DNA from: Octopus vulgaris | Taxonomy: Eukaryota | DNA: 64,000 bases | Direction of reading: 5' to 3' | Assembly: GCA_951406725.2 (NCBI GenBank) | Contig: OX597820.1 | Location: forward strand, 70,928,001 to 70,992,000 | Part shown: in pieces, positions 1-64,000 of the stretch | How positions within the stretch are numbered: position 1 is the stretch's first letter | Layout: each line of letters opens with the position of its first letter | The notes under the pieces: model-generated | What the model was told of the DNA's origin: nothing | Database searches by the model: none | What the model saw: only the letters and a program-made list of their open reading frames with translations | Program-made: the position numbers and the translations under genes

Positions 1-146
1 GTGTGGTAAGAAGCTTGCTCCCCAAACACATGGTTCTTGGTTTGATCCCATTGCATGGCACCTTGGGCAAGTGTCTTCTATTATAGCCTCCGGCTGACCA
101 AAGCTTGTGAGTGGATTTGGTAGATGGAAATTGAAAGAAGCCCATC

Positions 147-182
<36 letters not shown>

Positions 183-404
183 ATGAATGAATTATCCTTT
201 GTTTACCGTTAACATGGAAAATTCAATAAACAGTTACCAGGGTAGCAAAATTCACGCAAGTAACAAGGATGTAGTGACCTATTCAAAGGTAGAAACTCCG
301 GGTTAATGAGCAGTAATTTGTATAGTATAAGTAAATAAATGGAGTTGAACGCAGGTGTTATTCAAATTCTTTGAATAACACTTGTGTTCAACTCCATTTA
401 TTTA

Positions 405-457
<53 letters not shown>

Positions 458-481
458 TTTATTTAAAAGCAGCAGAAAATT

Positions 482-533
<52 letters not shown>

Positions 534-725
534 TTTGTTCCCCACCACCCCCATCACTTGACAACTGATGTTGTTGTGTTTACATCCATGTAACTTAGCT
601 ATTCAGCAAAAGAGACCCATAGAATAAGTACTAGGCTAACACAGAATAAGTCCTGGGGTCTATTTGTTTGACTTATGGCAGTGCTCCAGCATGGCTCAGT
701 CGAATGACAAACAAATAAAAGAAAT
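1..725 (+). mobile_element. SINE A split at its internal (TA)n by inserted sequence
   Basis: Head at 1-148, tail at 535-725; the 181-410 insert contains a hairpin. Confidence 0.8.
326..410. repeat. Near-perfect palindrome, 41 bp arms, 3 nt loop
   Basis: 326-366 versus 370-410, two mismatches. Confidence 0.95.
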
Positions 726-744
726 AAAAAATATTTATATATAT

Positions 745-1406
745 CTTTCATTTTGTATTTGTTTCAGTCATTAGACTGCGGTCATGTTGGAGCACCACCT
801 TTAGGAATTATTAGTTGAATGGATTGACCCCCAATACTAATTTTTCTTTTTAAGCCTGGTACTTATTTTATCACTCTCTTTTGCTGAACAGCTAAGTTAA
901 TGGGATGTAAACACACCAACACCAGTTGTCAAGTAGTGGCAGGGACAAACACACACTCACACACATGCTTATGCATATATACATTTACAAACATATATAT
1001 GACAGGCTTCTTTCAGTTCTATAAACATCTCCTTCAAGTAAAACCACCAATAGAAGAGAATATGACCAAAAATTGCGTGTACTCCATCCCATGCAGCTGT
1101 GGTAGGTTATAGAAAGGTGAAACATGCTGCCCCCTCAAAACAAGGGTAGACGAACATCGCAAAGCTGTGACACGAGGAAATATTTATAAACCAGGTATAG
1201 CTGATCATGTATGGAAAAATGGAGACCACCTCCCCCTGTGGGATGAAGTTAAAAAAATAATAGACAGAGAACACCACCGGAAAATACAAAGCACATACAC
1301 TAGGACACAACAACCTCCGAAGCAGACCGAGTGCAGATATGAATAGTGGTTAAGAGCGCTGGCTACTAACCCCAAGATTCCAAGTTCGATTCCAGGAAGT
1401 AACCAA

Positions 1407-1450
<44 letters not shown>

Positions 1451-1745
1451 CAACAACAACATCAAAAAATACATTAGGAATGAGAACCCAGGTTTGAAAT
1501 TTTCCCAAGACACCTGGTGAAGCCTGGAGGGTATATCAGCCAAAACATGTTAACAACAAACAAAATGAGGACAATTATCCATCAAATGTAAATAATGTAG
1601 GCTTCTTACAGTTTCCATCTTCCAAATCCAATCACATGGCTTTGGTCAGCTCAAGGCAATAGTAGAGGACACTTAACCCAAGGTGCCACTCTGTGGGACA
1701 GAACCTGCAACCATGTGCTTAGGAAACAAACACATCTATGCCTGT
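745..1745 (-). mobile_element. SINE A interrupted by the Penelope-like insertion
   Basis: Tail half at 745-1018 and head half at 1599-1745, with TSD. Confidence 0.75.
1019..1598 (+). mobile_element. Penelope-like element 3' fragment: GIY-YIG endonuclease remnant, tRNA-like segment and hammerhead-bearing tail; inserted in a SINE
   Basis: KHLLQVKPPIEENMTKNCVYSIPCSCGRL*KGETCCPLKTRVDEHRKAV...GIADHVW (GIY-YIG: VY...Y-x-GET...R-x-x-EH). 15 bp TSD aggcttctt(t/a)cagtt at 1004-1018 and 1599-1613. Confidence 0.85.
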
Positions 1746-1749
1746 ACCT

Positions 1750-1791
<42 letters not shown>

Positions 1792-2022
1792 TCACACAAA
1801 CACACTCTCACACAAACACACTCACACACACTCACATGCACACACACATACATACACACATGCATGTATACATACATACACACACACACATACTCACACA
1901 AACACAAATACGCATACACTCACATGCACACACACATGAACACACATACACACATACACACACACTCACACAAACACAAATACACACACACTCACATGCA
2001 CACATAAACACACACACACACA
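1750..2022. repeat. Degenerate (CA)n tract
   Basis: Direct reading. Confidence 0.95.
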
Positions 2023-2509
2023 TAAGAAAATAAGATGAAAAGAAATAAATGATCATCTTATGAAGTACATTAGATGATTGCTTATGTTTTTTGTCATCTC
2101 ATTTCCTTATTACTGCTCTGTACTCAACTTGCATCTTCTATTATAGCCCTAGGTCGACCAAAAGTGGATTTTGTAGATGAAAACTGAAAACCTATCATAT
2201 TCCTTTATTTCTTTAATTGTTCATGTCATTTGACTGTGGCAATGCAGGAGCGTTGCCTTGAAGGGATTTAGTCGAACAAATCGAGACCCGGGGACATATT
2301 TGTTAAGCCTAGTACTTATTCTATGATCTGTGTAAGCATTCAACTTGTTTGGGCACACTTACATTACAAAACAATTTTAGAATGACTTTTTCCTGTCAAA
2401 ACGCTAAAAGTAACTGAACAAAAAAAAATTAAAAACAAGCAAGATTCAACCAAATAAAAAAATAAACCCAACTACTAAGCAAACAAAGATGAACCATCAT
2501 ACTTCCATT

Positions 2510-2548
<39 letters not shown>

Positions 2549-2869
2549 AACACACACATACACACATATATTCACACAGAGTTGAAACGCTATTTGATTT
2601 ATTTTCTTCAGCATACAATTTTCATCATCTCACTACCTAGTATGAAATTACCCCTTCCTTCATTATTCATCTATTACCCCTTCTCATTCATAAACACAAG
2701 TAGATTATCTTGGTAACTATGGGAGCTATGAAAAAATACAAAGCCCAGCAATACCACCAGATTCTACACATCTGTGTAATTTTTCATGCAATTCCATGCA
2801 TCCGTTTGACCGTGAATCCCAAGACTAGAAAGAATCGCCCATGTCAAATTTATATGTATGTATGTATGT

Positions 2870-2936
<67 letters not shown>

Positions 2937-3302
2937 TTTGAGTAAACCTATCAATATATATATATATGTGTGTATGTATAATTGTTAAAGATGATATATA
3001 TATATATATATATCTTGGAAATCTGCAATGGCTCCATAACTCCATAACATCTTGGCTATAGTCTTGGAGACCTAGTAATCTGTTACAATGCTTATCTACC
3101 ATACCTAATCATTTAGATCACCTTTGAACTAAACCCCCATATTTTATTTATATGTGTATGCATGTATATATACACATACATACATACATACATATATATA
3201 TTTATAATAATAAGAGTGAAAAATTGAATATTAATTTGATTAATATCAATTTAAAACCAGTAGTCTAGCATATTAAAATCTGAAGATTCAGAAAAATTAT
3301 AT

Positions 3303-3544
3303 TACATACATATAAGAGGGATGATCACTACATGGACATTCATTATGCTAGAAGTAGACCTACTATGGTCTTACCACTAAGAAAGGAATTTTCTCAAGAA
3401 AATTTAGCAAGCGCCTGCTTGCTTACGTTCTGGCATTTGCTAAATTTTGTTGAAAACATTCCTTTCTTAGTGGTAAGACCATAGTGGATCTACTTTTAGC
3501 ATAATGAATGTCCATGTAGTGGTCATCCCTCTTATATGTGTGTA
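3303..3544. repeat. Inverted repeat, ~110 bp arms, 16 nt loop
   Basis: 3303-3415 versus 3432-3544. Confidence 0.95.
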
Positions 3545-3638
3545 TATATATATAGATTCAAATGAAAATGGTACCTAAGTTGATACACCAGAATTTAATA
3601 AGGTATTATCCATACAATTTCAAAATAAGGTGATTAAA

Positions 3639-3816
3639 ATCAAAATAAGCAACAAGAGACGTAATGCAGTACGATCGTTTCATGCAACTCCATTTAATTG
3701 AACAATACAATCATGCTCTACATTTTAAATTGATGTAGTGATTGCATTGTTCAATTAAATGGAGTTGCATGAAACGATTGTACTGCATTACCTCCAGATA
3801 TCCTTGTTCCTTATTT

Positions 3817-3820
<4 letters not shown>
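3639..3820. repeat. Inverted repeat, ~75 bp arms
   Basis: GTAATGCAGTACGATCGTTTCATGCAACTCCATTTAATTGAACAAT versus its reverse complement at ~3745-3791. Confidence 0.93.
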
Positions 3821-3865
<45 letters not shown>

Positions 3866-4053
3866 TAGACATTCCTAACACCAACTGCTTTGTATAGTGA
3901 TTTATATTAGGAAGGGCATCCAGCTGTAGAAACCATGCCAAAGCTGACGGTACAGCTTGGCACTCTCTTCTGGCTTGCAAAACCATCTAACCCATACCAC
4001 ATCATGGAAGACAAATGTTAAATGATGATAGTGACTATGATGATGATCATTAT

Positions 4054-4085
<32 letters not shown>

Positions 4086-4537
4086 TCATCATCACTGTCG
4101 TGTCATGTAAGATAATGTATTGAGTTTATATTAAGAAAGATTAAAAAAAAGTCAATAAGTATGTTGTCGAAAATGTGTAAAATACGATCTGTGTGCAAAG
4201 GTCGCCATATAATTATATACTAACGATATATAACAATTATAACAATTGCATTGTAGCTTAGCCATTGTAGCGATTAAAAACAAATATGGTCTGTTGTATT
4301 TGCTTTGTGATTATTTTGCAATAAAGAAATAGACAATTACACATTATTAGGTATCGATGTCTTTCATCGCACACCTGTGACTTATTAACTTGCTACAGAA
4401 CCTCGTAGCATCTGTGAGCTAGGAAAGATATATTGTTGTAGAGTAACAATAACCAGGTCAAAGATGAAATGCTTTGATAGTAAATAATGTACATTACTAC
4501 TACTATTTCTACTACTACTACTACTACTGTTATTATT

Positions 4538-4758
4538 AAGGTGGCGAACTGGCGGAATTGTTAGTACGCTGGACCAAAATCCTTAGTGGCATTTCGTTCG
4601 TCTTTACATTCTGAGTTCAAACTCTGCCATGGTCAACTTTGCCTTCCATCCTTTTGGGGTTGATAAATTAAGTTCCAGTGAAACACTGGGGGTGGGGTCA
4701 ATGCAATCGACTAGTCTCCTTCAACTAAATTTCAGGCAGTGTGCCTTTAATAGAAAGG

Positions 4759-4808
<50 letters not shown>

Positions 4809-4810
4809 TA
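4538..4810 (+). mobile_element. tRNA-derived SINE, family B, with (ATT)n tail
   Basis: CTGGCGGAATTGTTAG (A-box), GAGTTCAAACTC (B-box), core GTCAACTTTGCCTTCCATCCTTTTGGGGTTGATAAATTAAG. Confidence 0.8.
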
Positions 4811-4825
4811 CTACTATTACTACTC

Positions 4826-5198
4826 CCTTTTACTCTTTTACTTGTTTCCGTCATTTGACTGCGGCCATGCTGGAGCACTGCCTTTTAGTCAAGCAAATCA
4901 ACCCCCAGGACTTATTCTTTGGAAACCTAGTACTTATTCTATCGGTCTCTTTTGCTGAACCACTAAGTTACAAAGATGTAAATACACCAGTATCGGTTGT
5001 CAAGCGATGTTGCGGGGACAAACACAGACACAGAAACATATACACACACATACATATATACGACAGGCTTCTTTCAGTTTCCATCTACCAAATCCACTCA
5101 CAAGGCTTTGGTCGGCCAAGGCTATAGTTCAGTGAGAATGAACCCGGAATCATGTGGTTGGTAAGCAAGCTACTTACTACACAGCCACTCCTGCACCT
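4826..5198 (-). mobile_element. SINE A
   Basis: Reverse complement of 5905-6347 with a small deletion. Confidence 0.85.
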
Positions 5199-5904
5199 AC
5201 ATTATTATTATTATTATTATTATTATTATCATTATTATTATTATTCTATGTTTGACTTTTGCTTTATATTTGTACAAGTTGGCTCCAAGTCTCACCCAGA
5301 GACCTCAAGAGACAACAGGTTGGAAGTTCATGTTGTTGTTATGCCTAGTGGGGTTTTTTTGGTGTTGTACTAATGAGCGTCTAAAAAAAAAATCATTATT
5401 ATTATTATTATAATCACAAAAGAAAAAATTAAGAATATAACAAACAGTAGATGTGTATTTCTAATAACTCATAATGCAATTGTTATGGTGTGAGCAAATT
5501 CACTTGCAACAGAAGTGCAAGTCAGGAATGGGAAATATAATTAAACTAGCTGGCAAACACACGCACACATTCACATATCTCCCTTTTACATACACACACA
5601 TATACTCACATAGCGTTGAAATGCTCCCACTACTAAGTTTGCCATCACCCCTTCCTTCCTTATTCCTCTATCACCCCTTCCTTTTTCATTCATGTGTTGT
5701 GATAGAGAAAAACTTAAGAGTATTATTATAGTAAATAATTACCAATAAACACTCACATACACACACACACACACACAGCAGCCAGTTCTCTCTCACATCA
5801 CACCTTCCTATCATTTTCATTCGCTTCCTCTCCTCCTCCTCCTCCTCATCATCATCATCATCATCATCACACCACCACCACCATCATCATTGCCAACTCT
5901 CACC

Positions 5905-6076
5905 AGGTGCAGGAGTGGCTGTGTGGTAAGTAGCTTGCTTACCAAACACATGGTTCCAGGTTCATTCCCACTGTGTGGTGCCTTGGGCAAGTGTCTTCTG
6001 CTATAGCCTCAGGCTGACCAAAGCCTTGTGAGTGGATTTGGTTGACAGAAACTGAAAGAAGCCTGTCATATATATG

Positions 6077-6109
<33 letters not shown>

Positions 6110-6347
6110 ACATGTTTGTGTCTTTGTTTGTCCTCCAACGTCGCTTGACAACTGATGGTGGTGTGTTTACGTCCCCCGTAACTTAGCAATTTGGCAAAAG
6201 AGACTGCTAGAATAAGTACTAGACTTCTAAAGAAGCTTATCCAAAGAATAAGTCCTGGGGTCGATTTGCTCGACTAAAGGTGGTGCTCCAGTATAGCCGC
6301 AGTCAAATGACTGAAATTAGTAAAAGAGTAAAAGAGTAAAGAGAGAG
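5905..6347 (+). mobile_element. tRNA-derived SINE, family A (full length)
   Basis: A-box TGGCTGTGTGGTAAG, B-box-like GGTTCATTCCC, internal (TA)n(TG)n, tail GGTGCTCCAGTATAGCCGCAGTCAAATGACTGAAA...(TAAAAGAG)n. Many further copies in the window. Confidence 0.85.
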
Positions 6348-6351
6348 TGAC

Positions 6352-6382
<31 letters not shown>

Positions 6383-6627
6383 CTACCACCACCACCAGTA
6401 CTAGTGAGGGTGCCTTTGCCTTATGCTTCATAAGACCAAGGAATTCTTGCAACTCCATAGTTTTCCATTGTCTTGAACATTGCTTGTCCTACACAAGCGA
6501 TGTTCGAGAAAATAACAGGATGGTCATGGTTGGAATGCCATCATATGTCTACTCACTCAAATCATATCTTACAGAAGATGGGAAAACACAATCTTTAAAG
6601 GTCTGATGAGAATAGCTGTGTGAAAAA

Positions 6628-6810
6628 TGGCTGGGTCTTCTCAAGCACATCATATTTCCAAAGGTCTCTGTCACTAGTCATTGCCTCAGTGAGGCCTAAT
6701 GTTCGAAGGTTGTGCTTCACCACCTCGTCCCAGGTCTTCCTGGATCTACCTCTTCCACAAGTTCCCTCAACCGCTAGGGTGTGGCACTTTTTCACACAGC
6801 TATTCTCATC
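6628..6810 (-). mobile_element. RTE LINE 3' coding fragment
   Basis: Nearly identical to 8123-8302 (DENSCVKKCHTLAVEGTCGRGRSRKTWDEVVKH...). Confidence 0.88.
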
Positions 6811-7314
6811 CAGACCTTTAAAGATTGTGTTTTCCCATCTTCTGAGGGAAAACACAATCTTTAAAGGTCTGAGGCTTACAACAACAATGTTCAGGTATAT
6901 TGAGATTTACATGCCACAGTCTCCTCCACTGAATTGGTGAGCAAGCCAACATTCCCTCTGAATGGGATGCCAGTTCATTGCAGAATTACTCATTTGCTGC
7001 TTTACAGCTGCGTGGACTGTGGCAACATGAAATGAAGTGTTTTGCTCTGGGAATTGAAACCATAATCTCATGGTTATGAGTGCAACATGCCTAACCAATA
7101 GGCCATGCACCTTCACTCACTCACACTGACACTCACACTGACACTCACACACACATACACGGGAGTGGTTGGTGTTAGGAAGGGCATCGAGCTGTAAAAT
7201 CCCTGCCAAAATAGATACAGTAGCCTAGGGCGGGTTTTTCTGCCTGGCCAGCTCCTGTCAGCCATCCTACCTATGGATGCATGGAAGATGGATGTTAAAC
7301 GATGATGATGATGA

Positions 7315-7358
<44 letters not shown>

Positions 7359-7376
7359 TGCTGTATTTAGGAATGG

Positions 7377-7430
<54 letters not shown>

Positions 7431-7802
7431 GTATGTATGTATGTATGTACGTATGTAATTTATGTATGTATGTATAAAGATAGAACATTCATACTCATGA
7501 AAGACAAAATTAATAGATATTTATAAAAGAATTATATATAACAAGTGCGGTTTTTTTTTAAAGAAACACCATCTTTGCTAAAAATAGGTGTCAAAACAAT
7601 CTGAAACCACAAAACTTAACACTATATTTTCATAGGCATGTGAAAAAAAAAACTAAAAAATAAAGTGAAATAAGGATTGCATCTTTCCTCTGCAAAATTG
7701 CAAGAAGGAATGTCAGCTAATTTGATATCATGATTTCAAATTTAGCGCCAAAATATGCTTGATTCTCCTGAGCCAAGTCTACTAATAACAAACTCTTATA
7801 TC

Positions 7803-7972
7803 GTTCTATATTTAAGAGATGAGGAATTATGTACATTATTTACATTTGACAGATATTTGTCCTCATCTTGTTTGTTGTTAACACAACATTTTGGCTGATA
7901 TACCCTCCAGCCTTCATCAGTTGTTTGGGGGAAATTTCAAACCTGGGTTCTCATTCCTAAGGTATTTTTCGA
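7803..7972 (-). mobile_element. Tail of the PLE-associated hammerhead element (copy 2)
   Basis: Reverse complement matches 1460-1598 (AAATACCTTAGGAATGAGAACCCAGG...CTGATGAAGGCTGGAGGGTATATCAGCC...ATGTAAATAATGTAC). Confidence 0.8.
7880..7925 (-). ncRNA. Degenerate minimal hammerhead in PLE-associated tail
   Basis: AACAA CTGATGA A GGCTG GAGGGTATAT CAGCC AAAA TGTT GTGTT (G12>A). Sister copies at 1509-1551 (+) and 31510-31555 (-, GAAA intact). Confidence 0.6.
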
Positions 7973-7974
7973 TG

Positions 7975-9115
7975 TCAGTCATCGAATTTGATTTCGATTT
8001 TGATTTCACTTGCCTCAACAGGTCTTCGCAAGCAGAGTTTAGTGTCCAGTGAAGAAAGGTATGCATAAGTGGGCTGGTTACACCCCTGGCATGGGCCACA
8101 AATTATGGTTTCACTTGGCTTTCTGGGTCTTCTCAAGCACATCATATTTCCAAAGGTCTCTGTCACTAGTCATTGCCTCAGTGAGGCCTAATGTTCAAAG
8201 GTTGTGCTTCACCACCTCGTCCCAGGTCTTCCTGGATCTACCTCTTCCACAAGTTCCCTCAACCACTAGGGTGTGGCACTTTTTCACACAGCTATTCTCA
8301 TCCATTCTTGCCACATGACCATATGAGCGCAGTTGTCTCTCTTGCACACCACATCTAATGCTCCTTAGGTCCAACTTTTCTCTCAAGGTACTAACATTTT
8401 GTCGAGTATGCACACTGACATGACACATCCAGCGGAGCATACTGGCTTCATTCCTTGCAAGCTTACGCATGTCCTCAGCAGTCATGGCCCATGTTTCACT
8501 GCCATGTAGCATGGCTGTTCATACACATGCATCATATAGTCTACCTTTTACTCTGAGTGAGAGGCCCTTTGTCAGCAGCAGAAGTAAGTGCTCTCTGAAC
8601 TTTGCTCAGGTTATTCTTATTCTAGTAACTACACTTTCAGTGCACCCTCCCCCGCTACTGACTTGGTCACCTAGATAGCGGAAGCTATCAACTACTTCTA
8701 GTTTTTTTCCCTGGAATGTGACAGAAGTTGTTCTCTGCACATTTTCAGTGTTTATTGCTCCTGAGCATCTGCCACATACAAAAACTATCTTCCCAGTTAG
8801 CCTTCCTTTGATATCACTGCACCTCTTATGTGTCCATAGCTTACACTGGGTACATCTTATAGAGTTTCTACCTACCCTTTTTCTACAGATCGAGTAGGGC
8901 CATCTACCTGAAGGGATTTGTGGTTTGCCTGCCTTCCTACATATTAGGACTTTGGTTTTAGCTAGGTTGACTCTAAGGCCCTTCAATTCTAATCCTTGTT
9001 TCCACACTTGAAACTTCTCCTCTAGTTCTGATAGTGACTCAACAATTAGAGCAAGGTCATCAGCATAGAGGAGCTCCCAGGGGCATCCTGTCTTGAATTC
9101 CTCAGTTATTGCCTG
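7975..9115 (-). mobile_element. RTE-clade LINE, 5'-truncated (RT C-terminal half and 3' region)
   Basis: GCPWELLYADDL (RT catalytic motif), WKQGLELKGLRVNLAKTKVL, Cys-rich finger, DSFRYLGD, MLHGSETWA, RQLRSYGHVARM, GRGRSRKTW. Confidence 0.92.
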
Positions 9116-9122
9116 TGAATTC

Positions 9123-9162
<40 letters not shown>

Positions 9163-9166
9163 CACA

Positions 9167-9392
9167 TGAAGTGGGGGGGAGGCTGAAAATTGTTCCTGGA
9201 TTTGGATAAAAGCAAATACAGGAGGATCAGTTAATTATGATTATATTTAATATATTCCCTTCTCAGGTTCACACAGTTATTTTAGTGGTTCTTCAGTTTT
9301 TCAAAGCCTTGTAAAAGAACTCAGAAGGTTGACCCTCCAACCAGACATTTCACGATGCCCTTAAAACCAGGAACTTTACAGCACTCCTCTCA
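9167..9392 (-). mobile_element. Mariner-derived MITE
   Basis: Imperfect TIRs (GGGGGAGGCTGAAAATTGTTCCTGG / CCAGGAACTTTACAGCACTCCTC). The interior resembles a mariner transposase C-terminus on - (WLEGQPSEFFYKAL...). Sits between microsatellite tracts. Confidence 0.7.
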
Positions 9393-9427
<35 letters not shown>

Positions 9428-9457
9428 ATTGACACACACAAACTGATACACACACAT

Positions 9458-9529
<72 letters not shown>

Positions 9530-10005
9530 CTTGTGTTGATGATTACATTGAAAGTGTTTATGATATGGTCCTGTTGAGCAGACAGATGATTATCAATGAA
9601 GTGGTAATTAATATGCAAAATAGCTGTCATGATTCCATGATTCTAATTATGAAATCATCCATAGCAGACTTGCTTTTAGTTTACGTAAGATGGAACCCCA
9701 ATGTAACTCACAGAATTGTACAAAGAAAACTGATTTGAAATCTGCCAACATCTTCTGATTCACTAAAGTCATGAAGGTGACACCATTTTGGAACGAAAAA
9801 TATCATCAGTGGTAATGAAATATGATTGCACCACTATACACTTGGGAATAAATGCCAAAGGAGGGACTGGAAACATCTGCAACTACCAGTGGGAAAAAGT
9901 TCAAACCTCAACCAAGCTGGTAAACTATGTCTACTGTATTTTGATGGGACCCACAGGGACCAATGCTGAAGCATTGTTTGAAGAGATACACAAAAGTAAA
10001 AAAAT
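9530..10005 (+). pseudogene. Degraded mariner transposase fragment
   Basis: Frameshifted translation DDYIESVYDMVLLSRQMIINEV...YEIIHSRL...EGDTILER...WKHLQLPVG-KFKPQP-AGK-MSTVF-WDPQGPMLKHCL, matching mariner HTH and AGKVM-x-TVFWD motifs. Confidence 0.8.
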
Positions 10006-10504
10006 GAAATGAGACAACTGGGTGTAGCTGTTTGAATCCTGATGATTTGGCTCGGCTGACTGGATGTGTGAATGGGTTTGATGACAGTACTTTTTAGCAC
10101 TGGAGGTAAACAAAGTCACACACACACACACATGCAAGGAGGAATACACACTTATAGATAAAAAGAGGGAGAGAGAGAGAGGGAGGGAGAGAAAGACAGA
10201 AAAGAAACATTATAATTTATTAATTGAACACAATTGACATACGCACTTTCTCTTGTCTCATACTCTTACAGAGACATGTGCTTACACACATATAAAAAGA
10301 ATATGAGAGAAAGAGAGAGAGAGAGAGAGACAGAAAAATGGATAGACAGACAGACAGAGACAGAGATAAAGAGAAGGACAGAGACAGTCAAAAGAAAGAG
10401 AGAGGAGAGACAGAACAAAAGGCAGACAGAGACAGAGACAGACACAAAGACAGACATATAGAGAGGAGAGAGAAAGCCAGAGAAACATAATAGTAGAGAG
10501 AAAT

Positions 10505-11122
10505 GTTGGTTTCAAATTTTGGCACAATGCCAGCAGTTTTGGAGGAGGATCCAAGTTGATTAATCAGACCCAGTCTTCGACTGGTGCTTATTTTATCAAC
10601 CCTGAAAAGATGAAAGGTAAAGCTGACTCTGGTGGCATTTGAACTCAGGAAGTAAAGTCAGAAGAAATGCCACTAAACATTTTTCCTAGATGTGATGACA
10701 ATCTTATTTCCTTATTGCCCACAAGGGGCTAAACCCAGAGGGGACAAACAAGGACAGACAAACGGATTAAGTCGATTACATCGACCTCAGTGCATAACTG
10801 ATACTTAATTTATCGACCCTGAAAGGATGAAAGGCAAAGTTGACCACGGCAGAATTTGAACTCAGAACGTAACGGCAGACGAAATACCTATTTCTTTATT
10901 GCCCACAAGGGGCTAAACCCAGAGGGGACAAACAAGGACGGACACATGGATTAAGTCGTTTACATCGACTCCAGTGCGTAACTGGTACTTATTTAATCAA
11001 CCCCAAAAGGATGAAAGGCAAAGTCGACCTCGGCGGAATTTGAACTCAGAATGTAACAGCAGACCAAATACGGCTACACATTTCACCCGGCGTGTTAACG
11101 ATTCTGCCAGCTCACTGCCTTA
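10505..11122 (-). mobile_element. Cluster of three family-B SINE units (tandem or nested)
   Basis: Core GAAAGGATGAAAGGCAAAGTCGACCTCGGCGGAATTTGAACTCAGAA occurs three times. Confidence 0.82.
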
Positions 11123-12329
11123 GTAGAGAGAAATATTAAAAAGTCTGATGTCAAAGAAGTCAGTATCAAATCAGTAATGCCAAATTGATTGAGCCAAAAC
11201 GACCATACACAGTAAATAGTGTCATTTATACCAAGATGTCATATGACTAGCAAATGCCTGTAATTTGAAGTTAATGCCAAGGACTATTCTCAAAAGGTGT
11301 TTTGTTGTTGTTACATAATAATACCCATCAGCATAATATTGCACATATACACTCTTGAAATTCTCCAAAAATAGAAATTTACGGTATTGGAGCATTCGGT
11401 GTGTAATCCTCATACTTGGTTCACTGAATTATTCTTTGTTTTTTCCTCTCAAAGATGCCTTAAGAGGCACTGATTCACCATAGAAAAAGAATTGAAGAAC
11501 TCTGAGGACATGAAGAAGCTTGTGCCAAGAGGATCTAAGAGTGTTGAAAAGCAAGGAACTATGTTGGGAAATTATTAGTAGAACTATTAACAGCTCTTTC
11601 GCTGTTGTCATACATTTTTAATAAAAATAATTAATGAGAAGTAAGAGAAAAAAAATACAGATCACTGAATGCTGCCCCTCTCTTGAGACAAACAGAAACC
11701 AGTATGGCCATGCTTACATAAAAATAACAATAATTTAATTGACATTTCAGGTTCTGTCATTGTGTGTGGTGGGGGTGGTGCATGCGTGCATGTGTGCCAA
11801 TACAAAATCATCAGCATCAGCATTTAACATCCATTTTCCATGCTGGCATGGGTTGGACAGCTTGATGGGAACTATCAAGGCCAAGAGCCACAACAGGTTC
11901 CATATTCTGTTTTGGCATGGTTTTTATGGCTGGATGCCCTTCCTAATGCTAACCACTTTACAAAGTATACCGGATGCTTTTTACATGGCACACCAGTACT
12001 TCTTAATGTGGCATCATCACCCACACCAATACTTCTTGTGTGGCACTTTGGTTTTAGGATACCAATTCTGTTGTGGTGGGCAGGTCATTTTGAGTACTGC
12101 AATGCGCCACATATCTCAGCCCTTTATCATTTCCTTCAGTATTTTGAGATCAGCCTTCAATACTTTGTCCCTTGTTTCCTGGGTCTTCCTCTTCCACAAC
12201 TTCCCCCTCCATACTTTAAGTGATTGGCAGGAAAACCATTCGTAAGTGCTTTGTAGATAATTAATCACTCAAACTGAAATGTACATCATCATCATGTAAA
12301 ATATTTATATATTCCAATGTACGTGTGTG

Positions 12330-12366
<37 letters not shown>

Positions 12367-12499
12367 ATGCATATATTCACAATGCCAAAACAGACAAGTA
12401 AGTCATGGTCTCCTGACTTGTGAGTTACTTGGACCATAACAACCCATGCAACACATACCAGCGAGAAAATCGGACTGAAATAATGGTGATGATGACGAT

Positions 12500-12759
12500 A
12501 TATGCATACATGCATATATACACATATAAATGTATGAATGTATGTATATGGGAGTGTGTGTACGTACTATTTATGTATATTTATGAGTGTGTGTGTGTAT
12601 ATATATATACATACATATATTTATTTATACATACATATACATACATGCACATACACACATATATCATCATCATTTGTACATATTTATATATATATAATGG
12701 TTATATACATATATACATACATACACATACACACATATATATCATCATCATTTGTACGT

Positions 12760-12807
<48 letters not shown>

Positions 12808-12921
12808 TTATATATATATACACATATTCGTGCATATATAAATTTATGTATATATATGTACACACAAATACATGTACATATACACATATATACATATATA
12901 TATGCATATGCATACACATAT

Positions 12922-12971
<50 letters not shown>

Positions 12972-13635
12972 TATATATGGATATACCTCACACATGCCCA
13001 CATATATAGAAATATTTACATATATAATATGCACACAAACACACACACACACACATACATACATCCTTTAGTTCTTATATATTACCAATATTGTCTATTT
13101 AATTTTCCATACTGATATGATATAATTTGGCTCTCCTCCACGTACCTGTAGATCAGGTATACAGAGTGCTGCCCTGATTGCATTGTATATGACGATAAAT
13201 ATTCATTCGAAGATGTATATCACTGGAACAAGCACTTTTCAACTAGACACAGTTTGGGGCAGTACCAAATACAAATGTCTAAATTTGGAGTGGTGCCATT
13301 CCATCCCAATATGTTCATAAAATGAATATTCTATGGTATATGCATGCATACAAAGTAATGTATATGTCTATGTGTTTATCTGTGTGTGTGTGTGTATGTG
13401 TGTATTTGTTTGTGTGTGCGTGTGTTTGTGTGTGTGTGTGTGCATATAATTAAGTGCAAGAAAACACACACACACCCACACATACATACTTGCATATATT
13501 TGTGCTTATGTCTATATATTTCAAAAACTGTGTGAGTGTGTGTGTATGAACACATCTATGAATATTTAATCACATAAAAATCATGTTCTTACAACTACAT
13601 ATTTATACCTATACGAATATATACAGATACCTGCA

Positions 13636-13707
<72 letters not shown>

Positions 13708-14100
13708 TACATATATATATATATACACACACATATACATATATACACACACATGCACACACATATGCACACACACACACATACATGTATGCATGTATGT
13801 ATATGGATATACCTATGCACATGCACACATATATAGAAATATACACACATACATAGATACATATATATATATATGTGTGTGTGTGTGTATATATATATAT
13901 ACACACATACAAATATTTATACATACATATATACATGCAACTATCTATACACACATATATATATACACATACATATATAATTCCACATTTATGTACATAT
14001 ATACAAACATGCTTATACACAGACACGCACATGCATACACACGCCCTCACAGACACAGACATATACTCACACACGTGGACATGAGCGTATATACACACTT
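12500..14100. repeat. Compound (TA)/(CA)/(TG)/(GATA) microsatellite field with a ~280 bp unique island at ~13070-13350
   Basis: Direct reading; source of the many Y/I/H/T/C/V ORFs in the track. Confidence 0.9.
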
Positions 14101-14972
14101 TGAGACAATAATTCTACATTAATGGTCATTTCTGCAGCCTTGAAATTATTATATTATATTATATTGAACCAACTGAGCAAAGCGCCACAGCCACGGTAGA
14201 ACCAATCAAGTGTAGAAGAACGCCATAAATAATCACCAAATGGAACTAAACAATGCAGCGTTCTCTAAACTGTGCTGGAGTTATTGTGCTGTTGTGCAAC
14301 ATTAGCTGTATAGCAATTATTGCACAGAACTGCATTTGCTACATTCCTCCAACATTTCTTTCCAGCATATTCATCACTTACGCATGAGACAGAAATTGAT
14401 GGATATTTGCTGTTGTAATAATGGATGATAAATGATATGCAATATCTTCGATATATATATAATATATATGTATATATATATCTGCTATATGGCAATGGAA
14501 ATCAAGATTTTGCTAAAAAGTAGAAAGATATGGAAAAGATATTATTAGAAGTTAAGAAATATATTTTCATCATAGTTGTAATTTTCTTCTCCTTTCCTTG
14601 TTGTATATTTGAGAGTGGAGATTGTACTGTATCGAGTTGAGTCAATAGAGTTATTGGACAACAGGGCTTCATTTATATTCTCTAGTGTATTTCCCACTGA
14701 CAGTTTGTCATAGTTTATCATTGTTTGTAGTTGTATCTACTGGTGTTTGGCTCCTTAGTCATCCCTGAGGGATTAAGCTCATGATCAAAGGCCATCAAGC
14801 CGTGACTGATCAGTCTTTTATTTCAGACATTTTATATTTAGGTCTAAACTATCAAATGTGCTGCACACTTTCTTTCTTCCTAAGATACTAGTGTTTGATT
14901 TCTGGCAGATTTGGCTGCTATTTCTAACAAGCTGAGTGATCATAAATAGGTCATGCAGATATATATCAATAT

Positions 14973-15381
14973 ACTCTTTACTCTTTTTTACTCTTTTATT
15001 TGTTTCAGTCATTTGACTGCGGCCATGCTGGAGCACCGCCTTTAATCGAGCAACTCGACCCCAGGACTTATTCTTTTGTAAGCCCAGTACTTATTCTATC
15101 GGTCTCTTTTGCCGAACCGCTAAGTAACGGGGCCGTAAACACACCAGCATCGGTTGTCAAACAATGCTAGGGGGACAAACAGAGACACACAAACACACAT
15201 ATATATATACATATATACGACGGGCTTCTTTCAGTTTCCGTCTACCAAGTCCACTCACAAGGCTTTGGTCGGCCCGAGGCTATAGTAGAAGACACTTGCC
15301 CAAGGTGCCACGCAGTGGGACTGAACCCAGAACCATGTGGTTGATAAACAAGCTACTTACCACACAGCCACTCCTGCACCT
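14973..15381 (-). mobile_element. SINE A (young, CpG-rich copy)
   Basis: Full-length reverse-complement match; CpGs retained. Confidence 0.88.
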
Positions 15382-15747
15382 TAACTCCTTAACTCCTCAC
15401 AAGCACTCATGCACACACACACACACGCACACAAACACATACATGTACACACACACACACACACACATACATAAACATACACACACACAAACACATACAT
15501 GCACACACACATGATGGACCTCTGCACATTTTCTCCTCTGCTATTTTCACTCATAAGGCATTGGTTAGTCTGGGATTTTTATAGAAAACAACTACCCAGC
15601 ATGATATACAATGGGACGGAACTTAAGACCACATTGTTGCAAAGCAAACTTCTTAATCACACAGCTATCTTTTATCTTTTACTTGTTTCACTCATTGGAC
15701 AGCAGCCATGCTGGGGCCCTGCCCTGAAGGGTTTAGTCAAGCAATTC

Positions 15748-16055
15748 AGTGGCCCAGTGGTTAGGGCAGCGAACTCGCAGTCATAGGATCGTGGTTTCGA
15801 TTTCCAGACTGGGCATTGTGTGTGTTTATTGAGTGAAAACACCTAAAAGCTCCACAAGGCTCCGGCAGTGGGTGGTGATCCCTGCTGTACTCTTTCACCA
15901 CTCTTTCACCACTCTTTCTCTCACTCTTTCTTCTGTTGGCCTGCTCACTTAGCCAGTGGGGTGGCATCATTTGAAGGCTAAAACAATACGAACACATTGT
16001 GACCAGCGATGTGTAGCAACATCTGATGGTCTGGTCGTTCATGTGATCACGTGAT
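15748..16055 (+). mobile_element. tRNA-derived SINE, family C
   Basis: GTGGCCCAGTGGTTAGGGCAGCG...GGTTTCGATTTCC tRNA-like head; (CATA)n follows. Confidence 0.65.
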
Positions 16056-16094
16056 ATACATACATACAAACATGCATACAAGCATACATACATA

Positions 16095-16340
16095 GTGGAG
16101 GTGTATGGCTTAGTGGTTAGGGTGTTGGATTCATGATCATAAGATTGTGGTTTCTATTCCTGGACTGGGCGACACATTGTGTTCTTGAGCAAAACACTTC
16201 ATTTCACGTTGCTCCAGTCCCTTCAGCTGGCAAAAACTAATAATCCTGCCACAGACCAGCATCCGACCCAGGTGGGAAATTTATGCACCATGAAAATGGG
16301 AAACCGGCCCTTGTGAGTTGGCTTGACACAAGAAGGTAAT
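16095..16340 (+). mobile_element. tRNA-derived SINE, family D
   Basis: TGGCTTAGTGGTTAGGG...GGTTTCTATTCC head and GAGCAAAACACTTCATTTCACGTTGCTCCAG core. Other copies at ~6940-7115, 31715-31790 and 33010-33245 (all -). Confidence 0.7.
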
Positions 16341-16404
16341 TTTACCTTCTTACTTTTACATATAAACGTACAAACATATACATATAATGACAGTCATAGT
16401 CACA

Positions 16405-16790
16405 TGTGTGGTTGTGTGGTAAGAAGCTTGCTTCTGAATCACATGGTTCCAGGTTCAGTCTCACTGTGTTGCACCTTGGGCAAGTGTCTTCTACTATAGC
16501 CTCCGGCTGACCAAAGTCTTGTGAGTGGATTTGTTAGACGGAAACTGAAAGAAGCCCATTGTATATATGTATATACATATATGTTTGTGTGTCTGTGTTT
16601 GTCTTCCTACCATTACTTGACAACCAATGTAGGTGTGTTTATGTCTCTGTAACACAGCTGTTCGGCAAAAGGAACTGATAGAATAAGTACTAGGCTTCCA
16701 AAGAATAAGTCCTGGGGTCGATTCGTTTGACTAAAGGTGGTGCTACAGCATGGCCACAGTCAAATGACTGAAAGAAGCCAAAAAAATAGA
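16405..16790 (+). mobile_element. SINE A
   Basis: Full-length match to 5905-6347. Confidence 0.85.
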
Positions 16791-17258
16791 AAAATTAGGA
16801 TTTGGTCAAACCACTCATCAATGGAGAGCTTTAATTTCATATGAAACTGGAACTCCTGTATGGTGATCTGTGTCACTGTGGGGCAGTTAGCGCTCCTGTC
16901 AGTACATAGCCGTGTGCTTCATTGCAGCTGAGAGGGTGTTTTACCTCCTATTTCTAGCAATGTAGGTGCTACTCTGCACCATCATCCACAATTAGTAACA
17001 AGTGAATTCTTCCTTTTTGGTTTTAAATCGCATATTGCTGCCCTCATTATTTTACGTGTGTGTGTGTGTTTTAACATTTCGCTGAGGAATTGTGAGACTG
17101 ATAACCTGATGTAGAACTCAATGCACAAATGTTTCAGAGTGAAGTGGTAGATGAGCATTGAGCAATGATAAGAAAATCAGCAGCAAGCTCCTCAGGAACC
17201 ACTCCCTTCCTGATGACCCCATATGCGACCCCAAAACAGCTGGATTAACATACCTTGA

Positions 17259-17339
17259 GGCTCTGATGAAGCTATAAAGTGTTACTCAGGCACTAAGCTG
17301 TGTGTCCACTGCATCTTATAGCAGAAACGGGTGTTAACT
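17259..17339 (+). ncRNA. Degenerate hammerhead motif
   Basis: GGCT CTGATGA A GCTATAA-(loop)-TTATAGC A GAAA C...; perfect 7 bp stem II between intact core boxes; stems I and III decayed. Confidence 0.55.
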
Positions 17340-17421
17340 AATGAAATTGATAAGATAATCATGTATTCCTTGGTCATTTCTTATTACCACACTTTGTTCT
17401 GTATGTATATATTTATATATA

Positions 17422-18674
17422 CAGGGGTTGGACAAAATAATGGAAACACCTTAAAATTTCAAACAGATTTATTTTAGTATGGGGTAGGACAGCCTTTGTC
17501 AGTAATTGCAGCTTGAATTCTATGAAATATGGACTTGTACAAAGTTTGAATTGTTTCCAAAGGAATTTTTGTCCATTCTTCAGCTAAAACAATCTCCAGT
17601 TCTTGTAGTGATAGTGGTATAGGATAGCAACTCCTTACTTGTTTTTCTAAAATGTTCAATAATATTGAGTTCTGGGGACTGTAGAGGCAGGTAAGATGTT
17701 CAACTTCACTAGACTGTTCCTCGTGCCATTCAGTAACAACTTTGACTGTGTGAATTGGTGCATTATCATCCTGAAAGATTGGTGTTTCCCTCTGGAAACA
17801 GTTCCACAAACATAGGATAAATTTGAGCAGATAAAATGCTTAAATAGTCTTGACTATTAATTCTGCCATTAAGGGAAACCATTGGGCTGGTGGATTTCCA
17901 AGATATAGCTCCCCAGATAATCACAGATCCTCCTCCATGTTTAACAGTTGGAAGAAGGCAGTTTGGGTCAAATGCTTCTTTTGGCTGTCTCTACATGTAT
18001 CATGTATACTCAGCTGATGGTTGGAAATAAGGTAAAGGATGACTCATCCGAGAAAATAACATTCTTCCACTAGTTCTAGGGACCAATTCTGTAGGTCTTT
18101 ACTCCACTCTAACTGCTTTGCAACGTCTGTTTTTGAAAGTAGTGGTTTTCTGATTGCAACCCTCCTGTGAAATCCAGCTTTGTTTTTGTGGAAGCTGGCT
18201 TCTCGAGGTGGTCATTAAGCTCTGCAGAAATTTTGGGAGCTGTACTTTTGGGATCATTTCTAACAATTTGTGTAAGAGTCCGATGGTCCCTATCTGAAAG
18301 CTTTGTTTTTTTTTCCGGAGTTTTGTTTCGAAGAGGAGGTTTTTGCCTCTTTCTCAAAGGCTGTCATTACTTTCAAGACACTACTTCTTGATACACCAAA
18401 CATTTCAGCTGTTTTCGTTACGCTAGCACCTGCCATACGAGCACCAACCATTTGACCTCTTAAAAAGTCCAATAGATCTGTCATTTTAATGAATTCTAAT
18501 TACCTTTTTCTGATGATATCTGAAAAGAAACAGTAATTTTAGCAAAACATATTAAGCAACACTAATAATAAATCAAAAACCATAAAAATAAACAAGCTTT
18601 TGACAGTTTTATAGATATTTGAAAATTACGATGCTATGATGCTAGGTGTTTCCATTATTTTGTCCAACCCCCTG
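17422..18674 (-). mobile_element. Full-length Tc1-family DNA transposon with frameshifted transposase
   Basis: ~29 bp TIRs CAGGGGTTGGACAAAATAATGGAAACACC at both ends (right copy has one extra C), flanked by TA and TG. Transposase pieces on -: MTDLLDFLRGQMVGARMAGASVTKTAEMFGVSRS (HTH), VIFSDESS, FQDDNAPIH, ...GCPTPY*. Confidence 0.95.
17474..18484 (-). pseudogene. Tc1 transposase pseudogene
   Basis: Three ORF fragments (18290-18484, 18109-18357, 17474-17809) split by frameshifts and stops; catalytic motifs SDES and QDDNA recognisable. Confidence 0.9.
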
Positions 18675-18946
18675 TGTATATAAATATAAGTATAGCTATA
18701 TAGATACATAGATATACATCCACACTGCATGCACACACACATACACACATACACATTAACTCTGTGCTTAAAAGTGAAGAGAACAATATTTTACATGTCT
18801 GCAGCAAGCTGCACTCTCTTCCTGATGACCTCACATAACAACCCCAAAACAGCTGGACTAACACACCTCAAAGAAGACCTGGATGCAAAATGTTCAGCAT
18901 CCCAGGAAAAGACTCTGCATGGGTATGTTTACGAAAGACAGTAATA

Positions 18947-19582
18947 TTGGTTTCAAATTTTAGCACAAAGCCAGAATGTTTGGTGGCAGGGCTAAGTTGA
19001 TTAAATGACCCTGGTACTTATTTCATTGGCTCTGAAAGACTGAAAGTCAAAGCTGACCTCAGCAGAATTTGAATTCAGAAAGACGAGCGAAATGCTGTTA
19101 AGAATTTCATCCAGCATGCTAACAATTCTTATTTGTTTACTGCCCACAAGGGGCTTCACACCGAGGGGACAAACAAGGACAGACAAATGGATTAAGTCGA
19201 TTATATCGACCCCAATGTGTAACTGGTACTTATTTAATTGACCCTGAAAGGATGAAAGGCAAAGTTGACCTCTACGGAATTTGAACTCAGAACGAACTAC
19301 CACTAAGCATTTTGTCCAGCATTCTAACAATTCTGCCAGCTCACCACCTTAAAGGAGACTAATATTCTTTTCTACTCTAAGCACAAGGCCTGTAATTTTG
19401 GGGGGAGGGAGCCAGTCGATTAGATCAACCCCAGTACACAACTGGTACTTAATTTATCGACCCTGAAAGAACGAAAGGCAAAGTCGACCTCAGTGAAATT
19501 TGAACTCAGAACGTAACGACAGACAAAATACCACTAAGCATTTCACCTGGCATACTAATGTTTCTGCCAGCTCACGATCTTT
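18947..19582 (-). mobile_element. Cluster of three family-B SINE units
   Basis: Same core three times. Confidence 0.82.
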
Positions 19583-19689
19583 AAAGAAGACTAATATTGA
19601 CATAAAGTGAAGCCTCTCTTGGACCTGTGACCTCTACATTACATCACACTTTGAAGGCTATTCATTTGCAATGCAAGAATATGTGACAG

Positions 19690-20060
19690 CTACAAAATAC
19701 CTAATAAATAAAAGACAGGCTGGATATTGTTGGTTGGGATAGGAAAAGGAAACTATATACCATCATAGAGGTCAGCTATCCTACTGATGTGTATATCACT
19801 TTGAAAATGAAAGAGAAGAGGATAACTATGGTCAACTGCTTTGAAGCCTCCGGCTTCACTGTCCAAATTGTAATTTCACATTTATACCAATAATAATTGG
19901 TGAACTTGGCTTTGTGAGTCAATACCTAAGTGACAAAATGGATAATCTAGGGTTTTCAGAAAAAGAAATCAACCAACTAACTCACACATTAGAAATACAT
20001 TCTGTATGTGGAACAGTAAAAATATGCAAGACTTTTCTCAAGTTTAAAATGCGACACTGT
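19690..20060 (+). mobile_element. RLE-type LINE endonuclease / C-terminal fragment
   Basis: RLDIVGWDRKRKLYTIIEVSYPTD...KEK-DNYGQL...FIPIIIGELG...VKICKTFLKF (PD-(D/E)xK-type). A 3' piece of the same family lies at 34750-34860. Confidence 0.8.
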
Positions 20061-21273
20061 TTTTCTTATTTAGATTCTAATTGATGGAGCTTTGATCTTT
20101 GTTAGAAATGATTTCCTCCCTCAGAGGAAGAATTTTAGATAACTAAAAACAGAAGGGAACATATATACACACTCACAACATGTTTCCACATGGTCTCCAT
20201 CTACCAAATCTACTCACAAGGCATTGGTTGACCTGAGATTATGGTTGAAGAAATTTACCCAAAGTGTTGTGCAGTGGGACCAAACCTGAAACCACATGAT
20301 TGCAATGTGAGCTTCTTAACTACACAGCCTTTTCTGTTTTATCTATGAAAATTTTTTGAAAAATTTTTTAATGAATATAATCTTCAGCCCTTACTCTGTG
20401 GCAATTTTGGGTGTCTTCAGAATATTGGGAGTCAAATGTCTGGTGTTGTAGAATAAGCAACCACAAAATTACATTAAAATACAACTGAAAATATATTCCT
20501 CTATGGAATTATTCATTCATCGGATCGGCAGTGTTTTACTTAATATTCCTTGTATACTAGTTTTGAAATTTATAACCACGAGATGATATATTCTAGATAT
20601 TGGATAATATATAAACAGTGTGCTTCAGAGAGCATTCATGGTTGTGGCTGCTGAAAGCTAAATGAAACGTAACTAACTCAAAATCATAATCTTTGGTGGT
20701 TGTTAGACCTCCATTGTTCTCTCTAGGGTCATAATATGCAAATTATTTTAGAAGGAGGTTAGAAATGTAGTTTTATAATAGATTGAATTTTCTCTGTTGC
20801 AAGCAGTAAGAACACCAGATTGGTTTAAGCATTCTATGATTTCAAACATTTTTCGTTAATATCACTGATTTTTAGCACATCTAAGTAATGGAGTTTCGTA
20901 AGTTCATCACCACTCTCACCACCACCACCATCACCACCACCATCGTCGTCGTCGTCGTCGTCATCATCATCTTCATCAAAACCATCAACATCATCCATCA
21001 TCATGATTGTCATTTTAATGTCTACTTTTCTATGGGGAAATATTATTCACACAAAGACACACATACATAGATATATACATATATATATAAATATATATAT
21101 ATGTATACATTAGTCAATTTAGGGTAGCAAAAAAATTCAATAAAAATTTATCGCTACCAGCGGCCTAGTGGAAAAGAGAAAATAGTCAACGACTAAATAT
21201 ATAAATATAACAATTTAGGAGTGACCCTAACAGGTCATTCGTCCACCAGAAAGAGCAGCCATAACTCACACCG

Positions 21274-21318
<45 letters not shown>

Positions 21319-21887
21319 GGCTTCTTTCAATTTCTGTCTACCAAATTGGCTCACAAGGCTTTGGGTGGCCTGAAGCTACAGTAGAAGACACTTGCCCAAG
21401 GTGCCACTGAACCCAAAACCATGGGGTTGAGAAGCTAGCTTCTTACCACCCACCCACAATGAGCATCTTTCACTTTCCGTCTACCAAATCCACTCACAAG
21501 TCTTTGGTCAGCCCAGGGCAATAGTATAGAAGACTTGCCCAAAGTTCCATGCAGTGGAACAGAACCTTTAACCATGTTGTTGGGAAGCAAGCTTCTCGCC
21601 CACACAGCTACACTGTATCAAGCAATGCATGAGTAGGCTCACATTCATTAATAACCATATGCTACGATTCTGTAGTTTTGTCTCTATCAATTTTTTTCTA
21701 ATATGCTGACGTTGCTGTCAAAATTGTACTTACTCTGCTTTCAGTTTCATCCTGTTTTACTTAACAACAAGGAAGTAAATGTTGATTAATGAAATCATAT
21801 ATGTCTTTCTTCATATTTATTAATTTATTCTGTTTATTTATGTATTTTATATTTGTTAATTAATTTATCTTTTTTTGTATTACTTAG

Positions 21888-22083
21888 GCATTCATTGGAT
21901 AGTCTCCAAAAGAATCTGCATGCTGTTAACGATGAACTAGATCGCAAAAACAATTCACTGTTGCTGGATAAACGCTGCATGGATGTTAGAGAGCGTTTGA
22001 AAACTCAACCTAAGACAACCACAGAAAGAAACATTACCATGACTGGATTAGTAAGAGATAAACCTGATATTTTAGCTGTTTAA
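21888..22083 (+). CDS. TEKT2: Terminal coding exon of a tektin (tektin-2 / tektin-B1-like); upstream exons not found in the window
   Basis: Polypyrimidine acceptor ttttttgtattacttag|g at 21887/21888 (phase 2). Translation HSLDSLQKNLHAVNDELDRKNNSLLLDKRCMDVRERLKTQPKTTTERNITMTGLVRDKPDILAV* matches the tektin C-terminal pattern K-x-NS-x-x-LD-x-x-CMD-x-R-x-x-L, closest to tektin-2. Stop TAA at 22081-22083, AATAAA downstream. Paralogue assignment is from memory. Confidence 0.82.
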
Positions 22084-22196
22084 CTTAAGAGAAAGATATC
22101 TTTCAATTTGATGATTTTTCGATATTATAAGTATAGCAGTTATTAATTCATCATTAGATTGCTGATAAATTATACTTCAATAGCATCAAGATCTGC

Positions 22197-22202
22197 AATA
22201 AA
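22197..22202 (+). promoter_or_regulatory. Candidate polyadenylation signal of the tektin gene
   Basis: AATAAA about 114 nt after the stop codon; a second AATAAA lies at 22245-22250. Confidence 0.5.
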
Positions 22203-23537
22203 ATTTTAAAATACCTGTTATTCTTACTTAAGTATTTCACATTAAATAAATTATTCATTTTATTACATTCTTAAAATGGTATTTACTGTCAGCCGAAAGA
22301 TCTATAAACTATCAGTGAGACAATCATTTGTAACTGAATAATAGTGAACAGATGTGGTTAATAGATATTCTCAATTAAAAATACAAAACCGAATTGTAAT
22401 TTCTTCTATAATGATAGTAATCCACAGCTGTAAATTTTGTTACTGAAGGAGAATAATATTATTGTATCTATGTTGTAATATATTAAAAATAAACAGAGAA
22501 AGATACTTGGTTACTCCTAAGTGATTTAGTTGCAGAGGCAAGTTTGTCTGTTAGCAGCTGCTATCGTTTTTGAGATGGTGAATTTATATTCCAAATACTC
22601 TATTTTCCATTAACTTAAACATTTAGTTAGGCTTAAATAGAGAGTTATGGAGCTCAGGAAATGAGAGAAAAACAACTGCAATGGATGTTAAACTGGAACA
22701 ACAATATTCATGATAAACAATGAGGATTTAAGTAATGAGTTTTACCTGAAGTAATATAGTCTCTTATATCTTCCCATTTTTATAACTTAACAGTCTGGCA
22801 GAAATTACTACAAAAATAATAAAAATCTATAAACAAATGCTTTTACTCGGCTGCAGCTATTTCATTAATTTATCATCAAATGCTCTCATGAAAATATATC
22901 TTATAGTCTGAGCCAATAGTTTCTTTTTTTTACTTTTTGCTTTTTCCAAAGAATTATTTCTCAAGTCATCTAGAGCAAAATTTCTGCATTTGTTTTCCAA
23001 TTGTTGCTGTCATGAGGGAGAATTCACACATACACACACACACACACACACTCTCTCTCTCTCACACACACTCTCTCTCTCTCTCACACACACTAATAAA
23101 TATACACATATATAAATATATGTGTGTGCCCTTCTCTCTCTCTCCCCTATATATATATATATATATATGTATATATCTCCAGTATTTTTGCCCCTTTTAT
23201 ATTTCTACATATATATATGTATACATATACTTATATACATACATAGATATAGGTGTGTGTGTGGGGGGGTGTTGTGTGTGTGTGTGTGTGTGTGTGTTTG
23301 TGTGTGCGTGTGCGTTTGTGTGTGTATTTATGGAAAGACAGGAAAGAGACATAAGAGAAATCCCTCGTGTATCTTATGCAAGTCAGCCATGAATCATGAT
23401 TCCTGTGTAATTTGCTTACCATATTCATAACATAGTGTTGACATACACTGAAGCCAAACTTCCTGCTTAATTTTACATCTGATGGAAGCTTTAACAGTTC
23501 TAGCCATTTCCATTTTAAACAAGAACAATTGATATGG

Positions 23538-23573
<36 letters not shown>

Positions 23574-24943
23574 ATGTGTATCTTCTGTCTTTCATCTTGT
23601 TTCAGTCAGTGGACTGCGACCATGCTGGGGCATTGCCTCGAAGGGTTTAGTCAAACAAATCAACCCCAGTCCTTATTTCATATTTCTCGAGTTTGGTTCT
23701 TATTCTGTTGGGTTCTTTTCTAGAAACACTAAGTCATGAGGATGTAAACAAACCAACGCCAGTTGTCAATCCGCACTTAGGGACAAACAAACACACACAC
23801 ATACACACTCACATATATATATCATCATCATTGTCATCGTCATCATCATCATCATCATCATCATTTAACATCTGTTTTCCAAGCTGGCATAGGTTGGACA
23901 GTTTGAGGGGAGCTGGTAAGGCCAGGGGTTGCACCAGACCCCATTGTCTGTTCTGGCATGGTTTCTGGGGCTGGATGTCCTTCCTAACAAATATACAGAT
24001 TTACATATGTATGTATATGTATGTATGTATATATATATATATATATATATACATATATATACATACATATATATATATATATATATACACACACATATAT
24101 ATATACAATAGGTTTCCATACAGTTTCCACCCACCAAATTCACTCAAGATGCATTGATCACTCTGGGGCTGTAGTAGATGACACATGCTCAAGTTGCTAC
24201 ATATAAGTATATACATAGGCATAGGCGTGGCTGTGTTGTAAGAAGCAAGCTTCCCAACCACATGGTTCTGGGTTCACTCCCACTGTGTAGCACCTTGGAC
24301 AAGTGTCTTCTACTATATGTCTACTATAACCTCAAGCCAACCAAAGCCTTGCGAGCAGGTTTGGTAGAGAGAAACTGAAAGAAGCCTGTCGTATATATAT
24401 ATATATATATATATAATTAATCAAAGGGAATACTAAGTATGACTACCTGCAGGAAATAACAGTCAAAACTCTTATTTAAATTGCCAAAATACACTGATAA
24501 TAACTACAGAAATCAACCATCTGAAGGCAAACAGGCTAAGACAATCTCTCAGCATACATTCAAGTATTTGGACTCATGTTGACTGGTGTTATTACACTAG
24601 ATAATAACAGAGTCAATGACATCTTTGCAAATTATTTTTTTTAAATTATTTTCTCATGAATTATTTGCTCCATATTGAAATTATGTATCTATATTTAATC
24701 AAATATGTCCCTTGGAAACAAGGTATACTGGATATCAGATAAGTGCTCTTGGTATGAGACATATCTAAAAGATATTTAGAGATTCCATGAGAGCGAGTGT
24801 ATATTATAGAATAAAAATGTAGGAAAGTTATATCTTAAAAATCACGGTAGAGATAAATACATAAAAAGCAATATTGCATTAATAAATAAATAAATAACGT
24901 ACAGCTATGATCATTAAAGATATTTTTTTAAAAGTTTTGAAAG

Positions 24944-25034
24944 TTCTTATGATCATTTCAAAAATATACTGCCCCTCAAAATGAAATCTACAGTTGATAA
25001 GCATCGTTGGGAAGTATATCTACTCATCAGAGAA
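24944..25034 (-). ncRNA. Minimal type I hammerhead ribozyme motif (core intact)
   Basis: Minus strand: TTCT CTGATGA GTAGATATACT...AGTATATTTTT GAAA TGATCA TA AGAA. Stem I TTCT/AGAA, ~11 bp stem II with wobbles and one mismatch, palindromic stem III ATGATCAT, cleavage triplet AUA. Confidence 0.75.
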
Positions 25035-25206
25035 AAGGATGAATTTCAGTGGAAGAAATCAAATGAGGGAAATGTTATTTCAAAATTTTTAGCTCAAAAT
25101 TATACCAACACAGATTTATACCAATAATTTTTTTAAACAACACCTTTCTCATTCAATTTTAAATATCATTTTCCTCATTCGATTTCCTTCACTGAAATTC
25201 ATTCTT

Positions 25207-25297
25207 TTCTCTCATGAGTGGATATACTTCCCAACGATGCTTATCGACTTTAGATTTCATTTTGAGAGGTAGTATATTCATGAAACGATCATAAGAA
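25207..25297 (+). ncRNA. Minimal type I hammerhead ribozyme motif (G5>C, probably inactive)
   Basis: TTCT CTCATGA GTGGATATACT...AGTATATTCAT GAAA CGATCA TA AGAA; inverted twin of 24944-25034. Confidence 0.7.
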
Positions 25298-25408
25298 CTT
25301 ACAAAACTTTTTTTAAAGATATTTCTAATGATTATAGCTGTACTTTGTTTTTATCTCTTTTATGATTTTTAAGATATAAATTTTCCTACTTTTTACTCTA
25401 TAATATAC

Positions 25409-25448
<40 letters not shown>

Positions 25449-25455
25449 ATGTATA

Positions 25456-25697
25456 CAGGGGCTGGACAAAATAATGGAAACACATAAAAATTTCCGACAA
25501 ATTTATTTTAATATGGGGTAAGACCACCTTCGGCAGTGATTACAGCTTGAATTCTATGAGGTTTGGACTCATACAAAGTTTGAATTTTTTCCAAAGGAAT
25601 TTTTGTCCATTCTTCAGCTAAAATAGTTTCCAGTTCTTGTAGTGATGGTGGTGGAGGATATCGACTCCTTACTTGTTTTTCTAAAATGCACCCCAAA
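25456..25697 (-). mobile_element. Truncated 3' end of the same Tc1 family
   Basis: TA + CAGGGGCTGGACAAAATAATGGAAACAC TIR; encodes ILEKQVRSRYPPPPSLQELETILAEEWTKIP...GGLTPY*. Confidence 0.9.
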
Positions 25698-26128
25698 TGT
25701 TCAGCAAGAGAGACCGATAGAATAACTACTAGGCTAACAGAGAATAAGTCCTTGCGTTGATTTGTTTGATGAAAAGGCAGTGCTCCAGCATGGCCACAAT
25801 CAGATGACTGAAACAAGTAAAAGAAAAATATATATCTGTATATGTGTTTCTATATAGTTTCACTTATAGGTACAAAAAGGAGTCAAGCTCTGCAAGGAGT
25901 AGACAGCCACCATATACTTCTACCATAATTCCATTGATATCTGGGACTGAAAACACAGCTACAATTGCTACTTTGCTTGTGAGCCAAGCCATCATTGTTA
26001 AAACCTATAGCCAGCTTTAACCTCTGTCATTGTATGTAGGAATAGTCACATAGTTGTATTGAAGTATTAAAACCTGTTGTAATCATCACATTTTTATATA
26101 TGTCAGGTAATATATTGTCCAATGTATC

Positions 26129-26745
26129 TTAAACTCTTTAGCATTCAGACTACTCTGTCAAATGTAATACTTATTTATTCACATTGTTTTGAATTAAGCA
26201 TGCATTATTTCTTAGGTTTGAGATTTCAATAATGTGATTCTTTTATTCTTTTACTTGTTTCAGTCATTTGACTGTGGCCATGCTGGAGCAACGCCTTTAG
26301 TCAAGCAAATCGATCCCAGGACTTATTCTTTGTAAGCCTAGTACTTATTCTATCAGTCTCTTTGGCTGAACTGCTAAGTTATGGGGAAGTAAACACACCA
26401 GCATTGGTTGTCAAGCAATGTTGGGGGGACAAACACAAACACACAAATATATACGCACACATACATATATACGATGGGCTTCTTTCAGTTTCTGTCTACC
26501 AAATCCACTCACAAGGCTTTGGTCGGCCCGAGGCTATAGTAGAAGACACTTGCCACGCAGTGGGACTGAACCCAGATCCCTTTGGTTGGTAAGCAAGCTA
26601 CTTACCACACAGCCACTCCTGCACCTATGATTGTTGATTTTTAGAAAGACATTGTAGGGTAGGTGTGAATGGCAGGATCTGGCTGGTTTGGACATAAAAC
26701 AGGAAGAATTTTTGTGTCAGATAACGCCAATGTGAATGCTTACAA
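26129..26745. mobile_element. Second TTAA-type MITE family, split by a SINE insertion at 26240-26626
   Basis: Starts ttaaactctttagcattcagactactctgtcaaatgtaat (a similar start recurs at 63965-64000) and ends ...gaatgcttac. TGATT is duplicated around the SINE. Confidence 0.5.
26240..26626 (-). mobile_element. SINE A
   Basis: Full-length reverse-complement match. Confidence 0.85.
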
Positions 26746-27418
26746 TTTTAGAGAATAGCGCATGTTTTGAGAAAGTTGGCAGCTATTTCTAGCACGTTGA
26801 AAGGCTATGCAGGGGCTCCTTAAAATAGTTCAGTAAATATTGGTTAATACTTGATGAATTATGCTTGATTATTAAATTAATATTCCGCTTCACAGTTGAA
26901 GACAAATGTAAAACACACGTTATGGAAATCTAATATTCATTTCCATTAAATCAGAAATCCAAACGGAAAATTATGTGGAGTCTGTCAGGCAGGATCCAAA
27001 ACATCAAAATGGAGTGTGACAATATAGCATGGAATTCTGCTTAAACAGTTGTGGGATACAACAGGGACATGTGCTTTATACAGATCTCTAACCAAAACCA
27101 AGTGGACATGCACTGGTATATAACTACATACACAGACACACATACGCACACACACAAACACACACACACACACATATCATCACTTAACTTCCGCCTTCCA
27201 TGCTGGAATGGCTCACACACATGCACACACATATATGTATGTATATATATATATATGTATGTATGTATATATATATAATATATATATATATATACGGCAG
27301 AAACGTTAGCACGCAGGGCGAAATGCGTAGCCGTATTTCGTCTGCCGTTACGTTCTGGGTTCAAATTCTGCCAAGGTCGACTATATATATATACATATAT
27401 ATATGTATATACATACAT

Positions 27419-27450
<32 letters not shown>

Positions 27451-27532
27451 CCAACCCATGCTAGCATGGAAAACGGATGTTAAAATGATGATGATGATGA
27501 TGATGATGTATGTATATATATATGTGTGTGTG

Positions 27533-27571
<39 letters not shown>

Positions 27572-27580
27572 GTATATATG

Positions 27581-27617
<37 letters not shown>

Positions 27618-27760
27618 TCATCATCATCATCATCATTTAACGTCCGCTTTCCATGCTAGCATGGGTTGGACGGTTCAACTGGGGTCTGGGGAGCCCGAAG
27701 GCTGCACCAGGCCAGTCAGATCTGGCAGTGTTTCTACAGCTGGATGCCCTTCCTAACGCC

Positions 27761-27765
27761 AAAAA
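27761..27765 (-). terminator. Pol III oligo-T terminator of the tRNA-Arg gene
   Basis: AAAAA on + is TTTTT on -, 11 nt downstream of the discriminator base. Confidence 0.6.
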
Positions 27766-27776
27766 GTATTACACGT

Positions 27777-28028
<252 letters not shown>

Positions 28029-28131
28029 TTTGGAAATTTGCAGCCTTTGAAACATGTGTAGAAAATAATAAAAAGGAATTTTGTAGAATCTTCGTTCGGC
28101 TCCATTTCTTCCCTTCACTAAATATATATAT

Positions 28132-28582
28132 ATCATCATCATCATCATCATCATCATCGTTTAACATCCGCTTTCCATGCTAGCATGGGTTGGACGGTTC
28201 AACTGGGGTCTGGCAAGCCCGAAGGCTGCACCAGGCCAGTCAGATCTGGCAGTGTTTCTACAGCTGGATGCCCTTCCTAACGCCAACCACTCCGAGAGTG
28301 TAGTGGGTGATTTTATGTCCCACCGACACAGGTGCCAGACGAGGCTGGCAGACGGCCACGCTCGGATGGTGTTTTTTATGTGCCACCGACACAGGTGCCA
28401 GACGGGGCTGGTGGACGGCCACGCTCGGATGGTGTTTGTTACGTGCCCTCAGCACGGAGGCCAGTCGTTGCGGTACTGGCTACGATCACGTTCGGATGGT
28501 TTTCTTATGTGCCACCGGCACTGGTACCACAAGGATACAAATTCCATTGATGTTCATCTAATACAAATTCCATTGATGTTCA

Positions 28583-28586
<4 letters not shown>
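28132..28586 (-). mobile_element. RTE-3'UTR-type element with internal ~65 bp tandem repeats and (GAT)n tail
   Basis: Shares the 3' UTR of 57427-58315. Unit ...TGCCACCGACACAGGTGCCAGACG...CGGCCACGCTCGGATGGTG repeats about 3 times. Related copies at 11810-12220, 27617-27762, 31947-32330, 42786-43182 and 46234-46573. Confidence 0.75.
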
Positions 28587-28622
<36 letters not shown>

Positions 28623-31454
28623 TATTCAGCAAAGTCTGAGAGCTTCATGCATTATATATCATCATCATCATATATGTGTGTGTGTGTCTGTGCATATCTG
28701 TGTATGTATGTGTGTGGCATTTTGTGTTAATCTGTATCCATACCACCAATACCACCACCACCACCACCACCACTTGACATCTTGTGTTGGTTTGTTTGCT
28801 TTCCTGTATCCTAGCAGTTTCACTAAAGGAGGCCAACAGAATAAGGAGCAGACTTGAAAAATAAGTACTTGGGTTGATTTGCTCTCTAAACCCTTCATGG
28901 TGATGCCCCAGCATGGACGCAGTCCAATAACTGAAACAAGTAAAAGATAAAAGAGAAATTCAGACTCTTAGTCTAAATGGATGTATATGTTTTCTTAGTA
29001 TCTTTCAACATCTTTAACAGGTTTTTTGAAGAACACATTGTAAAACCTATTTTTATAGCAATATTGGTTTTATACAACTTCAAAATCATTTTATAAAAAG
29101 TCCATAACTGGGCAGTTGTACAGGAAGATATCTTAGTTGTTAATTTGATAATGAAATCTGAAATAACTTTTGACTTCAGTTAGAACATTAAATGCTTTCT
29201 ATTAACTTCTGGCATAAACAGCAGTGAGGCAATATCTTCAATTAATTGCTAACGATATCACTTAATATCTATTAAATTACTGTAAAAGAAAATGATGGGA
29301 AAATAGTTGTAAATTTATCAATTATTATAAGAGCTGTGATAAATACTTTCAACATATGTGTTGGCTGGCTTATATATTTGATATGCAAAAAAACATTAAT
29401 AGCTCACTGTTAGCACAAAGTAAAAAATATTCACATTTTCTGCAAATTTCTCCTTTTCTTAGTGATAATGTAATTTCTTCCTTTCATAAAAGAACCAAGT
29501 GAAATATAGAAAATGTAATTATAATGTATTCAAAAGATTCTGGCAGAGTTTTCAGTTTATTTTAGTCTGAGATAGATTTAAAAGCTATTTTCAACCAATA
29601 CAGGGCAGCAAGAGTAAGCTGTGAGTATTGATAAGCAAAGTGAAAACAGTGATATTGAAGGATGAACTATTGATGGTTGTCAGTTGAGCGAGAAGGACAT
29701 TTATCTTGTGTAGCAGAACAAACTAGATTAACACTTTCCTTCCCTTACTAAACAAATTATTCACACTGTCTTTAAAATTTATTGTCATTCTCAAATATTA
29801 TCTGAAATGATTTTTCAAGACAACGAAAATCGTTAAACACTAGTTTGAAACAGAGAGCAGTGTATTCAAGAATTTTCTGTTTGAATATTTAGCTTTTCTT
29901 ATTTTAAATTTAATTAATTCTTCAAAGGTGGTGGGTGAGTTCACAGCTTTTGCTGTTTCTTAGATAATAATATTGATTTCTTACTTTGGCAGAAAACCAG
30001 AATTTTCTATGGGAGGAATGCAGTCAATCAAATCAAACTCCAGTACATGCCTGGTATTTATGTTATTAATTCCAGTGGATTGAAATGTTATGATGATCAT
30101 AGCTGAATTTAAGAGTTCAGAATGGAGAGATGTGAAACTAAATATTGTGTGGAATTATTCTGGTGTTCTACCATTTCTACCATTTCAGTGCTGATAAGAT
30201 GGATTCAATAGAAGAACTGAGATAAATTTTAGTGAAGAAAAATGTGCCTAGGCAACCGTGAAGATAGAGAAATAAATAAAAATCATTATTACATTGTTAG
30301 ATAAAGAAACCACAAGATAAGAGAATTAACCCAATCACCGTCTTACACATACTTTGAAATTAACGAACTAGGTATTATATAACGTACACAAATTTATGAA
30401 AAAGTGAGAAAGAAAATATTATAGATACTTTTGATTAATATTTCAAACAGAGCTAAGGGTAATAGGTATCAACACATGAGGTGTTCAGCAAATAAGTTAT
30501 AGTCATAATGCTTTCAGTTCAAGGCTAAATGTGTTAGTATGACTAAAAAGGAAACAAGAAACATGATGGCATTTAGAATACACCACCCAAAATCCAACAC
30601 AGAGTATATTTACCATGAATACAGGGAGGTAGGTCTTTTCTGCATGTAGAAAATGATTGTATAATATTTGCTATGAACTAGGAAAATGTCTAGTAAAGAA
30701 CAAAAGGAAACTAATAAATGATAAATAGTTGCAAAACACGAACAACATAACAAATTTTAAAATAGCAAACAGTTACATGAAGAATCTTTAATCTTTAACC
30801 TGTTTCTTCATTGGACTGTTACCGTGCTTAGAGAGTTTAGTTTAACAAATTGATAACAGTATTATTTTTCTTTGAGTTTAGTACTTATTCTATCATCATT
30901 GTAGCTGAACTGCTAAGTCACAAGGCCATAGATAAACTAGAAGTGGTTGTCAAGCAGTGGCAGGTGGACAAACATGAGGACACACATACACACACACACC
31001 ACATACACATGCACTCACAGATCACAAACACAATTTTTTTTTATGGCTGCAGGTTACCTCCTCATCCCCACATTTCCTACCCCACCCCCTACAATTTTAC
31101 TAACTGCACACCACCCATTTCTAATCACTTTGTACCCTGCAGGACTACCACCCATTTCTAATCACTTTGTACCCTGCAGGACTACCTGGACACTTCATTT
31201 GCAGTATCTCTCTCTTCACAAATCCTGCTGATCATTCTCACTACTATATGTGAGTAACTGTGCAGATTTTCCCTCAGATTTTAAATCTTCATTCTCAAGC
31301 AAAATTTTGACCTTTATTCTCTCAGGTTCCATAGGCTTGAAAACTGCATGGGAACCTCAAGAGTGCTGGTGGAACAAAAAAAAAGACAAAAAAACCACCC
31401 CAAAACACCTAGTAAACACTGTAAAGTGGTTGGAATTAGGAAGAGCATTCGGTT

Positions 31455-31841
31455 CATTATTTACATTATTTACATTCAACAGATATTTGTCCTCATCTTG
31501 TTTGTTGTTTACTCAACATTTCGGCTGATATACCCTCCAGCCTACTTCAGGTGTCTTAGGGAAATATTGAACCTAGGTTCTCATTCCTAAGGTATTTTTC
31601 AACTTTGTTATTATCATTATTATTATTATGCAGGTCGCTACCTGGAATCAAACTCGGAATCTTGGGGTTAGTAGCCCGTGCTCTTAACCACTACACCAAA
31701 CTATGCCCGTGGGCAACATGAAATGAAGTGTTTTACTCAAGACCACAATGCATCACCCGTTCAAGGAATCAAAACCATGATCTTACAATCCGTCGAATGT
31801 AAATAATGTACATAATTCCTCATCTCTTAAATACAGAACTG
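31455..31841 (-). mobile_element. tRNA-head + hammerhead element (copy 3) with an inverted extra tail, inserted in an RTE-tail repeat
   Basis: 31460-31713 is reverse-complement similar to 1343-1598; 31791-31840 is the element tail in + orientation. 12 bp TSD gagcattc(g/a)gtt at 31443-31454 and 31842-31853. Confidence 0.75.
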
Positions 31842-33260
31842 GAGCATTCAGTTGTTGAAACCATACCAAAGTAGACACTGGAACATAATGCAACCTTTAG
31901 TCCCATCAGATCTTCTCAAACTGTCCAACCCATACCAGCATGGAATCATCATCATCATTTAATGTCCATTGTCCATTCTAACATGGGTTGGACGGTTTGA
32001 TTGGGCTGGCATGCTGGAAGGCTGTGCCAGGCTCCAGTCTGATTTGGCATAGTTTTCTACTGCTGGATGCCCTTCCTAATGCCAACCACTCTGAGCGTGT
32101 AATGGGTACTGTTTGCATGACACCAGTACATGCCATGACAGCAATTTTGCTCGGTTTGATAAGTCTTCTTCTTAAGCACAGCATAAAGCCAAAGGTTTTG
32201 GTTATTGCCACCATGATGCCCAGCACTCGAAACAAACTCAACCACTTTGCCTCCATGAAACCTAATGCTCAATAGGAACTCAGTCACCTCACCTCCGTGA
32301 GGCCCAACACTCAAACGAAACTCAGAAGTTAAATGGTGATGATGATGAAGAGGAGGAAGATATATAATATATACAAGCTTCCATGCTGTTTCTGTCTACC
32401 AAATTCACTCACAAGGCATTGGTAAGTAAAAGACACTTGGCATGTAATTTTGAGTTCAGTCTCACTGTGTTGTTGTGGGGAGGTGGCTTCTATTCTAGCC
32501 CCTGGCAGACCAATGCCTAGTAAGTGAATTTGATAGACAGAAACCTTGAAAAAGCCTATCATTTATATGTGCGTTTGTGTGTGTTTGTGTATTTGTGCAT
32601 GTGTGTGTTTGTATGTGTTTTTGTGTTTATTTGTCCCTCTACAGCTTGTCAACTGGTATTAGTTTGTTTGCATCCCCATAACTTAGTTCAGCAAAAGAGA
32701 CAGACAGAATAAGTATGAAACTTTAAAAAAATATAAGTAAAGGTAAGTACAGGGGTCAATTTGTTTGACGAAACCCTTCAAGGCAGTGCCCCAGCATGGT
32801 GACAGGCCAATGACTGAAACTAGTAAAAGATGAAAATAAAATCTTTTCCATGGTCAATATCTGACAAAACTAAACAAAGCAGAAATGAAAACAAAAATAA
32901 AGAAAATCACCAACACTCACTGAGAAGTGCAGGACTTCAAGTTAAAACCAAAGAAAATGTTTAAAATCTTCAACAGAGTAGAATATGGTCAGGTTATGGT
33001 TAGACTACATTACTCTGAAAGGAGCATAGTGATGATCTCCAGGCTTCTTTGGTGTATATATTTCTCCTTGGAGGGAAACCATTCCATTGTAGGATTGCTA
33101 ATTTTTGCCAACTGTATGAACTGGAGCAACATGGAATGAAGTGTTTTGCTCAGGAACACAATGCATCACACGTTCAAGGAATCAAAACCATAATCTTACA
33201 ATCACGAGTCCAATACCTTAACCACTAAGCTATGTGCCTCCACTGTAATCAAAAGTTCTC

Positions 33261-33445
33261 AGAGAAACAACAAGGTGACTATATTCTGGAGTGTAGCAAT
33301 TCATAGAAACAAGGAGATTAAAGAAAATCATCCAAATATTATTGTCAAAGATCATCGAGAAAAGAAATTTCTCTTCATTGAGGAATTAATTCCAATAAAC
33401 GACAATATGTCTCTGAAAGAAATAAAGAAACTATGTAAATATATT
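33261..33445 (+). mobile_element. RLE-type LINE endonuclease fragment (partly folded back)
   Basis: NNKVTIFWSVAIHRNKEIKENHPNIIVKDHREKKFLFIEELIPINDNMSLKEIKKLCKY, a decayed form of ILWD...NRPDIVV...KE-x-EK-x-x-KY. Confidence 0.72.
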
Positions 33446-33743
33446 TAGTTTCTTCATAGCAATAATAATTAAAAATTTTGGCTGAAGAATCATATGTAAT
33501 CTATTTATCTATTTCATATTTATTTTGTAGATAATAGAAATCATAAAAATCTATGAAATAGAATGAAAATAGATTACATATAATTCTACAGTTGAATTTT
33601 AATTATTATTTCTATGAAGAAACTAAATATATTTGCATAGTTTCTTGATTTTTATAGATGTATTGTTGTTTATTGGAATTTGTTCCTCAATCAAGAGAAA
33701 TTTCTTTTCCTGATGATCTTTGACAATAGCATCTGGATGATTT
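33325..33743. repeat. Imperfect inverted repeat, ~200 bp arms
   Basis: 33325-33526 versus 33545-33743. Confidence 0.9.
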
Positions 33744-34079
33744 GACAATAATATCTAGATGAAACAAGTATGAAGCAGATTTAATATGATTCTACAGTTG
33801 AATTTTTAATTATTTTGGCTACAAAGTAACTAAATTTGGAAGAGATTTTTTTTCCCCATGACAAAATTACAATTGATGGAGCAATCAAAATGACACTATC
33901 TAAATATATCTGGAAATAAAGATAACTCGTATATGGGTACTGAAAATAGAAATAATCCTTATAATAAGTATATTCGGAATTATTTAAAAGTAACACAAAC
34001 AAATAAACAACCAATTTCAAAGGATATATATACATACATACATACATACATACAAACATACATACATATATACATACAT

Positions 34080-34134
<55 letters not shown>

Positions 34135-34148
34135 ATATATAATATATA

Positions 34149-34198
<50 letters not shown>

Positions 34199-35326
34199 AA
34201 ATAATAAATAATAAATAATATGATATATATATATATATACACACACACACATACATACATGCATATATGGGTACAGGAAATCACCAACAGAGCAAATAAC
34301 ATGAAATATGTAACAAACAAGTGAAATACGTAAACAACAAGAAAAAAATGGAGAACAGGACAAGAAAATACAGAGAAAGGACCCTTCATCAGTTGTCAGC
34401 TGTCTATATACTCCTCATTTCGAACATTCAGCGACAATATGAGTCTTCAAAGACAGTTGCTTCCATAAATTCTAAAATAAAATTTAGGATTTATAGAGGG
34501 TCAAAATTGGGAACAAAAAAATGACAGTGGACACATATGAGGAAACCAAGCGAAAACAAATATAGAGGGTCATTTGACCAGAATGAGAGGAAAATAGTGA
34601 ATGCTGGGAGAAACATTTTTAACAAGAGAAAAGATAGAAGAGAAAGAGAAAAACATGTCCATTCTTTTAAATGTCCGTGCAGGAAAAGAGAGATGGTCAT
34701 GTGAGGAAAAGAAAGATGGTTTTGTGAGTAGAGTTACAATCTGAAAAGACTAGAGTTTTCAGGAAAAAGAAATCAACCAACCGACATGCACATTGCAAAT
34801 ACAATCTGAAAGTGGAAGAGTATAAATATGCAAGAATTTTCTCAAGTTCAATACATGAATTTGCTTTTGTTACTGATATTTCAATGATGGAACTTTGTAG
34901 CTTTGTTAGAAACCAGCTCCTTCCTTACAGGAAGATTTCAAATAATAAAAAAGCAGAAAAGAAAATACATATTGTAGACCTACTACGTATGTACACATAC
35001 TTTCAATGCAATTCAATAGAAAAAACAAAGGTAAATACGGTACATACATAAAGCACACAGAGCCATGATAGGCTAGAGAATGAAAGCACATAATTAAAAT
35101 TAGACGACTGAAATAATAATGACATTAATAATAATAATAATTTGTCCTAGGTGCAGGAGTGGCTGTGTGGTAAGTAGCTTGCTTACCAACCACATGGTTC
35201 CAGGTTCAGTTCCACTGCTTGATTCCTTGGGTAAGTGTCTTCTATTTTGGCCTCGAGCTGACCAAAGCCTTGTGAGTGGATTTGGTAGAAGGAAACTGAA
35301 AGAAGCTCATTGTATATATATACGAT

Positions 35327-36390
35327 TTTCAAAGAAAGAGGCTTGGAGATGCCATTGTGAAAGACTGCTGAATGTGGAGAATGAATGGGAGGAGGAGAGC
35401 CTGCCAAATGTTGACCCAGTTAAAGGACCTGGTACCTGAATCAACAGCACCCTGGTAGATAAAGCAATCAAGGATATGAAGTCAGGGAAAGACCATGGCC
35501 CATCAGGAATCACTGCTGAGATGTTTAAAATATCTGGTGGTGTGGGTTGTAGTCTAGTCACCTGTATTGTAAATCAGGTAGATGACAAAGGAGTCATACC
35601 CAATGACTGGTGTAGCAGCACCATAACCAACTGCTACAAAGGTAAATGTGATGCTTTAGACAGAAATAACTACAGGGGTATTACATTGCTGGATCAGGTG
35701 ATGAAGATCATGGAGGGGGTCATAGCCCAACCATTTAGGGAGAGTATTAGTGTAGATGAGATGCAGTTTGGTTTTGTGCCAGGTAGAAGCACCACTGATG
35801 CTATATATCTGGTAAGGCAACTGCAGGAGAAATACCTAACCAAAGATAAACCTCTGTACTTAGCTTTTGTTGACTTGGAGAAAGCTTTTGACAGGGTACC
35901 CTGATCCCTTATCTGGTAGTCAATGTAGAAACTAGGGATAGACGAGTGGTTAGTAAGAACTGTACAGGCCCTGTACAGGGATACTGTCAGTAAGGTATGG
36001 GTTGGCAATGAGTATAGTGAAAAATTCCAGGTAGAAGTAGGGGTTCATGAAGGATCAGTCCTCAGCCCCCTCTTATTCATCATAGTCCTCTAGGCAATAA
36101 CAGAGGAATTCAAGACAGGCTGCCCCTGAGAGATCCTCTATGCTGTTGACCTTGCTTTCATAACTGAATCACTACCAGAACTAGAGAACAAATTTCAGCT
36201 GTGGAAGCAAAGTCTAGAATCAAAGGGCCTTAGAGTCAATGTAGCTAAAAACAAAGTCTTAGTATATAGGAAGGTGGACAAATCACAAACCCCTTCAGGT
36301 AGATGGCCCTGCTCAATCTGTAGAAAAGGCGTAGGTAGAAACTCCAACTGACGTTAAACGATGATGATGATGATGATGATAATGATGATA
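35327..36390 (+). mobile_element. RTE-clade LINE RT fragment inserted in a SINE's internal microsatellite
   Basis: MKSGKDHGPSGITAEM...NYRGITLL...QFGFVPGRSTTDAI...AFVDLEKAFDRVP, followed by decayed GSVLSP and YAVD motifs with stops. Ends in a (GAT)n tail. SINE head at 35149-35320, SINE tail at 36395-36590. Confidence 0.92.
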
Positions 36391-36591
36391 TATATGTGTT
36401 CGTCCGTCCCCCCTCCCTTGCTTGACAACTGATGTTGGTGTGTTTACGTACCCATAACTTAGCAGTTCGGCAAAAGAGACCAGTAGAAAAAGTACTAAGC
36501 TTACAAAGAATAAGTCCTGGGGTCGATTTGCTTGACTAAAAGGTGGTGCTCCAGCATAGCCACAGCCAGATTACTGAAGCAAATAAAAGAA

Positions 36592-37972
36592 TAATGCTTG
36601 TTCTTGTACCATGCACATATGAGTGCGTCTATCTCTATCTTCAGGTCACTTCTCTGCATCCATAAGCACCAATCTTCTGTATCTGTCTTGGCATATGTAT
36701 CTCTTGTAAACTGACCATGCATTTTTCCATCTGAGTTGTTACTTTTTTTGAGTTCTTTTCCTCTTTAAGTTTTTCTTTACACAATTATCAGTTTTGGTGA
36801 CACCGGACATCTGCACATTTTAACAATGGTTTCACTGCATTTTTTTTTACATACCCTCCGCTTCTCTACAGTTGTGGCAACTGATCAAACTTCTCCATTA
36901 AGGATGAACTATGAGAAGTGCAGCATTGACGACACAACTGAGAGTGACAAATGCAAAATGTGTGGTGAGAGGGGTGAAATTTTTTATGGCACATTGTCAG
37001 TGAATGCCTGAAATTGGCACAATGTAATTACAAAAGACGACATGACAATCTGGCAAGAAGGATCCATTGGGAGCTCTAGCACAGTTGGTCGCGTTAACAA
37101 AGGGATGTGGGCTTGATCCTACGCAGAAAGGAAAGCCTACTTTTAGGTGCAGGAGTGGCTGTGTGGTAAGTAGCTTGTTTACAAACCACGTAGACAGAAA
37201 CTGAAAGAAGCCCATCATATATATATGTATATGTGTGTGTGTTTGTGTGTCTGTGTTTGTCCCCCCAACATCGCTTGACAACCGATGCTGGTGTGTTTAC
37301 ATCCCCGTAACTTAGCGGTTCGACAAAAGACACCGATAGAATAAGTACTAGGCTTACAAAGAATAAGTCCTGGGGTTGATTTGCTTGATTAAAGGCGGTG
37401 CTCCAGCATGGCTGCAATCAAATGACTGAAACAAGTAAAAGAGCAAAGATATGGTGTGACCAAATCCCAGAAGGAGTTACAGAGAATGAAGATTGCAAAA
37501 TCCAGTGGGATGCAATGCTTCAATGTGACCATCAGATCAGACATTGAAAACCTGACATTGCTGTGGTGAACAAAAAAAAAGTTGCATGATAATCAACATA
37601 GCATGTCCTGATGACGACAGATTCAAAGAGAAAGAATAAGAAAAACTGAACTATAATGAATTGAAGAGGGAAATATGCAGGTTGTGGGCAATGAAGAGAG
37701 TGGATGTGATACCAGTAGTGATTGGTACATTTGGAAGTATCAGCACTCAGCTACCAACATGGCTCAAAAAGATTGGTACAATTGTAAAAATAGAACACCT
37801 ACAAAGATCATCATTGCTTGGAACTGCAAGAGTTCTCAGCAAAATTCTTGAAGCATAATCATTAAACAAGGGTTTCCTTAGTCTGCTGGCTGTAGACAGC
37901 TGACCCTTTCCATCATACCCAACAAAATAAGCTGAGAGTTTTCATCAAATAATAATAATAATAATAATAATA
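36592..37972 (+). mobile_element. RLE-type (R4/Dong-like) non-LTR retrotransposon 3' part with 5' inversion and a SINE inserted at 37145-37445
   Basis: Minus segment 36592-36896 (MHGQFTRD...W-x-x-SDLKIEIDALICA-QEQAL). Plus segment from 36896: LRMNYEKC...DKCKMCGERGE (zinc knuckle), RHD, KPDI, VIPVVIGTFGS...LGTARVL*, then a short UTR and (AAT)n tail. Confidence 0.88.
37145..37445 (+). mobile_element. SINE A (internal deletion) nested in an RLE LINE
   Basis: Head and tail match family A. Confidence 0.85.
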
Positions 37973-37974
37973 CT

Positions 37975-39175
37975 ATTGGGAGGTTATGAAGCAAATAGAA
38001 GAAGTGGGCTATAAGTACTTGGAGATATTGGAAATGGATAAATTGATGGAGAAAGAAATGACAAAAAAACTTAAGGTGGGGTACTTGCACAGACAGACTG
38101 ATCCTTAAGTCGAAATTATATGGACAGAACAAGCTTGAAGCTATCAACACCTGGGCGGTTTCACTACTTAGATATGGAGCAGGGGTAATCGCATGGACAG
38201 TAGACGAACCAAACAGCTTAGACAGAAAGACAAGGAAGTTGCTGACTTGATATGGGATATTCCACCCAAAAAGTGACACATCTCATCCCATGTCTTCCTA
38301 GGTCTCCCTCTTCCATGGGTTCCTTCCACAGTTAGGGTGTGACACTTCCTCACACAGCTCTCCTCATCCATACGCAGCACATGAACATACCAGTGCAGTT
38401 GTCTCTCTTGTACACCACATCTGATGCTTCTTATGTACCAAAAAAAGGAGGTGGAAGGGAACTGACTGAATGTAAACACAGCATTAGAGCAGAAGGAAAC
38501 AACACAGCATGGTATGTAAAAAATGGCACAGAACCACTATTATTGGAAGTAAGAAGGTCAAGCTTGTGTTAAATGGAAGATTGCAAAGATAATGCCCTGT
38601 ACAAGCACTTGAGAATGAATGAAACTGAAAATAGGTGGATAAAGAAAAGAATGTTGAAGACAAGGCAGACAGAGAAAAAAGATGGCTATGGATGAATAAA
38701 AGCGATTTAAAACCAGAAACAGAGGCTCTAATCTGTGCTGCCTAAGAGCAAGCATTAAGAACCAATTACATCCAATACAGAATAGACAGCACATCAGAAA
38801 GTGATAAGTGTAGAATTTGTGGACAAAATGGTGAAAACGTATGGCATATTACCAGTCAATGTATACCATAAGAGACATCATGACAATATAGCAAGGCTTG
38901 TCCATTGGACACTTTGCAACAAGTATGGACTTGACAGAGCAAAAAAGTGGTATGAACACAAACCCAAGGCATCATCGAAAATGATAATGCAAAGATCCTA
39001 TGGGAATTTATGATTCAATGCGACCACGAGATAAATAATAGGAAACCAGACAGAGTGTTAAATGTACCCCACTGTCACTTTGATGACGTGTAATACCCTC
39101 TCACTCAATAATAATAATAATAACAATAATAACAACTTTAATGATGATTTCTAATAATAATAATAATAATAATAG
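37975..39175 (+). mobile_element. Second RLE-type (R4/Dong-like) LINE fragment
   Basis: YKYLEILE, AINTWAVSLLRYGAG, LDRKTRKLL, LYVPKKGGGR, KCRICG, YHKRHHDNIARLVHWTLC, RKPD; (AAT)n tail. Confidence 0.88.
38281..38428 (-). mobile_element. RTE fragment nested in an RLE LINE
   Basis: RSIRCGVQERQLHWYVHVLRMDEESCVRKCHTLTVEGTHGRGRPRKTWDE on -, interrupting HPKSDT|LYVPKKGGGR of the host. Confidence 0.85.
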
Positions 39176-41486
39176 TGTGGTGAAAGTAGACCTTAACTAA
39201 AGGGTTTTGCATTTAACAAAAGTCAATCCAAGAATTTACTGAAGTAGTATGAATGAGAGATGAAATGTTGAGCCAGTAGATTGTCACTCCACTAATTTGG
39301 AAAGCAGCAACTTTTCATTTAATCTTCATTCCAAAGTCTTCCTCAATAAATGATCTGTTTCTCCCAAAATATCCTCTTGCACTGATCAGTACTACATGTG
39401 CTCATGTTTTAATGGATGGAACTTAAACTAACTGAGTAGAGATATTGAAAATATACCTTAATAGGAACATAATAGTCTAATCTCAACAGCTACGAAAGAC
39501 ATGTTTTAAACCCCGAAATTCACAACAAATGCTAAGTTTTATAATCTCTGATGATCACTTAGTGTGGCCTCATACAGATGACTTTCTCAAATCTGTATCC
39601 TAATCACAAGTCTTTGACTTCAGGGTCAGAAAAACTCATATATGATCCACATACATATCAGCAGCAAGGCTTCTACTGCCCATCCTAGACTGTATCCAAT
39701 ATATGCTATTTGATTGACAAAGGCTGTCAACCACAAAAGTATGAAAGACAGAGCCAACTTTGGCAACATTAGAACTCAGAACGTAAATGCCACTAAGCAT
39801 TTTGTCCAGCATGCTAATGATTCTGCCACAAGGTCAGAAAGTTTGGAGGGAGGTGTTAAATTGATTACATTGGCCCTAGTGATCAACTGGTACTTACTTT
39901 ATCGACCCCACAAGGATGAAAGGTAAAGTTCACCATGGCAGAATTACACTTTAATATTAAAATGTTTTTCCTACTGTTTACAATATAAATTCAGCCAGAT
40001 TGAGGCCAAGAGGGTTATGTATCTTAACTACATGGTAGTAACCCATTATGTAAAGACTGCTTCAAAGAAAGGGGGAAATGCATACTCCAATGGCAGTAAT
40101 GTTTACTCCAAAAGATTCCAATCTGAGCCAATTAGTGAATTTAGACATTTAATCATGTGCTAAATTCAGTGATTCCTGAATTTTGGTTACACTGGGAAAT
40201 GTCTAATTAAGAACCAAATAATTCAAGGGCATCCATGAAAATAATAGAGCCTCAAAACTATATTGAACTTCATTATCTGAATGTTTTCAAGATATTTAAA
40301 GATCAATCACTTTTCTTGTTATTTTAAATAGTGTAGTTATTGACATGAGAAGATAAGTAGTTTGGGTAGCTAAAGACATTAAAAAAAATACAGTTCACGT
40401 CGCTTGACAGATATGGAGAGAGCAGGGGTTCAATTTTTATTGCTTTAACTGCAAATATTTTTATTTATGTCAATGAAGAAAAAACGGCGCCACAGAATTG
40501 GTTAAAGTAAATGGAGATAGATATAACTGTATACTTGGTGGATAGGGCATAAAGTATTTTAAGTAGAAGTAATTAATGAAGAATAGAAATAGATTTGCCA
40601 ATTTTGTTTGGTCTGTATATATAGCAAGGGATATTTGAATATATTCAGCCTTCAGATATGGAAACAGTAGGAAAGGAAAACAAAACTCTAGCAAAAAAAC
40701 AGATACTTTTTTCTATGCTTGTGTTGTCAGTGTGGTTGCATTTTTTTTTTTTAATGGGACAGGATTTAGCTTATGGCATGGAAACTCTCAGGTCTCACTC
40801 ATCTTCGCTACACCAACCTAGGCCTTATTTGAAAGAGAGAGAAGCAAAAAGAAAAAAAATTCCTTTGCAGACCCAGTTAACATTCATTTTTGTTGTTGTT
40901 GTTATTGTTATTATTATCTTTTCTTTTTTTAATCTAGACTTTTATCTGACTTAAATGGGATGTAAAGCAGAATGAATGGTTGCCAATAACTTTCAGGAAA
41001 ATCTGTAATAAACATAGAAATGAAAAATGGTTGATTTTTTTGTTTGTTTTGGTTCTTTTTTTAAACTGCTTTAATGGATTTGTGAGGAAAGAAGGTTTCT
41101 AATTTTAAATTTGATGGTCAATAAACAAAGATCTAAACCAACACTACTGGCTGTTTATTGATTTTACATAAAATAGCTGAGAGAAAACCTGCTCACACAT
41201 TCATACAATAGAGAAAGAACATTAAAAGATGTTACTGCATCAGTTGCCTTCTCAGTATTTTCTCCTGGCACTTTCAATCAAACCCTGAGAAAATACACTG
41301 AATATTTTGCTACTTTAATGAAATATGCATAAATTCTCTGGGGATAGTAATTTTGCATATATCAATGCATTGAGTACTAAAAATGAATTTTCTAACTGGA
41401 GGGTTGTAAAGAAAATAAATAGAAATGATAGTCTATATATATAAATTTAAAATAAAAAGCTAACCACTAATTAGTACTTTTCTTAA

Positions 41487-41708
41487 AGCCAGTGAGCTGA
41501 CAAAAATTGTTAGCATGCTGGGTGAAATGCTTAGTGGCATTTCATCTGTCTATACATTCTGAGTTCAAATTCCACCAAGGTTGACTTTGACTTTCATCAT
41601 TTTGTGGCCAATAAAATAAATACCAGTTGCGCACTGGGGGTCAATGTAACTGACTAACTCTCCCCTCCACATCTTGAAATTGCTGCCCTCGAGGCAAAAT
41701 TTGAAACT
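41487..41708 (+). mobile_element. SINE B
   Basis: Matches 4538-4760. Confidence 0.78.
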
Positions 41709-43413
41709 GATAATTAATATCTTTCTTCGTTATGTAATCCTAGAGTGTTTTTCACAAGTCAGATGTACAAATTTCATAAATGTAAAAACTGCTTCCTTGT
41801 CCCAACCTTTAAATATCGCCAAGAACTGTTTAACCCTTTTTTGAGACAGATGGTGTTTTGATAATGAAACACATCTACTGAAAGATGATTTCTTATTGGC
41901 TATTATACTTCAAAACCAACCCTTGTTCCATTGAGCAAATGGATTGGCCTCAAAATCCTTTCAGCTTGTATCACTTGGGCTGAAGAATTGGCCTCAGTAT
42001 CCCAAGAGGGTCAATGTCTCGTCTCATCACAGAATGCAACCTCATAACTCATCCAAGCAGGCGGTCAACCATACTGCTTGAGTTCCACACACTATCATTT
42101 TAATTTCTCATTTACTGTACAATCAGTTTATGTGAAATCCTATTGGGCTTCTGATCATTTTACCTTTTTACTGGGTCCAGTCATTGGATAGCAGCCATAC
42201 AGGGGCACCACCTTAGAGGATTTAATCATACAAAACTCTGGTAAGTATTCTATTGGTTTCTTTTGCCAAAGTACTAAGTTATGGTAATGAAAACAAACCA
42301 ATACCAGTTGTCAAGCATGTTTGTCAAACACACATGCATATGTAATGGGCTTCCACACAGTTTCTATCAAACAAATTTGCTCACAAGGTCTTGGTCAGTC
42401 TGAGGCTATAGTAGTAGACACTTGCTGATGGAGTTGCAGAGTGTAACTGAATCCAAAACCAGTCATGCCTGCACCAACACATATATATATATACATTAAA
42501 TTCTTAAAGAATTCTAATAGCATAAATCACTACCATCATCCAAATTTTCATTAGACAACTATCTATTCTGGCATAAAAATGACATTTTAGCCTTAAAAAT
42601 TTTTTATCCACCTAAAAGCAAAAATAAAGGATGGAGTGGGGAGAGTTATCATCTATCTATCTATCTATCATGACAGACAGACAGACAGACAGATAGATAG
42701 ATAGATGGATAGACCAACATACACACATACATATATACGTATAGGTACACATATGTATAAGTATATATATATATATATATATATAAGTACCTTGGATTAT
42801 AGGACAACCTGCTGTGCTTACCTTGGATCGTAGGGCAACCTGCTGTGCTTGAGGAGACCTAATGAATCAAGTACATCAAAATCAAAATCAAAATCAAATG
42901 GAAATTGTAGCTGTGATACCCATGTCGGTGGCATGTAAAAAGCACCATCCGAACGTGGCTGATGACAGCGCCATCATGGCTGGCTTCTGTGCCAGAGGCA
43001 TGTAAAAAGCACCCACTACACTCACGGAGTGGTTGGCATTAGGAAGGGCATCCAGCTGTAGAAACACTGCCAGATCAGACTGGAGCCTGGTGTAGCCTCC
43101 TGGCTTCCCAGACCCTGGTCAAACCATCCAACCCGTGCTAGCACGGAAAACAGTCATTAAACGACAACGATGATGATGATGATATATATATAAAACAGGT
43201 TAAATTATCTCCATGTGACATTAAGTTTTATGGATGTGTAGGAGACATTCATCTCATCAGATGTTTAGAAGAAGAGACAGTATCTCAAACATCTGATGAG
43301 ATGTACATATCTTTAAGTCCACAAAACTTTAGCTGAGTCAAATGTTATTGCATACAAGAATATTCCAACCAATTGTGTTGAGTGTATGCTTGTTGACTTG
43401 CTCATATATATGC

Positions 43414-43449
<36 letters not shown>

Positions 43450-44616
43450 GCACACACAATGAGCATCCACAAAGTTCCCATTTACCAAATATTACTCACA
43501 AGGCATTATTTGGTGTAAAGCTACAGTACAAGATACTGTGTAATGGAATCTGAAACCATGAGGATACAAAGCAAATTCTTAACTTTGCAGTCATTACTGC
43601 ACTTAGTTATAAACCTGTGCCATACAGAAAGCTGTCTTCATGGGCGATGGTTGATAATTAGTCTAACCTCTACTTTGGTAGCTAGTGGTACATGTTATAT
43701 GTTGACATTTTCTATACTATAAAGAGAGCTGCTTATTAATTAGTTTGGAGAATGGATTTTTTATTAAAATAAAGCAATTATTAAAGTCTACATTGTCTAG
43801 AAAACTCTTATAAATTTCAAGTTTAATATATTTTTAACAAAATGTGGTTTTCGCATTTCTTTTATGACTGAAAATTTCAACGATATAATTCAGTCACAAA
43901 ACTAATTTTTATTCACTGTGACACAATAATTTTATATAGCAAGATAGCATTTTTAACACCTCTGTTTTTACTCCTGCAAATATAAAGGTTGCCTAAATAT
44001 GTGCAACACAACTTTCTACAAACATATCAGTAAACACACTTATCCAAATCATAAGTTTAATCCAGTATCAGTTAAATTATGTTGATGTCAGTTTCCTTTC
44101 ACATTTGTTGGGTGGTGTTGAAGAAATAGAAAGCTGAATAAGAAAAGCAGTTTTAATTTACTAATTACTTATGTGAATATAAACTCATCTCATTTTCTTT
44201 CACCTGAAGTATTTGACTGCGGTTCACAATATTAAAAAAAAACCTATTATAGACAATTTCTAATGCTAGGGCTCAGAATTAATTTTTTGTGGCGAGAGTA
44301 CAACACCCTCTGACAAGAATAGATGGGACCACTACATATAAATAGTTTGGTCTTTGAGGTACAGTTTGAGTTAGTGTTTGGGAAATATTGATTGTTCTTT
44401 TTGTTGCAGGTTTGTTACTGCCGCTGTTTCTATTTTGTATTGTTATAACATTGTTACAGTGTATTCTTTATCTATCCTCAACAATATCAGCCATACTACA
44501 ATATTGGAGGCATAAGGATATAACAATTTTAAATGTATTTACTGAGCAAGTGAGGATACAAAGAAAATTAAATATATCAGAAAAATCACACAAATTGCAA
44601 ATCAAATGTGTAGATA

Positions 44617-44868
44617 TTTAATATTCTCCCAAAGAGCATGAGGGACCTACACAAAGTAGATATAGGTGTTTTCAGATCAAAACTGGATTTCTTCTGGTCT
44701 AGAATCCCAGATGAACCTACCTCATGACAGGAGGCAGAAATGAGGGCAGCAACATCAAACTCCCTTATTTACCAGATACCACATATCAGAGGAGGCTCTC
44801 AATAATAACAGTGTAGCAAAACAGTGAAGCCCCAGCATGGCCACAGCTGGAACTGATAAGAAAAAAAT
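44617..44868 (+). mobile_element. CR1/L2-group LINE 3' end
   Basis: FNILPKSMRDLHKVDIGVFRSKLDFFWSRIPDEPTS*QEAEMRAATSNSLIYQ, followed by tail CCCCAGCATGGCCACAG. Confidence 0.75.
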
Positions 44869-45486
44869 ACTATTTAGCAACTAAGAGAAAACTGACTGGA
44901 GGGTGGACTTTCTGCTAGTGCAGTAAATAAATTTTTAATCTGCTTCAATATCATCATTTATATGCATTTCGAAATGCAAAAAAACCAAAAAAAAACCAAT
45001 AAAACCTAAGACAAAACTACAAGTTCATCATCAATAAAATAACTGATGCTTTTATTGTATACAATATAAAAAATACATTTAGTTAAGATTCTATTTCAGA
45101 TATAAGAGTTTACAAAATACAATCTGCCGTCATCATCATCATCACCAGCGCTACCACAACCACGAAGATGACCACCACCACCACCACCACCATCATCATT
45201 GTTGTTTTAATGTTCACTTTTCTATACTTGCGTGGTCTAACAAAATTCACTGAGGTAAATTTTTCTATGTCCAATTGCCTATTCCTATTGCAGACATTCC
45301 TTTGGTCAGACATATTTCACAGAAGATAGCAAAACAAAGGATAGAGTTTGTATGATGGTAATACACCTTAACAGTTATTCCACAATGTCAAGACAAGAAA
45401 ATAAACACATACATTATATATATATATGCTTGACCGCTAAATCCACAAGTTTTTTTAATTCTCTCTCTGTTTATTTTCTGTCATTC

Positions 45487-45522
45487 CTTCCTGTTGAAGA
45501 GCGCAGGCTCGAAACGTAAAAG
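45487..45522 (+). ncRNA. Minimal hammerhead-like motif with variant core
   Basis: CTTC CTGTTGA A GAGC GCAG GCTC GAAA CG TA AAAG. Perfect 4 bp stem II, palindromic ACGT stem III, GUA triplet, A6>U in the core. Lies in a ~180 bp island between (TA)n tracts. Confidence 0.6.
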
Positions 45523-45608
45523 ACTTTCTCACTTTCCTGAGTGTCAAACTAAGACCCCTGTTTGTTGTTCATATACTTGTCTTTATCTTTTGTTTTTCCG
45601 TAAATTTC

Positions 45609-45655
<47 letters not shown>

Positions 45656-46656
45656 CACACACACGTGACAGGCTTCTTTCAATTTCTGTCTTTGAATTCA
45701 CTGACATGGTTTTAGCCAGCTCAGAGCAATAGTAGAAGCAATAGTACAAGGCACCATGTAGTGGGACTGAACCTGAAACCACATGGTCATGAAAGAAACT
45801 TTATAACTACACAGCCATGTCTGCACTTATATATGGATGTTAAAATATCTGTTCAAGCATGAATCCAACAGTTGAAGAACTGTGATTTCGAATCTAGATT
45901 TAATGTTATTCAGTAGCTAATGGAGCCAAAGTTATGTGCTCTGTTGTCTAGTTTTTAAACAACTTATGGACATCTGCTGTTATTCTAACAGTAGTATACA
46001 CATGACAATTCAAGTGTAAAGGAAATTATGTAAACAACATTACAGAATATGAAACAAGAAATTAATTTTTCTTTCTAAAACATACTTAGTGATATGATAA
46101 TTTTTTTAGAATATTAACTACATCTTTAAACTATGAAACATTTCTGTTAATATTTATATTTATGTCTTAATCGATTTGATACCTTTTTGTCATTAAATGT
46201 TTCATTCTTGGACATATATATATATATATATATACCATCCGATCGTGGCCGTTGCCAGCCTCAACCATCCGATCATGGCCATTGCCAGCCTTGACCATCT
46301 GATCGTGGCCATTGCCAGCCTCGCCTGGCTCCCATGCTGGTGGCATGTAAAAAGCACCATCCGATCGTGGCCGTTTGCCAGCCTTGTCTGGCACGTAAAA
46401 GCACCCACTACACTCACAGAGTGGTTGGCGTTAAGAAGGGCATCCAGCCATAGAAACATTGCCAGATCAGAGTGGGCCTGGTGCAGCCTTCTGGCTTTCC
46501 AGACCCCAGTTGAACTGTCCAACCCATGCTAGCATGGAAAGCGGACACTAAACGATGATGATGATGATGATGATACATATTATACCAAACTGGATTTGAA
46601 CTAGAACATTTATTTCCAAACAAAGGAAAGTAAAGTTCTTATCAATTATGTAAATG

Positions 46657-46867
46657 ATGGCAAGCTGGCAGAATGGTTAGCATACTGAGCAAAATTCTTA
46701 GTTGCATTTTGTTTGTCTGTATGTTATGAGTTCAAATTCTGACAAGGTTGACTTTGCTTTTCATCTGTTCAGGGTTGATAAAATAAGTACCAGTTACACA
46801 CTGCGGTTGATGTAACTAACTTATCCCTTTCCTCAAAACTGCTGGCCTTGTGCCAAAATTTGAAACA
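46657..46867 (+). mobile_element. SINE B
   Basis: Matches 4538-4760. Confidence 0.78.
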
Positions 46868-47047
46868 AATCATCCAACTGATGCTTATACAGGAATTAGT
46901 GGTATCATCTGAAAAATTATATATTTATATTAACAATAACACATCACAGACATTTGAATGCTTAAATACTTAGTATTGTTAAAGCAGTTTGGGGAATTCA
47001 AGCTCTCAGATTTAAGAGAGGGAGGGAGGGAGGGAGAGAGAGGGAGG

Positions 47048-47092
<45 letters not shown>

Positions 47093-47297
47093 TGTGTGTG
47101 TGTGTGTGTGTGTCTGTGTACATGTGCATGCATGTGAATGTGGGTGTTGGAAACTGGGGAATTATGATAGAATTTTAGTTGGATGCTGAGATCACATGCT
47201 GTTTTGTATTCACCATTTCCTTAACAGCAATTCTAAATATCTTCATGTATACAATTCATTAAGTCTATACAAAATTTATATACATTTATATACAGAA

Positions 47298-47303
47298 TTT
47301 ATT
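47298..47303 (-). promoter_or_regulatory. Candidate polyadenylation signal of TCEANC2
   Basis: TTTATT on the + strand is AATAAA on the - strand, about 180 nt after the stop. Confidence 0.35.
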
Positions 47304-47483
47304 AATATGTTGCTTGATTTCTTACATAATTTTCCAATACAAACAATACAGTTATTATGTGTTAAATTTTTACAGATGTAGTACAGATGGGTATAGACTT
47401 TATATGTATGAACAATAGACAAGTATGTAGAAGGAAATTGTTTTGGTCAAATAGTTCAGATGAATGTAGAAAGCATTCAATTA

Positions 47484-47684
47484 TCAAACTGTTGGCAATT
47501 TTCCAGCAATTTCTTGCACTAATTCACTTGGAGTTATTGATCTTGATAATAGATTCCTTTGGGTTTCCTTTGACTTCAATGCAAAAACTAACTTTCTGGA
47601 AATTTTTTGGTACTGATTATTAACCAGCTTTTTACAGTGGGAAAACACACTGGATTCAAGATCACAAACCAATTTAGAGTTACT
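47484..47684 (-). CDS. TCEANC2: Terminal coding exon of TCEANC2 (TFIIS central-domain-like region)
   Basis: Acceptor tttcttactttctaattacag|agt, phase 0, matching the upstream donor. SNSKLVCDLESSVFSHCKKLVNNQYQKISRKLVFALKSKETQRNLLSRSITPSELVQEIAGKLPTV* aligns to the TCEANC2 C-terminus ([33 protein letters not shown]...). Intron is 47685-61760. Confidence 0.9.
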   Translation of the reverse strand, partial: SNSKLVCDLESSVFSHCKKLVNNQYQKISRKLVFALKSKETQRNLLSRSITPSELVQEIAGKLPTV

Positions 47685-48362
47685 CTGTAATTAGAAAGTA
47701 AGAAATAATAATTTTTTAAAAATGTAAAATGATATTAAAAATACTATATGACACCACCACCAGCTCCACCATCACCATCAATGTCATTTATTCTCATCTG
47801 TCAATTCCAAAACCACATTAAATTTTCACAAAACTATTATACGCATACACAACAAAAAAAAAGAAAAATGAAAAATAAAAAGCTCTTAATTAAGAACTTG
47901 AAAGTATTCAAAACATCTTTAAATTACTGAAGTTTAAAATAATTCACAATGTTGCTATAACTTCCATATACATATATAAATGCATAATACATATACATAA
48001 TTACAGTCATATGTGTGTGTATGTGTATAGGCATAGATGAAATTACTGCAACACACTTTAGGAAACCAGCCAACCATCTCATTACCTACCAATCTGGCGA
48101 ATACACAAGTCAGATTATTTTCTCATTAGAAAAAGGAACAGAGAGGCTACAGTAAATATGAAAACCTTTCCATCTGAAGAATGCACTACACAATATAGAT
48201 AAGTGACTAGTGACTTTCAGAGTCAGATATGTGTAAACACAGAAACAAAAAACAACATGGAAATGGAAGAAATGGACACTAAAAGATCCTGCAATTGTGA
48301 AGAGATTTAAATACCTATAACACAGATGACAATTGGGAAGCTCTATGAAATAATCTGTTTAA

Positions 48363-48586
48363 TCCTTTTGTTACCATATTTCTGTTGAGATGCTCTGTGT
48401 TTCTTTCAGCTAATTTTAAATGTAACAAAAAATTTAGTAAAATAACTTGGTTATCATTAAGCTAGTGTTAGGAACATAAATTGTGTCTAAAGTTTGGTGG
48501 AATATTTTTTAATTCAGAACTTATGGAAACAAGACATCTTTACTATAGAGCCACGGGTAGTTTCAGCTGGGTTGGTATCAAAAGGA
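48363..48586. mobile_element. piggyBac-type MITE (same family, opposite orientation)
   Basis: TTAA|TCCTTTTGTTACC...GGTATCAAAAGGA|TTAA; interior is similar to the reverse complement of 58936-59156. Confidence 0.8.
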
Positions 48587-48594
48587 TTAAGGCT

Positions 48595-50355
48595 AAAGAA
48601 CAGGCATGTGGCTGGAGCAAAGTCCAAGCCAAGCTGAAAGCAAAATGGTAGTGGAATAATATTGCTGATAGAAAGGGTTAAGAGACTGGCTTGGAAAACC
48701 TGGAAGGTAAGTAGTTACAGGGAGTGTTACCAAAGGGCAACTAGGCAACAGCTATATTTGGCTGAGGGTGAGGCGGAAAAGAAGAGATTTGCACATGCCC
48801 TGCAGTGTGAGGATCAAAGATGTGAGGTGTTCAGGATTGTGAAAGAATGTGTGAGAGAAAAACAAGATGTCATTGGTAAGAAGTGTATTTGGAATGATGA
48901 AGGCATACTTGCCATTGATACAGAAGAGAAAATAGTTGTGAGGAAGAGCTATAAATAAGAAGCTGCTGAATGTGAAAAACACACAGGATAAACAGGGACT
49001 ATCTCATGCTCACCCTACTGAGTGAGCAGTAATTCAAGTAGATAAAGCAGTGAAGGAGATAAAGGAGAAAGCTGAAGCTCTGTCAAGGACAGTTGTAGAG
49101 ATGCTCAAAATATCCAGTGAGGTAAGGCATGTGATTACGATCTGGAAAGCAAATTACATTATGAAAGAAGGAGTTATATTCAATAGCTGGCAAAGCAGTA
49201 TCATTATAAACTGCCACAGAAGCAATGGAGATGCCTTAGAGAGGTGCAACTATCAAGGAATCAAACTACTGGATCAGATTATGAAGGTTATAGAGAGAGT
49301 CATAACACAATTGATTCAGATCAGGTACAGCTTGGATGCATGCCTGGAAGTACCATGGATGCAATCTTCCTAGTGAGGTAACTGTATGATAAATACTTGG
49401 CAAAGAGTAAACCATTATTCATTATTCTTGGCATTTGTTAACTCAGAGAAGATATTTGACAGGGTACCACATACAGTAATCTGGTGGCTACTAAGGAAAC
49501 TAGGAGTAGATGAAGAGCTTGCGAGAGTGATGCAAGTTATGTACAATGATGCAGTAAGTAAAGTGAGAGTCAGCAATAAATTTAGCATGAAAGTAAGAGT
49601 CCATCAAAGTCCCGTCCTCAGTCTTCTCCCATTCATCAAAGTCCTACAAGCCATATTAGAGGAGTTTAAGACTGGTTGTCCTCAGGAACTCCTATACACT
49701 GATATTCTAGTTATCATGGCTGAATCTACAGGCAAATTTGAGAGGAAATTCCAGGCATGAAAGCTAAACCAAGGATCAATCAGGCTTAAGGCAAACTTAG
49801 CAAAGATAAAGGACTTTGTAAGTAAGAAATAAGTTAGAATCCTGGTACCTTCAGGGAAATAGCCTTGCTTGAAATGCATTAAAGGAGTTGGTGTAAACTC
49901 CAAATACAGTACTCAAGTAAGTTATGGACATACAAGAGATGTAGCAGAGTTACAGGCAGGCTAGCCTCATACGTGATTAGATGCACAGGAGCAGCGTGTA
50001 CTATGAGCACACCAGAAACAGATTCTCTTAAATAGCTGGATAGCTCACTAAAAGTAATTGATAGCGTTTGTTGCCAAGTAGATGTAATTAGCAAAGGGGT
50101 AGTTGCTCTGCAAATATATTGGCCAGAGTAAATACAGATTGGAGAAAGTTCAGAGAGCAAATGCTGCTGTTGGCAACAAAGGCATTTTTCCCTTTGGAGT
50201 GAAGGGCAGATTGTATGACACTTGTGTTAGAACTTCAATACAGTATGATAGTGAAACATGGGTCTTGAATGCAGAGGATTTGAGAAGACTGGAAAGAAAT
50301 GAAGTAAGCATGCTCTGTTGGATATGCAATTTAAATGTTTATGAATGACAGACAA
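48595..50355 (+). mobile_element. Old, heavily degraded RTE LINE
   Basis: ORF fragments with NYQGIKLLDQ, LAFVNSEKIFDRVP, GCPQELLYTD, VKGRLYDTCVR...SETW in the expected order. Confidence 0.88.
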
Positions 50356-50357
50356 AT

Positions 50358-50640
50358 GCGAAAAGGGTCCAACTATTCAACTCTATTCCGGTACATGTCA
50401 GAAATCTATCAGGATGCAGTGTGGAATCATTCAAATTGCAGCTGGATAGATACTTAAGCACCATTAGAGATTAACCCCATCTCCCAGGATATACACAACG
50501 AGCACAAACTGACTCAAACTCGCTCCTACACATGTCAAAATTAAACAGAGAATACAACCTGGCAACCACACCAGACTCTGAGGGTGGAGTCTTCGACTTG
50601 GCCTGAGCATGGACTCAAACTCAAATGAAATGAAATAAGC
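50358..50640 (+). mobile_element. CR1/L2-group LINE 3' end (different family)
   Basis: QLFNSIPVHVRNLSGCSVESFKLQLDRYLSTIRD*PHLPGY...SNSLLH; short (GAAAT)n tail. Confidence 0.75.
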
Positions 50641-50699
50641 GTTCACATAATAATTTGATTTCTTATGGTTAAATTTATGTAGGCTTTACCATCTAATTT

Positions 50700-51860
50700 T
50701 TTAAATTAACCATTAGGCTTCCATGTCAGCCATGTGTTGATCTTTTTTTTTGAGGCCTGTGTTTTTTACATGTTTATCTTCTATTTTTGTATTTTATAGA
50801 AAATATATTATTCACTAGTATTTTTCTAACATTGTGGTGTGTGATATAGTGTGTTGTGATTGATCTTTGTAAATGCACAGTGAGCATATGAGAGAGTTCT
50901 GTATTTATATGGCCTATATAACAGCAGAAGTCCTGAAGTTTACAACTTTCAGTTTTACAATCAAATTTATAGATTACATTGGTCATTAGCAGCTTGTTCT
51001 CATGTTTACATGATTGAAGTGTATTATTGACAAGGAGGTTTTGATTTTAGCATTTTTTGTAGTATACTATTAATTTCAGTTTACAATTAGAAGAATTTTG
51101 CTTTTCATTTTATGAGGTTTCTGATTATGTATTTGTCTGTTCAATAGTTGTTATGCATTTGATTCATATAATAAATGTTATGCGTAACTTGTGTATTTTT
51201 ATTGAATGTGCCCACTGGTGTATTTGTTGTATTGTACTTGTGTCAGTATTCTGTTGTAGCTAGGTCTGGTAGTCTGCTGGAATATTTGTTTCTAATTAAT
51301 GTTTCATTCTGTGGATTTCTTTCCCTTTCTTGTGGACAAGAATTTAAATTCTCTTCTGAGTAGTGATTTTACCACTAACATCTTACAGTTGTGTGGGCAT
51401 TCACTGACTTCTTGTGGATGCATGCATTTGTTTGATTCTTTAGTGTATACTGAAGTCTTGGGTCTTTTCTTTGATCTTTATATTTACACCTAAAAAGCAG
51501 AGTCTCATTTGTATTATTCAGGTTGTTAAATTTTCTCAAAGTCTTCTTTTAGTTTCTCAATCACATTCTCTACTGTGCATAGGTAGAGTGCTGCAAACAT
51601 AAGTTCTAAGGAAGACCTCATGGCTACGCCATCTATTTGTTTGTACACTGGGCAGAAATCTTCTTCAATGAGTAGAAAGTAAGTAAAACCCATTTGTGCA
51701 TTTATCACTGTAATTAATATAATTTTACTTTTTGTTGTTGGATGTTATATTTCTGAACCTTAAAGAATTTGCCTTTGTCTCTTAAGTAAATTATTAATTT
51801 TTGTATTATACCTGTTTCAATCCATGACGATAGACATATTACTTTTGTCATCCATAAAAA
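50700..51860 (-). mobile_element. Degraded Penelope-like element (RT and GIY-YIG)
   Basis: YKQIDGVAMRSSL (PLE RT motif YxQxxGxAMGSPL) in ORF 51526-51708. NVIYKFDC...YIGH...LSHMLTVHLQ (GIY-YIG) in ORF 50774-50986. Same strand and expected order. Confidence 0.82.
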
Positions 51861-51939
51861 TTTTATGTTGTCATTTTTTAAGCCATACTGTACTTTTTAA
51901 AGTTTATTATTTTGTGAGACTATTTTTATTACATTCACC

Positions 51940-51988
<49 letters not shown>

Positions 51989-53184
51989 GTTGGACAGGCT
52001 GGCATGGGTTGAATACCAGCCCATCCAACCCATGCCAGACTGTCCAACCCATATCAATTGTCCAACCCATGCCAGCCCGACCAACCCATGCCAGCATCGA
52101 AAGCGGATGCTAAATGATGATGATGATGATGATGATGATATATATACACACACTTACACATATATATAAACATGCATATGTGTATGTGCATGTACATTTA
52201 GTAATTAGACACATGTGAGCCTCACAAGGTATGTCTTAATTCATTAATTGAGACATTTTTTTACAGAGAGTGCTCTAGAACTAATTAAAAATCAGTAGTG
52301 ACTATGATCAATGGTAACATGAAATAAATAAACAGAAAAGAATTCAAATATACCTAAAAAGAAAACGAACTTATACTCAGCTAACTAATGGTAACCATCT
52401 GAGGCATCTAACTATTTCTGAGTTAAGTGACTTCTTCAACCAGTGTAGATAAAAAGCAGGTTCCTGTGAAGCCTTGCTGTAAATATTACTCAACAGCCAT
52501 AACTGGTTTTAATATAAAGCAACCGAAGCATACAAGAAGAATGAAGCGAGAATATTTATATACAATCCCCTCTACCAAAAAAACAAAAAAAAAAAAAACA
52601 GAAAAGAACATACACACACACACACACAAACCATATGCAAATATGTTAGCTGATCCACCTGTTATATCTGAGATTAGCAAGTTTGAAATTACATAAATAG
52701 TTACAAAAACATCAAATTTTATTAACAGGTAAATAATTTTTAAAACCTTTTCTTTGAACAAAAATGTTCATTTTACTTCCCCTTAAATATGATATATTAC
52801 TTTGAGGTAAAAATAAAAAGCTTTTATCGTTATATTCTGTATTATTAAAACACATAAATTTAAATTTTAATGAAAAATATAATTGGAGCTTTGGATTCCA
52901 GTCAAGCAGTAACTTTTAACTGTACAAACCGTGCTGATATTCTTTTTGTCTTTTATGCTTTACCTGTTTTAGTCTCTGGACTGTGGCCATGCTGGGCTAC
53001 CACCTTGGAGGGTTTTAGTCAGAGAAACTTATGCTTTTAAGGATCAGTACTCATTCTATCAGTGTTTATTGCTGCTAGCAATAGGTTTGTGTTTTCTCTC
53101 AGGAGACAGAAAGTGTTGCATCCTTTATAGTGAGAATGAGAAGAGACAGAGCAAGAGAGAAAAAAAGAGAAAGTGAGAGAAAGA

Positions 53185-53257
<73 letters not shown>

Positions 53258-54624
53258 GATGATGTGCAAGTTTGAAGTTCAAATACAATGTGTGTATATG
53301 TGTGTATGGTGTGTGTGTGTGTGTATAAAGTAAACACAAATGCCATTTAAAATTTATGACAACTGTTTTGGTAGAATTTATTTATTTAATGCAGTCCTAA
53401 AAGATTATATCATAATTCATAATCCAATGTCATCAGGTAAAATTTTGGGAAGGTAAGGTTTGAGAGAGAGAGAGAGAGAGAGTCTAACCCATGCAAGGAT
53501 GTGAAAATGGATATGAAACAAATGAACAAACATGCACAGCAGACATAGAAGCATTAGCTCCTGTTACAATTAGTTGCAAAATCACATAATAGTACATAAA
53601 AGATACCGGAGTCCATTTCATCAGACTCCACTGATTTGTTGTATACCTAGCTCACTCATGTTGTGAACTTAGGCACAAAAAAAAACTTGAAGGTTTAGTA
53701 GCGACTCCAAGAGACCTCCAAGAGACCTTAGTGGGCCTCTACATTAGATAAATGTTGCTTGATTACAAGTATTTGCTTTGAAAACCTGATTTTATATGCT
53801 AGTAAAGACTGAACAGTGAGGTAGAATTTTAAGGCTAGATGCATCTCTTGTCAGCAACCCTTATCTGTTTTTCAAGTTAGGGAGGTTTTCTTCTACAGAT
53901 CTTTGAAAGTACGGAACAACCACTCATAATACCAACAAGGTATGTCACCATTATCAGCATTTCAGTCATGCTGTGACAAGCATGAAATGATAACATTCAT
54001 ACACATTCACATACACACATGATGAGCTTCCTACAGTTTCCTACTTGTTAATTCACTCAGAAGGCATCAGTGAGCTAAGGGCTATGGTGAAAGATACTTG
54101 CCACAGGATCTATGGAATAGGATAAAACTTGAAACTATTTAATCACATTATATATAATCTCATTAATGAAGCATAGTTTAACTGTTGCTTCAGAGCTTAG
54201 AATAACTAAAGGAATATACAGGTTTTTCTATAAATGAACACTAATTGGCATAATAACTTAAAAGAAAGAGCAGGAAAAATTTACTCAGGAACACTTGATG
54301 AATAATTTAAAATTTCTTAATAGTGCAGGCATAGCTCCCAATCATGAGGTCTTGAATTCAGTCCTACTTCACAGTACCTTGAGGGTTTTCTACAAATGGC
54401 CCAAGCCAACTAAAGCATTGTGAGTGGATTTGGTAGATGGAAACTGAAAGAAACCTGTATATTATATATATTATACATATATATAATTTAAATAGAGGTT
54501 AAAAAAACAACCTCAAGAGATAGAAAATACCCAATGAATTGCTGGTTTGTTACACATTATTTTGTTGTGAATAGTAATATTCCTAAAATATTGGTTTAAA
54601 TATAAATCTTGGCTTATAAATATT

Positions 54625-54783
54625 CAAATTAAAATTCAGAAAGTGAAGTAGTGTTAATATAATTTATTAACTGCAAAAATTCAACATGTGCACTTACAGC
54701 TGTTTCGGTTTTGAAAATGTTAAATTTTTAGCTGTTCATAAATTATATTAACACTACTTCTCCATTTTCTGTATTTTAATTTG
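54625..54783. repeat. Inverted repeat, ~65 bp arms
   Basis: 54625-54687 versus 54717-54783; GAAGTAGTGTTAATATAATTTAT is a perfect core. Confidence 0.9.
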
Positions 54784-55449
54784 TATGTGTGTGTATATAT
54801 TTTTTTATTTTTTTATTTATCTAGTTTCAGCTCACTATCTGTGGTCATGCTGGGGCACCATATATATATATACATACATGATATTATTCAGTTGTATTTC
54901 AAGATTTCTGGCCAAGAGAGAAACAGCTGGTTTCTAACCTAGATCTAAGACTCCTTCATTGGCATTTCAACATCAACAGGGTAGTTGTGCATGTTTGTGT
55001 GTATGTGTGCAATATTTAAAGTCAGTGCATGTGCAGAGTCATGTGTGTGTGTGTGTGTATGTGTATACATGTATGTGTTTGTAACTAGATATCATGTGAT
55101 GGTTGAAAATCATCACATCCACCACTAACACCACCACCATCATCATCATCATGCAAGTGAGACTCTTCATTTTTAGTTTCAGATGAAAACGTATCTGACT
55201 AACAGGTGATAGTCAGCAACAGCAAGGGCATCCAGCTGTAAAAATTTGCACCTGAACAAATTCTGGCCAACCCATGAAAGAATGGAAAAACTGGAATTTA
55301 AATTATGATGATGTTGATGATGATGGTTTACTACATCAAGTATGTTAGCATCCATTGTCTTATCAACATTTCCTGCAGCAGGCGTACCTTGGTAATAACA
55401 ATTTTCTTCACTTATTCTCTCATATATATATAAAAGTATATATGTTTGT

Positions 55450-55484
<35 letters not shown>

Positions 55485-56229
55485 CATGTGTGCATAGACT
55501 AATTATGAATTCTTTGCTCTGTTTACTGTGAAATGGGAGGTAACTTCCTAAAGAGGTGTAATTAAATGGGCAAACTCAGCTATTCAACAAACCGAAATCA
55601 ATAAAATGAATTACAACTTAAGAACCAAGGGAGGAGGGGTAATTGTATTGAAAAAAAACCCTAGAAGGTGTTACCCCAGCATCGCTGCAGTCCAATGACT
55701 GAAACCAGATAATAAAAAAAAAAAGGGAAAAAAGAAAATAGCAAAAAGGAACTAATATGAGAGAAATGTCAGTTTTCTTCCAATAACTACAGCAAAAATT
55801 CAACTTACCTTACAGTATATATATTAATGAAAAATACAATAAAAATCAGATATAAAAATACATTTTATCTTTATCTATTCTTAGTGTCATTTCAATGTTC
55901 TAGTTTGCAATCAGATAAAATTTTAGTCAATTTTTAGCTGGAAGCACCAAAAAAAAAAAAAGCAAAAAAAACAAAAAAAAAACAAAAGCATCTCATTCTT
56001 TTATGATTCCTCTTAAATAATATTTTTCTGAACAATCAGTTTATGTAATCTTAATTTACCTTACATTAACTGCAATTTTATTACACTTTTTTTTTTCCAC
56101 ACGACATATTTCATTGTCTAAATACTGTTCTTTGGTTTATTAGATATTCTTTAGTTCCAAAGTGGTTGGCAGTGATAGTGGTAGTAGTAGTGGCTGTAAC
56201 TTGCCATCTTGCCATCATCACATTGTTGT

Positions 56230-56266
<37 letters not shown>

Positions 56267-56267
<1 letters not shown>

Positions 56268-56592
56268 TGACTGCAGCTATGCTGGAGCACCGCCTTTACT
56301 CGAGGAAATCAACCCCAGGACTTATTCTTTGCAAGCCTAGTACTTATTCTTTCGGTCTCTTTTGCTGAGCCGCTAAGTTATGGGGACAAACACAGACACA
56401 CAAACACACACATATATATACATATACATATATACGACGGGCTTCTTTCAGTTTCCATCTACCAAATCCACTTACAAGGCTTTGTTTGGCTCAAGGCTAT
56501 AGTAGAAGACACTTGCCCAAGGTGATACGCAGTGGGACTGAACCCAGAACCATGTGGTTTGTAAGCAAGCTACTTACCACACAGTCACTCCT
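56267..56592 (-). mobile_element. SINE A
   Basis: Reverse-complement match; head-to-head with the copy at 56700. Confidence 0.82.
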
Positions 56593-56699
56593 TCTTAGTC
56601 AGGTATTTTCAAGTAAAGGTGCATAAGGTGACAAGCTGGCAGTAATGCTAGTGCACCATGCAAACTACTCAGCAGTATTTCGTCTTTCTTTAAGTTTAT

Positions 56700-57100
56700 A
56701 GATGTAAGAGTGGCTGTGTGGTAAGTAGCTTGCTTATGAACTACATGGTTCCGGGTTCAGTCCCACAGCATGGCATCTTGGGCAAGTGTCTTCTACTATA
56801 GCTTCGGGCCAACCAAAACCTTGTAAGTGGATTTGGTAGACGGAAACTGAAAGAAACCTGTCACATATATGTATATACATATATATATGTGTGTATATGT
56901 TTGTGTGTCTGTGTTTGTCACCCCAACATCACTTGACAATGGCTACTGGTGTGTTTATGTCCCCGTAACTTAGCGGTTTGGCAAAAGAGACTGATAGAAT
57001 AAGTACTAGACTTACAAAGAATAAGACCTGGGTTGATTTTCTCGACTAAAGGTGGTGCTCCAGCATGGCTACAGTCAAATGGCTGAAACAAGTAAAAGAG
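56700..57100 (+). mobile_element. SINE A
   Basis: Full-length match. Confidence 0.85.
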
Positions 57101-57426
57101 TATAAAGTAATTAAATGTGTTCAAAATAAATTTCACGTATTTCAGCCTAAAAATATAATATCAACACATTATCACTTTTAACATTCACTTTGAAATGCTT
57201 GTATGATTCAGAGAGAGTTTTATGAGGCAGGGTTTCTGCAGTCCGATGCTCTTCGTGTCTTCAACCCTTTCTTGTTTCCATGCAAGAAAATATTGCCCCA
57301 TGGCAAGACATGATTTTGCAGAATATTCTAAATGAATGATGTTCATTATCCAAACATCACACAATGACAAGATAAGCAAACACAAAGACACACATATATA
57401 TATAAAGATTTATATACATAAACACA

Positions 57427-58315
57427 TTGGGCAAAGTTCACAGAGCTCCTATCCCTGCTAGTAACAAAGGGCCTCTCGCTCAGAATAAAAGGTACACTGT
57501 ATGACGCATGTGTGCGAACAGCCATGCTACAGGGCAGTGACTGCTGAGGACATGTGTAAGCTCGCAAGAAATGAAGTTAATGTGCTCTGCTGGATGCGTG
57601 ATGTCAGTGTGCATACACGACAGAGTGTAAGTGCCCTGAGAGAAAAGCTGGACATAAGAAGCATCAGATGTGGTGGGCAAGAGAGACGACTGCGCTGGTA
57701 TGGTCATGTGTTGCGTATGGATGAGGACAGCTGTGTGAAAAAGTGTCACACCCTAGCAGTAGAGGGAACCTGTGGAAGAGGAAAACCCAGGAAAACCTGG
57801 GATGAGATGGTGAAGCATGACCTTCAAACGTTGGGCCTCATGGAGGTGATGACAAGTAACCGAGACCTTTGGAGATATGCTGTGCTTGAGAAGATCCAGC
57901 AAGTTAAGTGAGACCATAACTGTAGCCTATGCCAGTGCAGCATAACTGGCCCATTTAAAAGTACCCTTCAATCACTAGGCAATAAACTGTGCTTGTGAAG
58001 ACCTGTTAAGTCTAGTGAAGTCATTGTTGTGGCTGATGACAGTACTGCCTGATTGGCACCAATGTCGGTGGCACATAAAAAGCTCCATTCATGTGTGGTT
58101 GATGCCAATGCTGCCTGACTGGCCCTCATGCAGTGGCACATAAAAAGTACCCACTACACTCTCAGAGTGGTTGGCATTAGGAAGGGCATCCAGCTGTAGA
58201 AAGTTTGTCAGATCAGATTGGAACCCGGTGCAGCCTTCTGGCTCGCCAGCCCTCAGTTAAACCATCCAACCCATGCCATATGGAAAGCAGACATTAAATG
58301 ACGATGATGATGACA
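57427..58315 (+). mobile_element. RTE LINE 3' end with 3' UTR and (GAT)n tail
   Basis: RRLRWYGHVLRMDEDSCVKKCHTLAVEGTCGRGKPRKTW; 3' UTR GAGTGGTTGGCATTAGGAAGGGCATCCAGCTGTAGAAA...CCAACCCATGC...GATGATGAT. Confidence 0.9.
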
Positions 58316-58322
58316 TATACAT

Positions 58323-58353
<31 letters not shown>

Positions 58354-58687
58354 AACACATATACATACATATCATCATCATCATCATCATTTAGCATCTG
58401 CTTTCCATGCTGGCATGGGTTGGACAGTTTGACTGAAACTGGTAAGCTGCAGGGCTACACCAGGCATTGCAGCTTGATGCCCTTCCTAATGCCAACCACT
58501 CCAAGAGTGAACACATAGAGAGATGTGCAGGTAGTATCCAACCAAACTTCACAGTTTCCCCCATCTATTAGTGCAAAGAAACAATTTCTGTACAAGAACA
58601 TTTAAATAAAGAAAATTTGTTCATTGACTTGAGATACCTGTCCTGCCTTGATTTTTGTTGTCCTTTTATCTCTAATAGAATATAAGT

Positions 58688-59760
58688 TAAAGTTAACTTA
58701 GCCAAGACTAAAGTTGTTGTTAGCAAGAAAGGAGATAAGACTCCCATTCTAGCTGGCAAATATCCCTGTTCAATATGTAGGAAAGGAGGGGGATGTAATT
58801 CCATTTACTGCACCAAGTGTAAGCTATGGACACATAAGAGATGTAGTGGAATTGGGATAAGATTATCAGATAAAGTTGCTTTCGTGTGTGGCAGATGCAC
58901 AGGAACAGTAAGTATTAAGAGTATGAGGGACTTAACCCTTTTGTTACCAGCCTGGCTGAAACCGGCTCAGGCTCTGTTGTACAAATGTCTTGTTTTCATA
59001 AGGTTTTAATTAAAATCTTCTATCAAACCTTAGTCACAATTTATGTTCCTAACACTAGCTGAATGATAACTAAGTTATTTTGCTAAATTCTTCGTTATAT
59101 TTAAAGTAATTGAAAGAAACACAGAGCATCTCAAAATAAATACAGTAATGAAAGGGTTAAACTTTTTCAAATGCCCAGGTGGCTCTCTTGAGGTAGTAGA
59201 TAGTTTCTGCTATTCAGGTGACCAAATTAGCAATGGTGGTGGATGCTCTGAAAGTATTGTTTCTAGAATAAGAATAGGATGGAGGTAGTTCAGAGAACTA
59301 CTACCTCTGTTGGCAGCAAAAGGACTCTCTCGCAGAGTGAAAGGTAGATTGTATGATGCTTGTGTGAGAATGGCTGTGTTACATGGTAGTGAGACATGGG
59401 CTCTAACTGTGGAGAACATGCGTAAGCTGGAGGGGAATGAAGGTAGTATGCTCCATTGGATTTGCAACATCAGTGTGCATGAGAGACAAAGCACAACTGT
59501 GTTGAGAGAAATGTTAGATTTAAGAGGGATTAAATGTGATGTGCTGGAGAGGAAAATGTGTTGGTTTGGACATGTGATGCGTATGAAGAAAGACAGCTGT
59601 ATAAAGAAGTGCCTGTCATTGAGAGCGGAAGAAGGAGACCCAGGAAGACATGAGATGAAGTGGTGAGACTGATCTTAGGATGTTAGGGTTCATGGAGGAA
59701 ATGACAGGGGACTGAGATGTTTGGCGATATGAGGTTCCAGAGAAGACCTGTCCACAAAAC
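58688..59760 (+). mobile_element. RTE LINE fragment interrupted by a TTAA MITE
   Basis: VNLAKTKVV, YPCSICRKG...CTKCKLWTHKRC...CGRC, VKGRLYDACVRMAVLHGSETW, WFGHVMRM. Confidence 0.88.
58936..59156. mobile_element. piggyBac-type MITE with TTAA TSD, inserted in an RTE LINE
   Basis: TTAA|CCCTTTTGTTACC...GTAATGAAAGGG|TTAA. RTE-like coding sequence lies on both sides. Confidence 0.85.
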
Positions 59761-60164
59761 TGAGTTGTGTCCTACCCACATGTAACAAACTTTTCAGCCA
59801 CTCTACCCTAAGAAACTGAACTCATAGCTCCTCTTCTAACTGCATCTTTCTCTTCCTCACATTCCTCTTCATAAATTATCATTGTTTCCCAATCCCCTTT
59901 CTTGGCCTCACTGTCACGCTCACTGTATTGCTGCTCTCCAGACCTCCAACACCCACACCCTATTTTTCTAACTAGGTTTTATGCTCAGATCCTTCTTACT
60001 TGTGAGTATACCCTAGCACTAATCCATCTCTCTTCTGCTCTCTTTTACACTTTTGCTGTTTCCTGCTCTTCCTACTCTCTCTCTCTCTCTCTCTCTTTCT
60101 CTCATTTCCCTTTGGTCACTATCTCTCTCTTCTTGTTTTTCCTCTGACTAGGTAATTAAGTATC

Positions 60165-60352
60165 ACCTTCACATCAGCACACTTGTTTCTAATCTTGCAC
60201 ATCCAACAGAGCATACAAGCTTCATTCCTCTTCAGTCTTTGCATGTCCTCCACATTCAGGCCCAGCATCTCACTATCATGGAATACAGCTATTCATACAC
60301 AAGCACCATACAATCTACCTTTCACTGTGAGAGAGAGGCCTTTTGTTGCCAA
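60165..60352 (-). mobile_element. Short RTE LINE fragment
   Basis: Minus strand reads KGLSLTVKGRLYGACV...SEM, homologous to the other RTE copies. Confidence 0.7.
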
Positions 60353-60607
60353 AAAATGTAAAAGCTTTCTGGCTGACACTTTGAAGTCACTGTCAAAAAG
60401 AATGATGATGATGATGATGATGATAAGTACATATCTATACACACATACACAAAATGCACACCTATATGACAGGCTTTTTTCAGTTTCTGTCTACCAAATT
60501 CACTGAAAAGGCATTATTCAGATTGGAACTATAGTGCTGTACAGTGGGATTGAACTCAGAACTACATGGTCATAAAATGAACTTCAACACAATCATACAT
60601 GCACTTA

Positions 60608-60980
60608 TATTCTTTTATTTGTTTCAGTCATTTGACTGCAGCCATGTTAAAGCACTGCCTTTTAGTCGAACAACTCGACCCCAAGATTTATTCTTTGTAA
60701 GCTTAGTACTTATTCTATTCACCACTTCTGCTGAACCACTAAGTTACAAGGACATAAACACACCAATAGCGGTTGTCAAACAATGGTGGGGTAAGAAGCA
60801 GACACACACACATATACAATGGGCTTCTTTCAGTTTTCGTCTACCGAATCCACTCACAAGGCTTTGGTTAGTCTGAGGCTATAGTAGAAGACACTTGCCC
60901 AAGGTGCCACACAGTAGGACTGAACCCAGAACTATGTGGTTAGTAAGCAAGCTACTTACCATGCAGCCACTCCTGTACCT
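60608..60980 (-). mobile_element. SINE A
   Basis: Full-length reverse-complement match. Confidence 0.85.
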
Positions 60981-61760
60981 ATATGTATATTATTTTGTTA
61001 TAAATATTCACAAATCTGATTCTGCATAATATATATATATATATATATATACAAAAAAAAACAATAGTTAAATCAGTGTTAATATATTATAGAAAAGGAG
61101 CAGCTTATACGCCAACTGGAAATAATTAGAAGGGAAAGAAAAAAAATCAATGTTATTTATATTATTTTGATTCTTTTGCCAAGAATAGGAGACAACTTTG
61201 GACAGGTTTCATTCTTATATTATGACCATCTTTGGTGAAGCATATATATGAAAAGTAGGTTAGGTACCACTCATTTCATGCTTCAGTGGTTAGTAGTAAT
61301 AAGATTAGTCAGCTGTAAAATCAACTGCATCAACATTATGTAAATTACCAAATTTCATAAAACCATCCGATTAATGTTAACAGAAAAAAAAAAATGAATG
61401 TAAAATAGTTATAAAAGAAGGCAAATTTTATTATTCAAGTTAAGCACTCACTACACACACACACACATACAGAGTCAAGCAATTTATTTGCTATAAAATC
61501 TCTATGCAGCTACTTGATGTGTAAGAAGTAGTAGCTAAGTCTTCTTCAAAACACACCCTGTTGTCTTAAAAACAGAAAAAACACTGGATACAGTTCTTTT
61601 ATATACACTGGTTAATAATGGCTGTTTTTCTATACACTATGTATAGAATAAAGGTGGGATGATTATAGTAGGAATGTTTTTGATCAGAGCTGACTTGGGT
61701 TAAACGACAACAACATTAACAAGAGCAATCCGTTAGAAAATTAATTTAAGTTTTAATTAC

Positions 61761-61954
61761 CTCCAATTCAAAAGATTGAGCAATGAATTTCTTAACAGTT
61801 TCTCTTTTTTTCGTTGTCACTAAGTCATATTTTACTTCCACTGGAACGAGATTATTTTGAGTTTTGAAAAAGTTGTTCCATTCTTTACAAACTCTCTGAG
61901 CCAGTTGTCTAACTTTAGTATCTTTGTGGCAGCGTAACCGTTTAACTATGCGAC
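61761..61954 (-). CDS. TCEANC2: Penultimate coding exon of TCEANC2 (transcription elongation factor A N-terminal and central domain-containing protein 2)
   Basis: Minus strand: acceptor ctctatttcgacag|gt, donor gag|gtaatt. 194 nt, phase 1 to phase 0, open: (G)RIVKRLRCHKDTKVRQLAQRVCKEWNNFFKTQNNLVPVEVKYDLVTTKKRETVKKFIAQSFELE. Colinear with the vertebrate TCEANC2 segment [27 protein letters not shown]...IEVRSD...LSEALELK as recalled. Not present in the ORF track. Confidence 0.9.
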
Positions 61955-62742
61955 CTGTCGAAATAGAGATCGAAATTCTTTTGATAGTTCTTTTGAAAGC
62001 CTTTTTTAAAACAAAACAGATAAAAAAAAAAAATTAAAAAGAAAGAAGAAACAAGGAAAATAAAAAGATAAAAGAAAATAAAATTAGTCTCTATTTTATT
62101 TTTTTTACAAAAAATTTAGCCTCATATCACGCACATGAAAAAAGATAAGGAAAATAATGTAAAATAATATAACTTAAAGAAGAACTGAAAATTTTAAAAA
62201 AATACGATAATAAAACTCTATCAACAACAACAACAACAACAATAATAATTATCAATATAATAATAATTACATTGAGCATGATTGGATCTCAAATAAATAA
62301 TAACAATAACAGTAACCACAATCAGCACAATGTGTGGGTTTAGCAATGAGCTAGTATGCTGATCCTGTTCATTTCTTCTATTGATAGTGTCAAAAATATG
62401 TAAATTAGTTCATATTTAAAAAGGAAAAATGGAATAGTGTTCTAAATACAAACCCCTATCATGTACACACGCAATGCACATTAGTTTGGTGTTGCTACTT
62501 GTTTGAACTGCACCAGTTATTTTGCTGGAATTATGAACAATTCAATAAATTTGAAAGACACAGAATATTAATATTATTAACAAAAGAGAAGCAAAGATGA
62601 TGAACAAGGATTGCTTCCAGAATATTAGAATATGATGGAACCAGCAGAACTAGAAGGTACAAATATGCTAATAATAAAAAAAAAGAAAGTAAAAACAAAA
62701 TTTAATTATCAAATTTACACTGTCTTAGCAAAACATGTTTAA

Positions 62743-62963
62743 CCCTTTTGATACCAATTTGCCTATGATGGCCCCTGGTTCTATGGTACAAACTTCCTGT
62801 TTTAAGTTGTCAAAATTAAAACCTTCTCTCAAAATTTCCTGTTAATTTATGCTGCAAATACTGAAGTTAATAATGGCAAAGTTATTTTATTAAATTCTTC
62901 ATTTCTTCAAAATTAATTGAAACCAAAATAGTGTACCTCAACAAAAATATGGTAACAAAAAGG
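62743..62963. mobile_element. piggyBac-type MITE (related, more diverged)
   Basis: TTAA|CCCTTTTGATACC...GGTAACAAAAAGG|TTAA; interior similar to 58936-59156. Confidence 0.75.
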
Positions 62964-63359
62964 TTAACCAACACTAAAGTGTTCATATTTAATACACTGT
63001 CTGTACTTAAGTATCTAATTTAAATTAGAATCCCAATCAGAACTCCATTATAACCATGACTGATGCCATGAGACTTCAACACCAGCATGATATACTAATG
63101 TATAAAGTTTGAAATATTGGCCAACACTAGTAAAGTATACAACTGTACAATAGATATCCTGAAAGGGATGCAAAATAGGCATAACTTCTTTTTATTAACT
63201 AAGATAGGTCATCCATATCACATATGTTTATAAAGTAACTCTTCTTTCTGGTCTTCTTCATTGCAAGCCAATAATGGGTTCCAAATAGAAGCAACTTGCC
63301 ATTACTGAGTTCTTGAAAAAGGAAGAGGAGTGCAAGAAGTTCTTAAAAAAGCTGACCAG

Positions 63360-63850
63360 GGGAAGCAGCTGAATTCTCAGAAAATGTTGCTTCAACAACA
63401 CTAAGGCAGGATATAGTGCTGATCTCAGAAGTGTCCAAGCAAGTAGTTCTGTTGGAATTCTCCATTTCTTGGGAGGATTGCATCAAGGAGACAAATTAGA
63501 GTACGAGGAGGAAACATACTGAGCTGGTAGGGTTATATCAAAGGAATGGGTGGCAAGCAAGATGCGACCCCCTTTCAAGTAGAATGTAGTGGGTTTGCAA
63601 GCCAGTCCTTTGCCAGAGCTTACGACATGCTTGGCATGACAGGGGCCCAGTAAGCAAAAGGCCATCAGGTTGGCTGCACATGCAGCAGAGGATGTCTCAA
63701 GATGGTTGTGAATCATGAGGTGCAAGCCTTAGAAGGAGCAGTGCTAACTGGACATGTACTGGGACTTGAACAACCTTGGCTGAGTTACCCGGGTGATGTT
63801 GAAAGACCTCATGACCCAGAAAACATCACTGATGGTGTGTTCAGGAGTAT
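63360..63850 (+). mobile_element. HERO-clade-like RLE non-LTR retrotransposon 3' end
   Basis: ENVASTTLRQDIVLISEVSKQVVLLEFSISWED...RNGWQARCDP...GFASQSFARAYDMLG...KAIRLAAHAAEDVSRWL*I, matching the TTLRPDIVL / GCRGF / AAE-x-ASRWLW pattern, followed by a short 3' UTR. Clade label is from memory. Confidence 0.8.
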
Positions 63851-64000
63851 CACAGGATCATTTAAGGAAGAACTGTGTTTCTCACACAGAAGAGTGCTTA
63901 ATTCCTGCTTTTCAGCCTGAAACAGCTACACTATTTGAATTGCAGCAATGTGCAGCTCAGAATACTCCTTAGTATTCAGATTGCTCTGTCAAACGTAATA

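What the first reader, a model, noticed from the sequence alone, without database searches (positions are those of the whole stretch)
1019..1613. Composite of Penelope GIY-YIG fragment, tRNA-like Pol III head, (AAT)n and hammerhead tail: a possible PLE-driven ribozyme SINE
Seen: after the GIY-YIG remnant comes a tRNA-like segment (AGTGGTTAAGAGCGC...CTACTAA...AGTTCGATTCC, ~1343-1400), an (AAT)n spacer, then a hammerhead. The head+spacer+hammerhead unit recurs without coding sequence at 31460-31713 (-), and the tail recurs at 7803-7972 (-). Each copy has different core mutations, and together they reconstruct GACAC-CTGATGA-A-GGCTG-loop-CAGCC-GAAA-CGTT-GTGTT, with stem I GACAC/GTGTT and palindromic stem III. 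Known: the schistosome Sm-alpha repeat combines a tRNA-like promoter with a hammerhead. Inference: either a PLE whose terminal repeat captured a Pol III promoter, or a SINE mobilised by a PLE rather than a LINE.
Basis: partly seen in the sequence, partly recalled or inferred. Interest (0 to 1): 0.75.

Follow-up and report, generated by a model that had tools for sequence, protein, structure and literature searches.

The report
Penelope retrotransposon with tRNA-derived promoter
This is a broken copy of an abundant Penelope-type jumping gene whose terminal repeat contains a piece of a tRNA gene, and the copies suggest that this piece likely lets RNA polymerase III, which normally makes short non-coding RNAs, transcribe the element's whole protein-coding message.

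Summary
It is one element, not a chance composite or a separate SINE: a Penelope/Poseidon-type PLE family (about 26,000 insertions, rough; 6-7% diverged) whose pseudo-LTR reads ORF stop, TATA-like box, tRNA(Arg)-like head with consensus A and B boxes, (AAT)n, start codon, minimal hammerhead, PLE tail. 26 of 29 endonuclease-selected copies carry the head; the window copy lost 90 nt between ORF and head. Head-bearing copies start at a sharp wall about 14 nt before box A (76 of 93 within 30 nt, none in the 22 nt upstream), where a type-2 Pol III start belongs. Short and ORF-linked copies share one sequence, so there is no independent SINE lineage. The 2,646-nt sense strand has no TTTT, the Pol III terminator (about 3-5 expected; decayed copies 0.21 of expectation against 1.47 in 66 other PLE loci; a co-resident PLE has 10). 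Best reading (0.55): Pol III transcribes the full coding RNA, and short copies arise when reverse transcription starts internally near its 5' end. No transcript evidence was obtained; available RNA-seq was uninformative. I found no such PLE in ten literature searches.

The parts
1023..1346 (+). Decayed 3' end of the PLE ORF (GIY-YIG endonuclease region; model 2149-2483), with stops and frameshift
   Evidence: 87-89% identical to the other 39 scored full-length matches
1344..1346 (+). Junction of a copy-specific 90-nt deletion (model 2484-2573: stop codon, TATA-like box, inferred start site, 5' half of box A)
   Evidence: none of 29 other endonuclease-selected copies shows this junction
1344..1404 (+). 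tRNA(Arg)-like head: 3' half of box A (1344-1349), box B (1383-1393)
1405..1455 (+). (AAT/AAC)n spacer of variable length
1456..1599 (+). pLTR 3' part: start codon of the ORF (1480), minimal type I hammerhead (1509-1551, core mutated here), ending at the shorter of the two PLE 3' ends
31633..31716 (-). Head of a short copy that starts at the 5' wall (model 2554); box A 31698-31688, box B 31654-31644
31456..31632 (-). Spacer, hammerhead (31555-31510, mutated) and tail of the short copy
7803..7975 (-). 5'-truncated copy: hammerhead (7925-7880, mutated) and full tail extension, no head

Best explanation
[quoted passage not shown] Shown from sequence: a monomer of about 2.65 kb plus spacer; one 835-codon frame in the column majority, from an ATG just 5' of the hammerhead to a stop that overlaps an A/T octamer; a 5' wall 24 nt after the stop and 14 nt before box A; no TTTT on the sense strand; two 3' ends about 30 nt apart; inverted partners; 10-16-nt target duplications. 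Inferred: (1) TFIIIC/TFIIIB would assemble on the boxes and the upstream octamer, which in a tandem master is supplied by the end of the preceding ORF. (2) Pol III would read through the terminator-free monomer into the next unit. (3) The uncleaved RNA would be translated from the ATG upstream of the ribozyme; how an uncapped RNA is translated is unexplained. (4) As in the anole PLE, the RT would start at two internal sites about 125-160 nt into the ORF. Starting at the 5'-most site copies only head+spacer+hammerhead+tail, which gives the many SINE-like 300-nt copies that begin at the start site. Starting in the next unit gives 5'-truncated ORF-bearing copies such as the one in the window.
For: Head is integral: 26 of 29 endonuclease-selected loci. 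Wall: of 93 head units from tail-selected and random loci, 76 start in model 2553-2582, 0 in 2531-2552, 8 in 2401-2530, 9 further up; hazard 13x higher, p 4e-15. Without an adjacent inverted head: 37 of 54, 9x, p 7e-9. DNA runs of two organisms step up about 4-6x at the head. Geometry: box A 11/11 and box B 10/11 to the consensus, at +14 and +58, with an 8/8 A/T octamer at -31/-24; PMC7279448 (passages) gives +12 to +22, +54 to +64 and -31/-24. The boxes are kept while the cloverleaf is not (by my pairing acceptor stem 2/7, T stem 3/5). TTTT: 0 in 2,646 nt against 31 AAAA; P(0) 0.0085 (base shuffle), 0.02 (synonymous shuffle), 0.004 (third-position null). Natural copies 28 observed/132.6 expected against 280/190.5 in 66 other PLE loci. 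Co-resident PLE without a head: 10 TTTT in 2,433 nt. No short-copy subfamilies. Two 3' ends, with 42 of 44 inverted partners stopping at or before the first, match PMC11167929 (first two of four parts read), where the ORF also starts within the hammerhead region.
Against: No transcript of this RNA was observed. Raw RNA reads of a relative fall equally on both mate directions and show no start peak. The TTTT test was noticed after the fact. Markov nulls weaken it (P 0.07 and 0.23), and TTT is depleted too (13 vs 21). 6 of 66 control loci also have no TTTT in the matched part, one over 1.74 kb (L366, though its pLTR has T4-T6 runs). Controls are distant (about 27-50% protein identity) and partly redundant; DNA of the closest relatives (57-68%) was not available. 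A TATA-like box 28 nt before a start fits Pol II equally well, and two control PLEs carry one before their hammerhead (L355, L393). A Pol III RNA lacks a cap (recalled). Kojima 2024 argues Pol III processivity limits such elements to about 1.3 kb. Two long copies (L163, L172) have ORF or linker sequence upstream of their 5' pLTR. No intact or tandem master copy was found.
Confidence: 0.55

Rival explanations
1. Split labour: the head drives Pol III transcription of short pLTR RNAs only (a built-in SINE-like by-product), while the coding RNA is made by Pol II from upstream or by read-through; the lack of TTTT is compositional.
For: Explains the wall and the promoter geometry, and avoids the capping problem. 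A contig run guessed to be RNA shows a larger head-over-ORF step (about 20x) than DNA (4-6x). Markov nulls leave the TTTT result non-significant.
Against: Does not predict zero TTTT along 2.5 kb of ORF when other PLEs are above expectation. Long copies whose 5' pLTR keeps a head start at or inside the same wall (2555, 2560, 2565). By analogy with the anole PLE, short RNAs would lack part of the protein-binding region.
Confidence: 0.23
2. The wall is a Pol II start set by the TATA-like box, as in other PLEs; the tRNA piece is a passive or differently used relic of an old SINE/tRNA insertion.
For: PLE promoters lie in the pLTR (review PMC6765202, passages). TATA-like boxes occur in control pLTRs.
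Against: Needs three coincidences: boxes at textbook distance from the start, boxes kept while stems decayed, and no TTTT.
Confidence: 0.1
3. The short unit is an independent SINE family that propagates from its own masters using PLE proteins.
For: Short head-started units are the majority, have a sharp 5' end and carry target duplications.
Against: No allele separates short from ORF-linked copies, and ages are similar. Solo copies have lost the upstream octamer. Some tails run on to model 190-247, into the ORF.
Confidence: 0.06
4. The wall is an artefact of RT stalling or of cDNA joining at the near-palindrome just before the head, not an RNA end.
For: Many head-to-head insertions are joined at this palindrome.
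Against: The wall persists in units without an adjacent inverted head (25 ends in 2553-2564 vs 2 in 2501-2552, p 5e-12). The hairpin has only about 3-4 bp.
Confidence: 0.05

Closest known systems
Penelope/Poseidon PLEs, e.g. Poseidon_Ac of the green anole (Frangieh 2024, PMC11167929; Craig 2021, PMC8557442; Cervera and De la Pena 2014, PMC4209133)
   Same: Single RT + C-terminal GIY-YIG frame, pLTR, minimal dimer-type hammerhead with an unpaired base before stem II, ORF starting at the hammerhead, optional 30-nt tail, inverted 5'-truncated partners.
   Different: A tRNA-derived A/B-box module at the 5' end of the pLTR and a TTTT-free sense strand. Term searches of PMC8557442 and PMC4209133 found no tRNA-in-pLTR or Pol III statement.
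TRIMp3: Cassandra, Helenus, Ajax (Kojima 2024, PMC10886601, passages)
   Same: Small-RNA-derived Pol III promoter embedded in a terminal repeat, boxes kept and RNA non-functional; proposed origin by SINE insertion into the repeat.
   Different: Those are non-coding LTR elements of at most about 1.3 kb; the paper states that their autonomous partners must use Pol II. Here the promoter sits in the autonomous, coding element, and it is a PLE.
Schistosome Sm-alpha/Sj-alpha hammerhead SINE-like repeats (as reviewed in PMC6765202, passages; primary papers not read)
   Same: Pol III-type promoter plus type I hammerhead in a short repeat.
   Different: Sm-alpha is non-coding, propagates from tandem multimers cut by the ribozyme, and loses its promoter on cleavage. 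Here copies begin at the promoter, rarely at the cleavage site, and are the terminal repeat of a coding element.
Animal non-LTR retrozymes as non-autonomous PLE derivatives (bioRxiv 10.64898/2026.07.22.740005, first of five parts and term search; PMC7229834, term search)
   Same: Short hammerhead units related to PLE pLTRs.
   Different: Defined as tandem arrays. The preprint has no occurrence of tRNA, Pol III or promoter; PMC7229834 has none of Pol III or SINE.

Membership tests
PLE, Penelope/Poseidon clade | One ORF with RT and C-terminal GIY-YIG endonuclease | tested here: met
   835-codon majority frame; Pfam RVT_1 E 5.6e-10 on a natural 461-aa stretch. Pfam GIY-YIG does not hit this family, only weakly relative P0008 (E 0.0098); the endonuclease is assigned from CxC/EH/DH motifs (motif recalled) and homologues.
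PLE, Penelope/Poseidon clade | pLTRs, inverted truncated partner, optional 30-40-nt tail | tested here: met
   L218 and L159; 44 of 82 long-tailed copies have an inverted partner, 42 of them lacking the tail; 34 of 44 have a target duplication vs 7 of 400 mismatched pairs.
PLE, Penelope/Poseidon clade | Minimal type I hammerhead in the pLTR | tested here: met
   Motif matches the min-HHR description; cleavage not tested; fold z-score only -1.5; Rfam gives no hit.
PLE, Penelope/Poseidon clade | No Zn-finger-like linker motif between RT and EN (present in Neptune/Nematis) | tested here: met
   No CxxC in the majority protein; present in the co-resident control family.
PLE, Penelope/Poseidon clade | RT phylogeny with named reference elements | not tested
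   No named references were held.
tRNA-derived SINE (SINE2) | tRNA-derived head with boxes A and B at the 5' end | tested here: met
   Best of 31 tRNA-like sequences is tRNA-Arg(TCG), 49/73, z 7.7; isotype sample incomplete.
tRNA-derived SINE (SINE2) | Non-autonomous lineage distinct from its partner | tested here: not met
   No diagnostic alleles, 118 vs 58 units; the head is part of the partner.
tRNA-derived SINE (SINE2) | Transcribed by Pol III | not testable with these tools
   RNA runs unstranded or contigs only.
Sm-alpha / non-LTR retrozyme | Monomer ends set by hammerhead cleavage | tested here: not met
   1 of 29 loci selected 3' of the site ends within 3 nt of it (L262-L290); 3 of 30 ORF-start-selected loci end at 90-96.
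Sm-alpha / non-LTR retrozyme | Head-to-tail arrays of the short unit | tested here: inconclusive
   None evident in the loci listed (single or inverted pairs); no genome-wide search.
TRIMp3 | Small-RNA promoter inside the terminal repeat | tested here: met
TRIMp3 | Non-coding LTR element with PBS/PPT and 4-5-bp TSD | tested here: not met
   Coding PLE; target duplications of 10-16 nt.

The most novel reading that the evidence does not exclude
An autonomous, protein-coding retrotransposon that captured a tRNA promoter and switched its whole life cycle to RNA polymerase III: a roughly 2.9-kb terminator-free Pol III mRNA that is translated without a normal cap. Its terminal repeat spawns tens of thousands of SINE-like copies, a missing link between PLEs and hammerhead SINEs such as Sm-alpha.
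Probability: 0.55. Interest if true: 0.88.

Novelty: new variant of a known kind. Interest (0 to 1): 0.72.

Why it matters
The working rule is that autonomous retrotransposons use Pol II and only short non-coding passengers use Pol III (stated in PMC10886601). A natural Pol III-made, translated multi-kilobase message would break that rule. It would make two questions directly testable: how an uncapped RNA is translated, and how PLE promoters and hammerheads relate. Even on the weaker reading, the family shows a route by which tRNA-head + hammerhead repeats can arise from a PLE terminal repeat. It also shows that PLE short-copy 5' ends can be used to map start sites from DNA alone.

Tried and rejected
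Rfam (gathering on the window; E-value mode on L202 1100-1600) and ARAGORN find neither head nor hammerhead. Pfam on the window fragments: nothing. Random sampling gave only 5 insertions in 530 kb, too few for end mapping, so tail-selected loci were used. The look-up of sequencing runs: no RNA holder listed. Laid RNA reads of a relative were strand-balanced and showed no start peak at the head. Loose ends at L042:1914 coincide with private variants of that reference copy and were not counted. RNase P-type processing at tRNA +1 rejected as the main cause: no acceptor stem, and the wall lies 6-7 nt upstream, although 11 of 127 ends (head-selected loci included) fall at +1. Hammerhead cleavage as the source of 5' ends rejected. 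Head as a free SINE with other tails rejected: 27 of 33 head units in head-selected loci have the PLE tail within 600 nt, and the rest are interrupted in the spacer. Search for an A+B box pattern downstream of 66 other PLE loci: none, one lone B-like match, and many have little downstream sequence. Rfam on six TTTT-poor controls: only low-complexity noise. AATAAA counts (2 vs 4.2 here, 1 vs 6.1 in the control) are too small to use. Earlier findings: none returned.

Full report
Observation. The window lies in a 2.8-Gb animal genome, G000:C7. I take it to be an octopus from recalled repeat motifs and size; no tool names it.

What it is. A search with the head gave 423 candidates. Most of the 30 fetched loci continue into the same spacer and hammerhead tail, often with an inverted partial copy at the 5' side. 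Selecting copies only by the endonuclease fragment, 26 of 29 run on through a linker of about 90 nt into the head; one more has both ends of it. The window copy has deleted that linker. Walking upstream gave long copies: L218 runs from one spacer through the ORF to the next head and tail, and L159 begins in the head and continues through hammerhead and tail into the ORF start. A profile from 81 natural copies gives a 2,646-column monomer. Its column majority has one 835-codon frame from an ATG just before the hammerhead to a stop 24 nt before the 5' wall described below. A natural 461-aa stretch hits Pfam RVT_1; nine longer homologues were found, the best 68% identical. There is no CxxC linker, so I place it in the Penelope/Poseidon group (criterion from PMC8557442, passages); no tree was built. 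Insertions have PLE anatomy: 3' ends cluster near model 147/153 and 176-185; 44 of 82 long-tailed copies have an inverted partner, 42 of which lack the tail extension; 34 of the 44 have a 10-16-nt target duplication, against 4 of 38 without a partner and 7 of 400 shuffled pairs. Five insertions in 530 kb of blind sample give about 26,000 (8,600-62,000) genome-wide. Mean divergence is 6-7%, CpG included.

The head. Among 30 tRNA-like loci of this genome plus one in the window, the best global match is tRNA-Arg(TCG), 49 of 73, z 7.7; the isotype sample is incomplete. Box A fits the published consensus at 11/11 and box B at 10/11. Acceptor, anticodon and T stems do not pair well, and tRNA finders miss it. 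This is the pattern of a retained promoter, as argued for Helenus.

The 5' wall. Loci were selected by the tail alone (116 loci) or blindly. Of 94 head-bearing units, one mis-anchored unit was dropped. Of the other 93, 76 begin at model 2553-2582, none at 2531-2552, 8 at 2401-2530 and 9 further upstream. The per-base stopping rate is 13-fold higher at the wall (p 4e-15). A near-palindrome there joins many head-to-head insertions, so I repeated the test on units without an adjacent inverted head: 37 of 54, 9-fold, p 7e-9. Units were required to contain most of the head, which shapes the downstream side but not the upstream edge. Contigs of DNA runs from two organisms show a 4-6-fold depth step at the same place (summed word depth is a crude measure). 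Taking the purine at model 2556 as +1, box A is at +14, box B at +58 and an all-A/T octamer at -31/-24, overlapping the stop codon. PMC7279448 gives +12 to +22, +54 to +64 and -31/-24 for type-2 promoters with a TATA-like box.

SINE or not. 118 short and 58 ORF-linked units differ at no position beyond chance (74 tests, smallest p 0.03). In the anole PLE, reverse transcription starts at two internal sites early in the ORF, the ORF starts within the hammerhead, and cleavage is not needed for insertion. Applied here (inference), initiation near the 5' end of a full-length RNA yields exactly head+spacer+hammerhead+tail. That explains both the wall and the lack of subfamilies. Hammerhead cleavage rarely marks 5' ends.

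Terminator avoidance. Pol III stops at runs of four or more T (recalled). The majority sense strand has 0 TTTT and 31 AAAA. Expected counts: 4.5 by base shuffle (P 0.0085), 2.9 by synonymous shuffle (0.02), 5.4 with third-position frequencies (0.004), but 2.6 and 1.5 under Markov-1 and -2 nulls (0.07, 0.23), which absorb the depletion of T runs. No site has TTTT in more than 3 of about 32 copies. Forty decayed natural copies of 900 nt or more have 0.21 of expectation. Of 80 other PLE loci from metagenome contigs, 66 had a matched span of 900-2,600 nt; they have 1.47 of expectation, and 6 have none. A young Neptune-type PLE in the same genome, with similar T content and no B box, has 10 TTTT in its ORF. 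The test was post hoc and the controls are distant and partly redundant, so it is suggestive, not conclusive.

Expression. No listed holder was on record as RNA. Raw RNA reads of a relative cover the element equally in both mate directions, as expected from copies inside host transcripts or an unstranded library; they do not test the model.

Literature. Ten searches (most results seen as listings only) found no PLE with a tRNA-derived pLTR or Pol III transcription. Read as passages or parts: PMC8557442, PMC4209133, PMC11167929, PMC6765202, PMC7229834, PMC10886601, PMC7279448, PMC13282606 (plus its one held supplement), PMC8967140 and bioRxiv 10.64898/2026.07.22.740005, whose supplements are closed. 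Repbase, Dfam and subscription papers were not searchable, so the family may already be catalogued without this interpretation.

Verdict. Real; a new variant of PLE. Head integral to the PLE: about 0.97. Wall is a Pol III start: about 0.8. Whole coding RNA made by Pol III: about 0.55. Interest 0.72.

Noticed in passing
window 27777-27849 (-): tRNA-Arg(TCT)-like sequence (Rfam 53 bits) whose 5' end is replaced by an (AT)n tract; otherwise nearly identical to L431/L432. Probably a pseudogene.
   Followed up: partly
L349 and L337 (G000:C1:202202416-202205712; C3:49727262-49730558); seed L101:9340-9660: A very young Neptune-type PLE family: at least 39 copies 99-100% identical over 297 nt (1,734 candidates), with an open frame of at least 811 aa and no hammerhead or B-box pattern found. 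Used only as a control.
   Followed up: partly
L063, L064, L084, L043, L049: Other LINE-like elements with (AAT)n ends sit inside the (AAT)n spacer of this family, which seems to be a target for nested insertions.
   Followed up: no
L137:8576-8854 (about 1.1-1.4 kb before the window start): A further short head+tail copy of the family just upstream of the window.
   Followed up: no
model 2568-2576 (window 31699-31691, -, altered in this copy): In the majority sequence box A overlaps a two-codon upstream ORF (ATG-GCG-TAG), which could affect translation of the main ORF.
   Followed up: no
L366, L367, L368, L417: An unrelated Poseidon-like family with 0-2 TTTT in its RT region but T-rich pLTRs; shows that ORF-level TTTT scarcity can occur without a tRNA head.
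   Followed up: partly
window 1600-1640 and about 15 other places in the window: A different abundant repeat abuts the 3' end of the finding.
   Followed up: no

Follow-up and report, generated by a model that had tools for sequence, protein, structure and literature searches.

A probable truncated Penelope-like element insertion with a hammerhead motif in each of two head-to-head copies in an octopus (TA)n tract

Insertions of Penelope-like elements (PLEs) are described as highly 5′-truncated, often carrying an inverted 5′-truncated copy at the 5′ end, with a tail of 30–40 bp at one end and an insertion bias for (TA)n (PMC8557442). Head-to-head is reported as the commonest PLE order in PMC3846280, according to which trans-mobilisation in rotifers also extends to pLTRs on their own. 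In PMC11167929 the tail is ascribed to reverse transcription starting at two internal sites, and an anole hammerhead is reported to cleave only with protein and to be dispensable for insertion in vitro. In Schistosoma mansoni, dual minimal hammerheads linked to truncated PLEs are described on opposite strands, 100–700 bp apart, without monomer cleavage and with low dimer cleavage (PMC4209133), and the Repbase element Penelope-13_HM is entered in the PMC8557442 supplement with a (TA)n target, an inverted truncated copy and one hammerhead per strand. Octopus genomes are known to contain PLEs (PMC8967140), 31 PLE families with recent insertions are given for O. vulgaris (PMC13282606), and the four Octopus families listed in the PMC8557442 supplement, i.e. 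Hydra-1_Obim, Naiad_Obim, Naiad_Ovul and Naiad_Omin, all prefer (TA)n. Tandem retrozymes, in turn, have been argued to be non-autonomous PLE derivatives (bioRxiv 10.64898/2026.07.22.740005).

In the window, i.e. the whole 64-kb stretch of octopus DNA that was analysed, a fold-back had been placed by a previous sequence-only reading at 24798..25409, as a unit of 600 bp. Its inverted arms are real: the inner inverted repeat (24930–25084 and 25157–25311) is 155 nt long and 89% complementary, the outer arms (24798–24861 and 25346–25409) are 81% complementary, and an indel of 35 nt separates the inner from the outer arm alignment. Folded as RNA, the whole fold-back reached −298.7 kcal/mol (z −25.7), and none of 20 shuffled sequences was equally stable. 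The left end, however, was found about 104 bp further out, at approximately 24694, and the unit is asymmetric. No further copies of the arm were found across the 64-kb window. Between the inner arms there are 17 differences over 155 places, including 11 transitions and 3 differences at CpG, and if the arms were identical at insertion, the clock implied by PMC13282606 (0.09 in 25 My) would very loosely suggest an insertion age of about 16 My.

The extent of each copy was read from paralogs. Out of 24 sequencing runs screened, five contained at least half of the sampled words, and four of these were aligned to 24416–25156 at 80% likeness, while shares of 0.04–0.14 in unaligned runs were left out of account; paralogs are visible in these alignments as summed letters, and 40 of the 141 variant rows were examined. 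Paralogs covered 24691–25156 continuously, their letters differed from the window at 24715, 24725, 24734, 24763, 24797 and 24799, and depth was flat across 24797 (summed depth 219 at 24785, 24797, 24799 and 24807 in run X2). Because depth remains steady at this point, the family continues about 104 bp leftward, as far as a short TA-like remnant around position 24690. The left copy (24694–25084, minus strand), as delimited by arm alignment and paralog depth, is an inverted 5′-truncated family end with the longer 3′ end, and is likely a pLTR. Its one-sided 3′ extension (24694–24797, minus strand, left end approximate) is tail-like and is missing from the right copy; according to the contig alignment the extension is the rule among paralogs, and the right copy may have lost it secondarily.

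The 72-nt “spacer” between the inner arms is, judged from paralog cover, likely the upstream part of the right copy (25085–25398, plus strand), which has the longer 5′ end and stops at (TA)n. Paralogs extend over the spacer, which continues the right arm collinearly, so that the right copy would reach further in the 5′ direction and the left copy further in the 3′ direction. Paralog contigs also joined 25084 to 25154/25156 on opposite strands; an explanation of these joints by other fold-back copies was rejected, since copies collinear with the right arm give an identical signal.

Each arm contains the layout of a type I hammerhead, as the sequence-only reading had proposed, but the term “minimal” that it used is misleading, as the distance from core to GAAA is 64 nt, made up of an 11-bp stem II and a 42-nt loop. 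The left motif (24944–25034, minus strand), supported by descriptor and folding, reads from 25034 to 24944 in the order TTCT, CTGATGA, stem II, GAAA, palindrome ATGATCAT, A, AGAA. Stem I pairs 25034–25031 with 24947–24944 (4 bp), the core occupies 25030–25024, stem II pairs 25023–25013 with 24970–24960 (11 positions), and GAAA at 24959–24956 is followed by the palindromic stem III, with the predicted cut after 24948 at the triplet AUA. All core nucleotides are kept in this copy, as had been claimed, but in its stem II the second position is a mismatched U-U. The right motif (25207–25297, plus strand), likewise seen by descriptor and folding, shares this layout, including the 4-bp stem I, the 42-nt loop and the palindromic stem III, but has a fully paired stem II of 11 bp and the core CTCATGA, i.e. 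a G5>C change at 25213. G5 is an invariant catalytic base of the hammerhead, and the invariant core (CUGANGA, GAAA, UH) is accordingly present in the left copy and broken in the right. The two motifs face outwards, one on each strand, at a distance of about 170 bp. The type I hammerhead lies near the 3′ end, and its palindromic stem III is a point on which the earlier reading was borne out.

The descriptor that recovers these motifs was relaxed after the motif had been seen; an earlier, stricter minimal-hammerhead descriptor gave no match in the window, the left copy included. In its relaxed form it matched the left copy only in the 64 kb, and both copies once G5 was free to vary, and in windows simulated with a third-order Markov model it matched in 1 of 150, or in 0 of 150 when a palindromic stem III was included. 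An Rfam search, which had been suggested together with the descriptor as a check, matched no hammerhead family in two scans at E≤10, and motif pattern scans of metagenome contigs and viral contigs gave no matches. That such a hammerhead fold appeared in only one of 150 simulated windows speaks against a MITE or fold-back DNA transposon, in which long terminal inverted repeats would carry hammerhead-like sequence by chance. The length of about 600 bp, the lack of an ORF and the TA-rich flank would suit an element of that kind, and other symmetric fold-backs exist in the window, e.g. at 3298–3550. Nevertheless, the family runs past the left “end” at steady depth, so that the two ends are not a matched pair of termini, and a search for a target-site duplication gave nothing readable beyond TA-rich 6-mers, which makes a MITE origin very unlikely.

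The repeat is a moderately repeated family in contigs of three Octopus-like organisms. Summed contig depth, which is not a copy number, was 200–5,100 at 24691–25156 versus about 10,000–184,000 at 24416–24690, a contrast that points to two different repeats, and individual contigs among those listed had a depth of about 15–65. An alternative letter at 25021, which repairs stem II, was carried by 33, 52 and 40 contigs in three DNA runs, and the family is thus multi-copy, where a single-copy arm would have contradicted the earlier reading. Common paralog letters at 24961 and 24962 likewise repair stem II in all three DNA runs. For stem III, previously reconstructed as CGATCG, C at 24955 was dominant in three of three runs, but G at 24950 in one only (327/378), being found in about half in the other two (241/566 and 336/672). 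The common paralog letters therefore restore the stem II pairs, and stem III in part, as read from summed letters and not from a single-copy alignment. The right arm carried the paralogs' common letter at 8 of 9 places hand-picked from the 40 rows listed, which indicates that the stem II flaws of the left copy are due to decay; the C11.1 place (24960) was absent among these 40 of 141 variant rows, and a G-U at this position is also seen in PLE hammerheads already listed, Penelope-13_HM among them.

The locus is common to organism B, which departs from the window at 2 of 256 positions in one stretch and at 3 of 163 in another. In organism D, one contig spanned 24668–24897 with 12 differences, its flank being too short to bridge the locus. 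Run X9, which is RNA only by guess, contained one contig over 24908–25059 with 2 differences and a depth of 12, which was not counted as expression or editing, and no RNA run carrying the sequence was found among the runs listed.

The host of the insertion is an abundant repeat with internal (TA)n, many copies of which are present in the window, and which, as split at 24214–25828, we take to be a SINE. Its 5′ half (24214–24415, plus strand) consists of SINE-like sequence at 24214–24391 and (TA)n to 24415; the 3′ half (25699–25828, plus strand) was identified by alignment, with 26243–26629 as unbroken reference copy. The middle of the SINE has lost about 70 bp. On the right, the fold-back adjoins a (TA)n(TG)n tract (25399–25452, plus strand), the rest of the SINE microsatellite, followed by an end fragment of a Tc1/mariner-type transposon (25453–25688, plus strand) that is 88% identical to 17419–17654. 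That stretch belongs to a TIR-bounded, decayed Tc1/mariner copy at 17408–18688, with DDE_3 and HTH_Tnp_Tc3_2 matches below the Pfam cut-offs.

On the left, a second and far more abundant repeat in two pieces (24416–24684), recognised from depth and the loose-end table, stands between the SINE and the fold-back. Its paralogs have loose ends at 24576/24587 that read GAAA-CCGG-TC on the minus strand, and in other copies the two pieces are joined on opposite strands; by this sequence pattern, it probably represents a further hammerhead family of which the 3′ half is seen, cut at the GAAA box. The fold-back had been described as lodged in the (TA)n tract of a SINE, and a SINE is indeed split around the unit, but 24798 does not touch (TA)n, about 270 bp of the other repeat intervene on the left, and the fold-back adjoins (TA)n on the right side only. 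With the unit lying within the (TA)n of the split SINE and a short TA-like remnant at its left end, (TA)n as target is supported at this single locus.

The locus is a fold-back of 5′-to-5′ polarity, as given by the hammerheads, which is asymmetric, belongs to a repeated family, is decayed in both copies, and includes an inverted 5′-truncated copy joined head to head. With a probability of roughly 0.8, it represents a decayed, dead-on-arrival insertion of PLE terminal repeats, i.e. two short 3′-end copies back to back in the (TA)n of a SINE. We infer that the family belongs to the PLEs, a link that the earlier reading had drawn and that published PLE layouts support (PMC3846280, PMC8557442). 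The insertion would have begun with a nick made in (TA)n by a GIY-YIG endonuclease, the reverse transcriptase would have halted early in copying the 3′ end of the parent RNA, and a second copy, inverted, more 5′-truncated and with a longer 3′ end, would have become attached at the 5′ junction, presumably by template switch; the hammerhead motif of each copy would have served the parent element as a dimer. If the copies were inserted in truncated form, the hairpin would be a by-product of insertion, and a linked RT/GIY-YIG ORF would not be expected to persist.

GIY-YIG was found neither at the locus nor among the 139 of 307 reading frames scanned. Two candidates for parts of a parent element were rejected. 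That the extension encodes the N-terminus of a parent ORF was unsupported, as the word index gave no candidates and HMMER gave two repeat-protein artefacts. An RVT_1 fragment at 35440–35901 lies 10 kb away and is not linked; it presumably belongs to an RTE-class LINE.

The fold-back had previously been regarded as a distinct, non-coding “ribozyme element”. Both its asymmetry and the extension on one side are what an ordinary truncated insertion of a PLE would show, and pairs of hammerheads on opposite strands 100–700 bp apart were already published (PMC4209133), so that this claim was not upheld. The related possibility, that PLE proteins move the complete fold-back as one unit of a non-autonomous family, in place of fresh truncations of a coding parent, is unlikely, as the arms differ at both ends in the way that truncation predicts. 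The coding parent was not found and tens of paralogous contigs were, which would suit such a unit, as would the mobilisation of rotifer pLTRs in trans (PMC3846280) and the argued derivation of retrozymes from PLEs (bioRxiv 10.64898/2026.07.22.740005). Yet the joints seen in paralogs would equally come from a simple copy running collinearly with the right arm, no second fold-back copy is shown by them, and retrozymes are head-to-tail tandems, unlike the octopus pair.

In whole-element folds of either strand, 6 of the 7 core positions were at least 94% paired, and folds constrained to the hammerhead were less stable than the minimum by 8.0 and 9.5 kcal/mol. In read-through RNA, the core is thus predicted to be locked in a duplex with the other arm and the ribozyme to be blocked. 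Since the motifs are on opposite strands, a single RNA cannot hold both in sense, which closes the tandem-dimer route. The self-duplex of stem III was predicted at −5.6 and −4.8. Dimer action in trans is still conceivable for the left copy, because an axolotl hammerhead with a U-U basal in stem II retained cleavage (PMC7229834).

The element lies 2.6 kb beyond the stop codon of tektin-2, the last exon of which (21886–22080, plus strand) is 92% identical to that of Octopus bimaculoides and so marks the window as Octopus-like. On the minus strand, two exon pieces at 61749–62033 and 47487–47690 encode the N-terminal and central domains of TFIIS, and are likely of a TCEANC-type gene converging on tektin-2. 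An exapted locus, in which a duplex in tektin-2 read-through RNA is edited or diced, or in which the left hammerhead cuts the host transcript, would be in line with the stable duplex, with the presence of the locus in organism B (2/256 and 3/163 differences) and with the tolerance of U-U in the axolotl motif (PMC7229834). It is nonetheless highly improbable: the drift of the left stem II from the family and the loss of G5 on the right have the look of neutral decay, pairing of the core with the other arm is predicted, and several AATAAA/ATTAAA signals follow the tektin stop codon ahead of the element. From the folding prediction, a role of the hairpin as a dsRNA, ADAR or small-RNA substrate is possible.

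A second, unrelated head-to-head fold-back was observed at 3551–3820, with arms within 3639–3820 (81%). Each arm has the 3′ half of a hammerhead (GAAA, CGATCG, UA, CTGC), the palindrome being unbroken at 3681, on the minus strand; the left arm has an extension of about 88 bp, (TA)n is present at both ends, and the CUGANGA half is missing. At four of the five ends inspected in the two fold-backs and the abundant repeat (24694–24700, 24416–24424, 3812–3820 and 3553–3561), TTTGAT or TTTGAAT stands just before a TA run, and the Naiad_Obim consensus finishes in TTTGAT plus AT (PMC8557442 supplement); the resemblance may be fortuitous, or may mark a motif used in common for priming or targeting. Further local fold-backs (77–91%) were seen at 3298–3550, 33325–33743, 321–414, 54622–54786, 6811–6871 and 51983–52054, in none of which the descriptor found a hammerhead; the one at 3298–3550 is symmetric, TA-flanked and MITE-like.

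Three hammerhead-type families are thereby present in one 64-kb window, two of them as 3′ halves only, which suggests that such remnants are common there. Hammerheads with a long stem II escape Rfam and short-spacer descriptors, and hammerhead counts in cephalopods are thus likely too low. The octopus is a heavily editing animal, and some of these fold-backs, if transcribed, would be natural ADAR substrates. That uncatalogued Octopus PLE families with long stem II and loop II exist, of which the present one would be a non-coding fold-back unit spreading into (TA)n and feeding the A-to-I editing and small-RNA machinery, is in its entirety quite unlikely.

A search of the literature, with Dfam and Repbase outside its scope, found no description of the family, and four short family motifs had no match among the Octopus entries of the PMC8557442 supplement, where line breaks may hide matches. 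The four Octopus PLE families listed there share with the present one the host genus and, as judged from this locus, the (TA)n preference, but the Hydra-1_Obim hammerhead and the 3′ end of Naiad_Obim, compared by eye, are unlike the octopus motif. Non-LTR retrozymes (PMC7229834; bioRxiv 10.64898/2026.07.22.740005) are likewise non-coding and PLE-related and have a type I hammerhead; they are, however, head-to-tail tandems that yield circular RNA, and tandem units of that kind are absent here, where only an inverted pair is found.

With the complex insertions described for EN+ PLEs (PMC3846280, PMC8557442), the locus has in common the head-to-head polarity, the unequal 5′ ends, the extension of one arm, the (TA)n target and the lack of a readable target-site duplication; it differs by having no ORF and by an extension of about 104 bp instead of the published 30–40 bp. 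The locus fits the published PLE layout point by point, except for the longer extension, and most likely is a truncated EN+ PLE insertion. The motif resembles metazoan PLE hammerheads as published in its CUGAUGA/GAAA core, 4-bp stem I and palindromic stem III, the S. mansoni duals and Penelope-13_HM in having two motifs on opposite strands, and Penelope-13_HM also in the G-U closing stem II. The PMC8557442 descriptor allows 7–17 nt where the octopus motif spans 64 nt between the core halves, and the nearest long loops, those of the plant elements PLE-X1_sMoe and PLE-X1_sTam, are of about 30 nt against 42 nt in octopus. The family thus appears to be an unlisted Octopus PLE-type family, in which the layout itself is already known from other animals and the 64-nt span between the core halves is the distinctive trait.
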